Source: Octopus bimaculoides (lineage: Eukaryota). Taken from it: a stretch of 64,000 nt of DNA. This document shows positions 1 through 64,000 of this stretch, one piece after another. Position 1 is the first letter of the stretch, and every line of letters begins with the position of its first letter. Under the pieces are notes generated by a model. The model did not search any database and was not told the DNA's origin. It saw nothing but the letters and a program-made list of their open reading frames with translations. The position numbers and the translations under genes are program-made. Where the stretch lies: NCBI RefSeq assembly GCF_001194135.2, contig NC_068984.1, forward strand, positions 88,213,568 to 88,277,567. The letters are read 5' to 3'.

Positions 1-310
1 GATGATGTTACAACTTAAGTAAATTAGTTATTTTTTATTAAACATAACTTGTCCAGGAACTTTTCGATACCACCTCGTAGATGAGCTTTCGTTTTTTTCA
101 CAATGTTCAGGAGTTGTCTTTCAACCATTTGATGTAACACCCATTCATTTGTTCTTGTAAGAGACTTGTAACATTCATTTGCATTGCTTATGTTCTCTTC
201 GGTTTTGTTTAGAGGCCACATTCACAACCATAAATGCCTATTGGCCACATGAGTGCCTTATTTACATGATTTACATTCAATGGATATTTGTCCTCACCCT
301 GTTTGTTGTT

Positions 311-356
311 AACACAACGTTTTGGCTGATATACCCTCCAGCCTTCATCAGGTGTC
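311..356 (-). ncRNA. Minimal type I hammerhead ribozyme motif (degenerate, G12>A)
   Basis: Minus strand reads GACAC-CTGATGA-A-GGCTG-(10 nt)-CAGCC-AAAA-CG-TT-GTGTT: helix I GACAC/GTGTT, core CUGAUGA, helix II GGCTG/CAGCC, palindromic helix III AACGTT. GAAA is mutated to AAAA. Confidence 0.7.
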
Positions 357-404
357 TTGGGGAATTTTGAACCTGGGTTCTCATTCCTAAGGTATTTTCC
401 CCAA

Positions 405-450
405 GACACCTGAAGAAGGCTAGAGGGTATATCAGCCAAAACGTTGTGTT
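405..450 (+). ncRNA. Minimal type I hammerhead ribozyme motif (degenerate)
   Basis: GACAC-CTGAAGA-A-GGCTA-GAGGGTATAT-CAGCC-AAAA-CGTT-GTGTT. Same topology as 311-356, with GAAA>AAAA and one helix II mismatch. Confidence 0.65.
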
Positions 451-1127
451 AAAAACAAAGAAGATGAGGACAAATATCCGTTGAATGTAAATAATGTACA
501 TAATTCATCTCTTGAATATAGAACTGTAGAGCACACTAGCCTTGTTTTTAACTTGATTGGGACACTATTGTTGATCCAGATGTTAAGTTTTTTCATAGAT
601 ACCCTTGCTATGTGTCCTAATTTCTTCCTTACAAATGGCTTCATCAGAGATTTGGGCTCCAAGGTACAATTCAACTTGTTTGAGCCTCTCACTGTTCAAA
701 TAATAAAATAAGTCAACAAAGTAACCTCTACATGTCCATTTGACCTACTAGAAATAACATCAAAATCTCCCACAAATCACACCCTTCCATCAAAGGACTC
801 TTTGAACAATCAAGTCCTTGATGTACAAAAAAGATGCAACTAGAATGCCTTTGTCAGTCTCATTCAAAGCTGACAAGGCTAAACAACATGAACAATATAA
901 AATAAGTTAACGTTGTTTTACCATATTTTCAATGAAATACACTGCTTTTGTTTCAATTAATTTTGAAAATAACAACGAATTCAGTAAAATTTAGTAGAAT
1001 TTATCAAGCAGGGCCATTTCCCTAAGGGATCAGTAATTTGTCTGTCTTCTTACTTACTCAGACTTTGATCTTTGCTAAATTAACTCTAAGGCCCTTTGAT
1101 TCCAGACTCTGCTTACAGAGTGAAATT

Positions 1128-1270
1128 CATTTTCTAGTTCTGTTGTAATTCAGCAATAAGAACAAAGTCATCAGTGTAGAGAAGCTTCCAAGAGCAGCTT
1201 GTCTTAAATTCCTCTGTTGTGGCCTGGAAGGCTATGATAAACAAGACAGGGCTGAGAACTCCTACCTATA
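1128..1270 (-). mobile_element. RTE-clade LINE reverse transcriptase fragment
   Basis: Same nucleotide family as 60200-60350 (VLSP.LF....QA.TEEFKT.C.W.LLY.DD region). Confidence 0.65.
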
Positions 1271-1308
1271 CACTAAATTCCTTGAGAGAGAGAGGATAGG
1301 GGGGGGGA

Positions 1309-1401
1309 GAAAGAAAGAGAGAGAGAGAGAGAAAGAGAGAGAAAGAGAGAGAAAGAAAGAGAGAGAGAGAGAAACAGATAGACAGAAAGAGAAAGAGAGA
1401 G

Positions 1402-1486
<85 letters not shown>
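1309..1486. repeat. (GA)n/(GAAA) microsatellite
   Basis: Direct reading. Explains the LSLSLS ORF at 1266-1754. Confidence 0.95.
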
Positions 1487-1487
<1 letters not shown>

Positions 1488-3176
1488 CAAAGTATTACAA
1501 TAATACATCACCTGTAAACAATAAAATCCAGAGAGAAAAAACTTATTGGAAGTAGCAGTTTGTTGTGGTAAACATTGAGATCCAAGCTCAGTTAGGTCAG
1601 CAGCTAACCACTGTTCATACACCAAACTTTTAAGTTGGTCAACACTTAATGTAGAACCCTGAAAAGATAACCAAGAAAAAAATATTAATACCACAAACTG
1701 ATATCCTAAATTAAATTTAAATAGTTTACATTTGTCAAAATTTGAATAAAACAAAGCACAGAATCCTAAGTATTAGACATACAAAATATAAAGGGCTTTG
1801 AGCTAACTACAAAGGCCAAAAAATAACTGTTAAAAAGGCTTTTGGTAATGCATATACTCAAGTAACCAAGGATATATGAATTTTCCTGGAAGATGATTCC
1901 AAATAGATTGTGTTCAAGAAGAATGATTTGTATGTACTTAAATCAACAGAACATAACAGGATTCAGATGGATTCTGTTGCAAACACAGATTTTACAGCTG
2001 GATATATTCCTCCTACTGCTAACCACATCACACAAGAAATTTTGATGTCAAACTGAAAAGTACAGTAATGTATTTATCTAATGTAACATCATTCCTATCA
2101 TTGTAGTCCACTGCAGATCATGATTCTGATAACTTCTGAAAATATCACTCCTTCAGGAACACAACTAGTATAACTGCTGCAAGAGAAAGCATGCTTTCTT
2201 TTGTTTCTCTGCAATATGTACATCAGTCCATCATCAGTTAGAGCATTTTATTTTGATATTTGGAGTAACCAAATATCTTCTCTATAGCAAAACAGCTATT
2301 TCTATAACTCTATTATATTTGAAGCTCTCAGCTGGCACAAAGTCACCTCCTTCAATACTATTCCCCCTCCAAGTCAGGGGTCTTTGTCTTGCAAGTTACT
2401 TGGTGATTCTTCAGGTGTTGTTGCCACATAAAATGTACACAATGCACTCTGTAAAATAGTTGGCATTAAGAAAGGCATCCAGCCATAGAAACCATGCCAA
2501 AACTGACAATGGAGACTGATGCAGCTCTTTAACTTCCCAGCTCCCGTTAAACTGTCCAACCCATGCCAGCATAAAAAATAAACATTATATGATGATGATG
2601 GCCACTAGAAAGCTGAGTGTATAACCATCCATAACCTATGAAAGAATGATTCTGTTTAATTCTAAATACTACCCTAATTCATTATCCTCACCATTTTACA
2701 TTTACTTTCAATAATGAAGTAGTTATCATCATCATCATCATCGTTTAATGTCCAGCTTCCATGCTGGCATAGGTTGGACAGTTTGACAGGAGCCGAGTAG
2801 GAAGAAGACTACACCAGACTGCTATGTCTGTTTTGGCATGGATTTTACAGCTGGATGCCCTTCGTAACATCAACCACCCTACAGAGTAGACTGAGTGCTT
2901 GTTGTGTGGCACCTGCACAGGCAAGGTCAGTTTTGGTATGGTTTTTACAGGTGGATGCCCTTCCAAATGCCAACCACTTCACAGTGTGGAGTGGGTGCTT
3001 TTTATGTGGCACCAGCACCAGCAGGGTCACCAAGTAACTTGCAAGACAAAAAATTTTGAGAGGAGAGGGGGCATTGGAGGAGGTGATCTTGTGTCAGATG
3101 AAAGGTTAGAGTGTGACAGAGACACAGAAGCAGATACAGGTATCTTGCTATAGAGGAAGTACATGGTTACACAGCC

Positions 3177-3372
3177 AGAGAAAGAGAGGGAGAGGGAGAG
3201 GAAGAGAAAGTGGAAGAGAGAGGGAGAGGAAGAGAGAGGGAAGAGGAAGAGAGGGGGAGGAAGAGAGGAAGAGGAGAGAGAAAGAGGGAGAGAGGGGGGA
3301 GGAAGAGAAAGAGGGAGAGGGGAGAGAACAAGACAGAGAGAGGGAAGGAGAAAGAGAGAGAGAGAGAGAGGT
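3177..3372. repeat. Polypurine (GA/GGA-rich) low-complexity tract
   Basis: Almost exclusively G/A. Explains the R/E/G-rich ORFs at 3027-3496. Confidence 0.9.
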
Positions 3373-4116
3373 GACAAGGGATCATATATTGCTCATTGCA
3401 TTATATTTTAGCATTTCAACAATTGGATGCCTTTCCTCATACCAACCATTCTACACAGTATACTGGGTACTATTTTTTTGTAGCACCAACACTTGAGAGA
3501 TTGTCATGCCTTCAACGAGACAAGACCAGTAGGTCCTCTCAACGTTATGCCATCTCTGCTCATTCACCAACCACTTTACTCAGAATATTTTATCAGGGCA
3601 CCAGCACTAGTGAGGTTGATTTGCACTCTGCAACACAAAAGCAGTCCTCACTGCTTGATACTGTCTCTCTGTTTGTTCAGGTAATTTTACCAACAGAGTA
3701 GGTAGAAGGGAGGACAGTTGCAGAATATGAAGAAGAGTGATAGAAGAGACTAAAAACAGGCAGAGAAACAGAATAATGGAGGAGACAGCATAGAAGAGGA
3801 AGGAGATACTGAAAAAGACAGTGCTAAAAGAGTAAGGAAGAGAAGCAGTAATGGTAGGATATATAGAGACAGTAATGGCATAGACAATAATGTCAGCTAC
3901 ATGTTTGTTTGAGTGGGAGAGAGACGGGGGAGAGGGATGGATAGCCAGTAATAAGTGACCTGTGAGAGTGGGAAGGACAGTTAGCATTACAGAAGGGTAA
4001 TGCCAGATGATAAAGGTGAGCATGGATGATGGAGATGGCAAAAGCATGAGAGTGATAAACATCCATAAAGTGACCCGAAGAAGAAGAAAAGAGAATGAAG
4101 GCAGCTACACTTTTGG

Positions 4117-4161
<45 letters not shown>

Positions 4162-4229
4162 ATGGGTAACAGTAGAGATGGTCGGTGATAGACGTCAACA
4201 AGAATTGATCTCCAGGAGAGAGGGTGGTG

Positions 4230-4720
4230 GCTAACAGTAGACTAATGTTAGTTGCTGAGAGAAAGCATGAGTGATGAATATCAGGATAATGCTAAAAGGA
4301 TAACAGATGTCAATAAAAAGAAAGGCAACAGTGGTTGGCAGTACAGCTATCGGACAACTCTCGGATTCGTCGCAAAAGCTGGGTGGGGTTTGGGTCCCTG
4401 AGATGCTCATCTTGTAAGAGTACGAAATTTACTCTCAGGCGAGAGAGAGTTACACTGGAGAACCTCAGCTTTGAAGGTTTCGTAAGTCATATCCGATGGC
4501 GTTCCTGTTATCATGTCTCACACTGAAAGTGCGAGGGGAGGAGGAATGCCAGTAAGAACGAGGTGGAGTTTGCTCTGGGCCAACTGAATGTTAGAAGAAA
4601 TGAAGAATGATTCCAGTCATGAAAACCACATCTTGGCATCTCCATGATAGTGAGACAAAGGAAAATGACTCACCTTGGATAATAGGAAGGGAACAACACG
4701 AAGAACAAGCTGGTTGAAGA
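4230..4720 (-). mobile_element. Ty3/Gypsy gag remnant
   Basis: Minus-strand translation DAKMWFS*LESFF...QSKLHLVLTGIPP...MTYETFKAEVL...DEHLRDPNPTQLLRRIREL matches the Gypsy gag pattern DPxLWF...YExLKxxL...LGDxKPSQLLRRM. A possible PBS (TGGTGACCC) lies on the minus strand near 5132-5140. Confidence 0.65.
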
Positions 4721-6204
4721 AACACCATTAGAAATGGCAGTCAAAACACCCTAGTTGAAAGAAGACACAACAAACAACGAACTAGGAAAATTCTTTTTCA
4801 ATAGCAGAGGATGAAAACAGAAGAAATAATTTTTTTTTCCTTTTTTTATAAGCAAGAAGAAAATTCTCTGGGGTGCCATATTTTCAAATGATGGAAGTTG
4901 TAAATTCAGTTACAACCTGAGGAAAAATGATTTGCAGTTTCCCACTTGGAAATAACGCCAAAATTTTCCTGGTGAAGAAGACAATATGGCGACAAGAGAC
5001 ATCAGTGGTGTTCCTATATGACAAGAGGCAATTTGGTTGCATAGCCAGAGTCGCGAAGGAGAAAAGGGAATACATATTCACTGGTCTGTATTTGCCTGGT
5101 GTTCACCATTTTAGAAGTCTGTGTTCACATTGGGTCACCATTTTAGATGTTGTAGGTCGTCGTTGAGTCACCTAATATGACTCTCAGAAGGCTGTAATCT
5201 CGCTGGTAGTAAAGCCAGATGGAAAGCATATACAAGCAAGGTTGTAACTTTAAACACGTTTATTGTGGCCACACGTATATGGAATGATAAATAAAATGGT
5301 TGGTGTGTAAAGGCCATGGTCTTCTGTGCTATGCTCCTATCTGCAAGCTGGCCTGAGGCATAAGATAGAGCCAGTCAAGTTGCATTCTCATAGCTTGCAT
5401 GTCAGTGCAGAAAAAAAGGATGAGATGAGGTCACATGTCTGAACCTCAATGTTGTGTAACACTCTATATCTGTATAGCCAGCTTGTTTACCTGCTGTCAA
5501 GGGGTGTAATGCGCCTACACCATGTTAGCAGCAACAAAGTTCTCTCCCTAGGTTCTGTTGGGGAGTCTTTTTATCTGATCACACTCTGACTCACCATAAA
5601 TGAAACTGAACACAGATAAAAAAAAAAAAGCTGTCTTAATTATATTCACCAAAAGCAAAAACATCAATACCTAGTGTTTATGAGGTATTTTTTAAAATTC
5701 ATCTTTTGTCTCTTCCACATTTTGAACAACTCCACTGTTCAAATACCTGTCATCCTGCATTGAGGAAATCTATATCAACTCATTGTTGATATCATCTTCC
5801 ATGATGACATCATGGCATCTTTGAACTTGTTATGTGCTATGTACCACCTGTCCAAGACCATCCACTGCCCTCATCTCAACTTTCCTCATCATCCCTATCA
5901 TGCCTCACCCCTCTCCAACTTCTGCATTTATCTTTCTTTTACCTGTTTTAGGCATTAGACTGCAGCCATGCTGGAGCATTGCCTTGAAGAAATTTTAGTC
6001 AAATGAATCAATGACAGTACTTATTATTTTTTCCTTTCAGGTTTGTTTAGTCTATCGGTCTCTTTTGCCAAACCCCTAAGTTACAGGGACATAAACATGC
6101 CAACACCATGTTAAGTGGTAGTGGGACACAGACACACACACAAACACACACACAGCACATATATATACATATATGACCAGACATATATATATATATATAT
6201 ATAT

Positions 6205-6707
6205 ATATGTCTGGTCATAGAGTGACCAGTGGTTTTGCATCCATAAAATGCTTAGCTTTATAGATGACTCATCAGACTCTAATATCAGTGGCCATTGGAG
6301 CCTGATGAGGGTTAAACTCCAGTTTCTGATCTAGGTGTAAAACAACATGTAGTAAATGAATATGAAAAAATGCACGCTGGTGAACAGAGAAGGGGGCAGA
6401 GAGGACATGGAAAATTACACTAATTTTTTTTTTACATTTTTGTAACTGGGTGTTAACATTGAGTTTTCAGATCCTGTGAGTTTGATCATGTGAATTTTCC
6501 AAGATTTTTTCTTCTCTCCCCTCCCCGTTCGCCAAAATGCATTTTTTTTCATATTTGTTTACAAAATGTTGTTTTACACCTACTACACTATTTTTTCCCC
6601 CATTCTTTTGCCCAGGTCAAAAGCTGGTATTTAAACTTAAGGAGTTGTCTATAAAGCTAAGTGCATTATGGATGTGAAACCATTGGTCACTCTATGACCG
6701 GACATAT
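6205..6707. mobile_element. MITE / non-autonomous DNA transposon with ~55-bp TIRs inserted in a TA run
   Basis: 6205-6259 (ATATGTCTGGTCATAGAGTGACCAGTGG...GCTTAGCTTT) is the imperfect reverse complement of 6653-6707. A partial extra end at 6172-6184 makes the (TA)n run a palindrome. Confidence 0.75.
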
Positions 6708-9700
6708 ATTTAACTTCATGTAAGTACATTACTGCTCTAACTTTTAGAGTATGCTTCGTTTTTGGATATATGATCCACTGACGATATATATGATGGGCTT
6801 CTATCAGTTCCGTCTACCAAATCTACTCACAAGGCTTTGGTTGGCCCAAGGCTATAGTAGAAGACACTTGCCCAAGGTGCCATGCAGTGGGACCGAACCA
6901 GGAACCATGTGATTGGGAAGCAAGCTTCTAACCACACAGCCACACCTGTACCTATTTATTTATGATTCTCAATTAATCATCTTAAGAACTTCAGCCCTCT
7001 ACAATTATTATTTCCCTGTACACATTTTCCTTGCAAACATCAAGCAACAGACAAGCAAATTGGACATTGATTTCATCAGTGAAGGAGGATATTCAAAGTT
7101 TATGGATACCAACCACTGCTTATTCTGATTAAATAATTTAAAAACAAAAAAGACTAACATTTAGATAATGAATATAACATACCTGATGTTCTTCCTTAAG
7201 CCAATCAATACAAGCATCTAACCATTCCATTGGTACTTGGATATGTTTGCTTTTTAAGAATATGTGTACTTCCTCCATAATAGCTACCAAAGAATTTGTG
7301 GTGTCCTTTTATTTTCATATGAAAAGAAAGTATTAGTTTTCTATAAGATACTATCAACTTCAAATATTTAAGTAACATTAACAAAACATACAAACTTTCA
7401 TCATCATTTAAAAAAAAAAATTTTTTAATAATAACTGTTATGAGACAATGAAGAAACTGCTATGAAAGTGCTTCATCTTGCAGAATCAGCAACCAAATTT
7501 CTTCAGATATGTTCTACAGTTTTAAAAAGAGAACACATATGGGCAATGTAGTCTCTGATATACAAAAGACAGAAAATATTTGATAAGAAAAGTAAATCAG
7601 AACTAATCTGGGACAAAACAACATTATTCTTAATAAAAATCACTTCTTCCTGTAGATTGTATCAATAATTCTATTACAATGACAATGGAACCACTTCAAG
7701 GATTCAATTTCAATTTCCTAGAAACTTCTGGAAGGAGTGAGATAGCAGTAACCGACCACTGATTGAGGGAAAGTATAGAAGTAGAGATTAAGAATCAGTG
7801 GGAGAAGTTCAGAAGTTTTTTTATCTCTATAGGAATTAAAAAGGTTTTGTATTGCCCTGATATATATATATGAGCCAAGAAGTAAAAGTCTATGTTATCA
7901 TTCGGCCAGCTAGAAATGGCAACCAAATTTTCCTAAACTAACACACCACCATTTGAAATAGAGAGAATAGATGCATTCCCACACACTTCTAAAAAGGCAT
8001 AATGGTCACAGCTGGAATGGTATTGATCATAGGTTTGCTTGATTAGGAGTGACCTGGGGGTTAAACAACAAAGGCAATTTCTCTCTCCATGGAAAAGACA
8101 GACTGAATGGAGTATGTGTACGATGCTACATGGTGATGAAACTTGGACACTGAAAGCAGAACAACAAAGACTGGAGAGAAATAAGTTAGATATGAGAGGC
8201 TGAGCACAAGTAACCTTAACACATTAAGCACAACGGGTCACAATCGTGGCCGTCAGGCACAGATCAACAGGCCACGATCATGGCCCAGATAGATGCATTT
8301 AATTTATGGGTGTTTGTTAAAATGCCTGTCAAAAGATAGTTCAACTAATGACTTTTCAGATGATGTAAAACTTGCCACCATCATATACTAAGAAGATATT
8401 TTACCTATTTTTTGTTTTTTACGTGTGCATGGTAGTCTCATTTTCATAAAATGTGCTCAGCAGTTCATTCTATGTCAGTGCAAATCCCAGTGCTTTGTGG
8501 GTTAAAAGAACGGCTATATATGTATGTTAGGCCTCGGGGAGTGAATGCTCAAATTTTGTGAAGTTAAACTTAATGTGTTGTGACATAAACTAACATTAGA
8601 GCTGAGAACTGAGAGAAACTTCCCCACAAAAAATGCCAGGTGACAACACCTGTCTTGACTGTTTCTTGCTGGTGAAAATAACTTCCAAAAGTGAAGCCCG
8701 TAACCTGCAAAACCTAGCAAAATGAATTTTTCTTAAGCCTTACAAGCAGTTTTATTGATTAGGTACACCCGCACCTTCAATGGGATGCCGGGATGGCGAT
8801 AGCTGAGTTACTATGAAGGCCATGATCACTAGCAATCAACAGCAGTGGAGAAGGATATTAAAGTATCAACTAATATGTACAGCAGAGACAACAGTACTGG
8901 TTTCACATAAGCAAAGTGAATGACAATATTTACAGGGTTGCAAAAGTCATGTAATAATAGTGGAAGTCATCAATGTCACAGAAAAACTAAAGAATAAAGT
9001 CAGAACACAGGATTGACAGAGAAGACAGAAAAAAATTACAGGGATGATAAGCTTGCCAACCAAGTTTAAGAGGCTGTAAAAGAATCTGAAAATATTTAGT
9101 TGAATAAATCTCAAAATTTATGCCCGGCTAGGCACAAGAGATGCAGAAACACTCTAAATCAATGAAAATATTGATTTCAAATTTTGATACATGGCCAGCA
9201 AGTTCAGGGGAGGGGGTAAGTCGTTTACATCGACTCCAGTGCCCTTTTTTATCGACCCTGAATGGATGAAAGGCAAAGTCGATCGCGGCGGAATTTGAAC
9301 TTGAAACGTGAAGACGGACGAAATGTCACTAAGCATTTCGCACGGCGTGATAACGATTCTACCAGTTCGCTGCCTTAAACCATTGAAAATATTAGCACAT
9401 ATGTGCAAGACACAGCTGTATTACATATTTAATGCACAAGGACAATAACTACTAGACTTGTGCAAGAAATATGCGCATAAGAAGGAAAATACTGAGAGTT
9501 GACATTCGGGAGGGATTGGGTAAAGCGGATAGTGTAGGAGGAATACAAAACGGATGACAAGTGAAATAGAAATGGATGTCAGAAGGGCTTCGTTAAAAGT
9601 GATATGTAGCTTGTTAGCTCCAAGGAACAGAGGTTGTTGTAGTAGTTATAAATGAGAATAAAGAGTGAGGAAACATCACACCTGTGGGCGAGAGTTTGAA

Positions 9701-10289
9701 ATAGTTTGGTAAACAATAGCTTGAGTAGTGAGTCTAACCAGTTGAATGGATTACCTTTAGATGCAATCTATGATGTTTCTATGTGCCGCAGGTGTTTAAA
9801 CAATAACTGCTAACAGTAAATTTTAAACATGTCTCTCGGTAGATAAATGTAGACACCGCTTTTGTTGAAGGTTACTGAATTTACATTAGAAAAGAAATAG
9901 TGTAGTTTTCGGAAGATTTCTAATGTTGATTCATAATGAAAATAATCAATAAATGTTTAAACTTAATAATTGTAGTATTACAATAACTCACAAGAACAGG
10001 AGTAATTATCATACATGCTGCTTATAAAAACAAAACAACCAATTTAATATGAAAAAGGAAATATTTGCTGATATAATGCGGGAAATTACGGAAAACACGC
10101 ATCAACGTCGTAAGCAAATTATGACATTATTATGCACGTGGTTAGTTAGTATTTTCGTAATTTTCGTAAACAAAATTAATAATAGTTAACAATTTTAAAA
10201 TTAATTAAAATTATAAGTAAATACGTTTCAAGTTTAAATTATGTACTTTAGGAATGACTTTAATTATCTGAATACTAAACTAAATGTCT

Positions 10290-10380
10290 TAATTTGGTGA
10301 GGTCGTGAAATCGTCATCTGCCAAGAGGTTCTCGTCGATCAGGTTTGCAGCAGTCGATCTTTTCAAAAATTGTATCGAAA
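10290..10380 (+). other. Putative non-coding first exon (5' UTR) of a plus-strand gene
   Basis: CpG-containing unique sequence ending in a consensus donor AAAG|GTAAGA at 10380/10381, with no ATG. The start coordinate is approximate. Confidence 0.35.
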
Positions 10381-13300
10381 GGTAAGAACACATATTAAAA
10401 AACATACCTTTTGTGTTTTCATGATTTCATTTACATTTTACAACATTTGTAAGCACTTGATCTTGTTCGCCTAGTAATTTCTGTTTTTAAATCGAAATCA
10501 GTGAAAATAATGATGTTTTAGTCTAAATTATTTTATAAAACATTTCTGTATGAAAAAACAAAAGATAAATTAGAAATTACTTTAAGCATCATAAAAATTT
10601 TTTTGATAACATAGAATTTTAAAATCAAAATAGGGAAAGGTAAATTTATGTTTAAATCAATTCAAAGGATTGCAGAAAACAAAGAAGAAAAAAAACTAAA
10701 CAAAAGAAAGTCGGTTCCATTTGTCCATTTTATTTGGTCACAAGTGTTTCATTGTTTTCATTCTATACTTCGTCTTCAGCACTGAACGAGCTATTGCGTA
10801 TCAATTGTTAAGGCGATGAGGGTAAAGTTTGAATGAGATTTGCTGTTATTTCTAGCAGATTGGACGTCTGCAGAAACGTTTCTGTCGTTGACCTGACTGT
10901 TCAGTTAAGCATGTTTCACCCAAGTTTGCAAAAGCTAACCTTCTACATTTAACAGTCCTGATATCTATTATTATAACACTGAACATAACCTGCATAAATG
11001 TGTATATTGCTCTTTATAGTTGTCTTTTTAAACAACACACAATCGCTGTTTAGCCCTAGGTCGGATCGATTCGTGTAAACATGATCAAGATAGTTCCAGC
11101 CATTGCCGTCTTGTATTTTTCACGCATCGTGTATCATTATGTTTTATCCAATATAGTATTTGTTGTAATTTTCTTTAAACTGGCAGGGTCTTAAAATCTA
11201 AAGGAAATTTGGCTGTTATTTCTCACATGTCGGGTGATTACACAAAAGGCGTTCATGGCGGTTGCTCAACTTGTATTCAATAATGCTGTAGTTTGCCGAA
11301 ACTCTTTACATATTTTGAAGATAGTATATTTGGCGATTGTTTTCAGAGAACATATTTTGTGAAATATGTGAAGTCGTAAAGAACAGTCTGTCCATTGTTT
11401 TAACATTTATTTGATTCAAATCATCTGAAAGAGATTATCAGTATCTTGCAGATACTTTCTTCAATCCTTCTAAGGCACATACATCAACAGTGTTTGGGTG
11501 CCGGACGGGGTCCTACAAAGTTTCGTCATAGTTCTGGACTACGTCCAGGGTGGTTAGCAGTTGCAGATCATGAAATAAGTTTTGCCGACTTTGCTACCGG
11601 ATGAAATCACAGATACTCAACTCCTTCTGTTAAAAATAAAAACCGAGAGCGACAAAGTGGGGACAGGAAAAATGAATACATAGCCAACATCATAGGTGGC
11701 CACAAACCGTCGAAGACTGTTGAAGGTGCTCGGAGAAGAACGTTGGGGCCTTGGTAGGCTTTCCTGAAAAGAGCTCAATAATAACAGAAAAGCTGTATTT
11801 CTAAATTGTCCGTCTAACTCAAGAGGAGAATCTTCATAATAGTAATCGAAACAATCCTCCTTTGCGAGTGCGAAACCTAGACTCTCACTGTACTCTTGCA
11901 ATTACCCTGTTAGCTGTTACACTTGGATACTTCAAATGGCCTTCAGTGTCAATTGAATGTAGAAAATGACTAACGGGGATCTCTAAGGCAATTTCCTTCA
12001 TTTGACCAAAACAGCAAGAAAACGGATGTAGCTTTCAGGGCAATGTTTAAAACACCAAAGTTGCCCACCAGCCAATTCATTATCTGAAACCGAGCCATGG
12101 GAAGATAAACCATAGGCATCCCCTGGAAAATAATGCCAAGACAGCGACAGAGGATAGTGGTGCTTGCGCTCATAGAATGGGAAATGTAATGTGTCCCACA
12201 TCTTACCCGCTGTAAATACAAGTTGTAGCCGACAGATGATAATTATGACGAACAATTTATTAAACAACAAAATATCTTTCTTTAGGTTGTGAATGTTTTG
12301 ATATAAAAGAGATTACAGTAAATGCAGGGTATTATTTCATCATTTTGTTAGTGGGATATCAGAAGCTACTGATTTAAATGTGTTGTTCTGAGTCTGTACT
12401 CACAACAGAATCAATATATGCAATGTGATTCTGTACTGCGATGGAGTTTTTAAAATGCGGATATGTCCAGACAATATGAGCAAGGAGGAGCCACAACAAT
12501 ACTCTCTCTCTCTCTCTCACTCACAACTATATGTAAACCATGTCTATTTAATATTTTAACTCAGGCAAATAAAATTTTATTTTCAAATAGAAAGAATAAA
12601 CTTAAAAATTATATCTTTATATTATTGACCATCGGGGTCTGCAGAGTGTTTTTGCATTATATATGTGATATATATGTATTATATATGTAATAATTAATTT
12701 ACATATAAGCATGTACATATTTTAGAACATTGTCATTTTATAAGATTTTGTAGTCTTCAGAGAATCCAGGATATTTAATAAATCAAACATTGATGAATTG
12801 TTTAATGTTGCTCTGATAGAAGAGATCTGTGATCAAAAACCCTCTAAATACTTTCATTTATCTATGAATACATTATCTAATGTTGTTGTTACTGCGGGTT
12901 ACGAGGAACTTGACTGCTTTTTCTAGCATGTGGAGCGCACACAAATAGACTACCTGGTCAGCTGCTTTTATGTATTTTACTTTTAAGGCTGAAATTTGTT
13001 GTACAGTATATATGGATGCTCAGATTTATAAGAGCCAAACGTTAACAAATTTTAAACAATAAGAGTATAAAAACAAATATGCAGGCTAGAATGTTAGCCT
13101 CGGGTTCATGCTTAATATATTTGGCCTTAAGGCCATTCAAACGCAGTCTAAGAAAATGTTATACATGGCGAATATTAAATCAATAAATGTTAAATTTATT
13201 TACTCCCAGTGGATGAACAGAAAAGAAAATGATAATTATAGCTAAGAAAAATGCGATTTTTCATTTAAATACCGTAAATAATAAAAGAAGTAATTAAAAG

Positions 13301-13476
13301 AATTAAATCTTTTATTAATAATTGACTGTACATAACTTGTATAAAAAATATAGCAATGCATTATATATACAATTGTATTGGACGTAAGTAAAATAAATCC
13401 CCTTTTGTTTCATTTATCAAATTTAAAAAAAAATTGTTAGTTTAGTTGGTGTTAGCTCCTCATCTTCGATCTCCGT

Positions 13477-13555
13477 TCATGATTGCCGTTTACCCACGAA
13501 TTCTCGATAATCTTTGGTCATAGCTCCCTTTGGAACCCATAGTCCCTTATTGACA
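13477..13555 (-). CDS. Putative terminal coding exon of an unidentified minus-strand gene (VNKGLWVPKGAMTKDYREFVGKRQS*)
   Basis: Strong acceptor (CCTTTTTCTTCCCCAACTTCTTTTTTTACTAG|). One open frame to TGA, and AATAAA on the minus strand at 13311-13316. Confidence 0.45.
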
Positions 13556-13669
13556 CTAGTAAAAAAAGAAGTTGGGGAAGAAAAAGGATTTTACTATTTG
13601 CAATTTTTATTTAATTATAACTGAATTATATGAGAACAAAGTGTTTCTGATAGCTTACAAATAAAATTG

Positions 13670-13801
13670 GGTAATTTTTCAGATTAACACCCGCACGATT
13701 ACCTAACCCTAATCCTAGCCCTAACCCTAAAATTCTAACCCTGACCCTAAAACCCTAACCCCCTAGTGAAAATCTTGCGGGTGTTAATCTGAAAAATTAC
13801 C
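13670..13801. mobile_element. Merlin-like MITE with telomere-like (CCCTAA) core
   Basis: Perfect 26-bp TIR GGTAATTTTTCAGATTAACACCCGCA (13670-13695 / 13776-13801). Exact 8-bp TSD TAAAATTG (13662-13669 / 13802-13809). The interior is degenerate CCCTAA repeats. Confidence 0.8.
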
Positions 13802-14949
13802 TAAAATTGTGTATTAGCAAATTTCTATAAGCATTAACTTTAATAATGTATGTATACTTTATTCATACGAAAAATTATTAAAAACATACAATATATAGTA
13901 ATTTTAAAAAATTAAAAAAGCCTTGTGGTATGCATACAAAGCTGGAATGTTTTCGATATTTGACTACAGCTTTGTGGACAAAGATCAAAGTGGTTGCCAA
14001 CTTTTTTTTATCGTAACTAAGTCCCCTAGAATGACTTCAACATACGGTTGTTGTAATGTACAATATTTAAACTGTTGAAATTAGTCCAGACAATTTAATG
14101 TGGGGATTATGAGATGCTTAGTCCTCAAATGTCCCATTTTCACACACACACAGTTATGATTACATTATCCAGTTGTCCTTTCTTTAAGACATTCAGCTAT
14201 GATTTAAGAAATATCTGGCTGTTATTTCTTGAAAATCGAACGACCACGCAGAGATTCACCTACTATGCGTGTAATACAATGAAAGACTGAATGAATCATC
14301 TGGCCAGTGACTTCACTCGAGATCGTCTGTTAAAACAAATAATTACATTACGAGATTGTGGTATATAGACTTGTTTTATTTTCTGCTAGCATTATTTACT
14401 ACAAAGTATCTGAAATACTGCCATACATCAGCGATTTAGGCGTTGATACTAATTAATCATCCAAGCATTTTCTAGTGGATAATTATTTTGTGGTGGTGGG
14501 AGTACATAAAATGTTCGATTTACGAATAACATAATATAGTACCTTTATTTGTTACTGTTTACAATTTTTGTCGTCTCCTCACCCCGCCCCATCTATCCAT
14601 TAACACTAACACAGAGAACTGTCGTGCATAGAAGAGACTGCTTTAGCCCTTCACATGTTCCGACGGCATTGATAAAATTCCTCTGTTTACCGGAATAAAA
14701 ATTTCACACTATAACCATTTGAAGATACATCTTGATAATCTGAAACTTATCTCATATTATCCCCTTGCCCTCATGCACACACACTGGATTAGCCTGAATT
14801 TCCTCCTCCTCCTACCATCAATAGAATTACTACTACCACTACTACTACTATTACTTACACAGCAAGGATTCATCCATCCATCCATCCATTTTCATAACGC
14901 AGTATTCCTGTGAGAGTCAAGCTGACTTGAGTCCTTAGACATTCCCTCC

Positions 14950-17380
14950 AGAGACTCCTGTCTGAAACATCTATCAGCAAATGTTACAGCTAGATTTCTA
15001 GGTTATAGTTATTACCCACACATCTAACTTGTAGTCTACCCTAGGCCTCCTACTAGTTGGCCTTGCTCATAAAACTCTCCTGTAATTCTTTGCTCAGGTA
15101 TTTGAATCACATGCCCAAAGTACCTGTGTCCTCTTGGTGAAGAAAGTATGACCCAACTTGGAGGAACCCCATAATCACTACATAGAGTAATATTACTCCA
15201 TCATCTCTTTGGAGGAACCCCATTTCGGCCACTTATATTCTTGATTATCCTCATTTAATCATTACCCAAGGCTTATGACCTTAAGTTAAAGTAGACACTA
15301 GATCTGAATATTACAAGTTAGGCTTTTTCATTCTCTTCTTCTGATAGATGAATTTGGTATATTATGGCACCAATTCCACTAATTCTTGCAGCCAATTGAT
15401 CCTGCCTTTCATCACTCATAAAAATGACTCCAAGATACTTGAACTTCTTCACATGCTTCAGTGAAGCTCCACTAATATGCAAAGTACACTGGTCAGGCTT
15501 TCCAATGTCTATCTTCATAAACTGATTTTCATACCAGCCTTACAGCACTTTGCAGCAAAGCTATTTAGTACATGTTGAAGACCACCTTTTGACAAGCTAA
15601 ATTGTACCATACTGTCCAAAAATATCAGCCAGCTGATCCTACATCTACCAATTTTGAAACCATTCCCACTCCAGTTGTGCATGACAATCCAGTTCAAAAG
15701 GATTATAAATAGAAAAGGTGATAATACACACACCTGGCAAAATTCAAACTCCTGTATAAAAGTTTTGACCTAGCAACATTTACATGAACACCAACTCTAA
15801 AGTATTCACACTGGGATTTCAAGGCAACAAGAAGTCACTCATCAATTCCTAATTCCTGAAAAACCTTCCACAGTATAACCCATAACATGCATAATATGTT
15901 ATTTCTAGATCTACAAAACAAGTGCATACTTCTGTAGGTCAACCCAAAAATACTTTCTCTGTTTAAGGCTTTTAACATCTCAAACTGGATTTCATCAATC
16001 TCCAGTGACTTTGCCACATTTAAAAGCTTCAATTGACTGTGAGATTTGTTTTCACCCAGACACACTTAATGTATAATTGAAGATGTTACAATGATCAGAT
16101 TTAAGAGATCAGTAAACTCTTCTCTCTACCCTTGAGGTACTTCTTGGCAGAGAGAACCCTAAACAAGTTCTTGGTGGCAGGGGTGGAGTGGGACTCCTTG
16201 TTACAAAGTTGACAGATGGTCTGCCTGAATACTTTATTTGCTGATTGAAAGTCATTTCAGCTTAACCCCAAAATCCTCCCATGTTTTTATTGAATTTGCT
16301 GCAACTTTTTCTGCTTCATAGTACCACAAGAACAAAATAGATTTATTTTCAAGCTAAGTACTTTAAGCTTCCTTCTTTGCTCTGATGGAATCTTCAACTT
16401 CTTGACTAAACCAGGACATACTTCTGCTACTTGGCATTTCGGCAAGCCATTTTCATCTATATCATTGAACAGTTGAAGAAGTAATTGCTGAATTTAACAG
16501 TCTCTTCTCTGACATCTTCAGTTCAGTAAGTTCTACAAATTTAAATGCAATAGTTTCTGCATAGTTGCTTCTAACCTCACCACCAGACAATGCTTTCTAC
16601 TTTATCTTGTAGGTTCTCTTAGCTGTAGATAGTCTCCAGTTACAGACAACTAAGTGGTGATCAGTTGACAGTTCAGCCTTTCTCTTTACACAAATGTATC
16701 AATCCCAAACTCCTACTGAATCAAAACATCCACAGAATCAAAGATATCAATAATTACAAAAAAAAAATCAATTAGTGTCTCTGTTCAAAAGTATTCTAAT
16801 ATCATGTATATTCATGAATATCTCTCAGTGAAGGTGCTTGTAATACAGAGCCCATTTCTAATGAAACTCCTCCTTTTGTATTTAGATCATGTTCACTATT
16901 CTTCCCAATCACTCTTTTATATATCAAGTAATCTTTGCCAACACGTTCATTGAAATTTGAGAGCAGAACAAATAACTATGTTTAAAACTGTTCTGACATT
17001 ATTATGGAAGGACTTGTATTTGAACTCTCTGTTTTGCACATAAACCTGCACCAGCCACAGAGATCCTTCTTGCAGCCTAAACTTCAGACACAAACCTTCC
17101 ACTTTATAACACAACAACCAGGGAATTCCCCTCCTCTATCCAAATCTACAGAACAAGAGCCATGAAATTTTTATAGAGATCTCAGCTATATCTAATCAGT
17201 AACATTTGGTCTCCTCCTCTAGTTCCTGCTACTTACCCGTAAAGTTTGTAATGTTCCAGTTACCTGTCCTAAGTTGCTCCTTCAAACACCCTCTGAGAGA
17301 TCTGGAACATACAACCTTTCTGCATCAGCCACACACCTTCCAGGACAGGTTGCAGCCCCATCACTGGTCCTCTTGGTATT
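14950..17380 (-). mobile_element. Degenerate near-full-length RTE-clade LINE (APE endonuclease + RT)
   Basis: Minus-strand APE start (GNWNI.TL.GK..EL.EE-like) near 17260, RT motifs CVLSPFLFI...LIFLD (15515-15733) and KKFKYLGVIF (15318-15518). Many stops and frameshifts. Confidence 0.8.
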
Positions 17381-17940
17381 GGATAGGAATTGCAATATAG
17401 TTTTTAAAAAACTCCTCATCTTAAGGCCTGAATGCATCTATTGTTAACCTTTACAAAGAACAATGTGACATGGTTATCTGTATGTATCCTAACCATAATG
17501 AAATTTTGATGATCTTATTCGCACCAATTACCAAATTGGTTTTTTTTTTCTTAAATCCTCAAAAACTAAGTTTATTTAGATATGACCTTTACTTACCTCA
17601 TCATATTTACATCACTGGGTTGTAAGAGACAACAGTGTTACTTAGTAATTTATTTCCCCTATTAGCATACTACTATTTGGTCCAGGGTTGCATATTCATT
17701 CTGCTGTTTTAAAAAAGAAATTATTGACTTGACAAAGTATTTTAAGATACATTTTGTTTGAAGAAAAAAAAGGATAGTCATTATTAAAACACTTTTGATC
17801 ATAAAAGCTGCTCAAATAAATTTGACAATAAAAACAACAATCATATTGATATAGACTTTAAGGTGGCAAGCCAGCAGAATTGTTAGCAGACTGGGCAAGA
17901 TGCTCAGTGGCATTTTGTCCATGTTTACATTCTGAATCCA

Positions 17941-18326
17941 GTGGAGGCACAATGGCCCAGTGGTTAGGGCAGCGGACTCGCGGTCATAGGATCGCGGTTT
18001 CAATTCCCAGACCGGGCGTTGTGAGTGTTTATTGAGCGAAAACACCTAAAGCACCACGAGGCTCCGGCAGGGGATGGTGGCAAACCCTGCTGTACTCTTT
18101 CACCACAACTTTCTCTCACTCTTACTTCCTGTTTCTGTTGTACCTGTAATTCAAAGGGTCAGCCTTGTCACACTGTGTCACGCTGAATATCCCCGAGAAC
18201 TATGTTAAGGGTACACGTGTCTGTGGAGTGCTCAGCCACTTGCATGTTAATTTCACGAGCAAGCTGTTCCGTTGATCGGATCAACTGGAACCCTCGACAT
18301 TGTAAGCGATGGAGTGCCAACAAAAA
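17941..18326 (+). mobile_element. tRNA-derived SINE nested inside another SINE
   Basis: A box TGGCCCAGTGG, B box GGTTTCAATTCCC and A-rich tail. Perfect 14-bp TSD ACATTCTGAATCCA (17927-17940 / 18327-18340) splits an older SINE (about 17860-18470). Confidence 0.85.
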
Positions 18327-19834
18327 ACATTCTGAATCCAAATTCTGCCAAAGTTGACTTTGCCTTTCATCCTTTTGGGGCCGATAAAATAAGTACCAGT
18401 TGAGCTCTGGGATCAATCTTATTGACCTATCCCTCCCCTGAAATTGCCAGCCATGTACCAAAACTTGAAAGCAATATTCATATAGACTTTAAAATGATCT
18501 CTAAAAAATAAAGAAAAGAGATCAAATAACAAAAAATATAATAAAACATTTAGGTGATGATTGTGTCTAGAAACGCCGGAGCCCTCTTCTTCCACCACAT
18601 ACATGCTTATCCAAACTCATGGACTTCATCCTTTCAGGGTCGATAATTTAAGTACCAGTTGCATACTGGTGTTGATCTAATCAACTGGCCCCCTCCCCAA
18701 AAATTTTGAGCCTTGTGCCTAGAGTAGAAAAGAATATATACACATTGCCATATATACACATTGCCATATATACACATATATACACATATATACACATTGC
18801 CATATATACTAATTTTAGTGTAAGTATATGATAATTCTTTATTTTGTTGTTCTTTTGCTTGTATTATAACCCAGCAAACAAGCATTTTACATTTGTTACT
18901 GCTCAAACTTTGGAACTTGGGTCAATAAGCAAGCCTGTACTTGTTCACTCTGCTAGAAATAGCAACCAAATCTCCTTTAATTCATAATATCCTAATTTAA
19001 ATTAAGGAAGGACACATTGGATAATGTAGTACTAGGAATACTTTGAACAAACAGTATAGTCATGGCTGGAATGCCTTTGATCACAGGTCTGAAGCCAAAC
19101 AACATATTATAAAGAACAGATTACGCTGGCTTTTCAGAAGATCCACTTTGAATATTTTTCTTTTTTTTTTTTTTTTTTTTCTGTTCTTCTTTAAGTTAGC
19201 TATTTATCTTAGTTAATGAAAGTCTATAGTCATTATGTGACATGGCTTGCAGAAAAATCGCTGAATTGTAAGATTGCCAAAAGAAATTATATATCTTTAA
19301 GTACTAGAACACCTACACAAAATGACAATGAAGTGTAATGACTATGTTGTTTTATTACCAACATTACAAGAAAGAAAAACTGTTAAACTTTATAGCAACA
19401 ATGATTTAACCATGTGAATGGAATATAAAGACTACAAAAAGCAGAATCGTTTATAGAATATGTCTGAAAGTGTGAATGCAAAGAATATTCAAACAAATTT
19501 TCCTGTCAATAAGACGTGCCATAATTTCTGGTGTACATACAAGTCAATGAAATATTTAGTGTATATATAGTATATCTTTTACCTTTTATCTTTTACTTAT
19601 TTCAGTCATTTCACTGTGGCCATGCTGGGGCACTGCCTTGAACTTTCAGTCAAATGAATCGACCTCTACATTTTCGTTTCCAAACCTGGTGCATAAGTAT
19701 TGGTCTACTTTTGTCAAACTGCTAAGTTAAGGGATGTAAACAAACCAACATCATACAATTCTATATTTAAGAGATGAGGAATTATGTACATTATTTACAT
19801 TCAACGGATATTTGTCCTCATCTTGTTTGTTGTT

Positions 19835-19872
19835 AACACATTTCGGCTGATATACCCTCCAGCCTTCTTCAT
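19835..19872 (-). ncRNA. Partial hammerhead ribozyme motif (GAAA intact, CUGA and helix III damaged)
   Basis: Minus strand ATGAAGA-A-GGCTG-GAGGGTATAT-CAGCC-GAAA-T-GTGTT. It retains the G that is missing in the other copies. Confidence 0.55.
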
Positions 19873-19898
19873 GTTCTCATTCCTAAGGTATTTTTCGA

Positions 19899-19931
<33 letters not shown>

Positions 19932-20540
19932 TCAATAACGGTCTATTAAGCAACAACTACCCAAAAAGTATACTATCCACCCCAATTATGAAGAAAAGAG
20001 AGGATGAAGCCAATAAACTGTCCACAGTCTGTCTACCTTATGTGAAAGGCCTCTCTGAAAAGATACAAAAGGTATGTGGCCCATATGACATCAGGACAGT
20101 ATTCAAGAGTAATACGACACTTTGCAAATATCTCCTTCGAGTAAAACCACCAATAGAAGAGAATATGACGAAAGACTGCGTGTACTCCATCCCATGCAGC
20201 TGTGGTAGGTTATACAAAGGTGAAACATACCGCCCCCTCAAAATAAGGGTAGACGAACATCGCAAAGCTGTGACATGAGAAGATATTGATATATCGGGTA
20301 TAGCTGATCATGTATGGAAAAATGGAGACCACCTCTTCCCCTGTGGGATGAAGTTAAAATAATAGACAGAGAACACCACTGGAAAATACGAAAACTAAAA
20401 GAAGCAGCACATATGCTAGGACACAACAACCTCCTAAGCTGACCGAGTGCTGATATGAGCAGCATATGGGAACTGGTGTTAAGGGAGGATAGAAAAACAT
20501 TAGATTTATAAGTCCTAAAATTCACTCGATAATTGCCTAT

Positions 20541-20615
20541 GGGCATATGGTGTAGTGGTTAAGAGCGCGGGCTACTAACCCCAAGATTCCAAGTTTGATT
20601 CCAAACAGTGACCTG
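20541..20615 (+). mobile_element. tRNA-like SINE head fused to the pLTR/hammerhead module
   Basis: GGGCATATGGTGTAGTGGTTAAGAGCGCGGGCTACTAACCCC...AGTTTGATTCC has A-box and B-box-like motifs. It is followed by an (AAT)n spacer and the module at 20643-20780. Confidence 0.6.
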
Positions 20616-20687
20616 AACACTAACAATAATAATAATAACATCAAAAAATACCTTACGAATGAGAACCCAGGTTCGGAATTTCCCCAA

Positions 20688-20733
20688 GACACCTGAAGAA
20701 GGCTGGAGGGTATATCAGCCAAAACATTGTGTT
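20688..20733 (+). ncRNA. Minimal type I hammerhead ribozyme motif (degenerate)
   Basis: GACAC-CTGAAGA-A-GGCTG-GAGGGTATAT-CAGCC-AAAA-CATT-GTGTT. Two CpG-type G>A changes relative to the consensus. Confidence 0.65.
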
Positions 20734-23441
20734 AACAACAAACAAGATGAGGACAAATATCCGTCAAATGTAAATAATGTAAACCAACATCAGTTGTCAA
20801 GTGGTGGGGGCGGGGGCAAACAGATACAAATACACACATGACAGGCTTCTTTCAGCTTCAAGGCCTTGGCCAACCTGAGGCTATAGTCGAAGTAACTTGC
20901 CCAAGGTGCTATGCAGTGGAACTGAACATAGAATCATGTGGTTAGGAAGCAAGCTTCTTACCACACAGCCATGCCTGTGCCTATATATTCAAGCATCATA
21001 TTATCTTTCCCGACCCTGCTGCATTTTACATGGAAATTTTGCTCCTCCAAAGTCACCTTGATGTATAAGTTGACCTACCTTTTTTTAACTGTAAATTTTG
21101 GTCCAGAATGGGCCATCAAGCAAAATTCTTCCATAAATGATATGGAATTGAATAGGACATTAATTCCCAGTATGTAACACATTCTCATTTACTGTTGCTT
21201 TACAAACAGTGATATTGTGTCTGCTTTACATGTACATACACATGCACACACACATACAAAGAGAGAGTGAAAGAGAGAGAGAGAGAGAGAGAAAAACATT
21301 CCTTCATTTATCCAGTGAGTCAAAGAATGATAAGATCATTCAAACTTATGAGTAAGAACACTTGAAGAACAGATTGCTTATATGATACAACATAAGTCAT
21401 TAAAATAATAAAAGCTCAAAATAATTTTAGTATTAAGACTACAATCTTTGAAGTGAATTTCTCAACATCATTATCATCATCATCTCACCGTCATCATCAT
21501 CATACTCATTTAAAGTCTACTTTTCATGCTTACATGGGTCAGACAGAATTTATTTGAGGTAAATTTTCTACAACCAGATGCCCTTCCTTTTGCCAGCCTT
21601 CATGTATTTCCAAGTAAGGTAATATTTTCTCCGTGGCCAGACATGTTCTCACAGAATATTGGAAATAAATGACATTACTTGTCAGACAGTGACACCCATT
21701 TACAACTAACATGCAATGTCAAGACCAGGAGACACCACCACACCCATATGCGTTCACATGTATATATATATATATATATATTTCCTATCCAAGACACCTG
21801 ATGTAAACAACAATGAAATTGAAGATGAAAAATGGGTAATGGGCATAAATGCGATATTTCAGGAGTTTTTGTTCCACCATCAGCACCCAGCCAACCCACT
21901 AATCATCCATGAACACATTGCTTAAATAGCCACTAAATATAGTGGTGTAACATAAATATTACTGACCTGTAGGGACACTGTATCTTGTTATGCAACCGTA
22001 ATATACTATAAAGTATATTAACACTGTGTTCTATAATGTTATATATAGCGGCTTCTATATACGTGTTCAATAAGGTTATATTATAGTGGTTTCTTTACTG
22101 GCTGTCCACAAACCAGTTCTTTGCTAAGGGTTATTATTGTCTTGATATTTGTTTCAAATTTTGGTGAGAAAATAAGTCGATTACATCGACCCTACCGTTC
22201 AACTGGTACTTATTTTATTGACCCAGAAAGATGAAAGATAAAGTCGTCCTCAGCAGAATTTGAACTCAGATTGCGAAGGTAGATGAAATGGTGCAAAGCA
22301 TTTTGCTTATTATACTAACAATCTTGCCAGGTTGCTGCCTTATCATTGTCTTAATATTGATGTTTGGTGACTAATTTATTGAATTCATGCATAGCTGTGA
22401 AGTAAGAAGTTTGCTTCCCAACTACATGGCCCTGGCTTCAATCCCACTGTGCACAAACTTTTCTACAAAAGTCTGTGGCTGACCAAAGCCTTGTGAGTGG
22501 ATTTGGTAAATGGAAACTGGAAGAAGCCTCTCATAAACAGATGTGTATATAGATATTATTATATATGCTTTATAAAATTATGGGGTTGAAATTGTGAAAT
22601 CTTGAAATTATAGTTCTTAAAAATATGTGAACTCATTTGAGATTTTGAACATGCCTATCCGCAAAAATCAGTACACACGCATGCACGCACGCACACACAC
22701 ACACACACACACACAAAAACTAAATGTAAATCTAATGTAAATGTAAAGCAAAGAGTTTGAAAGAAAACCACCTGTTAATGAGTGATTGATATCTATTAAG
22801 CATATAATTGTTTAAGGTTTCATCTGTGTCTTCATTCTTCTTTGGGATAAAAATACATAGAACCAAGAATGGGACAGATCAAAAGGTTAAACTGTTCCTC
22901 AAAAAAACAGAAGAGTTTTATATAATCATCTTTTATCTTTTACGTAGACTGCAGCCATGCTGTGGCACCACCTAGAAGAATTTTTAATCAAATGGATTTC
23001 TCCCAGTGCTTATAATTTTTTTTATGCCTGGTACTTATTCTATCAGTCTCATTTGCTGATCCATTAAGTTATGGGGACATAAACACACCGACACTAGTTG
23101 TTACACAGACACAAAAACACAATAAATATTTATTCATATATCTATATAATACATGACAGGCTTCTTTTCAGTTTCTGTCTACTAAATCCACTCACAAGGC
23201 TTCAGTTGGCCCAGAGCTACGGTAGAAGACACTAGCCTTAGGTGCCACACAGTGGGATTGAACCTAGAACCATATAGTTGGGAAGCAAACTTCTTACCAC
23301 ACAGCCACACCAGCACCTATGTATATAATGTCTAAATATCTTTCTTAAAAACATTTTTGTTTGAAATGATTAATACATTTTCTTTCTTCCAATCATAGCA
23401 ATTTAAATGTAACATTTCATTTATTTTTTATTATTTTCTAG

Positions 23442-23498
23442 GTGTCATCATGATAGGAGAAAGGAAACAAGATTTATATATTGCTTTGAAAGAAGAAA
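23442..23498 (+). CDS. Putative coding exon of an unidentified plus-strand gene ((G/C)VIMIGERKQDLYIALKEE)
   Basis: Long pyrimidine tract plus TAG| at 23441, and a single open frame. Possible donor A|GTAAGG at 23498/23499, or the exon continues into the gap. Confidence 0.45.
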
Positions 23499-23507
23499 GT
23501 AAGGTTC

Positions 23508-24260
23508 NNNNNNNNNNNNNNNNNNNNNNNNNNNNNNNNNNNNNNNNNNNNNNNNNNNNNNNNNNNNNNNNNNNNNNNNNNNNNNNNNNNNNNNNNNNNN
23601 NNNNNNNNNNNNNNNNNNNNNNNNNNNNNNNNNNNNNNNNNNNNNNNNNNNNNNNNNNNNNNNNNNNNNNNNNNNNNNNNNNNNNNNNNNNNNNNNNNNN
23701 NNNNNNNNNNNNNNNNNNNNNNNNNNNNNNNNNNNNNNNNNNNNNNNNNNNNNNNNNNNNNNNNNNNNNNNNNNNNNNNNNNNNNNNNNNNNNNNNNNNN
23801 NNNNNNNNNNNNNNNNNNNNNNNNNNNNNNNNNNNNNNNNNNNNNNNNNNNNNNNNNNNNNNNNNNNNNNNNNNNNNNNNNNNNNNNNNNNNNNNNNNNN
23901 NNNNNNNNNNNNNNNNNNNNNNNNNNNNNNNNNNNNNNNNNNNNNNNNNNNNNNNNNNNNNNNNNNNNNNNNNNNNNNNNNNNNNNNNNNNNNNNNNNNN
24001 NNNNNNNNNNNNNNNNNNNNNNNNNNNNNNNNNNNNNNNNNNNNNNNNNNNNNNNNNNNNNNNNNNNNNNNNNNNNNNNNNNNNNNNNNNNNNNNNNNNN
24101 NNNNNNNNNNNNNNNNNNNNNNNNNNNNNNNNNNNNNNNNNNNNNNNNNNNNNNNNNNNNNNNNNNNNNNNNNNNNNNNNNNNNNNNNNNNNNNNNNNNN
24201 NNNNNNNNNNNNNNNNNNNNNNNNNNNNNNNNNNNNNNNNNNNNNNNNNNNNNNNNNNNN
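23508..24260. other. Assembly gap (N)
   Basis: Run of N. Other gaps lie at 28895-29270, 33978-34077, 36192-36460 and 42882-42912. Confidence 0.99.
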
Positions 24261-24340
24261 NATCACATTCCATGGATGCAATTCCTCTTTCAGCTTCAAA
24301 GTCTAAAGTAACTTCCAAGTCAGTGGGAAAAAGAAAATAA
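24261..24340 (+). CDS. Probable 3' end of a coding exon (SHSMDAIPLSASKSKVTSKSVGKRK*)
   Basis: Open frame to TAA at 24338-24340, with AATAAA at about 24363. It is homologous to the end of the long Lys-rich ORF at 40880-41407 (minus strand). Confidence 0.4.
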
Positions 24341-25702
24341 AAACTGTTGCTACCATTCTAACAATAAAGATGTAAGAAAAATGTTAGCATCATGAGATTT
24401 GCTAATGGTAAATGGTTTCCAGAGATTTTTGTAATCTCCTAAATGTGATATAAATTAAAGATACCACTATCTTTGTCGTATACTATATTATTTGCTTTGA
24501 CTTTTAAGTGTTTCAGTTATTAGTGCTACTTTTTCAGATAGACTCATATATGTTCTGTGATATTTCATTTTTTTAATAGTGTCCATAAATTCAAATACTT
24601 CCACAAAATTTTGTAGTAAATATTTTTAATTTTTTATTTTATTCAGTGATCAAATACTGAGGTCAGTGGCATCAATTAACTTCCTCTTTAGAATAATGCC
24701 TAAATTAGAAATAGTTTTATTCAATGGTGAAGTACAGCTATGGCCATGTGGTTAAGAGGTTTGCTTCAGAATCATATGGTTTATGGCTCATTCCCACTGC
24801 ATGTACACTGCTGGCTGACATCTATTCTAGCCACAGGTTAACCAATGCTTTGTGAATGAAATTTGGTAGAGAAACTAGAGGAATCCCATCCTATATTTAT
24901 AAGTTTATATGTGTTTTGGGATGTGAATGAATGTATGTGTTTCCTCTTGTGCTGATATGAGTGTGCTAATTGTAAGCAAAAGTTAGTGTAATACAATTTT
25001 CACAAAAGCATATCCAGCTATTGAGCTCTTCATTATTTGAAGAACAAAGTAAGGTATTACCACACTTGGATTTAAGTGAGGGTTAGCAACACATAGAGCA
25101 TCCAGCTGTAGAAAAATTTTCTGCAGTAAAAATTTATCTAATCCATGCAAGTATGGAAAAGTGGACATCATGATGAAGATGATGATGATGATGTGAAATA
25201 GAATCAGTGCCCAATTTTCATTTTGATGAACTATTGCAAGGGAAGTAAGGCATGCAATTTAGACAAAATAAAAGTAAAATGAGTTGGTATCATAGTATAA
25301 TCACTCTGCTATTATATTTCTCAGACTATTTAAAGTCCAAACATATACACCATACTAAAAAATTGTCATCTCAATTGGCATTATTTGTTTAAAATCTGTT
25401 TTTCTTTGGTAGTATTATCTCATCTGTATTAATGAGGAAGCTGAATATCTATTCATGTTTCAAATAAAAACATTCTTTCTAGAGGAATTATGTGCATGTG
25501 TGTATTCTAATCAATACTGAAAAATGTACTCAGCTTATTATTGAGGTTAATGAGTTGGTAAAATAAATAGAATATTGGTTTAAATGCCTAGTGGTATTTA
25601 ATTACATTCTTTGTACAAATTTTACTGAGAAGGATTTTACTTTACATCTTTCCAAGTTTGATAAAAGTAGTCACATTCAGTTACAGGGGTTGAGTAACTC
25701 AC

Positions 25703-25739
25703 ATATCTTGAAGCACATCAAAATTTGTGGTTTGTACCT
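25703..25739 (-). CDS. Putative 37-nt internal exon ((E)VQTTNFDVLQD(I))
   Basis: Donor AT|GTGAGT and a weak acceptor TTTCTAATAG|. Phase 1->2 is compatible with 44156-44355 upstream and 13477-13555 downstream. Confidence 0.25.
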
Positions 25740-27017
25740 CTATTAGAAATTGTTATTGTTGTTATTTATTAAAAGGGTTATGGAGTGGCAAAAGTAGAAC
25801 AAGTATAGTTTGTGATTAATCAATTCACTTCACATTCACTTGGGTATCATTTTGCTCCAACTCCATAATACGTGGGTCAGTGGTCTCTACCTGAGCCTCA
25901 GATTAACTAAAGCTTTATGAGTGAAATTTAGTTAATGATAGCTGTGTGGAAACCTGCCTAATGGACTGTATCTGTTCTTGCATGAATGACTTAATCTGTT
26001 CCCTGGTTTAATAACCATCACCTTGGGTCTCTTTGGCAGAATCCACTGTAAAAGACATGGATATTGTCCTTTCTGCTCTAACAAAGCCATTAAAAAGAAT
26101 CGTTTTCTTCCTTCCAGGATCGAGAAAGTAAAATCCTTGTCAAGAACTTGCTTTGATTAAAATCAGCTACATCTTTCATTCTTCAACTTTTAGCTCCTTA
26201 TACTTATGTTAGAAATTATTATTATTAAGGTGACAAGCTGACAGAATTGTTAGCACACCAGGCAAAATGCTTAGCTGCATTTTGTCTGTTTTCAGGTTCT
26301 GAGTTCAAATTCCACCAAGGTCAATTTTACCTTTCATCCTTTCAGAGTCAATAAAATAAGTACCAGTTGAGCAATGGGGTCAATGTAATCAACTTACCCC
26401 TGCCTCCAAATTACTGGCCTTGAGCCAAATTTGAAATCATTATTATTATTATTATTATTGAGTGAGAGAGCAGTGCATGCCAGCAAAGTGACACTGGGGT
26501 AAAATATACGAAGCCCAGTATACCTATCGTGACTACTTGTCTGATAAGGGTACACCAAGAAACGCATCACAACCATATGTGCGCGACATGGTGATTTCAT
26601 ATCAAGATGAACAGTGCATGACTTTGCAGATAGGACCCTGCTAGAATTTTCTTCAGTCAAGTAGCCTTCCCACTCAAAAGGTCCCTGAATAAGGGTTGTT
26701 TAAGGATGTTGAATGAAACTCCAATGTTTGCAAAGGTGAATTATCCAAACCCCAACGAATTCTTCTCAACACATAGTTATGATCCCCCAACCCCCACTAC
26801 TTCTCCTTATGATCAGAGATGCACATATTATCAGCCACTGAGGGACATGCTCAACTGGTTAAGGTCAAACAACTGACAAGCAAATCTGTGGTATTGAGCA
26901 GAATATTTGCTGAAACCTGTCTTTTATACCAAGTCAAAACAATGTACATGATAACACTTCCAATCAGTTAAAATGAGAACTACTGCCTGGTACTGCATCA
27001 GATCATCATCATCATCA

Positions 27018-27019
<2 letters not shown>

Positions 27020-27052
<33 letters not shown>

Positions 27053-27560
27053 CATTTGACTTTTGCTTTACATTTGTACAAGTTGGCTCCAAGTCTCACC
27101 CAGAGACCTCAAGAGACAACAAGTTAGAAGTTGGTGTTATTCCTAGGGTGTCATATATTTGGTTTTGTACATAGTATTGTTCTAAAGAATGTTTAAGAAA
27201 TCATAAGAAAATTATGAGTTTGTTTTAAAATTTGAGATTACACAGACAGTATTTTACGTAGAATATGGGCAGTTCCCATGAGCACTATCTTCTGAATTTC
27301 TGCCATTTTGGGTTTCCTGGTATCTGAGCTAGGTAGCAATCAGTCCCTTTTGCTATCATTCCTAGGGCACCTATGACAACAGGTATTGTTTTAGTCTTCA
27401 GGTTCCACATTTGGCCAATTTCTATTTCAAGATCTTTATACTTGCTTAGTTTTTGGTAGATCTTGACAGATATATTTATATCGATTGGGACAGTCATATC
27501 AATGAGGAGGCATGATTTTTGTCTCACCTATTCGCATCTATCTTTCTGTCAGTTTGAATG
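27020..27560 (-). mobile_element. 3' end of an R4/Dong-like non-LTR retrotransposon (restriction-like endonuclease) with (AAT)n tail
   Basis: CLLIDMTVPID.N...KLSKYKDLEIEI..MW..KTKTIPVVIGALG is the RLE pattern. A (TAA)n tail lies at about 27020-27050. Confidence 0.8.
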
Positions 27561-29570
27561 GTGAAGTTCTAGAGGACTGAGATATAATTTTCAAGCACTG
27601 GAGGTGATTTGTGTTCCCACCAGTTTTTATCATGGGGCAGGTCCAGGCTTTTGCTTTTGTAAATTATTATTATTATTTGTTTTTTTAAATTCCCTTTAAA
27701 CTCCCTTCAAAATTATATCATAACTTCTTAATGTTTACATGTCTCCTTGCCTAGACATTACTTTTTGTTGTTACATTTGATTATTTATTGCTTTGTGCTA
27801 ATTTTCATTTTTTATTTTTTTCCCACCATTGATGATTTAAAAGAGCTGTGAACTCAATAAAAATTTTCATTATTCATGTTGTTGTAATCATTGTTGTTGT
27901 TGCTGTTGATGCTTCTACTGTTGCTCGACTGGTAGAGGATAGTGAGTGCCTGACGACATAACCGATTATAGCAGTGACTCCATCTAAGAATATCTGAAGA
28001 AGGAATTGTATTCCGAAATATCATTGGACTACGGATAACTAAATTACAACAGGTATATAATCCATTTTTTGTATTATAGTGCATTGTTGTACCATTCAAA
28101 ACTTTTTATTCTTTACAAACAGTACACAATGCTTCAAGCAAACTACAATACTCTCCTTTCTTCTTATATTTCACTTCCACTAGATATATCTTTTTCCAAA
28201 CCTTAATAGCGTTCCGTTCATCATCATACACATCCATCACATTCTTTTAAAATGCCTTATTGATGAGTTTGGTTTCTTTCTTTCTTTCCCCGATAAGAAA
28301 ATTGCATTGTTTTATACTATTTTATTCCTTTGGAATAATAGCAATGTTGTCTTCGAAACATATGTCGGAAGTAAAAGAATTTGAATAACACCTGCGTTTA
28401 ACTCCATTTATATATGTGTGTGTAGTATATATATATATATATATATATGTAACGGTTAGATTTTAATTAGTGTATTTACCAATTGTAACTGGTAAGATTG
28501 ATTAGGCACACAATAATATGATATGTCGGAGTCAGCAATTGTGACGATAAAAATTTGTTGTTGCTATAACAGCATGTTGTAGGATGGAGTTTTAAGAAAG
28601 TATTTATTTACCGTTACGTTGAAAAATACCATACCTCGACGGGCAGGTTATAACATCCGAGAGCATGCGATAGAATGATGTTGTAAGAGAACAGAATTAG
28701 AGCTAGTGAAAGTTGTAGGGTTGTGGGACGTTGTCTCACAGTTGCTGACAGTAAACTTCATTTCTCCCTCTGACCAAGGTTCCAGCTAGTCAGCCAGACT
28801 TCGTTCTCATTGAATCGTCACCATGTGACTAACTTTTTGCTTGGGGTTTATGCTTTTATAACTATCCAGAAAGATAGACATATCATTGAGAACANNNNNN
28901 NNNNNNNNNNNNNNNNNNNNNNNNNNNNNNNNNNNNNNNNNNNNNNNNNNNNNNNNNNNNNNNNNNNNNNNNNNNNNNNNNNNNNNNNNNNNNNNNNNNN
29001 NNNNNNNNNNNNNNNNNNNNNNNNNNNNNNNNNNNNNNNNNNNNNNNNNNNNNNNNNNNNNNNNNNNNNNNNNNNNNNNNNNNNNNNNNNNNNNNNNNNN
29101 NNNNNNNNNNNNNNNNNNNNNNNNNNNNNNNNNNNNNNNNNNNNNNNNNNNNNNNNNNNNNNNNNNNNNNNNNNNNNNNNNNNNNNNNNNNNNNNNNNNN
29201 NNNNNNNNNNNNNNNNNNNNNNNNNNNNNNNNNNNNNNNNNNNNNNNNNNNNNNNNNNNNNNNNNNNNNNTATATATATATATATATATTGATAGTAATG
29301 GTAAGGCAACAAAAGAATGAAAGACGCCTCGATATTATGTATATAGAGGAATTTATTTGTAAATATAATATGTGACAATTATTCGGTAGCCATGATAAAA
29401 CTCCGAATTTCGGATGTCGGGGCAGAAACCTGCACCGGCATCTCTTCAGTTATCAGGCCATCAAAAAATGCTATGAAAATGACCGTTAAACAAAGGGAAA
29501 TTACTATGTGATTGACCGTTATTAAGACAAAAGAGCTATTAGAATGACCGCTAAGGGGTGGGAGTAAAAG

Positions 29571-29850
29571 GTAAAGGAGTAAAAATGCTTATAGCAATCG
29601 CGTAGGCGCGCATGTCCATACATACACTTGCGCGCCCGCACACCCACGTACTTGTGCCTATATGCATATGCTTATCCACACACTTGAAGGCAAAATACAG
29701 AAAAATGTGTAAAAAATAAAGCAATAAGAATATAAAAAGTAAAGGAGTAAAAATGCTCATAGCAATCGCGTATGCGCGCATGACCAAACATACACTTGCG
29801 CGCACGCACACCCACATACATGTGCCTATATGCATATGCTCATCCACACT
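29571..29850. repeat. CpG-rich ~115-bp direct repeat (2 copies)
   Basis: GTAAAGGAGTAAAAATGCTYATAGCAATCGCGTA...GCATATGCTYATCCACAC at about 29571-29686 and 29739-29850. Confidence 0.85.
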
Positions 29851-29983
29851 CGCTTGAAACACACACATGCGCACCCACACGTACACCAATGTATATATAT
29901 ATATATATATATTGATAAAAAAAAAAGGTAAGACAACAAAAGAAGGAAAGAGACCTTGATATTATGTAAATAGAGGAATTTAT

Positions 29984-30091
29984 CTGTAAATAATATGTGA
30001 TAATTATTCGGTAGCCATGATAAAACTCCGAGACATCCAAAACTCGGAGTTTTATCATGGCTACCGAATAATTGTCACATATTATTTACAG
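29984..30091. repeat. Near-perfect 49-bp inverted repeat with 10-nt loop
   Basis: 29984-30032 is the reverse complement of 30043-30091 with one T:G mismatch. The left arm is also repeated at about 29355-29407. Confidence 0.9.
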
Positions 30092-30298
30092 GTATATATA
30101 TATATATATATATCTTCGACATCTTATAAAACTATAAGAGAAAAATTGCCATGTAGTGCAAGGCATTTTAAAAAATCACTTGATAAAAGGCTGTTTGAAG
30201 GGCCTTTAAAAAAAATTTCGCCACTAAAGACGCCCGGAACTTTCGGGCTTCTAGAAGATCAAGGTGAGTAACCTCCTCATTTTCTTTCTTCGACTAGC

Positions 30299-33200
30299 AT
30301 GGCTGTGCTGAGAATAGGGTGTGTGAATGGGCGTGGTCTGGGATCAGCTTGGAAGCAAGGTCATTTGCTCAATGACCCCCCGCCCCAGGTCGCGTAATCT
30401 GGATGTGGCTGCTATTAGTAAAAGTAGAATCACCAGAAAATACGCTCTAGCATCCATTTTCGAGGACTACGGGGTATTCTCATCTTGTGCTCTATTGGAA
30501 TCGGGTGGAGGTGTAGCAGTGCTACTCCGGAAATCCTTAAATCTCCAAGTACGGGCTATCTTCCTGGACCCAGATGGTAGGTTGTGGTCCAGGACGTGAA
30601 TGGCAGCGAAGGTGGCGCCTTTAGATTGGTGGTCCCAACAGGGAGGAAGGCCAGACTTCTTTAGGCGTCTACAAATATTCTAGTGGGAGACTGGAATAGT
30701 ATTTTGGACGCACAAAAGGACTGTGAGTTTAGTACATAGTAGAAAGGAGGTGTAAAAGCCTCGAAAAATCTGCTCAGGGCTTTCCAGCTTTCTGACAAGT
30801 ACCGACTAGGTTTCTCAGATGTACCAGTGTAGACATGGAGCAACCACAGCGGGTCATCCAGATCGTATTTAGATAGAGTATTTGTTAGGTTAGAGGATAG
30901 GGATAACATAGGCTGTTCACAATTTAAAATCGTCGCCTACAGGGATCACAATTTTGTGATATGCTCAGTCGACTTAAATTGGATCCGTAGACAGGGACCC
31001 AGTAACTACAAGTTCAATGCGTCCTTAACAGCTCGCAAAATCTACAGGAACCGGATTAGTGAAATAGTTAAGCGGCAATTGACGGGGACTATCGTCAACA
31101 ACCAGAGGTGGATCGCTCTGACTGAGCGGTCGCGGTAGAATCGATTGTGTTTAGCAAGAACGAAATAGATTAGAGGGAGAACTAGTTAGCAAACTAGAGG
31201 AGGCGATTACTAAAGGCATCGCGACCGACGTGAATGGCCCTTGACTATTTCTTTGAGGCGAAACACGAAGGGTGCGTTGTCAGAGCTAAGGCCTGTGCGC
31301 TAAAACATGAAGGAACTAAAGACTTTTGATGGGCCCGGACGGTAGAGACGCCACGTGGAAACAAAACCACGTTCAAATCTTTGACGGATCAGAACGGACG
31401 CGTGCTATTCGGTTCTGAGCAGATGTGTGCAGCTTCCCAGCAGCACTTTGCGCGGCTGTTTTGGGGAGGGTGATGGGTCGACGACGGTAGCAGACATTAC
31501 TTCAAACCTAGACTGCCTACCACGGTTCTCGGTAACGGACGCGAGATTGTGCGAAAAGCCGATTACAGCCACTGAAATATGGGAGGTGATGAGTGATTGC
31601 ACAAGTCGCAAATCGTCCAGTTTGAACAGTCTGCCCTACGAATTCTATGTATTCATGCCAGATTTGTTTGGCAGCTTCTTGGCAGATGTCTACAGAACGG
31701 AAGAATTCCCAGTGCTGTTAGCTGGGGTATTGTAAAACTGCTGAGAAAAGACGTCGACAATGGGGACATGCTAGGGAATTTTTGACCCATAACTCTGCTA
31801 AACACAGAGTTTAAGACTTTGGCCAAGGTGTTAGCGAAAAGGTTGGTGCTTGTCGTTGGGGAAGCACAAACGTGTGCGAACCCGAGCAGGTCTATCCACA
31901 ACCTCCACCTTATGCGATGCATTGAAGAGAGGGCTGGGACTAAAGCTGGCTTTGATGGGGCTCTGATCGATTTAGATCAGTCGAAAGCTTTCAATAGGGT
32001 CGACCATCACTTCTTGGAATCCGTCATTAAAGTGGCTGGTTTCGGACCTGCTTTTAGAGGGTGGATTGCTGCAATGGACAGCTGCACCTGCTCAGTGTTC
32101 AAAGTAAATGGCCATCTATCGGAACCATCTAGTATCGCACGTTCAGTCCGTCAGGGCTGCCCTCTGTCACTTCGCCTGTATGTGCTGGAAGTTGAACTCG
32201 GTAGGTCAGTGTCTGCATACACGGACGACGTCACCGTCATGGTGTCGGACGCCTCGGAAGTGGAGACGGTTGGCTTCATTCTAGAAGAATATGAGTCGGT
32301 TGCAAGGATAAAATCAATGCCGACAAGTCGGTGGGATTGCGACTGGGCGCCTGGAGAGGCAGATCGATGCCGTAATGTTCGATGATCAAAGTAAATGGCC
32401 ATCTATCGGAACCGTTTAGTATTGTACATTCGCTCCGTCAGGGCTGCCCACTGTCACCTCTCCCGTATTTGCTGGCTCGTGAGCCATTGTTGCGGAAGTT
32501 GGAACAGTTAAGAGGCCATACACGGACGACCTCACCGTCATGGTGTCGGAATCCTCGGAAGTGGAGACGGTTGGCTCCATTCCAGAAGAATATGAGTCGG
32601 TTGCAGGGGCCAAAATCAACGCCGACAAGTCGGTTGGATTGCGACTGGAGATGCTGATCGATATCGTCGGACGCTGGACCGACAAATCAGTTAAACTGCT
32701 CGGGTCTAGTTTGATCCCAACCTCCAGGTGAATAAGAATTGGGAAGAGGGGACGAACAGTGTGGCCAGTCTTATCCAGAAATAGGCTGAGAGGAAGCTGT
32801 ACTAGAAAGGTCAGGCAGAGTTGGCGAATGCCTACATCGCCTCCGTTGTCATTTATCGTCTTAACGTCGTACCTTGCCCCAGTTATTGGAGCATCTTTTC
32901 TTCATATCCTTGTGGAAAGGACGCGTTCCAATGGTCAGATGATCAATCTGCTGTCAGCTCCCTCTGTGTGACGGCTTAGGCATGCTATGGCTTTTGATGC
33001 ACAGACATGTGCTCAGGTTGCGCCACCTGCAACGATGTCTAGAAGGTGAACGTTTGCGAATTACGTATTTCCGCAACTCGTCTCTGTCCTGAGATCAGTC
33101 TTGGGTGAAGGATAAACCAAGACTGGGCGTCTGGCACTTAGAATGTCATCAAGCGCTCACTGTCCTCTACCAGTCGAGCAATAGGATCGATGGATGTTCC

Positions 33201-33470
33201 CCTTTAGCTATTTATAGAGGATTAGTGGCGGGAAGGTGCGACGACGTCCTACGGGAGATTGTTGATGAAGATGAACTGACTACTCTGTTCCGGAGGACTT
33301 TCCGGTCAGGGACTGTTATGGATAATTTCCAGATGTTTTTGGCCCGGTGCGGGGTCGCTACCAACTCGAGATAAACTCTACAGGCACGGAAGTGCTATCA
33401 GACGGGCTTGTCCGAAATGCTCGCAGAGCGACGAAACTGTTCTGCATGCACTCGTTCAGTGTCTGGGCAG
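30299..33470 (+). mobile_element. Degenerate Tx1-clade (L1 group) non-LTR retrotransposon ORF2 (APE-RT-CCHC)
   Basis: ATG at 30299 gives MAVLRIGCVNGRGL (APE start). RT motifs PITLLNTEFKTLAKVLAKRL, DLDQSKAFNRVDH, SVRQGCPLS and AYTDD. C-terminal CPKC...ETVLHALVQC near 33410-33460. Multiple frameshifts. Confidence 0.9.
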
Positions 33471-33507
33471 CGAAATTTTTTTCCCACCAGAGTTCCGGGC
33501 CCCAGCA

Positions 33508-33976
33508 ATGAACTCATTTGCTTACAGCCAATTGGAGCTCACCTTGACTTTGTTGTCAAGTTAACAAACACTCTACCAAGTAAACTCAAGACGAAGAACG
33601 GTTTTGTAAGTCAACCGATCGGCAAGTTATGCCTGATTTTAGTAAACAAGTAATTAGAAGATTTGCATCTATATCTATTATCGGGTTTTGTTATGGCCTC
33701 ATATGGTAAAGATGTGGATGGGGAAAATGTGGGTAGAAGATGATGTGCTAGCAACCATCTCCTTTTACTGTTTTAGAAAGTAAACAACAACATAAATAAC
33801 GACGCAGAGGCAGCCATGGTCGAAACAAGGACAAGAACAACAAGCATTATTAAAAGAGAAAAGAAGCATGGTCATTCCTTACCTAAGAGACCTTACCTTA
33901 TCGCCCATCACTTGTTATGCGCTCATCAATTAGTTTGATAGTTGAGCTCTGATTGGCTGTATGCAAATAAGTTCAT
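33508..33976. mobile_element. Element bounded by ~33-bp imperfect inverted repeats containing octamer and CCAAT motifs
   Basis: 33508-33540 (ATGAACTCATTTGCTTACAGCCAATTGGAGCTC) is approximately the reverse complement of 33944-33976 (GAGCTCTGATTGGCTGTATGCAAATAAGTTCAT). The right end runs into a gap. Confidence 0.55.
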
Positions 33977-34587
33977 ANNNNNNNNNNNNNNNNNNNNNNN
34001 NNNNNNNNNNNNNNNNNNNNNNNNNNNNNNNNNNNNNNNNNNNNNNNNNNNNNNNNNNNNNNNNNNNNNNNNNNNNNCAACCGAGGCTGGTGTGTTTACG
34101 TCCCCGTAACATAGCGGTTCGGCAAAAAGAGGCCGATAGAATAAGTACTAGGCCTACAAAGAATAAGCCCTGGGGTCGATTTGCTCGACTAAAAGGCGGT
34201 GCCCCAGCATGGCCGCAGTCAAATGACTGAAACAAGTAAAAGAGTAAAGAGTAAGAGAGAGAGAGTATATCACATAATATGTGGTCGTTATTTCCAATCG
34301 AGACGTTACGACCGAATCTAATTCTTCAAACGCTTTAATTCTGTATATATTCATATAATTACTTGATTGCTGACATCTATAAATGGTTTCTCTTATTATC
34401 ATAATGCCATTTTCTTTCATTAATAACTCTGTCGGCATTTTTGAAGAGACAGGTATGCTAGTTATTCGATAATTACGCAATAATATGTCATAATTAGAAA
34501 TATGTCATAAGAAATTGGAATGTAGCTTTTCACCATTTAACGTCACAAAACAGGCTAGAAGTTTCGTTAAATTTCTCAAGAATAATC

Positions 34588-35394
34588 ATGTCGTGGAAAG
34601 ATGTTCTGCATAATTTAACAGGGTTTTATGAACGAGAACAGCGGCAGAAAAAAGTAAGGAATTATTTGGAAAACCAATCATTTACTGCACAAGATCGTGA
34701 GGCAGTGATCGACTGGATGATAGCTTGTGTAGATCATTACGTAGTTTCTTTCGAAGTCTTTTATCTTGCAGTTTCTTATTTTGATATATACCTGTCTGGA
34801 AGAGACATAGAACCAATTACTTCCTCTAAGCTGCAATGTCTCGGAGCCTCATGTCTTTGGATTTCTTTTACTCGGTTAGGTCAAAACCAGGATAAACTGG
34901 CAAATTTTCTGGATATGGTATCAGTCACAGACCGGCACTCTAGTGAAAAGGACCTTTATGACATGTTTAGTCATATTATGACTCGATTCCACTACAAAAC
35001 GCATTTAATAACACCGTACAATTTTCTAACGAGCTTCTTTTTTATTCTCCATTTGGAACGTAAACACAATCTGAGATGGATGTCACGTTATATACTGGAG
35101 CTAGCGCATTACGATGCGGATATTTGTGTAAAAAATAGGTATAGACCGAGTCTAATAGCAACAGCTGCTCTTTACACAGGATTAGTAGCTTTGAGGGTCA
35201 CTGTTGATTGGATTTCTGACTTGTCTATTTTAACACCGTATACTGGAAAGGAATATGAATTTAGAATTGTTCATCGTCGGATGTTGAAATTATTAAAAGT
35301 CGCTTCTCCATCCAAATATAGGTCAGCATACACGAGATACAGCAGAAAAGAATATAATCACGTTGCTTTGGTTGATTTTTCATTTATTTATTAA
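34588..35394 (+). CDS. Intronless, divergent A/B-type cyclin-like protein (268 aa; cyclin N + C folds only)
   Basis: Cyclin-box pattern NYL..Q...DREAVIDWM (MRAIL helix), FYLAVSYFDIYL, KLQCLG, VTD, TPYNFL, YILEL, RPSLIATAAL, and a C-terminal AYTRYS...VAL. The ORF is uninterrupted, with an in-frame stop at 34495 and ATTAAA at 35434-35439. Confidence 0.85.
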   Translation: MSWKDVLHNLTGFYEREQRQKKVRNYLENQSFTAQDREAVIDWMIACVDHYVVSFEVFYLAVSYFDIYLSGRDIEPITSSKLQCLGASCLWISFTRLGQNQDKLANFLDMVSVTDRHSSEKDLYDMFSHIMTRFHYKTHLITPYNFLTSFFFILHLERKHNLRWMSRYILELAHYDADICVKNRYRPSLIATAALYTGLVALRVTVDWISDLSILTPYTGKEYEFRIVHRRMLKLLKVASPSKYRSAYTRYSRKEYNHVALVDFSFIY

Positions 35395-37079
35395 AAGTTT
35401 TCGCGTTATTTCTGTAGCTCGTATTCTAGAAATATTAAATACATAAATTGTATTACATTTTATTTATCTTATGATTTAAAACTGTTCTGACTCTCTACTT
35501 TTGGAAGTTGACACGAGTACGGCAGTGGCGTCCAGAAACTAGCTTCACAATCATGATATCTCAAGTTCAATCCTTTCTTCGTATCAAGTGCTTTTTACTA
35601 GTGCTTCAATTCGATCCGACCTTCACAGAAAAATGGGGCCGGCGAAAACTATATGGAAGTTCATTGGATACAGTGAAACCGAAAGGTGAAGCCTTGTCAC
35701 ACACTGAATCATAATTCTATCAGAATTATATTAAGAATACTTGTCTTTGGACTACTCGGCTACTTACAGAACGTTAATTATGTGACTCGATTATGTGACT
35801 CGATAGAAACTATATTGCAGGTTACTAGGAAGAGGGAAAAGCTCAAGGTGATATACTGGTGCTGTATGATTGCCTCCTTGATTTTTCGTATGCAGAAAGT
35901 GACAGAATGATAATAAGAAAGATTACTGTTACTATAAATTGTTTCTGTTAAGATAAAAATCTGGGCAAGACTTCCTTTTGTACGACCCCCCCCCCAAACA
36001 CCCCTTTTTTAAAAATTTAATTTATTTTCTACACAAACCCCTGTTTTCGGCTACGGAGAATACAAATCTGCAAAAAAAAAAATTGGCATAAATCGGCATT
36101 TTGAAATTACCCTCACCCCTAAATTCTTCATTTTTCACTTTTTCAGAAATTTTTTTTTTTTCAAAATATGCGGAAAAATATGGAGATTATGNNNNNNNNN
36201 NNNNNNNNNNNNNNNNNNNNNNNNNNNNNNNNNNNNNNNNNNNNNNNNNNNNNNNNNNNNNNNNNNNNNNNNNNNNNNNNNNNNNNNNNNNNNNNNNNNN
36301 NNNNNNNNNNNNNNNNNNNNNNNNNNNNNNNNNNNNNNNNNNNNNNNNNNNNNNNNNNNNNNNNNNNNNNNNNNNNNNNNNNNNNNNNNNNNNNNNNNNN
36401 NNNNNNNNNNNNNNNNNNNNNNNNNNNNNNNNNNNNNNNNNNNNNNNNNNNNNNNNNNNNAATGTCAAAATTCCGATTTTTGGCAATTTTCCGGAATTTC
36501 TGTATCCCAAAAAAAATTTTCGCAAAAATATTTTAAGAAAAACAATAATTTGCGAGAAAATGGAGGGGGAAGAAGTCTTTCCAAAATCTGTTAGAGAGCG
36601 CGGGAGAAGTAGCGAGACAGTTAAACAGAGAACAATTGTAGAGTTCATAAAAATAGAAGTGAGTATAGCTTTAGTTAAGCTGTACTTAAAATAACAAATG
36701 ATAGTGGTTTTTTGAACTTATTTATATTGCGTGTCAAACAATTATGAACATGAGAAAGGGTGACCCACCATTAAATCCTAAGGGTGTGCTATCTACTTCA
36801 CTGGAAGTGTCTCTTCAGCCAATTAGATCAATAACTAGTCCTTGTCCACAGTTCGTCTCTTATGAGTTCACGGGTAATGGTCTACATAGCTCCCCCTCAG
36901 AACTGTTGACTGTCATTAGAACCGATAAGGCGTTTGTACCACCCGATCCATGTATGTACTTACTTGACTCTTTGACGAATGTTTGTCATCCGGAGTCAAC
37001 GTGACTTGCTCAGGACAGCCTCCGTTTGGTGGTTGAGCTATTAGAACGGGGCTGTCAATGTTGAGATAGGCTGGTTTCA

Positions 37080-37850
37080 ACCTATGTATGGAAACCGTGT
37101 CCTGTCGTCCTCCAATCAGGGGTTGTATGACTTGTCTCCTGGATGAATCACTTCGTATGGTCCATCATAGGGTAAGTGTAGGGGTTTTCGAGATGCATCG
37201 CAACGAATGATAACAAACTTCACCTTGTGGAGGCCATTGGGTACAGAGGACTTAGGTGCACCATATGTTGACATAGGGGTTGAGTGTAACTGGTCCATGT
37301 TGTCTCTCAGTTGTTCAAGATACCTTTTGGCATCCAGGTCTTTGTGTTCAAAATTAATTACCCCAGCCCTGTAAGTGGTATACTGTACATTATTTCTGTG
37401 CAAGAAGTGTTGAGGTCTTCCTTTAAGACAGTGCAGATTCCTGGCATGATCCTTGGAAGTTGATCCAATTTGGCCAGTTACGTTTTGTTAAGAGGGATTC
37501 CTTCAAGCGACAGTGAAATCTCTCCACTAAGCCATTGGCTGTTGTGTATTTCATATCATTCCACAGCTTTTGGGGTGACTTGAGGTCAGCAGTCAGATGA
37601 GATGCTGTCTGTGATGAAGCTACAGGTGATTTCCTCTTTCTATACTGCAGTGAGGTATGGCCTCAGGCTAATGAGTGAAGTGGTTCACTACAGTTAGTAG
37701 GTATGAGCAATTAAATGAAGTTGGTAGGGGGATTACAAGGTCAATGTTGACATGGCCAAAATGGGCCTGTGGGGGTTCATGGCTGCCAAGAGGTGTTTGG
37801 TGTGCTGATGGATTTTGGCTTGTTGGCAGCAGATACAGATTTTGGTCCAC
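37080..37850 (-). mobile_element. Ty3/Gypsy integrase remnant
   Basis: HQTPLGSHEPPQAHFGHVNIDLV.PLP....YLLTVV..FT (integrase core start) and R..LHLPYDGPYEV (GPY/F motif). Frameshifted. Confidence 0.85.
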
Positions 37851-38953
37851 TCCCCAGTTTGTTTGGCCATACCGTACCAGACAATTTTTTTTTCTACTCT
37901 AGGCACAAGGCCCGAAATTTGGGGGGAGGGGACCAGCCAATTAGATCGACCCCAGTACGTAACCGGTATTTAATTTATTGACCCTGAAAGGATGAAAGGC
38001 AAAGTTGACCTCAGTGGAATTTGAACTCAGAACATAAAGACAGACCGTAATACTGCTAAGCATTTTGCCCGGTGTGCTTACATTTCTGCCAGCTCACCGC
38101 CTTTGTACCAGACAATTTTGCATGACAGCAGGTGCTGTGTGACTCTGGTACAAGGGTGGGAGAATTCGTGAATGACATCAAAAACTTTTTGGTGCCGGAG
38201 AGAGAGAAAGAGAGAGATACATATGTACATACATACATTAGAGAAGCAGACGAACAGACAGATACTGCAACCACAGTCACATGTAGAGAAAATTAATAAG
38301 TAAATACACTATAAAGAAGTATAAAATACAAAGTAAAAATCATAAAATAATAATTATAAGATGGCTACATGTGTTTCATAACCAAATTTTCAAATAGAAA
38401 GTAAAATCAAATCAATTAAATCGATCGAAAATCAATTCTATTCAAAAATATAGCTAATCTTCAGGTCAAAATACAACAATAATAAAATGAATGTATATAT
38501 CAGCCAACAATAAATAACAAATGAATATATATAAAAGTACTTATTATATCAAGATAGAAAGATGTTAAACAATATTATTAAAAAGAAATGTAATAATAAT
38601 CTTATTGAAAAATATAAACGTGACATTATTAACTTTACGTTAATATAAATATATATATATATATATATATTATATACTGTGAAACTTAATTTAATTTTAA
38701 TTTTTGATAAATTGAATTTAATTGAGTTTTTACCTGTAAATTTGTATTTTTGTCCCTAATATTATATATATCTATATATATATATCATCATCATCATCAT
38801 CATCGTTTAACATCCGTTTTCCATGCTGGCATGGGTTGGACGGTTTGACTGAGGTCTGGAAAGTCAGTGGCTGCACCAAACCCCAATATGATCTGGCAAT
38901 GTTTCTACAGCTGGATGCCCTTCCTAACACCAACCACTCCAAAAATGTAGTGG

Positions 38954-39560
38954 GTGATTTTTACAAGCCACCAGCACAGAAGCCAGTCAAGCGGCCCTGG
39001 CATCAATCACGTTCGGATAGGGCTTTTCATGTGCTACCAGCACAGGAGCCAGTCAGGGGGCATTGACATCAACCACATTCAAATGGCACTTTTTATGTGC
39101 TACCAGCACAGGATACAGTCAGGTGGCCCTGGCATCGATCATCATCATCATCGTTTAACGTCCGCTTTCCATGCTGGCATAGGTTGGACAATTTGACTGA
39201 GGACTGGTGGACCAGGTGGCTACACCAGGCTCCAATCTGATTTGGCAGAGTTTCTACAGCTGGATGCCCTTCCTAACATAGTGGGTGCTTTTATGTGCCA
39301 CCGACACGAGGGCCAGTCAGGCGGTACTGGCAACGGCCACGCTCGAAATGGTGTAGTTTATGTGCCACCTGCACAGGAGCCAGTCTAGCGGCACTGGCAA
39401 CGATCTCACTCAAATGTCTTTTCACGTGCCAGGAATGCGACATTGGTAACGATCATGCTGGTGCTATTTACGTGCCACTGGCACAGCTGCCAGACAGCTG
39501 CTCTGGCAACGATCACACTCAGACGGTGCTCTTAGTGCTCCACTGGTACAGGTGCCATTA
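38954..39560 (+). repeat. SINE/LINE-tail repeats with ~64-bp tandem subunits (CCAGCACAGGAGCCAGTC...TTTATGTGC)
   Basis: Units repeat at about 38970-39135 and 39290-39560. The same family occurs at 50580-50960 (reverse) and 63775-64000. Confidence 0.75.
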
Positions 39561-39689
39561 TGATTTCATTTTCGCTTGCCCCAACAGGTCTTCGCAAGCC
39601 GAGTTTAGTGTTCCTACAAATTTAGTTCGATTTCGATTTCACTTGCCTCAACAGGTCTTCGCAAGCAGAGTTTAGTGTCCAATGAAGGA

Positions 39690-40070
39690 ATGTTACGCGT
39701 AAGTGGGCTGGCTACATCCCTGGCAGAGGCCTTGGATTTTGGTCTCACTTGGCTTGCTGGGTCTTCTCATGCACAGCATATTTCCAAAGGTCTCAGTCAC
39801 AAGTCATTGCCTTGGTGAGGCCCAATGTTCGGAGGTCATGCTTCACCACCTCATCCCAGGTTTTCCTGGGCCTGCCTCTTTCACAGGTTCCCTCAACCAC
39901 TAGGGTGTGACACTTTTTCACACAGCTACCCTCATCCATTCTCGCCACATGTCCATACCAGCGCAATCGTCTCTCTTGCACACCACAACTGATGCTTCTT
40001 AGGTTCAACTTTTCTCTCAAGATACTTACACTCTGTCGGGTATGCACACTGACATTACTCATCCATCGGA
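39690..40070 (-). mobile_element. RTE-clade LINE 3' end
   Basis: RRLRWYGHVARM...GRPRKTWDEVVKHDLR is the typical RTE C-terminus. Similar fragments lie at 43000-43640 (-), 50290-50540 (+) and 8060-8200 (+). Confidence 0.8.
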
Positions 40071-40879
40071 GCATATATATATATATTATAGAATGGTTGG
40101 TTTTAGGAATGGCATCCAGTTGTAGAAACCATGCCAAATCAAACTGGAGTCTGGTGTAGACCCCAGCTTGGCAGTTCTAGTCACACTGTCCAACCCATGC
40201 GAACATGGACAATGGACATTAAATGATGATATATATATATATAATATACATACACACACACACACATACATATATACATATACATTCATAACTGGATCCC
40301 ATGTCCCATTCTATGTGTGCTTGATTCATCTTCATTTACATTTAATTTTATGTGTGTTGTGTCAGTGTACACACACACACACACATAGTGTAGTCTACCT
40401 GGCAAACTTAAGGCTTGGATATATCAGCATAGACTCCTTTCAATGATTCTTTGGCCACTTTTGGTATATGTAGCTCAAGTATTCACAGTGGAAGGCCTTG
40501 AGTGGAGAGTCAACAGTTGAGATCCACCTATCCATATCACAGACACTTTCTTCTACAGACCGACTGACATGTCAGTACTTCAAATAGCCTGAGAGAGATA
40601 ATAGCTGAGTGATTGTGTTATGATGCAGCTCATGTTTATTACATCCAAATTGCATGTATCACTTCCCTAACAATAGTCCATCAAAATGAAAATCAGGCAC
40701 TGATTTAGTTTTACAATTTAATTAATTTTTTTTTAAAAAAGAAAAAAATATTAACTTTGAAATTACATGTAAGTAATTGAATTTATTTGAATATTCTAGC
40801 CAATAAAAGCATAGACAATATAAAAAAATAAAATATCACAAAACAACAATAAATCTTTCAGCTTTCAGTCCTTTTATTT

Positions 40880-41570
40880 TTATTTTACTGTTTTCTTTTT
40901 CTCACTGACTTGGAAATTTACTTTAGACTTTGAAGCTGAAAGAGGAATTGCATCCATGGAATGTGATAGATATTTTTGGTAAACAATTTCTTCATATTCA
41001 CGGTTTTTCTTTTGTTTCAAACAAAATCTATATTCCTCACTAAGACTTTTTTGAACCGCAAACTGCAATTTTTGGGAGACTTTTTTGCAGTGTTTTTCTA
41101 CACCTTTTTGTTTGGTATTTGCAATGTTATGATCCTTTTTTGGTTTCTCCTTCTTTGTAAAACGTTCCAGGAAAGATAACTCTGCCTTTTCAGCATTTTT
41201 CTTCCAGTTCATAAGACAATGCTCTTTTTTCAGAGCTTGTATTAATTCATTATGCTTACCACCACTTTTGACTAGTTTTGTATCAGTGTCTCCATGATGG
41301 CAATCAGTTTTCTCCCTACTGTTATTGCATTTCATTTTCACATCTTTACTGTCATTTACATTTATTACTGTGATCTTTTGCTTTTTGCTTTTGCCTTGTA
41401 GCATCATTTACATTTGTCTTATTCAGTTTATTTATAGAATTTGAGGTAGTTATTTTGTATAAACCTTCTTTCAATTCACAATCAAGATAATCAAGCATCA
41501 ATAAGTGAGTGATATCAAGTAATACAAAGTTTCTTGACACATTGTCTGTGTCTGCATTCACATTTTAGTA
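40880..41570 (-). pseudogene. Frameshifted Lys-rich exon-like fragment; inverted duplicate of the 24261-24340 exon end
   Basis: Overlapping ORFs 41352-41561 and 40880-41407 are in different frames. 40891-40967 is nearly identical to 24261-24337 apart from a 1-nt insertion, and it abuts a LINE fragment (RLGFLVRARK) at 41590-41730. Confidence 0.5.
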
Positions 41571-42324
41571 AACAGTACATAAATGTGTTCTACATTCACT
41601 ATTACACTATCCTTCCAAGGTAGGCCATATTTTAGCTTTGTAAATGGCCTAGCAACTGGTCAAGGCTGAGTGATTTCCTGGCTCTAACAAGAAATCCTAG
41701 TCTTTGTGAAATAGTTTTGATAATCTTATATAGTATATGTGAAGGCACATGACTCAGTGGTTAAAGTGTTGGGCTCACAATCATGAGGTAGTGAGTTTGC
41801 TGTGTTCTTCAGCAAGACAGTTTATTTCACATTGCCCCAGTTCACTCAGCTGTAGAAATGAGTCGTGATGTTACTGGTGCCAAGCTGTATCGACCTTTGC
41901 ATTTCCTTTGGATAACACCAGTGGCATGGAGAGGGGAGGCTGGTATGCATGGATGACTGCTGGTCTTCCCATAACTTTGCCTGGACTTGTGCCTTAGAGG
42001 GTAACTTTCTAGGTGCAATCCCATGGTCATTCATGACCAAAGAGGTTCTTTCCCATTTACCCTTTTTTATATATGTATGTGACCACCATAAGAGGTCACC
42101 AGAAATTGTGAGGCCTGATATTTGTTCTGAATTTAAAGTTTTTAACTAAGTGTTGTTCACAGCTAGAAAGAGAGGGACTTCAGACTATTTTCAAGACATG
42201 TTTAGTAAATGAGTATGTATGCTGTTCAAAGGACTTGGCTGCCATATCCCCATTAAAGAATACTCAAACCATCTTTATTATTTATGTAGCAGTATATATG
42301 TTTAGGTTGCAAGTAGAAAGTTAT

Positions 42325-42372
<48 letters not shown>

Positions 42373-44155
42373 TCATCATCAGCATCAAAACGTGCCTTGG
42401 AGGTGACAGGCAATGGGCCATTGATATTCAGAAAGAATTAGGAAGATATTACCAAACCTTGCAGTACATCATATTTATAGAGTGTGGGTTGGAAAGAGTC
42501 TAGCAGGATACACTCAGTGGTTCAATATGACAGGAAGTTTACACTCCAAATAGGGAAGAGACAAGCAAAAATCTTAGCTGGGACACACCTTAGAGTTTTC
42601 TCAAAGATTGGAACCACTTCAGCTGAGGGAGATCAAAAAGTACAGTAAGGGTAAGAACTAGCTTTGGTGTACACTCATGTTCGCTTATTTCTTGTAAGTT
42701 ACTGGTAATACAAACTGTGATAAGGTTTTGATTAATCTTTTTCACTTATTTTAAAATTTATATTGCAGTTAGTGAACAGTGCTACAAGTCTCCAATGTGC
42801 TAAACACTGGCTCACTGCATTTTTAATGGTGAAGATGAACAGGGAGTGTGAATAACTCAATGCCAACAACATCACTTTACCNNNNNNNNNNNNNNNNNNN
42901 NNNNNNNNNNNNGGGGGGGGGGCAATGCTTATATCTTTCATCAATATACATACACATACATACATACAAAGAAACATACTTATATGATGACCATCATCAT
43001 AATTTTTACATCAACTTTTCCACACTTTCAGTGTCTCAACATTTGTTAGATTCTTTTATCATCTCCTTTGTGGGGTTGAACATCTTGAAATCAGCTTTAA
43101 CCACTGTTGTTCATGTCTTTGTTGGTCTTCTTCTTTTACAGTTTCCTTCCACTTCAATATTCTGGCACATCACTCATCTGTTACATTACCTGTCCATACC
43201 AATGCAGTCTTATATCTTGCATATCTAGTTTATCTCACAGCTGATCTGTACCATAACATTCCACATTCAGTGAAACATGCTTTCTTCATTTCTCTCCAAC
43301 CTTTGCTTGTTTTGTGTTCAGTGCTCACATCTCACTAACTTGCTGTACATTTGCTACATACAAAGTCTTTATTTACCTTCAACCTGTCAGTGATCCTTGT
43401 ACAGTACACCTCTTGTACACTAAAAATTCATATAGCGTACAGTGTAAGAACTTCTTATCTATCTCTTTTCTGCATATCAAGCATGGCCACTTCTCTGATG
43501 GTAGCAGAATTACATCTTCTTTCCTACTAACTAAAACTTTGAACTTCAAGTTTACCCTGAGGCCTTTTGATTCTATGTTTAACTACCATTATTTAATAAT
43601 TACTTCTCTAAATCTCTCACAGATTCTGCTGTAAGGATTAGGTCTTCAGCATATAGAAGCTCCTATAGATAGCCAGACTTAAACTTTGTTATTAGAGAAC
43701 TATAATAAATAGCAAAAGGTTGATAATCATGCCTTAGAAACATTTACTTGCACACTAAATTACTGAGTTCATTGATAACTCACACTTTGCTGATAGCATC
43801 CATATAGAACGTTTGCACATTCTTAAAGAATTCCAGACTATAAATTGTGGTCCCTTGTCAATGCCCTTCTCCAGATCAACAAATGCTAAGTTGGGAGGTT
43901 TATTTTTGGCTAAGAAAAAACACACACACATAGATACGTGTGTGCACGCGCTCGTGTGTATGTGTGCGAAAAATTTCTGTGCAGTTTATGACTACCAAAT
44001 TCCACTTACAGAATATTGATCAGCCCGGAAATAGGGTATGAAATGCTGCACAGTGACACTGAAACTCAGAACCATATGGTTTACTAAGTAAACTTCATGT
44101 ACCACTTCGCAAACTCATTACATCCCTCTATACTAAGACCCTAGAGCCTTTGTAC

Positions 44156-44355
44156 CTCCTTGAGAGAAAACAAACTCTTTGATATTATCAACTACAAATA
44201 GAATACATTTCTGCTTCTTTAGTAAATTCCAATATTTTGAACAATTTTGTCTTCGTTCATTATCAAGAGCCATGTGTATGTGCTCAGATTGTATTAAAGA
44301 ACAGTTACATTTTGCAACAATAAAGTAGTACAAATTTCTTTTATTTAAGACCATC
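44156..44355 (-). CDS. Putative first coding exon of a minus-strand gene (MVLNKRNLYYF...KEFVFSQG)
   Basis: Acceptor ATTCCTAG|G immediately before ATG (44354), 66 open codons in AT-rich DNA, and donor GAG|GTACAA. An upstream non-coding donor GCC|GTAAG lies near 45138. Confidence 0.25.
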
Positions 44356-45139
44356 CTAGGAATATATATTGAGTAACAAGATACCTTACTATGACACACA
44401 AAAACTTTTCCATGATCGCTGGATCTGGAGAAAAAAAAAGGGAGCTAAATCTAAATCACCGTGGGATCACACCCTACTAAAGGCGCATGCTGGATTATCC
44501 TAGATAACTTTTAAACAGATTTGATGGCCACGGATGTAATGTCTTTGTCGTAGATTTACTTGATCAGAGATGAGCTGGAACTAAAATACAACAGCAATTA
44601 ATTTATTCACTCCGGAGGAATGACAGGCAAAGATGACTTAGTCGTGTTTGAACGGAAAACGTAGACAGGCCTAATTAAATGTTGCCGGCCATTTGTGTTA
44701 TCACCAGCCTTGATCGAGCAGATACAGAGACAAATGCCATCTGTCATCCAGCTTCTGTCCTTTTTGATTCTCGGGGATAAAGACTGTCCGATAAGTCCTG
44801 ATTAATTCAATACGCTAGAATATAATTTGAAGGATATTAGACTGTTGTTTCTAGCAGGTGAAATGACACGAAGAGGGCCGTATAGAAAGATTTCCGCCAC
44901 CTCCCCATTTTCTCCGAATTTTTTTTTCTTGCCAAGTTGTTTTGGTCCGGTACTGCAGAGCATTTTCTTTTATTCCATAACAATAGTTTCTGTTAATTAA
45001 CAAAGTACAAAAATCTGAGAATTTATAGAGGTAAATGAGAGATGGCGTTTGCGCCTTTCCGAGGACGAGCAGCATGAATAGAATCAATGAGCAGTCAAAC
45101 CACGCAACAATCTCGGTTTGCTTGGAGCTCATCTTACGG

Positions 45140-46093
45140 CCTCTACCAAAGTGTCGTAGAAATAAAAATGTCTATAACAATTATTCATGAAGCAGAATAT
45201 AAACTGAAAGATCTCGAACAAAATGCTTCTTGTTAAATTATCATTAACTTTATGTTATATATGAAACGAAATTTTTAAAAATACGATTTATTTTAATAAA
45301 CTAATAAAATTTAAGCTTTCTCGTCAAAACCTGTATTTTGATGTTCAAACAAGTTCATAGGTTGCTGTGTTATTTTTAATTTATTTCTTTTAAAGAAAAC
45401 ATTTTGTAGTTAATGCTCTGAGAATATATTGCAAGTTATAGTTTACATCATACAGCCAACCTTTTGAAGATCGCCGAAGATCCTTTCAGGTTCTTTGAAA
45501 ATGTTCGTGATACTGTATTTAATTCAATGCATACACATGTGCGTGTGGTTGCATACTTCATACTTATCGGAGACGTGTATATCTTGGATATTCTAAATAA
45601 AATAGGTTTCAATTCACATGGGTCAAATTTAGAATTAGAAACTGGGGGAGGAAGGGGGAAGAAACGTTTTGAAAGGAAAATGTATCGGAGATAAATATAT
45701 TTTCGAATAAAAATTATTTGTAGGTTATTAATGAAACAAATACTCCCACTTTTATACAGATGTGTAATTTAGTAATCAGCGACGATTTTAACAAATTATA
45801 GCCACAATTTGATTAGTAAGTATTTTGGAAAGTAATATCTAGAGGGGAAAAAAATCTGTTTTAATAATTTGCAAAATTAATTTTAATAATTCTAATACGT
45901 AACTTCCGCCTTAAAATGCCACTACACACGAACCAGGTAATGTCACAAGAAACCGTCTGAAAAAGGGGAAGAAAAGTGAAATTAAAAAGAAATAAATAAA
46001 TCTACAATATCTCCCATAATTCATCTTATTGCACTGGAGGGTTGTTTGCTTGTTCATGTCTCAGCTCCATAGTTTGGAGCGAGGTGTTATAAT
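45140..46093. promoter_or_regulatory. Putative divergent (bidirectional) promoter region
   Basis: CpG-containing, SINE-poor unique DNA between a minus-strand donor (~45138) and the plus-strand ATG at 46094. An ETS-like ACTTCCG and a YY1-like AAAATGCC lie at 45902-45920. Confidence 0.35.
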
Positions 46094-46109
46094 ATGCCCA
46101 AGATGAAAG
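46094..46109 (+). CDS. Exon 1 (coding part, MPKMK-G) of the mariner-derived chimeric gene
   Basis: ATG CCC AAG ATG AAA G|GTAACG, a phase-1 donor. Confidence 0.55.
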
Positions 46110-47410
46110 GTAACGTACAGTTAGCATGTAACAGTTGCCTGTAAGAATGTAACATGTTCGGTGATTTTGGCTGCTACATTTGCCTTCTGCTTGCCGTGCA
46201 TTTCCTCGTGGACTTATGTGTTGTATGTTTGCTTTGTACTACAAAATCTTCCCGTCGAAAAAATAGAACAGGCAGCCTGCATAGGCAGCCTGTGAATTCA
46301 TTCTCTCTCTTTAATAATAATACTTTTGCAATACACGACTTTAAAAAGGGTACTTTATTGTTTTAGTTAGTTTTAATTATAAGTTCATACATATGTTTAA
46401 TGTTCTAATAATTAAAATAACTGTTCTTGTCTATGCTTTTTTTTTCTTTCCTTTTTTTTCTGGAATGGCCTAATTGCTAGTCTGGGAACGTACTCTTGCT
46501 AATGTTCTGTAAAATAATTAACAACCATGCTTTTTATCGAACTAACAATTCCAATAATCATATATCTTATACTTGAAGAAATCAGAAGTAATTATTGTAA
46601 TTTCTTCTGTTATTATATTCTATAACCAAACATATTTTCAATAACTTAAGCTCTTTGCTCCGTGAAAATGTTCAATATACCGTTGTGTAGCCATACATCA
46701 TTCCTTTGCGCATCTTGCGAAAATACAGTATTTTTCTAACGAAATATTCAAAATTGGTCTTTTGTTTCTTGATTAAACTGTCTTTTCTTATTATTTTTAA
46801 CTGTAGGCTTATTTTGCATTCTAAAACTCATTTTTATAAGTGGACAACTTTATATTTTGCTAAGAAATCTGACGTAATTGATTCTTGTAAACTACCAAAT
46901 AATCGGTAAAAATATTTCACTGCTTGTACATGCCTTTTCTCAATGATATTTGTCATGCTTATTATTGGATTAATATTATCGTTAATCGGGAAATTTAATT
47001 AAGCTTATTTTTTGATTAGCAATAAAATGAATATCTTAATTTTGATTCCTAATTCTATACCAACACCTATGGTTTTTCTATATTCCTCGATTTTCCAATC
47101 TAACCCGATGAATTACTTGGTATTACTCTTTGCCGACTTGATTCACTATTAATTTCTTCGGATTGTTTTACAAAATTATTTGCCAGTCAAAACATTTTTT
47201 GTGATGTAAGTTTAGATAAACGCCTTATTCGTTATGGGAACACCTGTTCCCTATCTTAAGTGTAGATTTTAATCATTTAAATGTTTGTCTTGGCACAAGC
47301 TGCTTGATAACCGCTATGTGTTTTTTGACTGCTATGGGTTGCTGTAGGTAAGTATTTATAACCGATTGGAATTTCATTGAATACTTCGTATTTATACCTT
47401 TTATTTAAAG

Positions 47411-47460
47411 GTAAATACACTCAGAGGAGTGCAAGAAAAAGAGAATTTGAGTCCAGCTAT
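47411..47460 (+). CDS. Exon 2 (GKYTQRSARKREFESSY) of the mariner-derived chimeric gene
   Basis: Acceptor CCTTTTATTTAAAG| and donor TAT|GTAAGC. 50 nt, phase 1->0, open frame. Confidence 0.6.
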
Positions 47461-48101
47461 GTAAGCTAACGAAACGTTTCGCCAGTCACGGAGTGCTTAA
47501 CGCCTGTTGTTTACAGTGGTGGGTTTTTTTTCACCTCCCTTGTTAGGTAGGCTGACCAATTAAGCACTCGCTGGTTTGCCTGTAGCAAGACTAGAAACAC
47601 AAAAAGGTCGTGTAATCCACCGGAATAGTTATCTGCAGCTTGTGAGATCATTAAACCAACGTTGTAATACGACTGACCTCAGCTAACGAGTCGACAATAA
47701 TGCTAAAATTTCAATTTAGAAGTAAATAAAAAATTAAAGTATCTATGATGCGAAACACCAAAGTTAAGCAAACTTGAATTTATAGATATTATAAGCTTAA
47801 AAATTATATTTCTTTTTGAAATATTTTAAATTATTTCTTTAAATAATTTTTTAAAATTATTCCATTATTTTAGTAAAGCAAAGAAAACAATATCTTGTCG
47901 AGGTTTCTATTCAATTTATTTTCCAATAGGAGCTCAGTCTTAGCCATTAAATTTTAGTGTATAACAATTCAGCACTGATAGGTTTATGAGATTAACAACA
48001 AAAAAAACATTAGCTTTGGTTTCAACCAATTAGTTCTGGTGAGTTGCTAATCAAATCCCCTCCTTATTTGTATTCAAGTTTAAATGTTAGTAGGTATCGT
48101 C

Positions 48102-48199
48102 GGCAAAGGTAAAGAATACGCACACCACCCGTTTTTGGCGTAACCCTAAACTCTAGCCGTAATCCCAAACCCCGGGTGTGCGTATTCTTTACCTTCGCT
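48102..48199. mobile_element. Second Merlin-like MITE with telomere-like core
   Basis: 25-bp TIR GGCAAAGGTAAAGAATACGCACACC (inner 19 bp perfect). 9-bp direct repeat GGTATCGTC at 48093-48101 and 48200-48208. Interior TAACCCTAAACTCTAGCCGTAATCCCAAACCC. Confidence 0.7.
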
Positions 48200-49426
48200 G
48201 GTATCGTCATTGTTTCCTTTCACCAAATTAAATTATATAAAATATATTTGTAAAATGAGCACACATAACAGCAGAGTACAGACAGATATATCAAATAGCA
48301 TACAAAAAACATTCTTGATTTCTTTTGAATTATCTTCACCTCTCGAGGATGTGTTTTGGCCCCTACCTTTATACGGTAACCTTTTTTTATCACCTAACAT
48401 AAAGCTATCTCTCTCTCTACTGTATCCCATTCAGTCAAAGGGGTTCATAGTCTTGCAGATCTCACAAATTTTGGTTCCAGTAAAAGGACATAGTGCAATA
48501 GAAAATATACCAAAGCAAAGACTGAAGTACAGTGCAGTCCTTTCATCCAGTGTATTCTGTCAAACCATCCAATACATGCCAGTATAGAAGATAGATGTTA
48601 TATGATGATGTTTTATATATCATCATCCTCGTTTTATATTCATTTTCCATACTGACATGAGTTGGATGATTTGATTGGAGCTGATAAGAGCAAGGGTCAT
48701 ACCAGGCTCCATTGTCTGTTCTGGCATGGTTTCTACAGCTGGATGCCCTTCCTAACACTAACCACTCCACAGAGCATATTGGGTGCTTTTTATGTGGCAT
48801 CAACACCAATATCAATTGTTGTGTTGGACAGGTCTTCTTGAGTACAGCAATGTGCCACATATCTCAGTCCTTTGTCAGGCTCAGTGTCTTGAGATCAGCC
48901 TTCAGTACTTTATTCCGGGTCTCCCTCCTCCACAAGTTCAATCCACTTAGACACACCATGTGGTTTTGTATTCACTTCAGTTGCATGGCATCGTGGGCAA
49001 GAGTCTTCTCTTATAACCTCAAGCCAATCTAAACCTTGTGAGTAGATTTGTAGTTCATCCTTTGTGTGCATGTGTACCTTTTGTCTTGACATTACATAGT
49101 TGTTGTAAATTAGCATCATCTTCATAAAAGCAATCTTATTTTGTTTCCAGTCTTCTGTGAATTTTTTGTTTTTTTTTTGGCCATGAGAAGTATTATCTTG
49201 TTTGAAAACAGGTCAGAGTTGGTGGCAGGAACAGCATCTGGTGGTAAAAAAGATGTCTCTTCAAATTCTGTCTGACCCATACAAGCATGGAAAAGTGGAC
49301 ATTAAATTATTAAATGAAAATAATATATGTATTTTAAATAATTGATAGGAAAGACAGTGTACTATTATCTTTATTTAGCACAATGATCATTTTGGCTTAT
49401 ATCTTTTTATCTGCTCTGCTCCCTAG

Positions 49427-49487
49427 TGGGTAGGGAATGATATTATGGAACTGAATGCACCCCACATTGCAGAAGAAACCTCATCAG
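49427..49487 (+). CDS. Exon 3 (WVGNDIMELNAPHIAEETSS-) of the mariner-derived chimeric gene
   Basis: Acceptor TCTTTTTATCTGCTCTGCTCCCTAG| and a weaker donor CAG|GTTACA. 61 nt, phase 0->1, bridging exon 2 and the transposase exon. Confidence 0.45.
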
Positions 49488-51372
49488 GTTACATAATACG
49501 TTACAGTGTTATAATATGTACATTTCGCTATCATCATTTTATATCTGCTTTCCATGTTGGCATTCGTTGGGCAGTTCTTCACAGTCACGTTCAGTTGTAT
49601 TCAGCATACTTCCATCTGAGATTGGTCAGGCAACCACATATCACTCATGCATTTCATTTTTGGCTTTGTTTCTGTGGGCGAACACCTTTTCCAACACCAA
49701 CCACTTTACACTCAGAGAACTGTGGTCAATCCAGGACTATAGCAGAAGACACTTGCTCAAGGCATCACACACTGGAAACTGAACTTGAAACCATGTGGTT
49801 GGGAAGACCTATATACATATGCATATATATATATATATATATATAGTTTTAGGGAAAATAACCAATTTTCAAGAACTCATCGATGAAAATCCACTATCAC
49901 ATATAGAAAAATTAATAATTAAAAGCACAATAAATGAGTATAATATAAAGTAAAGTAAATATCATAAGATAAATATAATAAAAAGATTACACGTGTTTCA
50001 TAGCCAATTATAAAAATATATATATATATATATTTCCCAAAATGGAGATGAACACCATTCCTCTATGTGATTGGCTTGAAAAATTAAGATATTTTTCTAT
50101 CTTTCTTAATATAAAACCAATGGTAACCAATACACAAATAAAGAATTTCTGTCCACACTCATTTTCATCATTCGACATTTACATATATATGCCTGTGTGC
50201 AAACAGCTATGCTACATGGCAGTGAAAATGGGCTGTGACAGCCGAGGACATGCATAGGCTTGAAAGAAATGAAGCCAGTATGCTTCACTGGATGTGCATG
50301 TTTGACAGTGTAAGCATCTTGAGAGAAAAGTTAGGCATAAGAGACATCAGATATGGTGTGCAAGAGAGACAAATGCACTGGTATGGCATGTAATGCATAT
50401 GGACAAGGACGTCTGATTCCTAACTATGGAGGGAACCTGTGGTAGAGGTAGACCCAAGATGATGTAGTGAAGCATGATCTCTGAACTTTGGGTTGCACAG
50501 AAGTAATGACTAGTGACTGACACTTTTAGTGATATGTTCTGCTTGAGAAGACCCATCAAGTCAAGTGAAATCACAGTTGTGGCTAATACTAGTATCACGT
50601 AAGTGGCACCCATGCAGGTGGCACATAAAAAGCACCTTTTGAGCGTTGAGCCTCATGGAGGCAAAGTGGTTGAGCTCTTTCAAATGTCGGGCCTCACAGA
50701 GACAATGACTGAGACCTTTGGCATTATGTTGTGCTTGAGAAGAAGGACCATCAAGCCAAGTAAAATTGTAGTCATGGCAGATACTAGTGGCACGTAAAAG
50801 CACCTTTTGAGTATTGGGCCTCATGGAGGCAATGACCAAGTCCATTTGGCATTATGCTGGGTTTGAGAAGACCCATCAAGCCAAGTAAAACTGCAGTCAT
50901 GGCAGATACAGTGTCACACAAATGGCACATAAAAGCACCCATTACACTCTTGGAGTGGTTGGCGTTAGGAAGGGCAAACTGTTTTCCCTGTTATACAAAA
51001 AAAAAACCCTTTTAGCTGCAAAACTAAAAAATAACTATACCTTCTTTTATACAAAAAAAACTTGAAGCATGTGACTCCTTTTTCTCAATCATCTTTATTA
51101 CGTTTGTTATACATGTTTATGTAAATTATATATGCCAAACTCACCTTTAAAATACCAATATAATTTCAGCTAAGATGTGATATAAGAACACTTATTCTGT
51201 GAAAAAAAGTATTGTTATATTTTTATTTGTCATACATAGCATTAAATGATTTTTCACTTGTGTTAAGAAGTTAAACTGGTTTTAATTACACAGCATAAAA
51301 CTAATACACCAGCTTGTTGTTCCCACACCCGTCTTTTTTTGTTTTCTGTACATTTGAACTTATATATATTAT

Positions 51373-51599
51373 TTAAACCTTTTGTTACCATATTTCTGTT
51401 GAGATGCTCTGTGTTTCTTTCAATTAATTTTAAATATAACAAAGAATTTAGTAAAATAACTTAATCATTAAGATAGTTTTAGGAATATAAATTGTGACTA
51501 AGGTTTGATGGAAGATTTTAATTCAGAACTTTTGAAAACAAGACATTTGTGCTACAGAACCAGAAGCGGTTTCAGGTGGGTTGGTATCAAAAGAGTTAA
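51373..51599. mobile_element. piggyBac-like MITE
   Basis: TTAA-ACCTTTTG...CAAAAGAG-TTAA termini. A related fragment lies at about 905-990. Confidence 0.55.
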
Positions 51600-51749
51600 T
51601 AAATACAATATTTGTTTTATATGCTACTATTAGTTCCATGTGATGAGAGCATGTCATGTAGATTGTTAAACCCAGCAGGGACTGAAATTGGGCTTGTAGT
51701 TAAAAAAAAAATACTAAGAAACATTAATAATAAAATTAAAGAGACCAAG

Positions 51750-52980
51750 TTTTACTGTAATAATTTGGTTCAAGAACATTAAGAATAGGCATACTCAGTT
51801 TGACATAGATTTTTATCCCTCCATACCAAGATCGCTACTTGATAAAGCCATCAAGTTTGCTAAATCATGTGTTGATATAGACCCTGTAGACCTAAGCTTT
51901 ATCATCATATGAGGAAAACACTACTGTTTAGTAAGAGCTCAGCATGGATAAAAATGTTGGATAATGATGAATTGTTTGATGTATCAATGGAATCATGTGA
52001 TAGTGCTGATGTCTGTGATCTTGTGGGTCTCTGTATTAAACACATTGAGATCTAATGATGTTGGTCTATACCGAGATGACAGATTGGGTATTTCCCATGG
52101 CTGTAATGATCACACCCTAGATAAATTTAGGAGGCAACTTACTTCAACTTTCAGTCAATTAGGCCTTAAAATCACAGTTGCTACTAATCAGTCTAAAGTT
52201 GATTTTTTAGATGTTTCCTTAGACCTGAACTCCTCTTATAAACCTTATCATATGCCCAATGAGAAACTTTCCTATATACATAAAGTCTTGTCACCCTCTA
52301 GAATTTAAAAATCTAATTGCTAACATTAGTAACAGAATTTCTAACCTTTATTCCTCTAAAGAAATTTTCAAGAAGGCAGCCACCTACTACAGCAGTGCCC
52401 TAACAGTGGCTTTAAGGATGAATTAATATATAACCCCTCTAATATTAATAGGAATAAAAATAATAATGACCCAGGAAAATACCCCCCCCCCCTCCATTAA
52501 TGTAAAAACTAACATAGGTAAAAGATTCTTGTCTCTCCTAGACAAAACATTTTCCAGAAAATCACAGGTATGGGAAAATATTTAACAGGCATACAGTGAA
52601 ATTATATAGCTGCTGCCCCAATATGAAAAGCATCATTACATGAGAACAACATCAAGAGCCCTCTCCCAGTTGTAACTGTCGAGACCCAGGAACCTGTCCA
52701 CTCAACCAGGGATATATGATTAAATCTCATATATGAGGCAGAAGTTACAGCAATGCAATATGATAACACAACCTTTAAGAAGAGCTTTATCAGACTGTGA
52801 AGGCAAATTCAAGAATCACTATTCTAATCACATATCTTCCTTCTGACACAAGTACAAAAAAAAAGTAAAGCTAGGAACATATGGGGTTTGAAGTTGAAAA
52901 ATCCACAACATATGTTAACGGATCAAAAAATGTAAGCTATGCATAGCTGAAAGAACTAGGATCTAAAAACACTAACACTG
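51750..52980 (+). mobile_element. Degenerate Penelope-like element (RT and GIY-YIG remnants)
   Basis: FDI..FYPSI, LFDVSM...D.ADVCDLVGL, VGLYRDD.LG and KVDFLDV.LDL...YKPY..PN motifs, followed by a CNCRDPGTCPL region. Confidence 0.8.
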
Positions 52981-53666
52981 CTGAATTCTAGATCCAAAAT
53001 TTTCAGTAGTTGTAAGCAAATGGCTAAGTTCCTGTTGATGAATTGGAAAGTGCTGTCCTTTCTGGACTGAACAACTAGACTCTAAGCTGCTGTCTTTTCA
53101 GACTTATAGTTTACAGTCGAAGGGGAGAGTACTCTGATCCCCCTCTCTTTTGTTTCTTTGTTTTCCAGTTTTTCAACCTTCCACCTTCTTTCTCAATGTT
53201 TCTCTTATCCTATTGTCCCATTTTTAGTTGTTATGTCATATGGACAGTGCTTGAAGGTTGTGCTAGGACACCAGATGTTAAAAAATACTGTCTAGCATGT
53301 TCTCATCACATGAAACTAATAGTAGCACATAAAAACATTGTGTTTATTAAATAATATTTATCTCTTACCAGGTAGAGTACTTTTTTTGTTGATCTTACTA
53401 TCACAAAACAGTACACCATACACATACATATAAAATGTTATATATATATATATAACATTTTTCCATTTTCTTCATTAAAATATATAATACCATACATTAC
53501 TGCTGTGTTAACTAGGCTTCCTATTGAAAGGTTACTGGCATATGTAATCTAAAGTACTTCGGTTAAGTCTTGTTTTGTGATTTGGACAATCAGTGTTGTG
53601 ATGTTGCTTTTGTGCAGTAGTTAGTATGAGTATATAGATGTGCATATATATCTATCTATACATATA

Positions 53667-53976
53667 TGTATAAAAGATCGTGGGTAAGGCCAAAACAATG
53701 CGAAGTAAATCACAAGAAAACTAATATGTGAATTAAAGTAGACTTACTTTGTATACAGTATTTCGGGGTTATGACCCCCATTTTCAAAAAATTGATGAAT
53801 GTTGCCAATGTGTGTGTGTGTGAGCGCTCATGCACATCAGCAACATTCGTCAATTTCTTGAAAATGGGGTCATAACCCCAAAATATTGAATACATGGTAA
53901 GTCTACATTAATTCACATATTTGTTTCTTGTGATTTACTTCGCATTGTTTTGGCCTTACTCACAATCTTTTATACA
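53667..53976. mobile_element. Foldback MITE with ~130-bp inverted arms around a (TG)n spacer
   Basis: 53667-~53797 (TGTATAAAAGATCGTGGGTAAGGCCAAAACAATGCGAAGTAAATCACAAG...) pairs with ~53841-53976. Confidence 0.85.
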
Positions 53977-54411
53977 ATATATTCTACACAATGCTTCACA
54001 GTAATTATTCCATATATATATATATATATTACTCACACACATGGATATGTATGCATATGTATATTAAATTCCATAAATTTGTGAAGTACAAGATTTTTTA
54101 GAGACTTTATATGCAATTCTGATGAACAGAAACATTTTCTTCATTGAAGGGACCCATTCAAAAAGTTACATTTCTTCCTCAATGTGTAAAATATTTTCTC
54201 TATTTTAATTTTCTGCATTACTTTTCACTGATGCAGAATTTCACTAGTTTCTTTCAATTCTACTGCTTCACTATTTATTCTTAAAGTAAGAATTATTTTT
54301 CTGTATTGTTTTGTTCTCGATTATATGTATATAAATATTCATTTTAAGAATTTTTTTAAAGAAACATTTTAAGAGTTCTTTTGTGATGTCCTTTTTTTTT
54401 TTTTTTTCCAG

Positions 54412-55496
54412 AACTTGATAAAATTAGGCTGCAGAGGCAAGTGTTTTCTATGAAACTGCAAAATCGAGACTTTCGAGACATGATATTCTTGCATTACTGT
54501 GAAGGAAAAACTATTGCTGAATCCCAAGAGGTACTTCATGAAGTATTTCAAGACCAAAGCCCCCCATATTGTACTGTTCAATTTTGGTTTAAAGAATTTG
54601 AACAAACTAATGAATGTGCGGATAGTGAAATTCTTAACACAACTGTCACCCCTCAAAACATTGAAGCAGTTAAAATGTTATTAAAAGAAGATTCTAGAGT
54701 GACTTATAAAGAGTTAGAAAGTGTATTGAATATTGGATCAGAAAGTGTTCGGTCAATCCTTCATGATTATTTATATGTTCGCAAACTAAATATGTGCTGG
54801 GTTCCTCAAATCTTAAGTGAAGAGCAGAAGTTGGCCAGAATGGAATGGTGTGAGTTTATGCTAAAAAAGTTTCAAAATGGAGCACATCAGAAAATTGAAA
54901 ATATTGTTCTTGGAGTTGAATCCCAACTTTATCAATATACTGAATCTAAAAAGCCATCTACAGTATGGACTTTCCTCGATGAAGATTACTATCTTAAATG
55001 GAAACATCCACCAAATATACAAAAAAAAACAATTGTAAATTTTTTTAGTAAATCTGGCAACCTTGCTACTATTTTACTCAAAGACAAATCCAAAGTTAAT
55101 CCTAGTTGGTATTTAACAAAATGTTTACCTGAATTATTTGAAAAGATCAAAGAAGTAAGAAAAGATTCTGGACTCCAAGGTATTCTTCTCCATCATAGTA
55201 ATATAAATGTTCTTACTGCTGCAGTGACTATGGACTGTCTTGCTGAGAATAGCATTCAATTAATTACACATCCTGCTCACAGTCCTGATTTATCTCCTTG
55301 GGATTATTTTGTATATCCTAAAGTGAAAAAAGATCTTATTGGAATTAAATTTAACAAGCCTGGAGATGCTCTTGGTGCATTTATTCAAGCTACTACATTG
55401 CTAACCCCTCAAGATTGGATTGAATGTTTTGAAAGCTGGTTTAAACATATGGAATTATGTGTGGAATCTCAAGGGAACTATTTCAAAGTAACTTGA
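54412..55496 (+). CDS. Terminal exon: catalytically degenerate mariner (DD34D) transposase-derived protein, probably domesticated
   Basis: Uninterrupted ORF with two HTH-like regions, WVPQIL (WVPHxL), HSPDLSPWDY (YSPDLAPxDY) and a C-terminal CVESQGNYF. Catalytic positions are V159, S253 and D288 (34-aa spacing). A poly(T)-CCAG| acceptor lies at 54411, the frame is open from it, and no TIRs are visible. Confidence 0.85.
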
Positions 55497-58400
55497 TTAT
55501 ATGATATTTTTTTTTATATGCAGAATGAAACTAAACATAAATATGTTTAAAAAAAGAAAAGAAGTTGTTTTTTTCAAATTACCTTCTTACCAAATTATTA
55601 GATTTTGTTTATGTAAAAAAAAAATTTTTCTAAATGTATTGTAATTGTTAGATTAGTTCATGAATGTCTTTATAATGACTTTTTCTGTGATAGTATGTTT
55701 TTTTTATAATAGAAATATATTTTTCAGTTGAAGAAGAAAACCTCACTAATTATATATACTAAATATAATATTAACACTTGAAAATCTGAAAAATATTGAA
55801 TCGTAGGAAAATGTTCAAAGAAGTTTTAAGTTTAAAAAGAAACCCACCAACTTTGAATCAAATCTTCAATCTCAGTGAATATTCAGAGGTTTATACTGAG
55901 TAAAGGAGCTTGTCGGTTATTATGAAGGCAGCTGTTTTCTAGCTACTTGATCTACTAGAAAAAAGCAGCCAAATTTCCATCAAACTGCATAATATACCTT
56001 CTTAAAAGCAAAAAATGCATTAGATACACACTACATCTGAAGTAAAAAAAAGATGGGATGGTCACAACTAGAATGCTTTTGATCACAGATCTATTTGCTC
56101 ATTTTGGGCTGACCTGAGCTAAACAACCACAACAATATCATTGTAAAAATATTGGCTATATTATTTATATTATCTAAAGCTGTCTTTTAAATTTCATCAG
56201 TTACCTTCATTCAGATATATGTGAAACAGATTCAGGATTTCACGCATTGAAAGAATTGCTTGTGAAACAAAAACTTGCTTACTGTTTACTGCATTAGATG
56301 GTGTTTGACTCAAGACAGCTTGCAGGATGCTTTTGTAATGTTTCAGGTTTTCTAGTTTACAAAAGTAGAAATAAGAACCCTGTTCTCAGTGTTTTGTTTT
56401 GCTTTTTAATTATTTATTTTGATTTTTTTTTCTTTTCATGTTGCATGGGTTAAATGGGTTTGCAATATATTTTTCTATTTGTCTCATTTCTGTAAGGCTC
56501 CCCAGGTGTAGCCTAACTAATTCTCAAGTCTTCCTTGGTTTGATTCCAAAATAAATATTCTCCACCATCACTTCACTGCGCTTTCACTCAGCAAGCATCA
56601 GTCATTTACATTAGTATTGACCTATGCTTTGATATGCAGTTACTTTCTCACTTCATATTTTTTGTACTTCCACTAGATTACAATCAATCATTTTTCTCTA
56701 GTCACTGTAGTTTCTCTGCTTTCACTGCTATACATCTTTTACACAAGCTTGATATAGCCTTGCTCTCATACAGTGGGTGGAAATCCTTTATTACCAACAG
56801 ACATGCCTTCTCTAATCTCCCTACTTCCAAATCCCAATCACTATGCTGCCATTGACTCTACATGTAGCTCTAATTATATCATCTAGTTAGCAGAACTTAT
56901 CTATAACTTCCAACAAACAATTTAAACTATTCATAGTCCACAGTGCATCATAGCTGCTCATACTGTCATTTTCTTTATGTTCTTTTCACTTACACTATTA
57001 ATTTTATGATGTCAATCTCTGCACAAATCTCACTACACTTCCTGAATACACAGTATTGTGCTCCTGTACATTTTCTGAATGTCAAAAAATGTTACACTCT
57101 TGATTTTGATTGGAATTTTGTGATCAAGAATTAATTTGTTGCCTGTCAGTCCTTTTAACTCTAGCCTGAGATAGAGTTGATTGCAAAACCTTCATGCTCA
57201 AAAGTAAATTACTACTGTGACACAAACATATTTTGAAAGTTTCAGTAATTTTTACGGAAGGTCTTAAGTTCTCCTTTTATGTCATAAATTGCTCAACTGA
57301 TCTCTGCTGCAGACCATATTCCATGCTGACACTTGCATGCCACTTTCTTTTCTTTGTCTCTGGGAACAAATTTTTTTTCTCATCCTAATCAGGATTCCTC
57401 ACAATACAGACCTAAACATATCACTCATTTTAGCTTCATCTTTTGCAGTGTCCAACTGAGTAATTTTCTGTTCATTCAGCTGTCTTTCTTTATATAAGTA
57501 GTTGTGCTTATCTTGTTTTTAGTTTGAACTCATCTAGCATTATTTTGATTTGAGGCACATTCCTTTCCAGAAAAGAAAAAGAAAAAAAAATTAGTTCATA
57601 ATTGTTAAACCCTTAATCAGAAGAATATTAATCAAGATCTCATTCTCACCTAATTGGTGAAAAACCTGTTTTTTGGCTTGCTCTCAGAGGTTTGTATTAT
57701 AGATACTGAATTGATTTTCTTCACAGAACTCCAGAAACCTTATGATGCTTAGAATATTGATTGGCAATACAACAGGCACCATGATACTCACTAAATATAT
57801 GTAGGATTAACAAACAGTAGAATTGATTTTATGAGGCTCTAATGAAAGCTAAGCTGTCAAAATAGGACCATCATAATCCCAGCTGAAGATTTCAGTGGTT
57901 GTAGCAAAAAATAACAATAGATATTCAAGTATTGGTTGATGATTGAAAGCTGCTGAATAAATTTATACATTTTAAAGATAATCTGTAAAAAATTTCATAT
58001 ATCATGTAAAACTTGATTCATACTTTTTTTATTTTAAAGATTTCTAAGATGCTGCTAAATTTTGAAGCAAAGTCAGTTTTTCAGCTTAAAAAAATACATA
58101 TCTGTTAATATATATTCAACAAAACATATAGCTTAATTTTTTTTTTACATATACATCACAGATCATGTCTTCTCTAAATATTTGCTATGATAGTTTTTTT
58201 TAAAATTTACTCCATGCATCTTCTGGTCATCCTTCACCATAATTTAAGAAAATGTTTTGAATCATTCTTGCTTGCAGACAGTGTAAGTATAGCAATTAAC
58301 TGTGAATGGAGCAAATGTGCTTCATTGTTGTAATTGTATCACTCATTATAAAAATCATACTTATTTCATTGGAAGAGATGTTAACCTGGTTCTTGTTTTA

Positions 58401-59869
58401 ACTGTTTAGGGCAATATTCAATGTAAATCAGAAAATAAAAACTTACAAATTCCTTAATGTGCTGTTGATATATTTTGTTCTAAATGCCAGCATAAACTTT
58501 TGAGAAAGTTTTTATTCTACTTCATTATTTAAATGACCCTTTTGTTTCTTTTTGACTGTGAAATCTTTCCCTAAGGAATCTGTTGTCTCCCACTAATCAG
58601 GTTTACCAAGCCAACAAAGAGTGCAACACTCAGTCACTCAGCATGTTAAAACGTAGCAATCAAATCTCCCTCAAATCACATCCTATCATCTTCAATGGCT
58701 CAACAGGAAAATAAAAAGAACTGCTACAAATATTATTTGCTTTAGTTCATAGTAAGAGCAAAATATCAAGATCGAATCAGTTGTCTATTAGTGAAGCAGC
58801 TGTTGAATTATCTTAAGTAAATTGTAAATTTTTTTTTTTAATTAGTCTCTTGAATAAACTTCCAATGTAACCAGTTTTACTGACTCTAGAATGCGAATGT
58901 CATACTCGTTATGATGGGACAAATATAAGTTGACTACACTGTATGCAAGCCAGACAACTTCTGCCAGCAAGCTGTCTTGTTCTTATGCTATATTATTTCT
59001 AACAAAATGAGTCTCAATAAACTGAAAAATCATTATTGAGGTTTTTGAAGTTAGCATGTCTTTGAAACTCATTCATTAACTTGAAAATTTTGATTAGTTT
59101 TCAATATTAATATGAAACATTTTGCAGGGACTTTAAAGTAGGGAAATGTATATTACCATTTAATAGTTGATAGTCAAAAAGGTTAAGTTCTATCACAAAG
59201 GTGCAAGTAAAGTCATATAAATTTATTTCTAATATATTGTCCTTGAGGCTATGTATTCAAGTAATTGAAATGCTCTAACTACTATGCAAGCTAGACCTTG
59301 AACTGTTTGACTATTTTTCAGTTTCTAGCATATCCCTTCTTTTCTGTTGCAGAAATATCTGTTTCACATGACAATTCATAAAATCACTTTGGTATAACTC
59401 CCCAACTTAACTAACAAACTTCATTATGTTATGGCAGTCCAGTCTACGTTGTGACTTTACTTGTAAAAACAGCTGAACTCTGTGGTTCAGACTTCAGACT
59501 TTATAACATCCATGGCATTACACTTCAGTATTTTACTGCACAACTTCTATACTCCAAATGATGGAATGGACATAATGAAATTGATGGTTTAACTTCACAG
59601 CTAGCAGTTATTCTTTTAATTTTGTGGCCAAATTTTCTATCAATCATTTGCAGTGTTCCAACTGTATGAGACTCATACTTTGCATACCCCTGCCAAACTA
59701 ATAAAATCCCTTCTTGATATTCCTTCATTAGTACCAGTTCTACAAATTCACATGATACATGCATATTTTTATCCATACCATGTATGTAGTCATCATTTGC
59801 AATGGAAAATGTTAAGAAATATCTTTGAGTTGCCTATTAAGATTCTTCCATAAGTCAGCAACTCTTTCT

Positions 59870-60376
59870 TTAACTGTTTCTTGAGACACAAGAGGTTTGG
59901 TATTTTTTCTTTTTTTTTTGTTTTGTTTTAGCAAAATCTTTTGCACCTATCAACCTACATTTCTTTATAGTTAACCTGCCTTTGATGTTGCTGCACCTCT
60001 TATGTGTCCATAGCTTGCACCGGGTACATCTTATAGAGTTACTACCTACTCCTTTTCTACATACTGAGCAGGGCCATCTACCTGAAGGGGTTTGTGTTTT
60101 ATCTACCTTCCTACTTATTAGGATTTTGGTTTTAGCTAGGTTGACTCTAAGGCCCTTCAATTCTAGACCTTGCTTCCACACCTGAAACTTCTCCTCTAGT
60201 TCTGATAGTGACTCCGCAATTAGGGCAAGGTCATCAGCATAGAGGAGCTCCCAGGGGCAACCTGTCTTGAACTCCTCTGTGATTGCCTGGAGGACTATGG
60301 TAAATAAGAGGGGGCTGAGGACGGAACCTTGGTGGACCCCTACCTCTAATATATTTGAAGCTTTAACCAGTCTCAC
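59870..60376 (-). mobile_element. RTE-clade LINE RT fragment
   Basis: VGVHQGSVLSPLLF...WELLYADDLAL...GLRVNLAKTKIL and downstream WPCSVCRKGV.SNSI.C..C..W.HKRC. Confidence 0.9.
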
Positions 60377-60549
60377 AGTTTACAGTGATTTTCAAAAAGT
60401 TCAAATAGAAATATGTGGCTTAAGTCGCAACTGTCTTGCTTCTGACTAGTGTTTAAAGTTTATCCTGTTTTTATAGGGAGTTCACAGCTCAAATTAGTAT
60501 ATGTTTTGAATAGGATTTGATTAGTCGAGGATAATCACATGACTGGTCT

Positions 60550-62271
60550 TAGATATTTTCATTATTGATAGATGAGAGTACGGACATCTCAGTGACATAA
60601 ACCTTAGCAATAGTTGTTTGCTTTTTTGATGAATCGCTTAATGTCAACGATGCTCTTCCGGATACAATTGTAGTAGAAAATGATTTGTCTCAGGGTTTGT
60701 ACGATGCTGTTAAGTCTACGCTTACAGAAGAAGCTGCATCTATGAGCAACATACTTGGATTTGCCAGCGACAATTGCTCAACAACGATGGATAACAAGAG
60801 CGGGTTTCAAAAGTTATTGAGAAACGATATTCCAACGGTATTTACAATAGGCTGTGCCATTCGTTTGCACTTTGTTCAAATCATGCTGTGAAGGTGTTAC
60901 CTTCGTATCTCCAGTCCTTTTTAAAGAACTTAACTTCTTACTTTTCTCGAAGTAGCAAACGTCAAAATGACTTCAATAGTGTTGTTGGTACAAAAGAAAA
61001 CAAGATTCCAAAGCTTTCGAAAACTAGATGGTTGTCGCGTGAAAATGTAATTAACGTTCTACTAGAACATTTGGATGCCCTTGTACTTTATTTTCAGTCA
61101 GAGGCTAAAGTAGAAAAAATGGACGGAGCAAAAAGGGTATATGAAACAATGATTAACAAAGGGACAAAGCACGTGCTGCTCTTCTTACATTATGCTCTTA
61201 ATGTTGAGTTTCATTTGGAACACTTTCGACTGCATCTGTTGCATAAATTCGTATCCAGTGAATATAAAAGTATCCTTTCTTGCTTTATAAAAGAGGATGT
61301 TTTAGCTGTATCTAAATTATCAGATATTGATCTTAATAACATAACAAATCAAAAAGATATAAATGATATTTACCTCGGTGGACGCGCAATGAGATATCTA
61401 GAACAAAACCCAATCGTTGGTGACTCAGCTAGATTCAAAACAAATTGCAAAACTTTTTTAATAGAATTATGTTCTCAAATAAAAATGCGCTTTCCTCTCG
61501 ATGAAGCTGGAGTGTTTGCTCTCTTAGAAACACTTGAACCAAAAGTAGCGCACGATCTTACTAACTCTCCTCAGTCGATAATCCCCTTGGCATCAAACGT
61601 TCCAGCAATTGCATCAGGAAACACACTTGATGAACTAGACGATGAGTGGAGATTATTTCGGCAACATAAAGATATTCCTGTTTCCTCAAAAAGCATCCCT
61701 GAATTCTGGTATTCCATGCGCAATCTTAAAGACGGGCTTGACCACTCTAAATTTGAGAGGCTGTCACAATTCATGACTAATTTAACGGTGTTACATCATT
61801 CACCAGCATGGGTGCAGCGCATATTTTCCCAAGTAAATTGCACAAAGACAAAGTTCACTGATAGGTCGAAGGCCAAATCGATCACCGATTGTCTACTCGC
61901 TAAACAAGCAATTACAAAAAAGGTAGCATCATGCATTTCTTGGGAGCCGAACGCTAAACTTATTAAAGATGTAGTGGATGGGTTTTGTCATCATAGATAT
62001 ACGAGTGGATTGAGCCTCAAAAAGGAAGAAAATGAGTCTATCGCCATTGAAGGAGTGGATGAAGATGATGTGAATATGTATAAAATTGACAATTAGCTGC
62101 CATATGATATAAAGTAAGTATTAAATTCTATATTCATTTTGACATATAACATATTTTATCATTAAATTACCAATTATATACCTTTCTTTTAATATCTGGG
62201 TTTATAAAATAGGATCTGGGGTTTTTTGCAGCAAATAATCTGGGTGTTTTATTTGATGACTGGCAACCTTA
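60550..62271 (+). mobile_element. Decayed hAT transposon (transposase C-terminal two-thirds plus right end)
   Basis: FSLLIDESTDISVT* (first D), GFASDNC (second D), frameshift at the CxxH, KLSKTRWLS, and a dimerisation domain with VQRIFS (E>Q). Three subterminal ATCTGGG repeats and a TIR-like TGGCAACCTTA at 62261-62271. Confidence 0.85.
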
Positions 62272-62899
62272 TATATATATATATTTAATCTATAAAAGGC
62301 AGATTTTTCTGTGTATGTTGAAAATTTGTACATTTACACAATTCCAAATTTCTTGAATGAAAGAATCAGATGAAAATATGAATAAAAATAAAAATGATAA
62401 AATAATGATATAAGTAGGAGGAAAGATATAGAAACTCCATACAATGCAGGAATAATAATAATGATAACAGTAATAATAATAATGAATATGTTAAACAAGA
62501 TAATTATAAAAATAGAATTAAGCAAATTGATGGAGAAAATATTATTACACATAAAAATAAAAATATTATTACAAATAATAATAATAATAATAATATAGGT
62601 GATAATAAACGGAAAAATAACACTTGGATAAATAATTATTATAACCTTGTAATAAAGAATAAGAATAACTAGAATAGGAGAAGTAAAAAGAAAAATATGA
62701 GGAGAGTACAAGTAATAAAAAATAGTTAGGACGAAACTCATACCATGTGTGAATAAAAATTATATTGGGACAGAAAACGAATATAGGAATAAGGAAGACT
62801 CAGATAAAACTATATGGACCATAATTCCCTTTTCTAAACAATTAAAGGCCAATTTTGTTAAATCTATTAGGTAGATTATAAATAAAAACTTTAAAAACA

Positions 62900-63565
62900 C
62901 TAGATATGGAAAAAATATTTAATGGCAAATATATAAGATTTGGATCCTCTGTTTCTCCAAACCTATTTAGAATGATATTGTCGATAAATAACAGAGGATT
63001 GGATAAATTCTATGAAAAAGAAACAAAAAGGTAGAAGAAAATAGTAAGAATAATATGGTTAACTATAAAAACACTTTTACAGACATAAGGAAATATGAAT
63101 CTACAAGAGAGAATAATATTACAAATTCCTTACAAAATAAAAACTGTAATTGTAGAGACCATGAAAAATGCAAGTTAGACAGGGATTGCAAAAGAAAAAG
63201 CATCGTATACAAGGTGACAATAATTACACAAGATATAAGTAAAATTATCTATATTAGGTTGACCAGGGAACTGGGTTAAATTCAGAATAGCGAATCCTGA
63301 ATTGACACTTAGAGACCAAAATAAAATTAATAGTACAGGATTATCAAGAAAAATATAGCAATTAAAAAGAAATAAAGTTAACTACACAATTAAATGGAAA
63401 ATTTTAGCACACACATCTAGTTACAAAATTAATAAATTCTGCAGATTATGCTTAGAAGAAAATTATAAAATAATGAAAAGAAAAGGAAACCTTATTAATT
63501 TGAGAAATGAAAATGTTTTTTCATGTAAACATATAAATAAGTGTCTATTTATTAAACTTAAGTGA
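62900..63565 (+). mobile_element. Degenerate Penelope-like GIY-YIG region
   Basis: CNCRDHEKCKL..DC...SIVYKV...IYI.LT, then YTIKWKIL...C.LCLEE...LINLRNE...CKH. Frameshifts and stops are present. Confidence 0.75.
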
Positions 63566-63767
63566 TGCATTAATGAGATTTGATGTCACTTAAAAATTAT
63601 AACCCTAGTTTATAACTATAGATAGGACTGAATATATTTAAATTATAGCATTAATTAGGCATTACAACAGAAGAATATTAAGTAAATAAAAGTACTATAA
63701 TGGCTAGATAGCCAGAAAAATGTAATAGGATTTTAACCAACCAAAATTGATAACTATCATCATCATC

Positions 63768-64000
63768 ATCATCATCGTTTAACGTCTGCTTTCCATGCTA
63801 GCATGGGTTGGACGATTTGACTGAGGACTGGTGAAACCGGATGGCAACACCAGGCTCCAGTCTGATTTGGCAGAGTTTCTACAGCTGGATGCCCTTCCTA
63901 ACGCCAACCACTCAGAGAGTGTAGTGGGTGCTTTTACGTGTCACCCGCACGAAAACGGCCACGCTCGAAATGGTGTCTTTTATGTGCCACCCGCACAAGC
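63768..64000 (+). mobile_element. Abundant (CAT)n-headed SINE-like repeat
   Basis: CATCATCGTTTAACGTC.GCTTTCCATGCT...CTACAGCTGGATGCCCTTCCTAAC. Other copies lie at 2730-3040, 38785-38960, 39140-39290 and 48640-48800. Confidence 0.85.

Follow-up and report, generated by a model that had tools for sequence, protein, structure and literature searches.

The window analysed here is a stretch of 64,000 nt of Octopus bimaculoides DNA. On its plus strand, positions 34588..35394 hold a single-exon, cyclin-like coding sequence of 268 amino acids plus TAA, delimited from the list of open reading frames, Pfam matches and orthologues and assigned to type 1 of the gene family described below. Translation of 34408-34620 places an in-frame TAG (34495..34497, plus strand) 93 nt 5' of the start codon, with no ATG, GTG or TTG in frame between the two, and the intact 268-aa ORF with an upstream in-frame stop that had been predicted for this locus is thereby confirmed from ATG to TAA. 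The O. bimaculoides assembly GCA_001194135.2 carries a one-exon gene call at CM046604.1 88,248,155-88,248,961 whose protein is identical to that of the window ORF. Judged from its sequence, 34588..35394 is a real, functional single-exon gene of O. bimaculoides and a type-1 member of the family. Public protein sets already hold it as an unnamed or 'cyclin-B2-1-like' prediction; database labels for the family as a whole are 'uncharacterized' or 'cyclin-B2-1-like', the latter name being misleading, and a literature search returned no paper mentioning the octopus cyclin-like family.

Between about 28 and 48 kb, the window runs colinear with the corresponding locus of O. vulgaris. According to blastn and pairwise alignment, a colinear block at 34280..35779 (plus strand) reaches 93.9% identity and comprises the coding sequence with some 300 nt on its 5' side and some 385 nt on its 3' side, the wider flanks standing at 85-91%; this block is probably the transcription unit. 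The source annotation shows no gene call overlapping or enclosing the ORF and calls no other gene within 10 kb on either side, leaving the proposed location inside an intron of an antisense gene unsupported. A mariner-derived gene lies downstream of type 1 in both O. bimaculoides and Argonauta. Based on the O. vulgaris colinearity and this shared downstream neighbour in Argonauta, the type-1 genes are orthologues at a stable locus.

The mariner-type ORF (window 54441-55496, plus strand; Argonauta L001:18820-19857) is intact and encodes 351 aa, in which Pfam recognises HTH_48 only and no transposase catalytic domain; the region of the second catalytic Asp reads LLHHSN by eye. At 85% protein identity between O. 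bimaculoides and Argonauta, with a dN/dS of 0.08 and a dS of 0.82, it resembles a transposase gene that has been domesticated and is held by strong purifying selection, and not an active element. Fragments of reverse-transcriptase ORFs (RVT_1), remnants of retroelements, occur at 31819-32385 (plus strand) and 59870-60376 (minus strand), the second also matching a PHD/C1-like zinc finger. A SINE-like repeat of about 175 bp, partly N-masked, lies at approximately 34078-34257, 330 bp upstream of the gene, and recurs at 84-92% identity in the octopus loci L002, L003 (three times) and L011. The gene is also flanked by an inverted repeat pair (34391-34415 and 35894-35918; 25 nt, 84% complementary, 1478 nt apart), which is probably a chance occurrence in AT-rich DNA. 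A scan for bacterial promoters and terminators, whose models are unsuited to an animal genome, gave background counts only.

Both halves of the cyclin architecture are present in the encoded protein. The Pfam domains Cyclin_N (aa 13-137, 34624..34998, plus strand; 1.9e-16, 60.4 bits) and Cyclin_C (aa 141-262, 35008..35373, plus strand; 5.5e-15, 55.9 bits) were each matched by HMMER above the curated cut-offs, and they are the only domains found, with no F-box and nothing outside the cyclin folds. In the first fold, the MRAIL helix (aa 34-50) is remodelled and alpha3-alpha5 are the helices that formerly bound the CDK. The second fold is the most conserved part of the protein within the family. 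In the AlphaFold model, an N-terminal helix (aa 3-19) precedes two five-helix cyclin folds, with the helices of the first fold at 34-50, 55-69, 79-96, 101-114 and 120-133. The model was built from a 116-sequence alignment and reached a pLDDT of 95.4 and a pTM of 0.92, a confidence that stems largely from the ordinary cyclins in that alignment and that therefore confirms the fold and not the surface; five family sequences alone yielded an unusable model (pLDDT 45).

Comparison with solved structures points to cyclin A. The top 47 Foldseek matches in the PDB are all cyclin A2 (TM 0.82-0.88, rmsd about 2.4 A, over the whole length), followed by cyclin B1. Single-sequence HMMER searches against solved structures rank cyclin A2 (about 8e-14) ahead of D1 (1e-8), E1 (1e-6) and B1 (4e-6), and the family profile scores cyclin A2 at 76 bits and D3, D1, B1 and E1 at 37-48 bits. 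Outside the family, the nearest sequence matches, at 23-31% identity, are A and B cyclins from a mixture of protists, plants and insects; an assignment of the cyclin class from these neighbours was dropped, and only the PDB profile and fold rankings favour cyclin A. By descent, as profile and modelled fold have it, the protein is a cyclin of the A/B superclass that lies closest to cyclin A. The A/B-type assignment of the original prediction therefore stands, for a derived and intronless member.

The gene is one of a family. Searched exhaustively with the profile, 1.84 billion representative proteins yielded six family cluster representatives, five of them scoring 218-484 bits and the sixth, a fragment of 111 aa, 113 bits, against 93 bits or less for ordinary full-length cyclins, and no short cyclin-like animal clade was found between the family and ordinary cyclins. 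Word-indexed protein searches with single sequences or with the family profile matched only the family itself (seven octopod proteins and one ENA protein). In neighbour-joining trees on 249 columns, the family is monophyletic with 100% bootstrap support and a long stem, and type 4 is sister to a group in which type 1 branches outside types 2 and 3. At least four types can be distinguished, and all 11 genes are single-exon. So far the family has been found only in octopods and in two sources without organism assignment, which supply type 4, and a restriction to cephalopods is accordingly provisional.

A search for paralogous arrays and orthologues was rewarded on both counts. Type 1 has a syntenic orthologue in O. 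vulgaris (an intact single-exon ORF of 268 aa at L002:9797-10600, 86% identity) and another in Argonauta hians (a one-exon gene, likewise syntenic, 268 aa, 56% identity). Type 2 comprises O. bimaculoides LOC106882405, which lies on a chromosome other than that of the window gene, an intact O. vulgaris ORF (L003) and a third copy from sequencing runs. Type 3 is represented in O. bimaculoides by LOC106879796 (CM046604.1 88,135,349-88,136,122, minus strand), about 77 kb before the start of the window and thus on the same chromosome as the window gene, 112 kb away and on the opposite strand; a premature stop leaves its product 13-14 residues shorter at the C-terminus than those of the O. sinensis copies. 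The O. sinensis type-3 genes form an array of three tandem copies within 20 kb (L014:10001-30206), of which two are intact and the middle one has an internal stop. Type 4 consists of two one-exon genes of 265 aa each, 81% identical to one another and about 35% to type 1. The idea of a single retrogene thus gives way to a family of several paralogues, marked by tandem duplication and by the death of copies. Two RefSeq models of family members are wrong: the NCBI 'cyclin-B2-1-like' model for O. vulgaris type 1 is a spliced 197-aa protein with aberrant N- and C-termini that misses the intact ORF, and XP_029634929.2 of O. sinensis is one gene model chained across all three type-3 copies.

The family departs from ordinary cyclins on the face with which cyclins contact CDKs. 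HMMER alignment to cyclin A2 sets T95 (codon ACT, 34870..34872, plus strand) opposite K266 and F127 (codon TTT, 34966..34968, plus strand) opposite E295, in full agreement with the manual alignment of the original prediction and restoring neither Lys nor Glu, and Y136 occupies the position of F304. Columns were compared in a 149-sequence MAFFT alignment that included 140 ordinary cyclins, in which the K266 column is 99% Lys, the E295 column 100% Glu and the F304 column 81% conserved. Across the 11 family genes, the K266 position reads T/T/I/E/D/D/D/D/D/S/S and the E295 position F/F/L/R/R/H/Y/Y/Y/Y/Y, with Lys and Glu respectively in none of them. The F304 position holds Y, H, I, G or F, Phe being kept only in two type-4 genes. 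Also lost are E268/E269 and P272 of cyclin A2, whose columns are 86%, 91% and 90% conserved in the same 140 cyclins. The predicted loss of both residues that clamp the PSTAIRE region is therefore real, and it is an old, family-wide state and not the quirk of a single copy. Judged by the residues compared, the aligned proteins do not qualify as CDK-activating cyclins in the functional sense. Every solved CDK-cyclin pair retains the Lys/Glu pair, which forms hydrogen bonds with the loop that precedes the PSTAIRE helix (PMC3590450), and a triple-alanine change of K266, E295 and F304 has been used to stop cyclins binding CDK1 (PMC12356897).

Selection within the family has shifted in a corresponding region. 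Column entropies from equally sized samples show stronger conservation in the family than in pan-eukaryotic cyclins throughout the protein, apart from alpha3-alpha5 of the first fold. It is far more variable than pan-eukaryotic cyclins at six positions (95, 96, 105, 127, 131 and 136), all of which lie within these helices, the carriers of the CDK-contact residues, and which include the equivalents of E295 and F304. In the second cyclin fold, family entropy is 0.45-1.4 bits per site below that of ordinary cyclins. When fast-evolving positions were mapped on the structure, no clear concentration on one surface was seen.

Alternatively, the family could still bind and activate a canonical or atypical CDK by way of a reconstructed interface, and would then act as a constitutive, APC/C-insensitive cyclin of a specialised cell type. 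We regard this as rather unlikely. Such a role would fit the full two-fold architecture and the N-terminal helix, an element that in cyclin A complexes lies packed against the CDK, both of which are modelled confidently, and the recurrence of aromatic or basic residues at the E295 position (F/L/R/H/Y) may reflect a different contact. Some CDK activators, p35 and Speedy/RINGO, bind CDKs without the Lys/Glu pair, and because of them residue loss alone is not proof of CDK independence. However, the alpha3-alpha5 face is the least constrained part within the family, and the former contact positions differ among paralogues, which is unexpected for a conserved interface. The triad is, moreover, needed in every solved CDK-cyclin pair listed (PMC3590450), and its mutation served to prevent CDK binding (PMC12356897). 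Loss of the residues together with relaxed constraint on the CDK face leads us to infer that the family is CDK-independent.

A different picture emerges for the docking groove that recognises RxL motifs. In the window protein, R37 (R211 of cyclin A2), W43 (W217) and Q83 (Q254) of the hydrophobic patch are kept, as is L253, while M210 is replaced by D36, E220 by A46 and L255 by C84. These replacements are family-wide and themselves conserved (M210 to D/N, E220 to A/S, L255 to C), giving a consensus for helix alpha1 and the patch of D-R-x-x-[VLI]-[IV]-[DN]-W-M-x-[AS]-C, plus Q83-C84. The patch had been described as partly kept, which is correct for R37, W43 and Q83, but it is more altered than that description implied, with E220 changed to Ala and M210 to Asp in a family-conserved manner.

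The family has persisted for a long time. Between Octopus and Argonauta, type 1 has accumulated a dS of about 1.2 with its frame open and its length unchanged, and in a neutral simulation no ORF stayed open after 268 substitutions and 10% did after 51. A young processed pseudogene was considered and is ruled out by the frame kept intact in three species, by the dS of about 1.2 and by changes that avoid conserved sites. Rates of protein change were gauged by pairwise Nei-Gojobori estimates from few sequences. Long-range dN/dS is 0.24-0.28; at shorter range, it is 0.28 for type 2 between O. bimaculoides and O. vulgaris (dS 0.17, or 0.173 unrounded) and 0.13 for type 4 between its two sources (dS 0.77). 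For type 3, comparison of the O. bimaculoides gene with the O. sinensis copies gives 1.1-1.6. The type-1 value between O. bimaculoides and O. vulgaris is 0.97 (40 non-synonymous and 11 synonymous differences, dS 0.068), an imprecise figure because synonymous changes are few and local dS is unusually low. The dN/dS comparison that the original prediction had put forward as a check thus separates types 2 and 4 (0.13-0.28) from types 1 and 3 (about 1-1.6), and the family accordingly divides into slowly evolving types (2 and 4) and fast ones (1 and 3), which duplicate and sometimes die. Ratios of about 1 or more, together with the broken copies, are compatible with some copies drifting towards loss.

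For the window gene itself, it could be argued that type 1 was functional in the octopod ancestor and is now decaying by neutral drift in Octopus, a reading that we consider unlikely. The dN/dS of 0.97 would agree with it, as would a CDS identity between O. bimaculoides and O. vulgaris (93.7%) that equals the 94-95% of the immediate flanks, the 10% of neutral ORFs still open after 51 substitutions, and an Arg at position 117 found in O. bimaculoides alone where all other members have Pro. Against decay, only one of the 37 amino-acid differences between the two species falls at family-conserved sites where 9.9 would be expected (Fisher p = 6e-5), and neither species shows an indel or a stop. 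The ratio itself comes from 11 synonymous changes, and the synonymous divergence of type 1 (0.068) is below that of type 2 (0.173) for the same species pair, which inflates dN/dS. The core of type 1 is still constrained while the remainder changes fast.

The N-terminus of the protein is short by nature. The window protein begins at its N-terminal helix and has no disordered N-terminal region, and it therefore has no D-box or KEN degron. KEN motifs are absent from every family gene, and no RxxL is conserved among all members; in the window protein, RxxL occurs four times, always inside the folded domain. All 11 genes start at the same Met, most with an in-frame stop 2-31 codons upstream (2-12 codons 5' of the conserved Met in members other than the window gene), which makes the short N-terminus a family character and not an annotation gap. 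The absence of an N-terminal D-box/KEN tail, as originally predicted, is thus borne out by the start at the helix, the upstream stop and the lack of KEN or conserved RxxL, and the predicted proteins do not carry the degron that marks mitotic A/B cyclins.

As to origin, the family would have arisen by retroposition. A search around the ORF for a poly(A) remnant and target-site duplications found no A-tract and only chance-level short repeats, but such marks are expected to have decayed at a dS above 1. No parent gene stands out, the family being equidistant from many A and B cyclins (23-31% identity). The description as a retrogene or otherwise derived paralogue thus holds in so far as the gene is intronless and derived, while marks of retroposition were not found and the gene is not a lone copy. 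That the gene is instead an ordinary mitotic cyclin with missed N-terminal exons, or was acquired as a cyclin from a virus or a transposon, is very improbable: the surrounding repeats, the 'cyclin-B2-1-like' names that NCBI gives its relatives and the introns in one O. vulgaris and one O. sinensis RefSeq model might hint at it, but both intron models are artefacts (the former passes over the intact ORF and the latter strings three tandem copies together), the shared Met and the stops upstream of it in most genes speak against further exons, the locus is orthologous and syntenic across octopods and so not mobile, and neither the IMG/VR scan nor the fold match to viral cyclin models (TM 0.70 or less) supports a viral source.

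Several known systems resemble the octopus family in part. Cyclin A2 is its best profile and structure match and shares the N-terminal helix and two five-helix folds, along with R211, W217, Q254, the D of DRFL, the PSxxA motif and the second-fold W. Unlike cyclin A2, to which it is about 24% identical, the octopus protein is without the roughly 170-aa N-terminal regulatory region and D-box, belongs to an intronless, multi-copy family of one lineage, has lost K266, E268/E269, P272, E295 and F304, and has other residues in place of M210 and E220 of the RxL groove. Cyclin F offers a functional parallel, as it naturally lacks the K266, E295 and F304 equivalents, does not bind a CDK and has a cyclin domain that serves as a binding module (PMC12356897). 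It is, however, a large SCF substrate receptor with an F-box, whereas the octopus proteins are cyclin folds alone, and no sequence affinity of the family specifically to cyclin F was seen. CNTD1/COSA-1 are likewise small, cyclin-related, meiotic proteins, a likeness drawn from their description. In the mouse, the form of CNTD1 present in vivo binds no CDK and works in a 'cyclin-independent manner' (bioRxiv 10.1101/750596), but this short form is without the N-terminal cyclin domain, while the octopus family keeps both folds. The viral cyclins of gammaherpesviruses, giant viruses and epsilonretroviruses are similarly short, degron-less cyclin-fold proteins encoded by intronless genes. The octopus loci differ from them in being stable, syntenic host loci, and the fold match to viral cyclins is much weaker (TM 0.70 or less); in the IMG/VR scan no viral contig encoded a family relative, and the herpesviral cyclin of the CDK6 complex keeps the Lys/Glu pair (PMC3590450). 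By analogy, then, the octopus family would work most like the CDK-independent cyclin-fold proteins, cyclin F and CNTD1.

Taken together, we favour, with a probability of roughly 0.55, the reading that this is an old, cyclin-A-like and probably retroposed family whose members now serve as CDK-independent cyclin-fold binding proteins. The family most probably started when the mRNA of an A/B-type cyclin was retroposed as a 5'-truncated copy. DNA duplication would then have carried it to a second chromosome, to a position 112 kb from the window gene and into tandem arrays, and copies are still being gained and lost. The Lys/Glu/Phe triad (K266, E295, F304), which clamps the loop preceding PSTAIRE, was lost early, and selection on the CDK face relaxed thereafter. 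What selection keeps now is the remodelled alpha1 and hydrophobic-patch region and, above all, the second cyclin fold. Because selection holds these two regions, a cyclin-fold binding module is the likeliest mode of action: a constitutively present protein that would not activate a canonical CDK and that may act as an adaptor or competitor, gripping its partners through the altered docking groove and the C-terminal fold. The gene, its fold, the lost residues, the family and the pattern of selection are shown here; retroposition, stability of the protein, CDK independence and action as an adaptor or decoy are inferred.

A more specific version can be offered only tentatively, namely that these are cephalopod 'pseudo-cyclins', degron-less, CDK-independent and descended from a cyclin-A-like retrocopy, in which types 2 and 4 would perform a core function and types 1 and 3 a role in conflict or reproduction. 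That the fast members have a part in the germ line or in a conflict is a guess, prompted by the intronless genes, the tandem duplication and dN/dS values of 1 or above. Perhaps, if the pseudo-cyclin reading is true, types 1 and 3 could titrate docking-motif proteins away from mitotic cyclins in germ cells.

Cyclin-fold proteins that do not activate a CDK are few, cyclin F and in part CNTD1 being the examples, and each has taught how docking surfaces work alone. The traits that make the octopus family useful in this respect are its bare two folds, the absence of the clamping Lys and Glu, a conserved but remodelled groove, and the presence of slow and fast paralogues side by side. Its interest is moderate at present and would be higher if CDK independence and a defined partner were shown; should the family after all activate a kinase, it would reveal a novel mode of cyclin-CDK binding. 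As it stands, it may provide a compact system for asking what the cyclin fold does without a kinase, and an example of gene-family innovation in cephalopods.

Follow-up and report, generated by a model that had tools for sequence, protein, structure and literature searches.

An uninterrupted mariner reading frame in the genome of Octopus bimaculoides raises the question of whether it belongs to a transposon or to a host gene and, in the latter case, of which exons this gene is made. Few domestications of true mariner (DD34D) transposases are well documented, with SETMAR in anthropoid primates as the textbook case, and the cephalopod lineage is known for TE-rich genomes and regulatory novelty. 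The window (the whole stretch of 64,000 nt analysed here) had been read in a first-pass annotation as carrying a domesticated, catalytically dead transposase spliced to three novel host exons, in a SETMAR-like chimera of 403 aa. Our analysis upholds the domestication and the splice capture and replaces the proposed host part: the octopod mariner gene, gene A in the following, is very probably a domesticated, catalytically dead gene composed of two coding exons, exon 1 and the mariner exon, with a product of 366 aa. Its features are collected in Table 1.

As noted initially, the mariner ORF (54441-55496, + strand) contains 351 codons without a stop; the computed chance of 361 stop-free codons at ~30% GC is ~1e-13. 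Gene A derives from a mariner (Tc1/mariner, DD34D-type) transposase. Its protein passes the gathering score for Pfam HTH_48 (4.5e-8) and matches the Mos1 transposase at 2.8e-21 at the sequence level, with Mos1 residues 12-112 aligned to the HTH part; Transposase_1 was not detected in the same protein by Pfam search. The AF2 model (overall pLDDT 75.5) shows two three-helix bundles in the paired HTH, and Foldseek retrieves the SETMAR and Mos1 catalytic domains at TM 0.82-0.87 with an rmsd of ~3 A. The fold check suggested earlier returned both HTH bundles and an RNase H-like domain. In the alignment, the GRP motif of the inter-HTH linker is gone via a 4-residue deletion, while the WVPxxL motif and SPDL (here HSPDL, equivalent to the YSPDL motif) are retained; the missing GRP and the two kept motifs had been described at first. 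No clear classical NLS was seen in the protein.

Alignment with Mos1 likewise confirmed that the first two catalytic Asp are replaced (IVLGVE and HHSNI) and that the third, in PWDY, is kept, 34 residues from the Ser. The triad is V/S/D in three Octopus species and V/S/E in Argonauta, with spacings of 93 and 34 residues compared to 92 and 34 in Mos1. The replaced Asp support the view of a catalytically disabled transposase, and judging from these residues the gene A protein would be unable to cut or join DNA.

Table 1. Features of gene A in the O. bimaculoides window
Feature	Coordinates	Strand	Basis or detail
Putative promoter and 5' UTR of gene A	45784..46093	+	blastn to Argonauta locus L001 9718-10051; three-species alignment
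Coding exon 1, ATGCCCAAGATGAAAG (MPKMK + 1 nt, phase 1, donor GTAA)	46094..46109	+	16 nt
Intron of gene A, 8.3 kb	46110..54411	+	exon positions in L003 and L001
Conserved non-coding element inside intron	46459..46519	+	~82% identity to Argonauta
Polypyrimidine tract and CAG splice acceptor	54394..54411	+	kept in four species
Mariner-derived coding exon, 361 codons + stop	54412..55496	+	identity to orthologues, dN/dS
Coding leader (E)LDKIRLQRQVFS, 13 residues, 5' of ancestral transposase start	54412..54449	+	
HTH1 (Pfam HTH_48)	54450..54608	+	92% identity Octopus vs Argonauta
Inter-HTH linker, 4-residue deletion	54624..54647	+	alignment with relatives and Mos1; pLDDT <50
HTH2	54648..54791	+	93% identity Octopus vs Argonauta; helices in AF2 model
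WVPQIL, WVPHEL-motif equivalent	54798..54815	+	motif alignment
RNase H-like (former catalytic) domain	54816..55493	+	Foldseek; dN/dS 0.09
Val at Mos1 D156 position	54915..54917	+	Val in all four species
Ser at Mos1 D249 position	55197..55199	+	Ser in all four species
Asp at Mos1 D284 position	55302..55304	+	Glu in Argonauta

Orthologues of gene A (O. vulgaris P0003/P0004, Logan P0001 and A. hians P0002) were found in Octopus vulgaris, in a third octopus (L002 sp.) and in Argonauta hians, at the same site in each, and the reading frame is intact in all four species. The order cyclin gene, exon 1, mariner exon, with the cyclin gene upstream of gene A, is shared by the window, O. vulgaris and A. 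hians. The O. vulgaris (CAI9721526.1/CAI9721525.1) and A. hians (GAB1597971.1) proteins, with 98% and 86% identity respectively, come from this same locus and have the same two-exon structure. Protein database matches to gene A were confined to orthologue clusters, and no orthologues outside octopods were found, in searches of limited sensitivity and with limited squid, cuttlefish and vampire squid content in the databases.

The mariner exon shows nucleotide identities of 98.6% to O. vulgaris, 95.6% to L002 sp. and 84.4% to A. hians; the flanks are 86-91% and 69-82% identical in the first two and unalignable in the last. Conservation of gene A ends at the exon edges, reaching between species no further than 18 nt upstream of the acceptor and 20 nt past the stop. 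The dN/dS ratio is 0.078 (Nei-Gojobori; bootstrap 95% CI 0.051-0.117) at a dS of ~0.8, with 0.05 for the HTH and 0.09 for the catalytic part, and differences fall mostly on third codon positions (102, vs 34 at first and 20 at second positions; Fisher p = 8e-46). Together with the leader results given below, this shows that leader, HTH domains and RNase H-like domain are all under strong purifying selection. Incirrate octopods (Octopus spp. and Argonauta) have kept gene A at a single syntenic locus, and the domestication predates the Octopus-Argonauta split. A fossil constraint places this split at least 29 Ma ago (PMC12682272); the dS of 0.8 suggests that it is much older than that.

A full-length transposase-like ORF of typical size could also signal a young or still-mobile mariner copy, intact through recent insertion. 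This reading is refuted by the synteny in species at a dS of ~0.8, by the loss of two catalytic Asp in all species and by the absence of TIRs: only AT-rich chance pairs occur in 53900-56100, in agreement with the initial description. Moreover, the window and the five compared loci contain a single copy of gene A each, and no other mariner copies lie within the window; the many TIR-flanked copies expected of an active family were not seen in the window or in these loci. We give a mobile element practically no chance. Domestication, by comparison, is what a syntenic, TIR-less gene, single copy in these loci, with a dN/dS of ~0.08 across its HTH and catalytic parts and with no disabled orthologue points to, as was first proposed.

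We then consider how the gene is assembled. Exon 1 with its flanks is identical in Octopus and Argonauta (24/24 nt in the three-species alignment), and the gene models of O. vulgaris (P0003, P0004) and A. hians (P0002) all begin with MPKMK|ELDK. Exon 1, its donor and the mariner-exon acceptor are invariant across the compared octopods. The poly(T)CCAG acceptor reported in front of the ORF is indeed found, at 54411/54412, conserved in four species, and a paralogue described below (paralogue B) has its acceptor at the homologous position. Exon 1 would be spliced across the 8.3-kb intron (10.7 kb in O. vulgaris, 3.55 kb in Argonauta) to the mariner exon, to give 366 aa with a stop at 55496. This junction was taken from the O. 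vulgaris and A. hians annotations of other groups; exon 1 and the acceptor are placed exactly as in these models, in agreement with the splice capture from an upstream exon that had been suggested. The O. vulgaris annotation contains two isoforms of gene A that PASA derived from Iso-Seq and RNA-seq (PMC10700109). The A. hians model comes from GINGER, in a pipeline that also took O. vulgaris proteins as homology evidence, so that the models of the two species are not fully independent. In the O. vulgaris isoform of 413 aa, splicing starts from a donor at ...NYFK|GTAACT and takes in two additional exons; these exons are not conserved: the window has a stop and an indel, and L002 and Argonauta lack the GT.

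The acceptor lies 38 nt upstream of the ancestral ATG (Met codon 54450-54452), as judged by alignment with active relatives, which begin at this Met. The intervening leader is probably the former 5' UTR of the mariner element. One could envisage translation from this internal ATG on an unspliced or differently spliced transcript, with exon 1 irrelevant: the Met is a good one, located where active relatives start, and paralogue B is annotated in just this way in O. bimaculoides (XP_014783185.1), as a stand-alone 353-aa protein. However, the leader 5' of the Met carries 3 synonymous and 0 non-synonymous changes between Octopus and Argonauta and stays in frame between paralogues A and B, and the invariance of exon 1, donor and acceptor also speaks against it. 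We regard an internal start as highly unlikely and retain the two-exon model.

The first-pass annotation had placed two more exons in the intron, 47411..47460 (+) and 49427..49487 (+), between exon 1 (46094-46109) and the mariner exon. All four segments do have GT-AG ends and fitting phases, and they sum to 1212 nt with the stop-free translation given for them; the second segment even passes a moderately strict splice-site filter, and both could be species-specific alternative exons. Nevertheless, both are skipped in the gene models of O. vulgaris and A. hians, which join exon 1 directly to the mariner exon, and neither segment appears in any orthologue gene model. In O. vulgaris, a 12-nt deletion takes the AG acceptor and the first 8 nt of the second segment, and the third is located inside 49374-50188, a region that carries dispersed-repeat pieces and has no counterpart at the orthologous O. 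vulgaris site. Neither has a match in the Argonauta locus. Neither is supported as an exon. Furthermore, the 8.3-kb intron contains 4332 AG..GT segments of 30-200 nt, 926 of them open if entered in phase 1, and 71,243 segment pairs restore the frame equally; the two segments are thus no better than chance. We attach a very slim probability to the 403-aa product. The basic, NLS-like N-terminus ascribed to it depended on the second segment and falls with it.

Conserved sequence also lies outside the coding exons. The region upstream of exon 1, which includes an ACTTCCG (ETS-like) motif near 45.89 kb, may act as the promoter of gene A, and the conserved intronic element has stops in all three frames. 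Exon 1 itself resembles eIF1A exon 1, also of 16 nt, of matching phase and near-identical in sequence: a 0.8 x 0.9 kb search aligned 30/38 nt at E 6e-4, the eIF1A exon lying on the same strand in Argonauta, 8 kb further downstream. Exon 1 could be a duplicate or alternative eIF1A first exon that might splice on to eIF1A exons, with the mariner exon as an alternative terminal exon of a larger eIF1A-type unit, in the manner of CSB-PGBD3. Yet the match is short and Argonauta eIF1A owns a separate exon 1; no eIF1A exon occurs in the window as far as 64 kb or, in O. vulgaris, in the next 15 kb downstream, and no gene model joins eIF1A and gene A. Such a unit appears quite unlikely compared with a separate two-exon gene.

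Gene A has a relative. Paralogue B (O. bimaculoides XP_014783185.1, 'SETMAR-like'; A. hians GAB1609329.1, 1243 aa) forms its sister clade with 48% identity and is conserved between Octopus and Argonauta with a dN/dS of 0.062. Besides the splice-acceptor position, the two share a homologous coding leader (ELDKVKQQTNLSVFT vs ELDKIRLQRQVFS) with an in-frame 6-nt indel between them, whereas their HTH domains are only 41-59% identical. Paralogue B keeps D/D/D and an SRP linker, whereas gene A has neither. On the same strand as SMARCE1/BAF57, it follows the S/T-rich last exon of that gene at a distance of 1.4 kb; the A. hians model is a SMARCE1-mariner fusion whose phase-1 donor is conserved in O. 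bimaculoides. Paralogue B is probably spliced to SMARCE1/BAF57, and this SMARCE1-linked, octopod-conserved gene is a new observation here. The candidate host domain, the SMARCE1 HMG box, sits in paralogue B and not in gene A. Gene A may have arisen by duplication of an already exonised domesticated mariner.

What could a dead transposase do? The strong constraint despite the lost active site implies that the RNase H fold must serve some purpose other than catalysis, for instance dimerisation or the binding of a partner. The gene A protein might be a dimerising, sequence-specific DNA-binding factor acting through its paired HTH, with the dead catalytic domain retained as a dimerisation or interaction scaffold. 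We hold the identity and structure of gene A together with a non-catalytic role to be likely, and a role as DNA-binding regulator to be evenly balanced. That the GRP minor-groove linker is lost points to an altered mode of binding, and could mean DNA binding that is weakened rather than retargeted. The acceptor and leader shared with paralogue B, and the position of the latter at SMARCE1/BAF57, make a chromatin role plausible, possibly as partner or competitor of B; a functional link of gene A to paralogue B or BAF is nonetheless doubtful. Slightly more doubtful still is a two-gene module from one mariner domestication, in which B on SMARCE1/BAF57 would tether the BAF remodeller to mariner-type sites via its HTH while the dead, free-standing A would heterodimerise or compete with B and so tune the remodeller. 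If true, this module would represent a cephalopod-specific transposase rewiring of chromatin regulation.

Taken together, these results describe an independent mariner domestication older than the Octopus-Argonauta split, and gene A with its SMARCE1-linked paralogue offers cephalopod biology a specific candidate, open to testing, for gene regulation derived from a transposon. Gene A appears to be unannotated or misnamed in current records, the orthologues being labelled hypothetical, 'Mos1 transposase HTH domain-containing' or 'serine-rich adhesin for platelets-like isoform X6', and the searchable literature returned no earlier account of them as domesticated transposases. The annotation is corrected here to two coding exons and 366 aa.

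Among known systems, the active element Mos1 shares with gene A the overall fold and domain order (HTH1, linker, HTH2, WVPHEL, RNase H-like; Foldseek E 1.4e-17), at 24% identity. In contrast to Mos1, gene A has Val for D156, Ser for D249 and a shortened linker, lacks TIRs, is single copy at its locus, is spliced and has orthologues. CSB-PGBD3, in which ERCC6 takes a piggyBac transposase as alternative 3' terminal exon, is similar in that a transposase exon with its own acceptor, in or behind a host unit, is joined in frame to upstream host exon(s); it differs by its superfamily and by its large functional host N-terminus, compared to exon 1 alone in gene A. The closest parallel is SETMAR/Metnase, the primate fusion of a SET domain to Hsmar1. 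In both, a 3' coding exon was captured via an acceptor upstream of the transposase ATG, the locus TIRs were lost, selection on the gene is purifying and both the HTH and the RNase H-like fold persist; superposition of the predicted catalytic domain on that of SETMAR gives TM 0.87 and an rmsd of 2.9 A (sequence E 4e-11). Gene A is distinguished by its deleted GRP linker, by its origin in an independent octopod event from another mariner subfamily (~22% identity) and by its triad, V/S/D(E) instead of DDN, with which even the residual nuclease activity of SETMAR is unlikely. The likeness drawn at the outset holds for the capture mechanism and not for the domain architecture, since the host part of gene A amounts to 5 residues (MPKMK) without a domain. 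With this restriction, we classify gene A as a SETMAR-type transposase domestication.

The mariner exon of gene A, the mariner-derived gene of the window, carries an uninterrupted ORF of 351 codons (54441-55496, + strand), as the first-pass annotation had described, and its frame is open upstream as far as the CAG acceptor at 54409-54411. The chance of finding 361 stop-free codons in this DNA (~30% G+C) is ~1e-13. The product matched HTH_48 in Pfam (Mos1 transposase HTH, 4.5e-8), Mos1 transposase in an end-to-end alignment (2.8e-21) and human SETMAR in its transposase part (4e-11). In Foldseek, an AlphaFold2 model with a mean pLDDT of 75.5, built on a shallow alignment of 8 sequences, matched Mos1 transpososome chains at E 1e-17, and the catalytic domains of SETMAR and Mos1 at TM 0.82-0.87 and rmsd ~3 Å.

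Residue columns were read from a Mos1-anchored alignment. The D156 column is occupied by Val (IVLGVE) and the D249 column by Ser (HHSNI) in all four species considered (window, O. vulgaris, the Logan contig species and Argonauta hians). Asp is retained in the D284 column (PWDY), replaced by Glu in Argonauta, and 93 and 34 residues separate the catalytic positions. Both WVPQIL and HSPDL are found, and 4 residues of the inter-HTH linker are deleted, the GRP motif among them. The two replacements with a third Asp kept at a spacing of 34, the missing GRP linker and the kept WVPxxL and SPDL, all initially read by inspection, were thus recovered by alignment. Judged from these residues, a canonical two-metal active site is impossible in the protein. 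The reported absence of TIRs also held: none flank the ORF, the search round the exon giving low-complexity pairs only, and neither the window nor the fetched loci contain another mariner-like sequence.

Word-indexed protein search with gene A as a single sequence returned only two clusters, and single-sequence and profile searches together gave three octopod clusters only, with no decapodiform or other orthologues. The first cluster holds Logan contig protein P0001 (94-95% identical) and O. vulgaris CAI9721526.1 (366 aa) and CAI9721525.1 (413 aa), the second A. hians GAB1597971.1 (361 aa, 85-86% identical). Cluster membership in the searched protein database revealed no further octopus isoforms, and every database entry of an orthologue is either labelled hypothetical or misnamed. 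GAB1597971.1 (P0002) goes under the name 'serine-rich adhesin for platelets-like isoform X6', which was probably transferred from a serine/threonine-rich SMARCE1-mariner model of paralogue B in another octopus and is misleading for gene A.

The window and the O. vulgaris locus are collinear over >25 kb, with a non-coding identity of ~86-91%. With the Argonauta locus only three collinear blocks remain (see table). In the mariner exon, identity is 98.6% to O. vulgaris, 95.6% to the Logan species and 84.4% to Argonauta; its flanks are 86-91% and 69-82% identical in the first two and unalignable in Argonauta. The syntenic cyclin gene (268 aa, Pfam Cyclin_N and Cyclin_C) is conserved in O. vulgaris and A. 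hians, with 68% nucleotide identity to Argonauta.

Coordinates of features in the window and at the paralogue B loci
Feature	Sequence	Position	Strand	Remarks
Reverse-transcriptase fragment, decayed retroelement	window	31819-32385	+	Pfam RVT_1
Argonauta collinear block	window	34588-35394	+	intronless cyclin gene
Argonauta collinear block	window	45784-46150		exon 1 surroundings
Argonauta collinear block	window	54394-55516		mariner exon
Reverse-transcriptase fragment, decayed retroelement	window	59870-60376	-	Pfam RVT_1 and PHD-like finger
Paralogue B	L005	10001-11062		O. bimaculoides, outside window
Paralogue B / SMARCE1 locus	L004	3001-38542		A. hians, outside window

Selection was estimated by the Nei-Gojobori method between window and Argonauta, with bootstrap 95% CI. 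The dN/dS comparison, suggested along with the first-pass annotation, favours domestication: dS was 0.81, dN 0.063 and omega 0.078 (CI 0.051-0.117). Taken separately, the N-terminal DNA-binding part gave an omega of 0.05 and the former catalytic part one of 0.09. Differences at codon positions 1, 2 and 3 numbered 34, 20 and 102, and synonymous and non-synonymous changes departed strongly from each other (Fisher p = 8e-46). As judged by these codon changes, gene A is constrained over its whole length.

The proposed first exon (46094-46109, ATGCCCAAGATGAAAG/GT) was confirmed, since 24/24 nt of exon 1 and flanks are identical between Octopus and Argonauta and 3/3 annotated orthologous proteins begin with MPKMK. 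These proteins (MPKMK/ELDKIRLQ) correspond to exon 1 spliced straight to 54411/54412. The acceptor placed before 54412, a pyrimidine tract followed by CAG/AACTTGATAAA, proved equally sound, being kept in 4/4 species and used by the orthologue models. In the window, exon 1 and the mariner exon form an open CDS of 1101 nt (366 aa). PASA had added the O. vulgaris isoforms on the basis of Iso-Seq and RNA-seq data (PMC10700109), and these isoforms provide indirect evidence for transcription of gene A. The A. hians pipeline also drew on O. vulgaris proteins (PMC12682272), so the Argonauta gene model is not fully independent. The start Met of active relatives aligns with window position 54450, and by this alignment the 13 residues before the ancestral Met are a recruited leader. 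Octopus and Argonauta leaders differ by 3 synonymous and 0 non-synonymous changes; the leader is therefore translated.

Two further exons had been placed in the intron. Their GT-AG ends and the 403-aa translation could be reproduced, but conservation, orthologue models and the number of equivalent pairs speak against them as real exons. The O. vulgaris intron is ~90% identical in the surroundings of exon 2 but has a deletion of 12 nt there, which takes out the AG together with the exon's first 8 nt. Exon 3 sits in a segment (49374-50188) that contains dispersed repeat pieces and is missing from the orthologous site in O. vulgaris, and neither exon was detectable in the Argonauta locus. The intron holds 4332 AG..GT segments of 30-200 nt, 926 of them open if entered in phase 1, and 71,243 frame-restoring pairs. 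Exons 2 and 3 are not more than chance, and the basic NLS-like N-terminus, built on the unsupported exon 2, falls with it. Exon 2 showed a weak GK...KRE...F..E...Y resemblance to the second exon of eIF1A, but the reading of it as a decayed copy was dropped.

Several other elements were observed around gene A. The 413-aa O. vulgaris isoform uses a donor within the last codons (NYFK/GTAACT, window 55487/55488) followed by two downstream exons. The GT is missing from the Logan species and Argonauta, and the corresponding window segments (~58220-58282 and 59335-59439) contain an indel and a stop. These exons, not being conserved, were treated as non-coding or noise. Directly 3′ of the rejected exon 2, 60 nt (47461-47521) are 100% identical to O. 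vulgaris versus ~90% in the surrounding intron. A ~60-nt non-coding block in intron 1 (46459-46519) shows ~82% identity with Argonauta, a distance at which neutral sequence is saturated. All its frames contain stops and Rfam gave no match; it may serve in regulation or splicing. Another block conserved with Argonauta, upstream of exon 1 (45880-45930), carries ACTTCCG (ETS-like), then a short upstream ATG and a CAG/GTAATG site, and may represent a core promoter, uORF or alternative donor. To see whether an RNA gene in the intron lies behind the conserved blocks, 44-58 kb was scanned against Rfam; nothing was found.

In Argonauta, eIF1A follows the mariner gene as its next downstream neighbour, 8 kb away and in the same orientation. 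Its exon 1 (ATGCCGAAAAATAAAG/GT, MPKNK; 22519-22534 of L001, the A. hians gene A locus) and that of the mariner gene both comprise 16 coding nt and end in phase 1, and they match at 30/38 nt including flanks, a short match (E 6e-4 when 0.8 kb was compared with 0.9 kb). As a lead, exon 1 of gene A may be a duplicate or alternative version of eIF1A exon 1, and local duplication may have supplied promoter and start codon. A second lead, that the mariner exon is an alternative terminal exon of eIF1A, would fit the shared length, phase and match, but besides the shortness of the latter, no eIF1A exons were found in the window or the O. vulgaris locus, the sole match being to Argonauta eIF1A exon 1.

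An exhaustive representative protein search with gene A gave 6199 mariner-type matches. The best was paralogue B (O. bimaculoides XP_014783185.1, 48% identity, annotated 'SETMAR-like'), ordinary mariners reaching <=37%. Seen against the other mariners, A and B form sister clades. B has Asp at 3/3 catalytic positions (IVVEDQ, HHDD, PCDY) and SRP as linker, and is under purifying selection (omega 0.062 at dS 0.70, O. bimaculoides versus A. hians). It lies directly downstream of SMARCE1/BAF57, on the same strand, in both species. The 90% cluster of XP_014783185.1 also holds a 1243-aa Argonauta protein with an N-terminus matching human SMARCE1 (E 6e-89) and with HMG_box and HTH_48 domains in Pfam. 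Ordered as a SMARCE1 - S/T-rich - mariner fusion, this model joins a serine/threonine-rich SMARCE1 exon to B through a 15-nt microexon. The S/T exon's phase-1 donor (G/GTAGGT) is kept in O. bimaculoides, and direct splicing to the B acceptor is in frame in both species; splice phases in O. bimaculoides would allow the same fusion. The microexon was set aside there, as its O. bimaculoides counterpart seems to be 14 nt long, which would put the fusion out of frame.

A and B share the acceptor position and have homologous leaders differing by an in-frame 6-nt indel (A, CAG/AACTTGATAAAATTAGGCTGCAG..., giving ELDKIRLQRQVFS-M; B, CAG/AGCTTGACAAAGTTAAGCAGCAG..., giving ELDKVKQQTNLSVFT-M). The simplest reading would be one domestication and exonisation, then duplication before the Octopus-Argonauta split; the rival one is that two insertions of one element family with a cryptic acceptor gave A and B. 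In the HTH domains, Octopus and Argonauta share 86-98% identity within each paralogue; between A and B the figure is just 41-59%, consistent with different DNA targets.

Elsewhere in the window, an intact 402-aa ORF (60888-62096, + strand) remained without a Pfam match at a cut-off as lax as E = 1. Its alignment to the O. vulgaris locus (L003 31402-31966) is confined to the 5′ part, and on visual inspection the C-terminus resembles a hAT-type dimerisation region. The plus-strand RVT_1 fragment falls in a GC-rich stretch at 30-34 kb. Assembly gaps (N runs) at ~23.5-24.3, 28.9-29.3 and 36.2-36.5 kb appear as X-runs in the ORF listing.

Literature searches for an earlier description of gene A or its orthologues found no paper; a survey of Octopus TE-derived transcription factors did not cover mariner / HTH_48 (PMC10027918). 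Gene A joins the domesticated transposases as a class, and its kinship with SMARCE1-linked B suggests a chromatin context; that A heterodimerises or competes with B is speculative. True mariner domestications are, to our knowledge, rare, and this rarity, together with the SMARCE1-linked sister gene, makes gene A noteworthy.

Mos1 and SETMAR bind DNA by paired HTH domains and dimerise via HTH1 and an interface of WVPHEL, clamp-loop and catalytic domain. By analogy, the gene A protein, constrained over its full length but lacking the two-metal site, would be a non-catalytic, dimerising DNA-binding factor; loss of the GRP minor-groove motif would imply an altered binding mode. The SETMAR-like chimera initially proposed holds as regards capture of a mariner by an upstream exon, but not as a host-domain fusion: the host part is five residues, which places gene A outside the 'host domain plus transposase fusion' class. 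B is a better SETMAR analogue than A.
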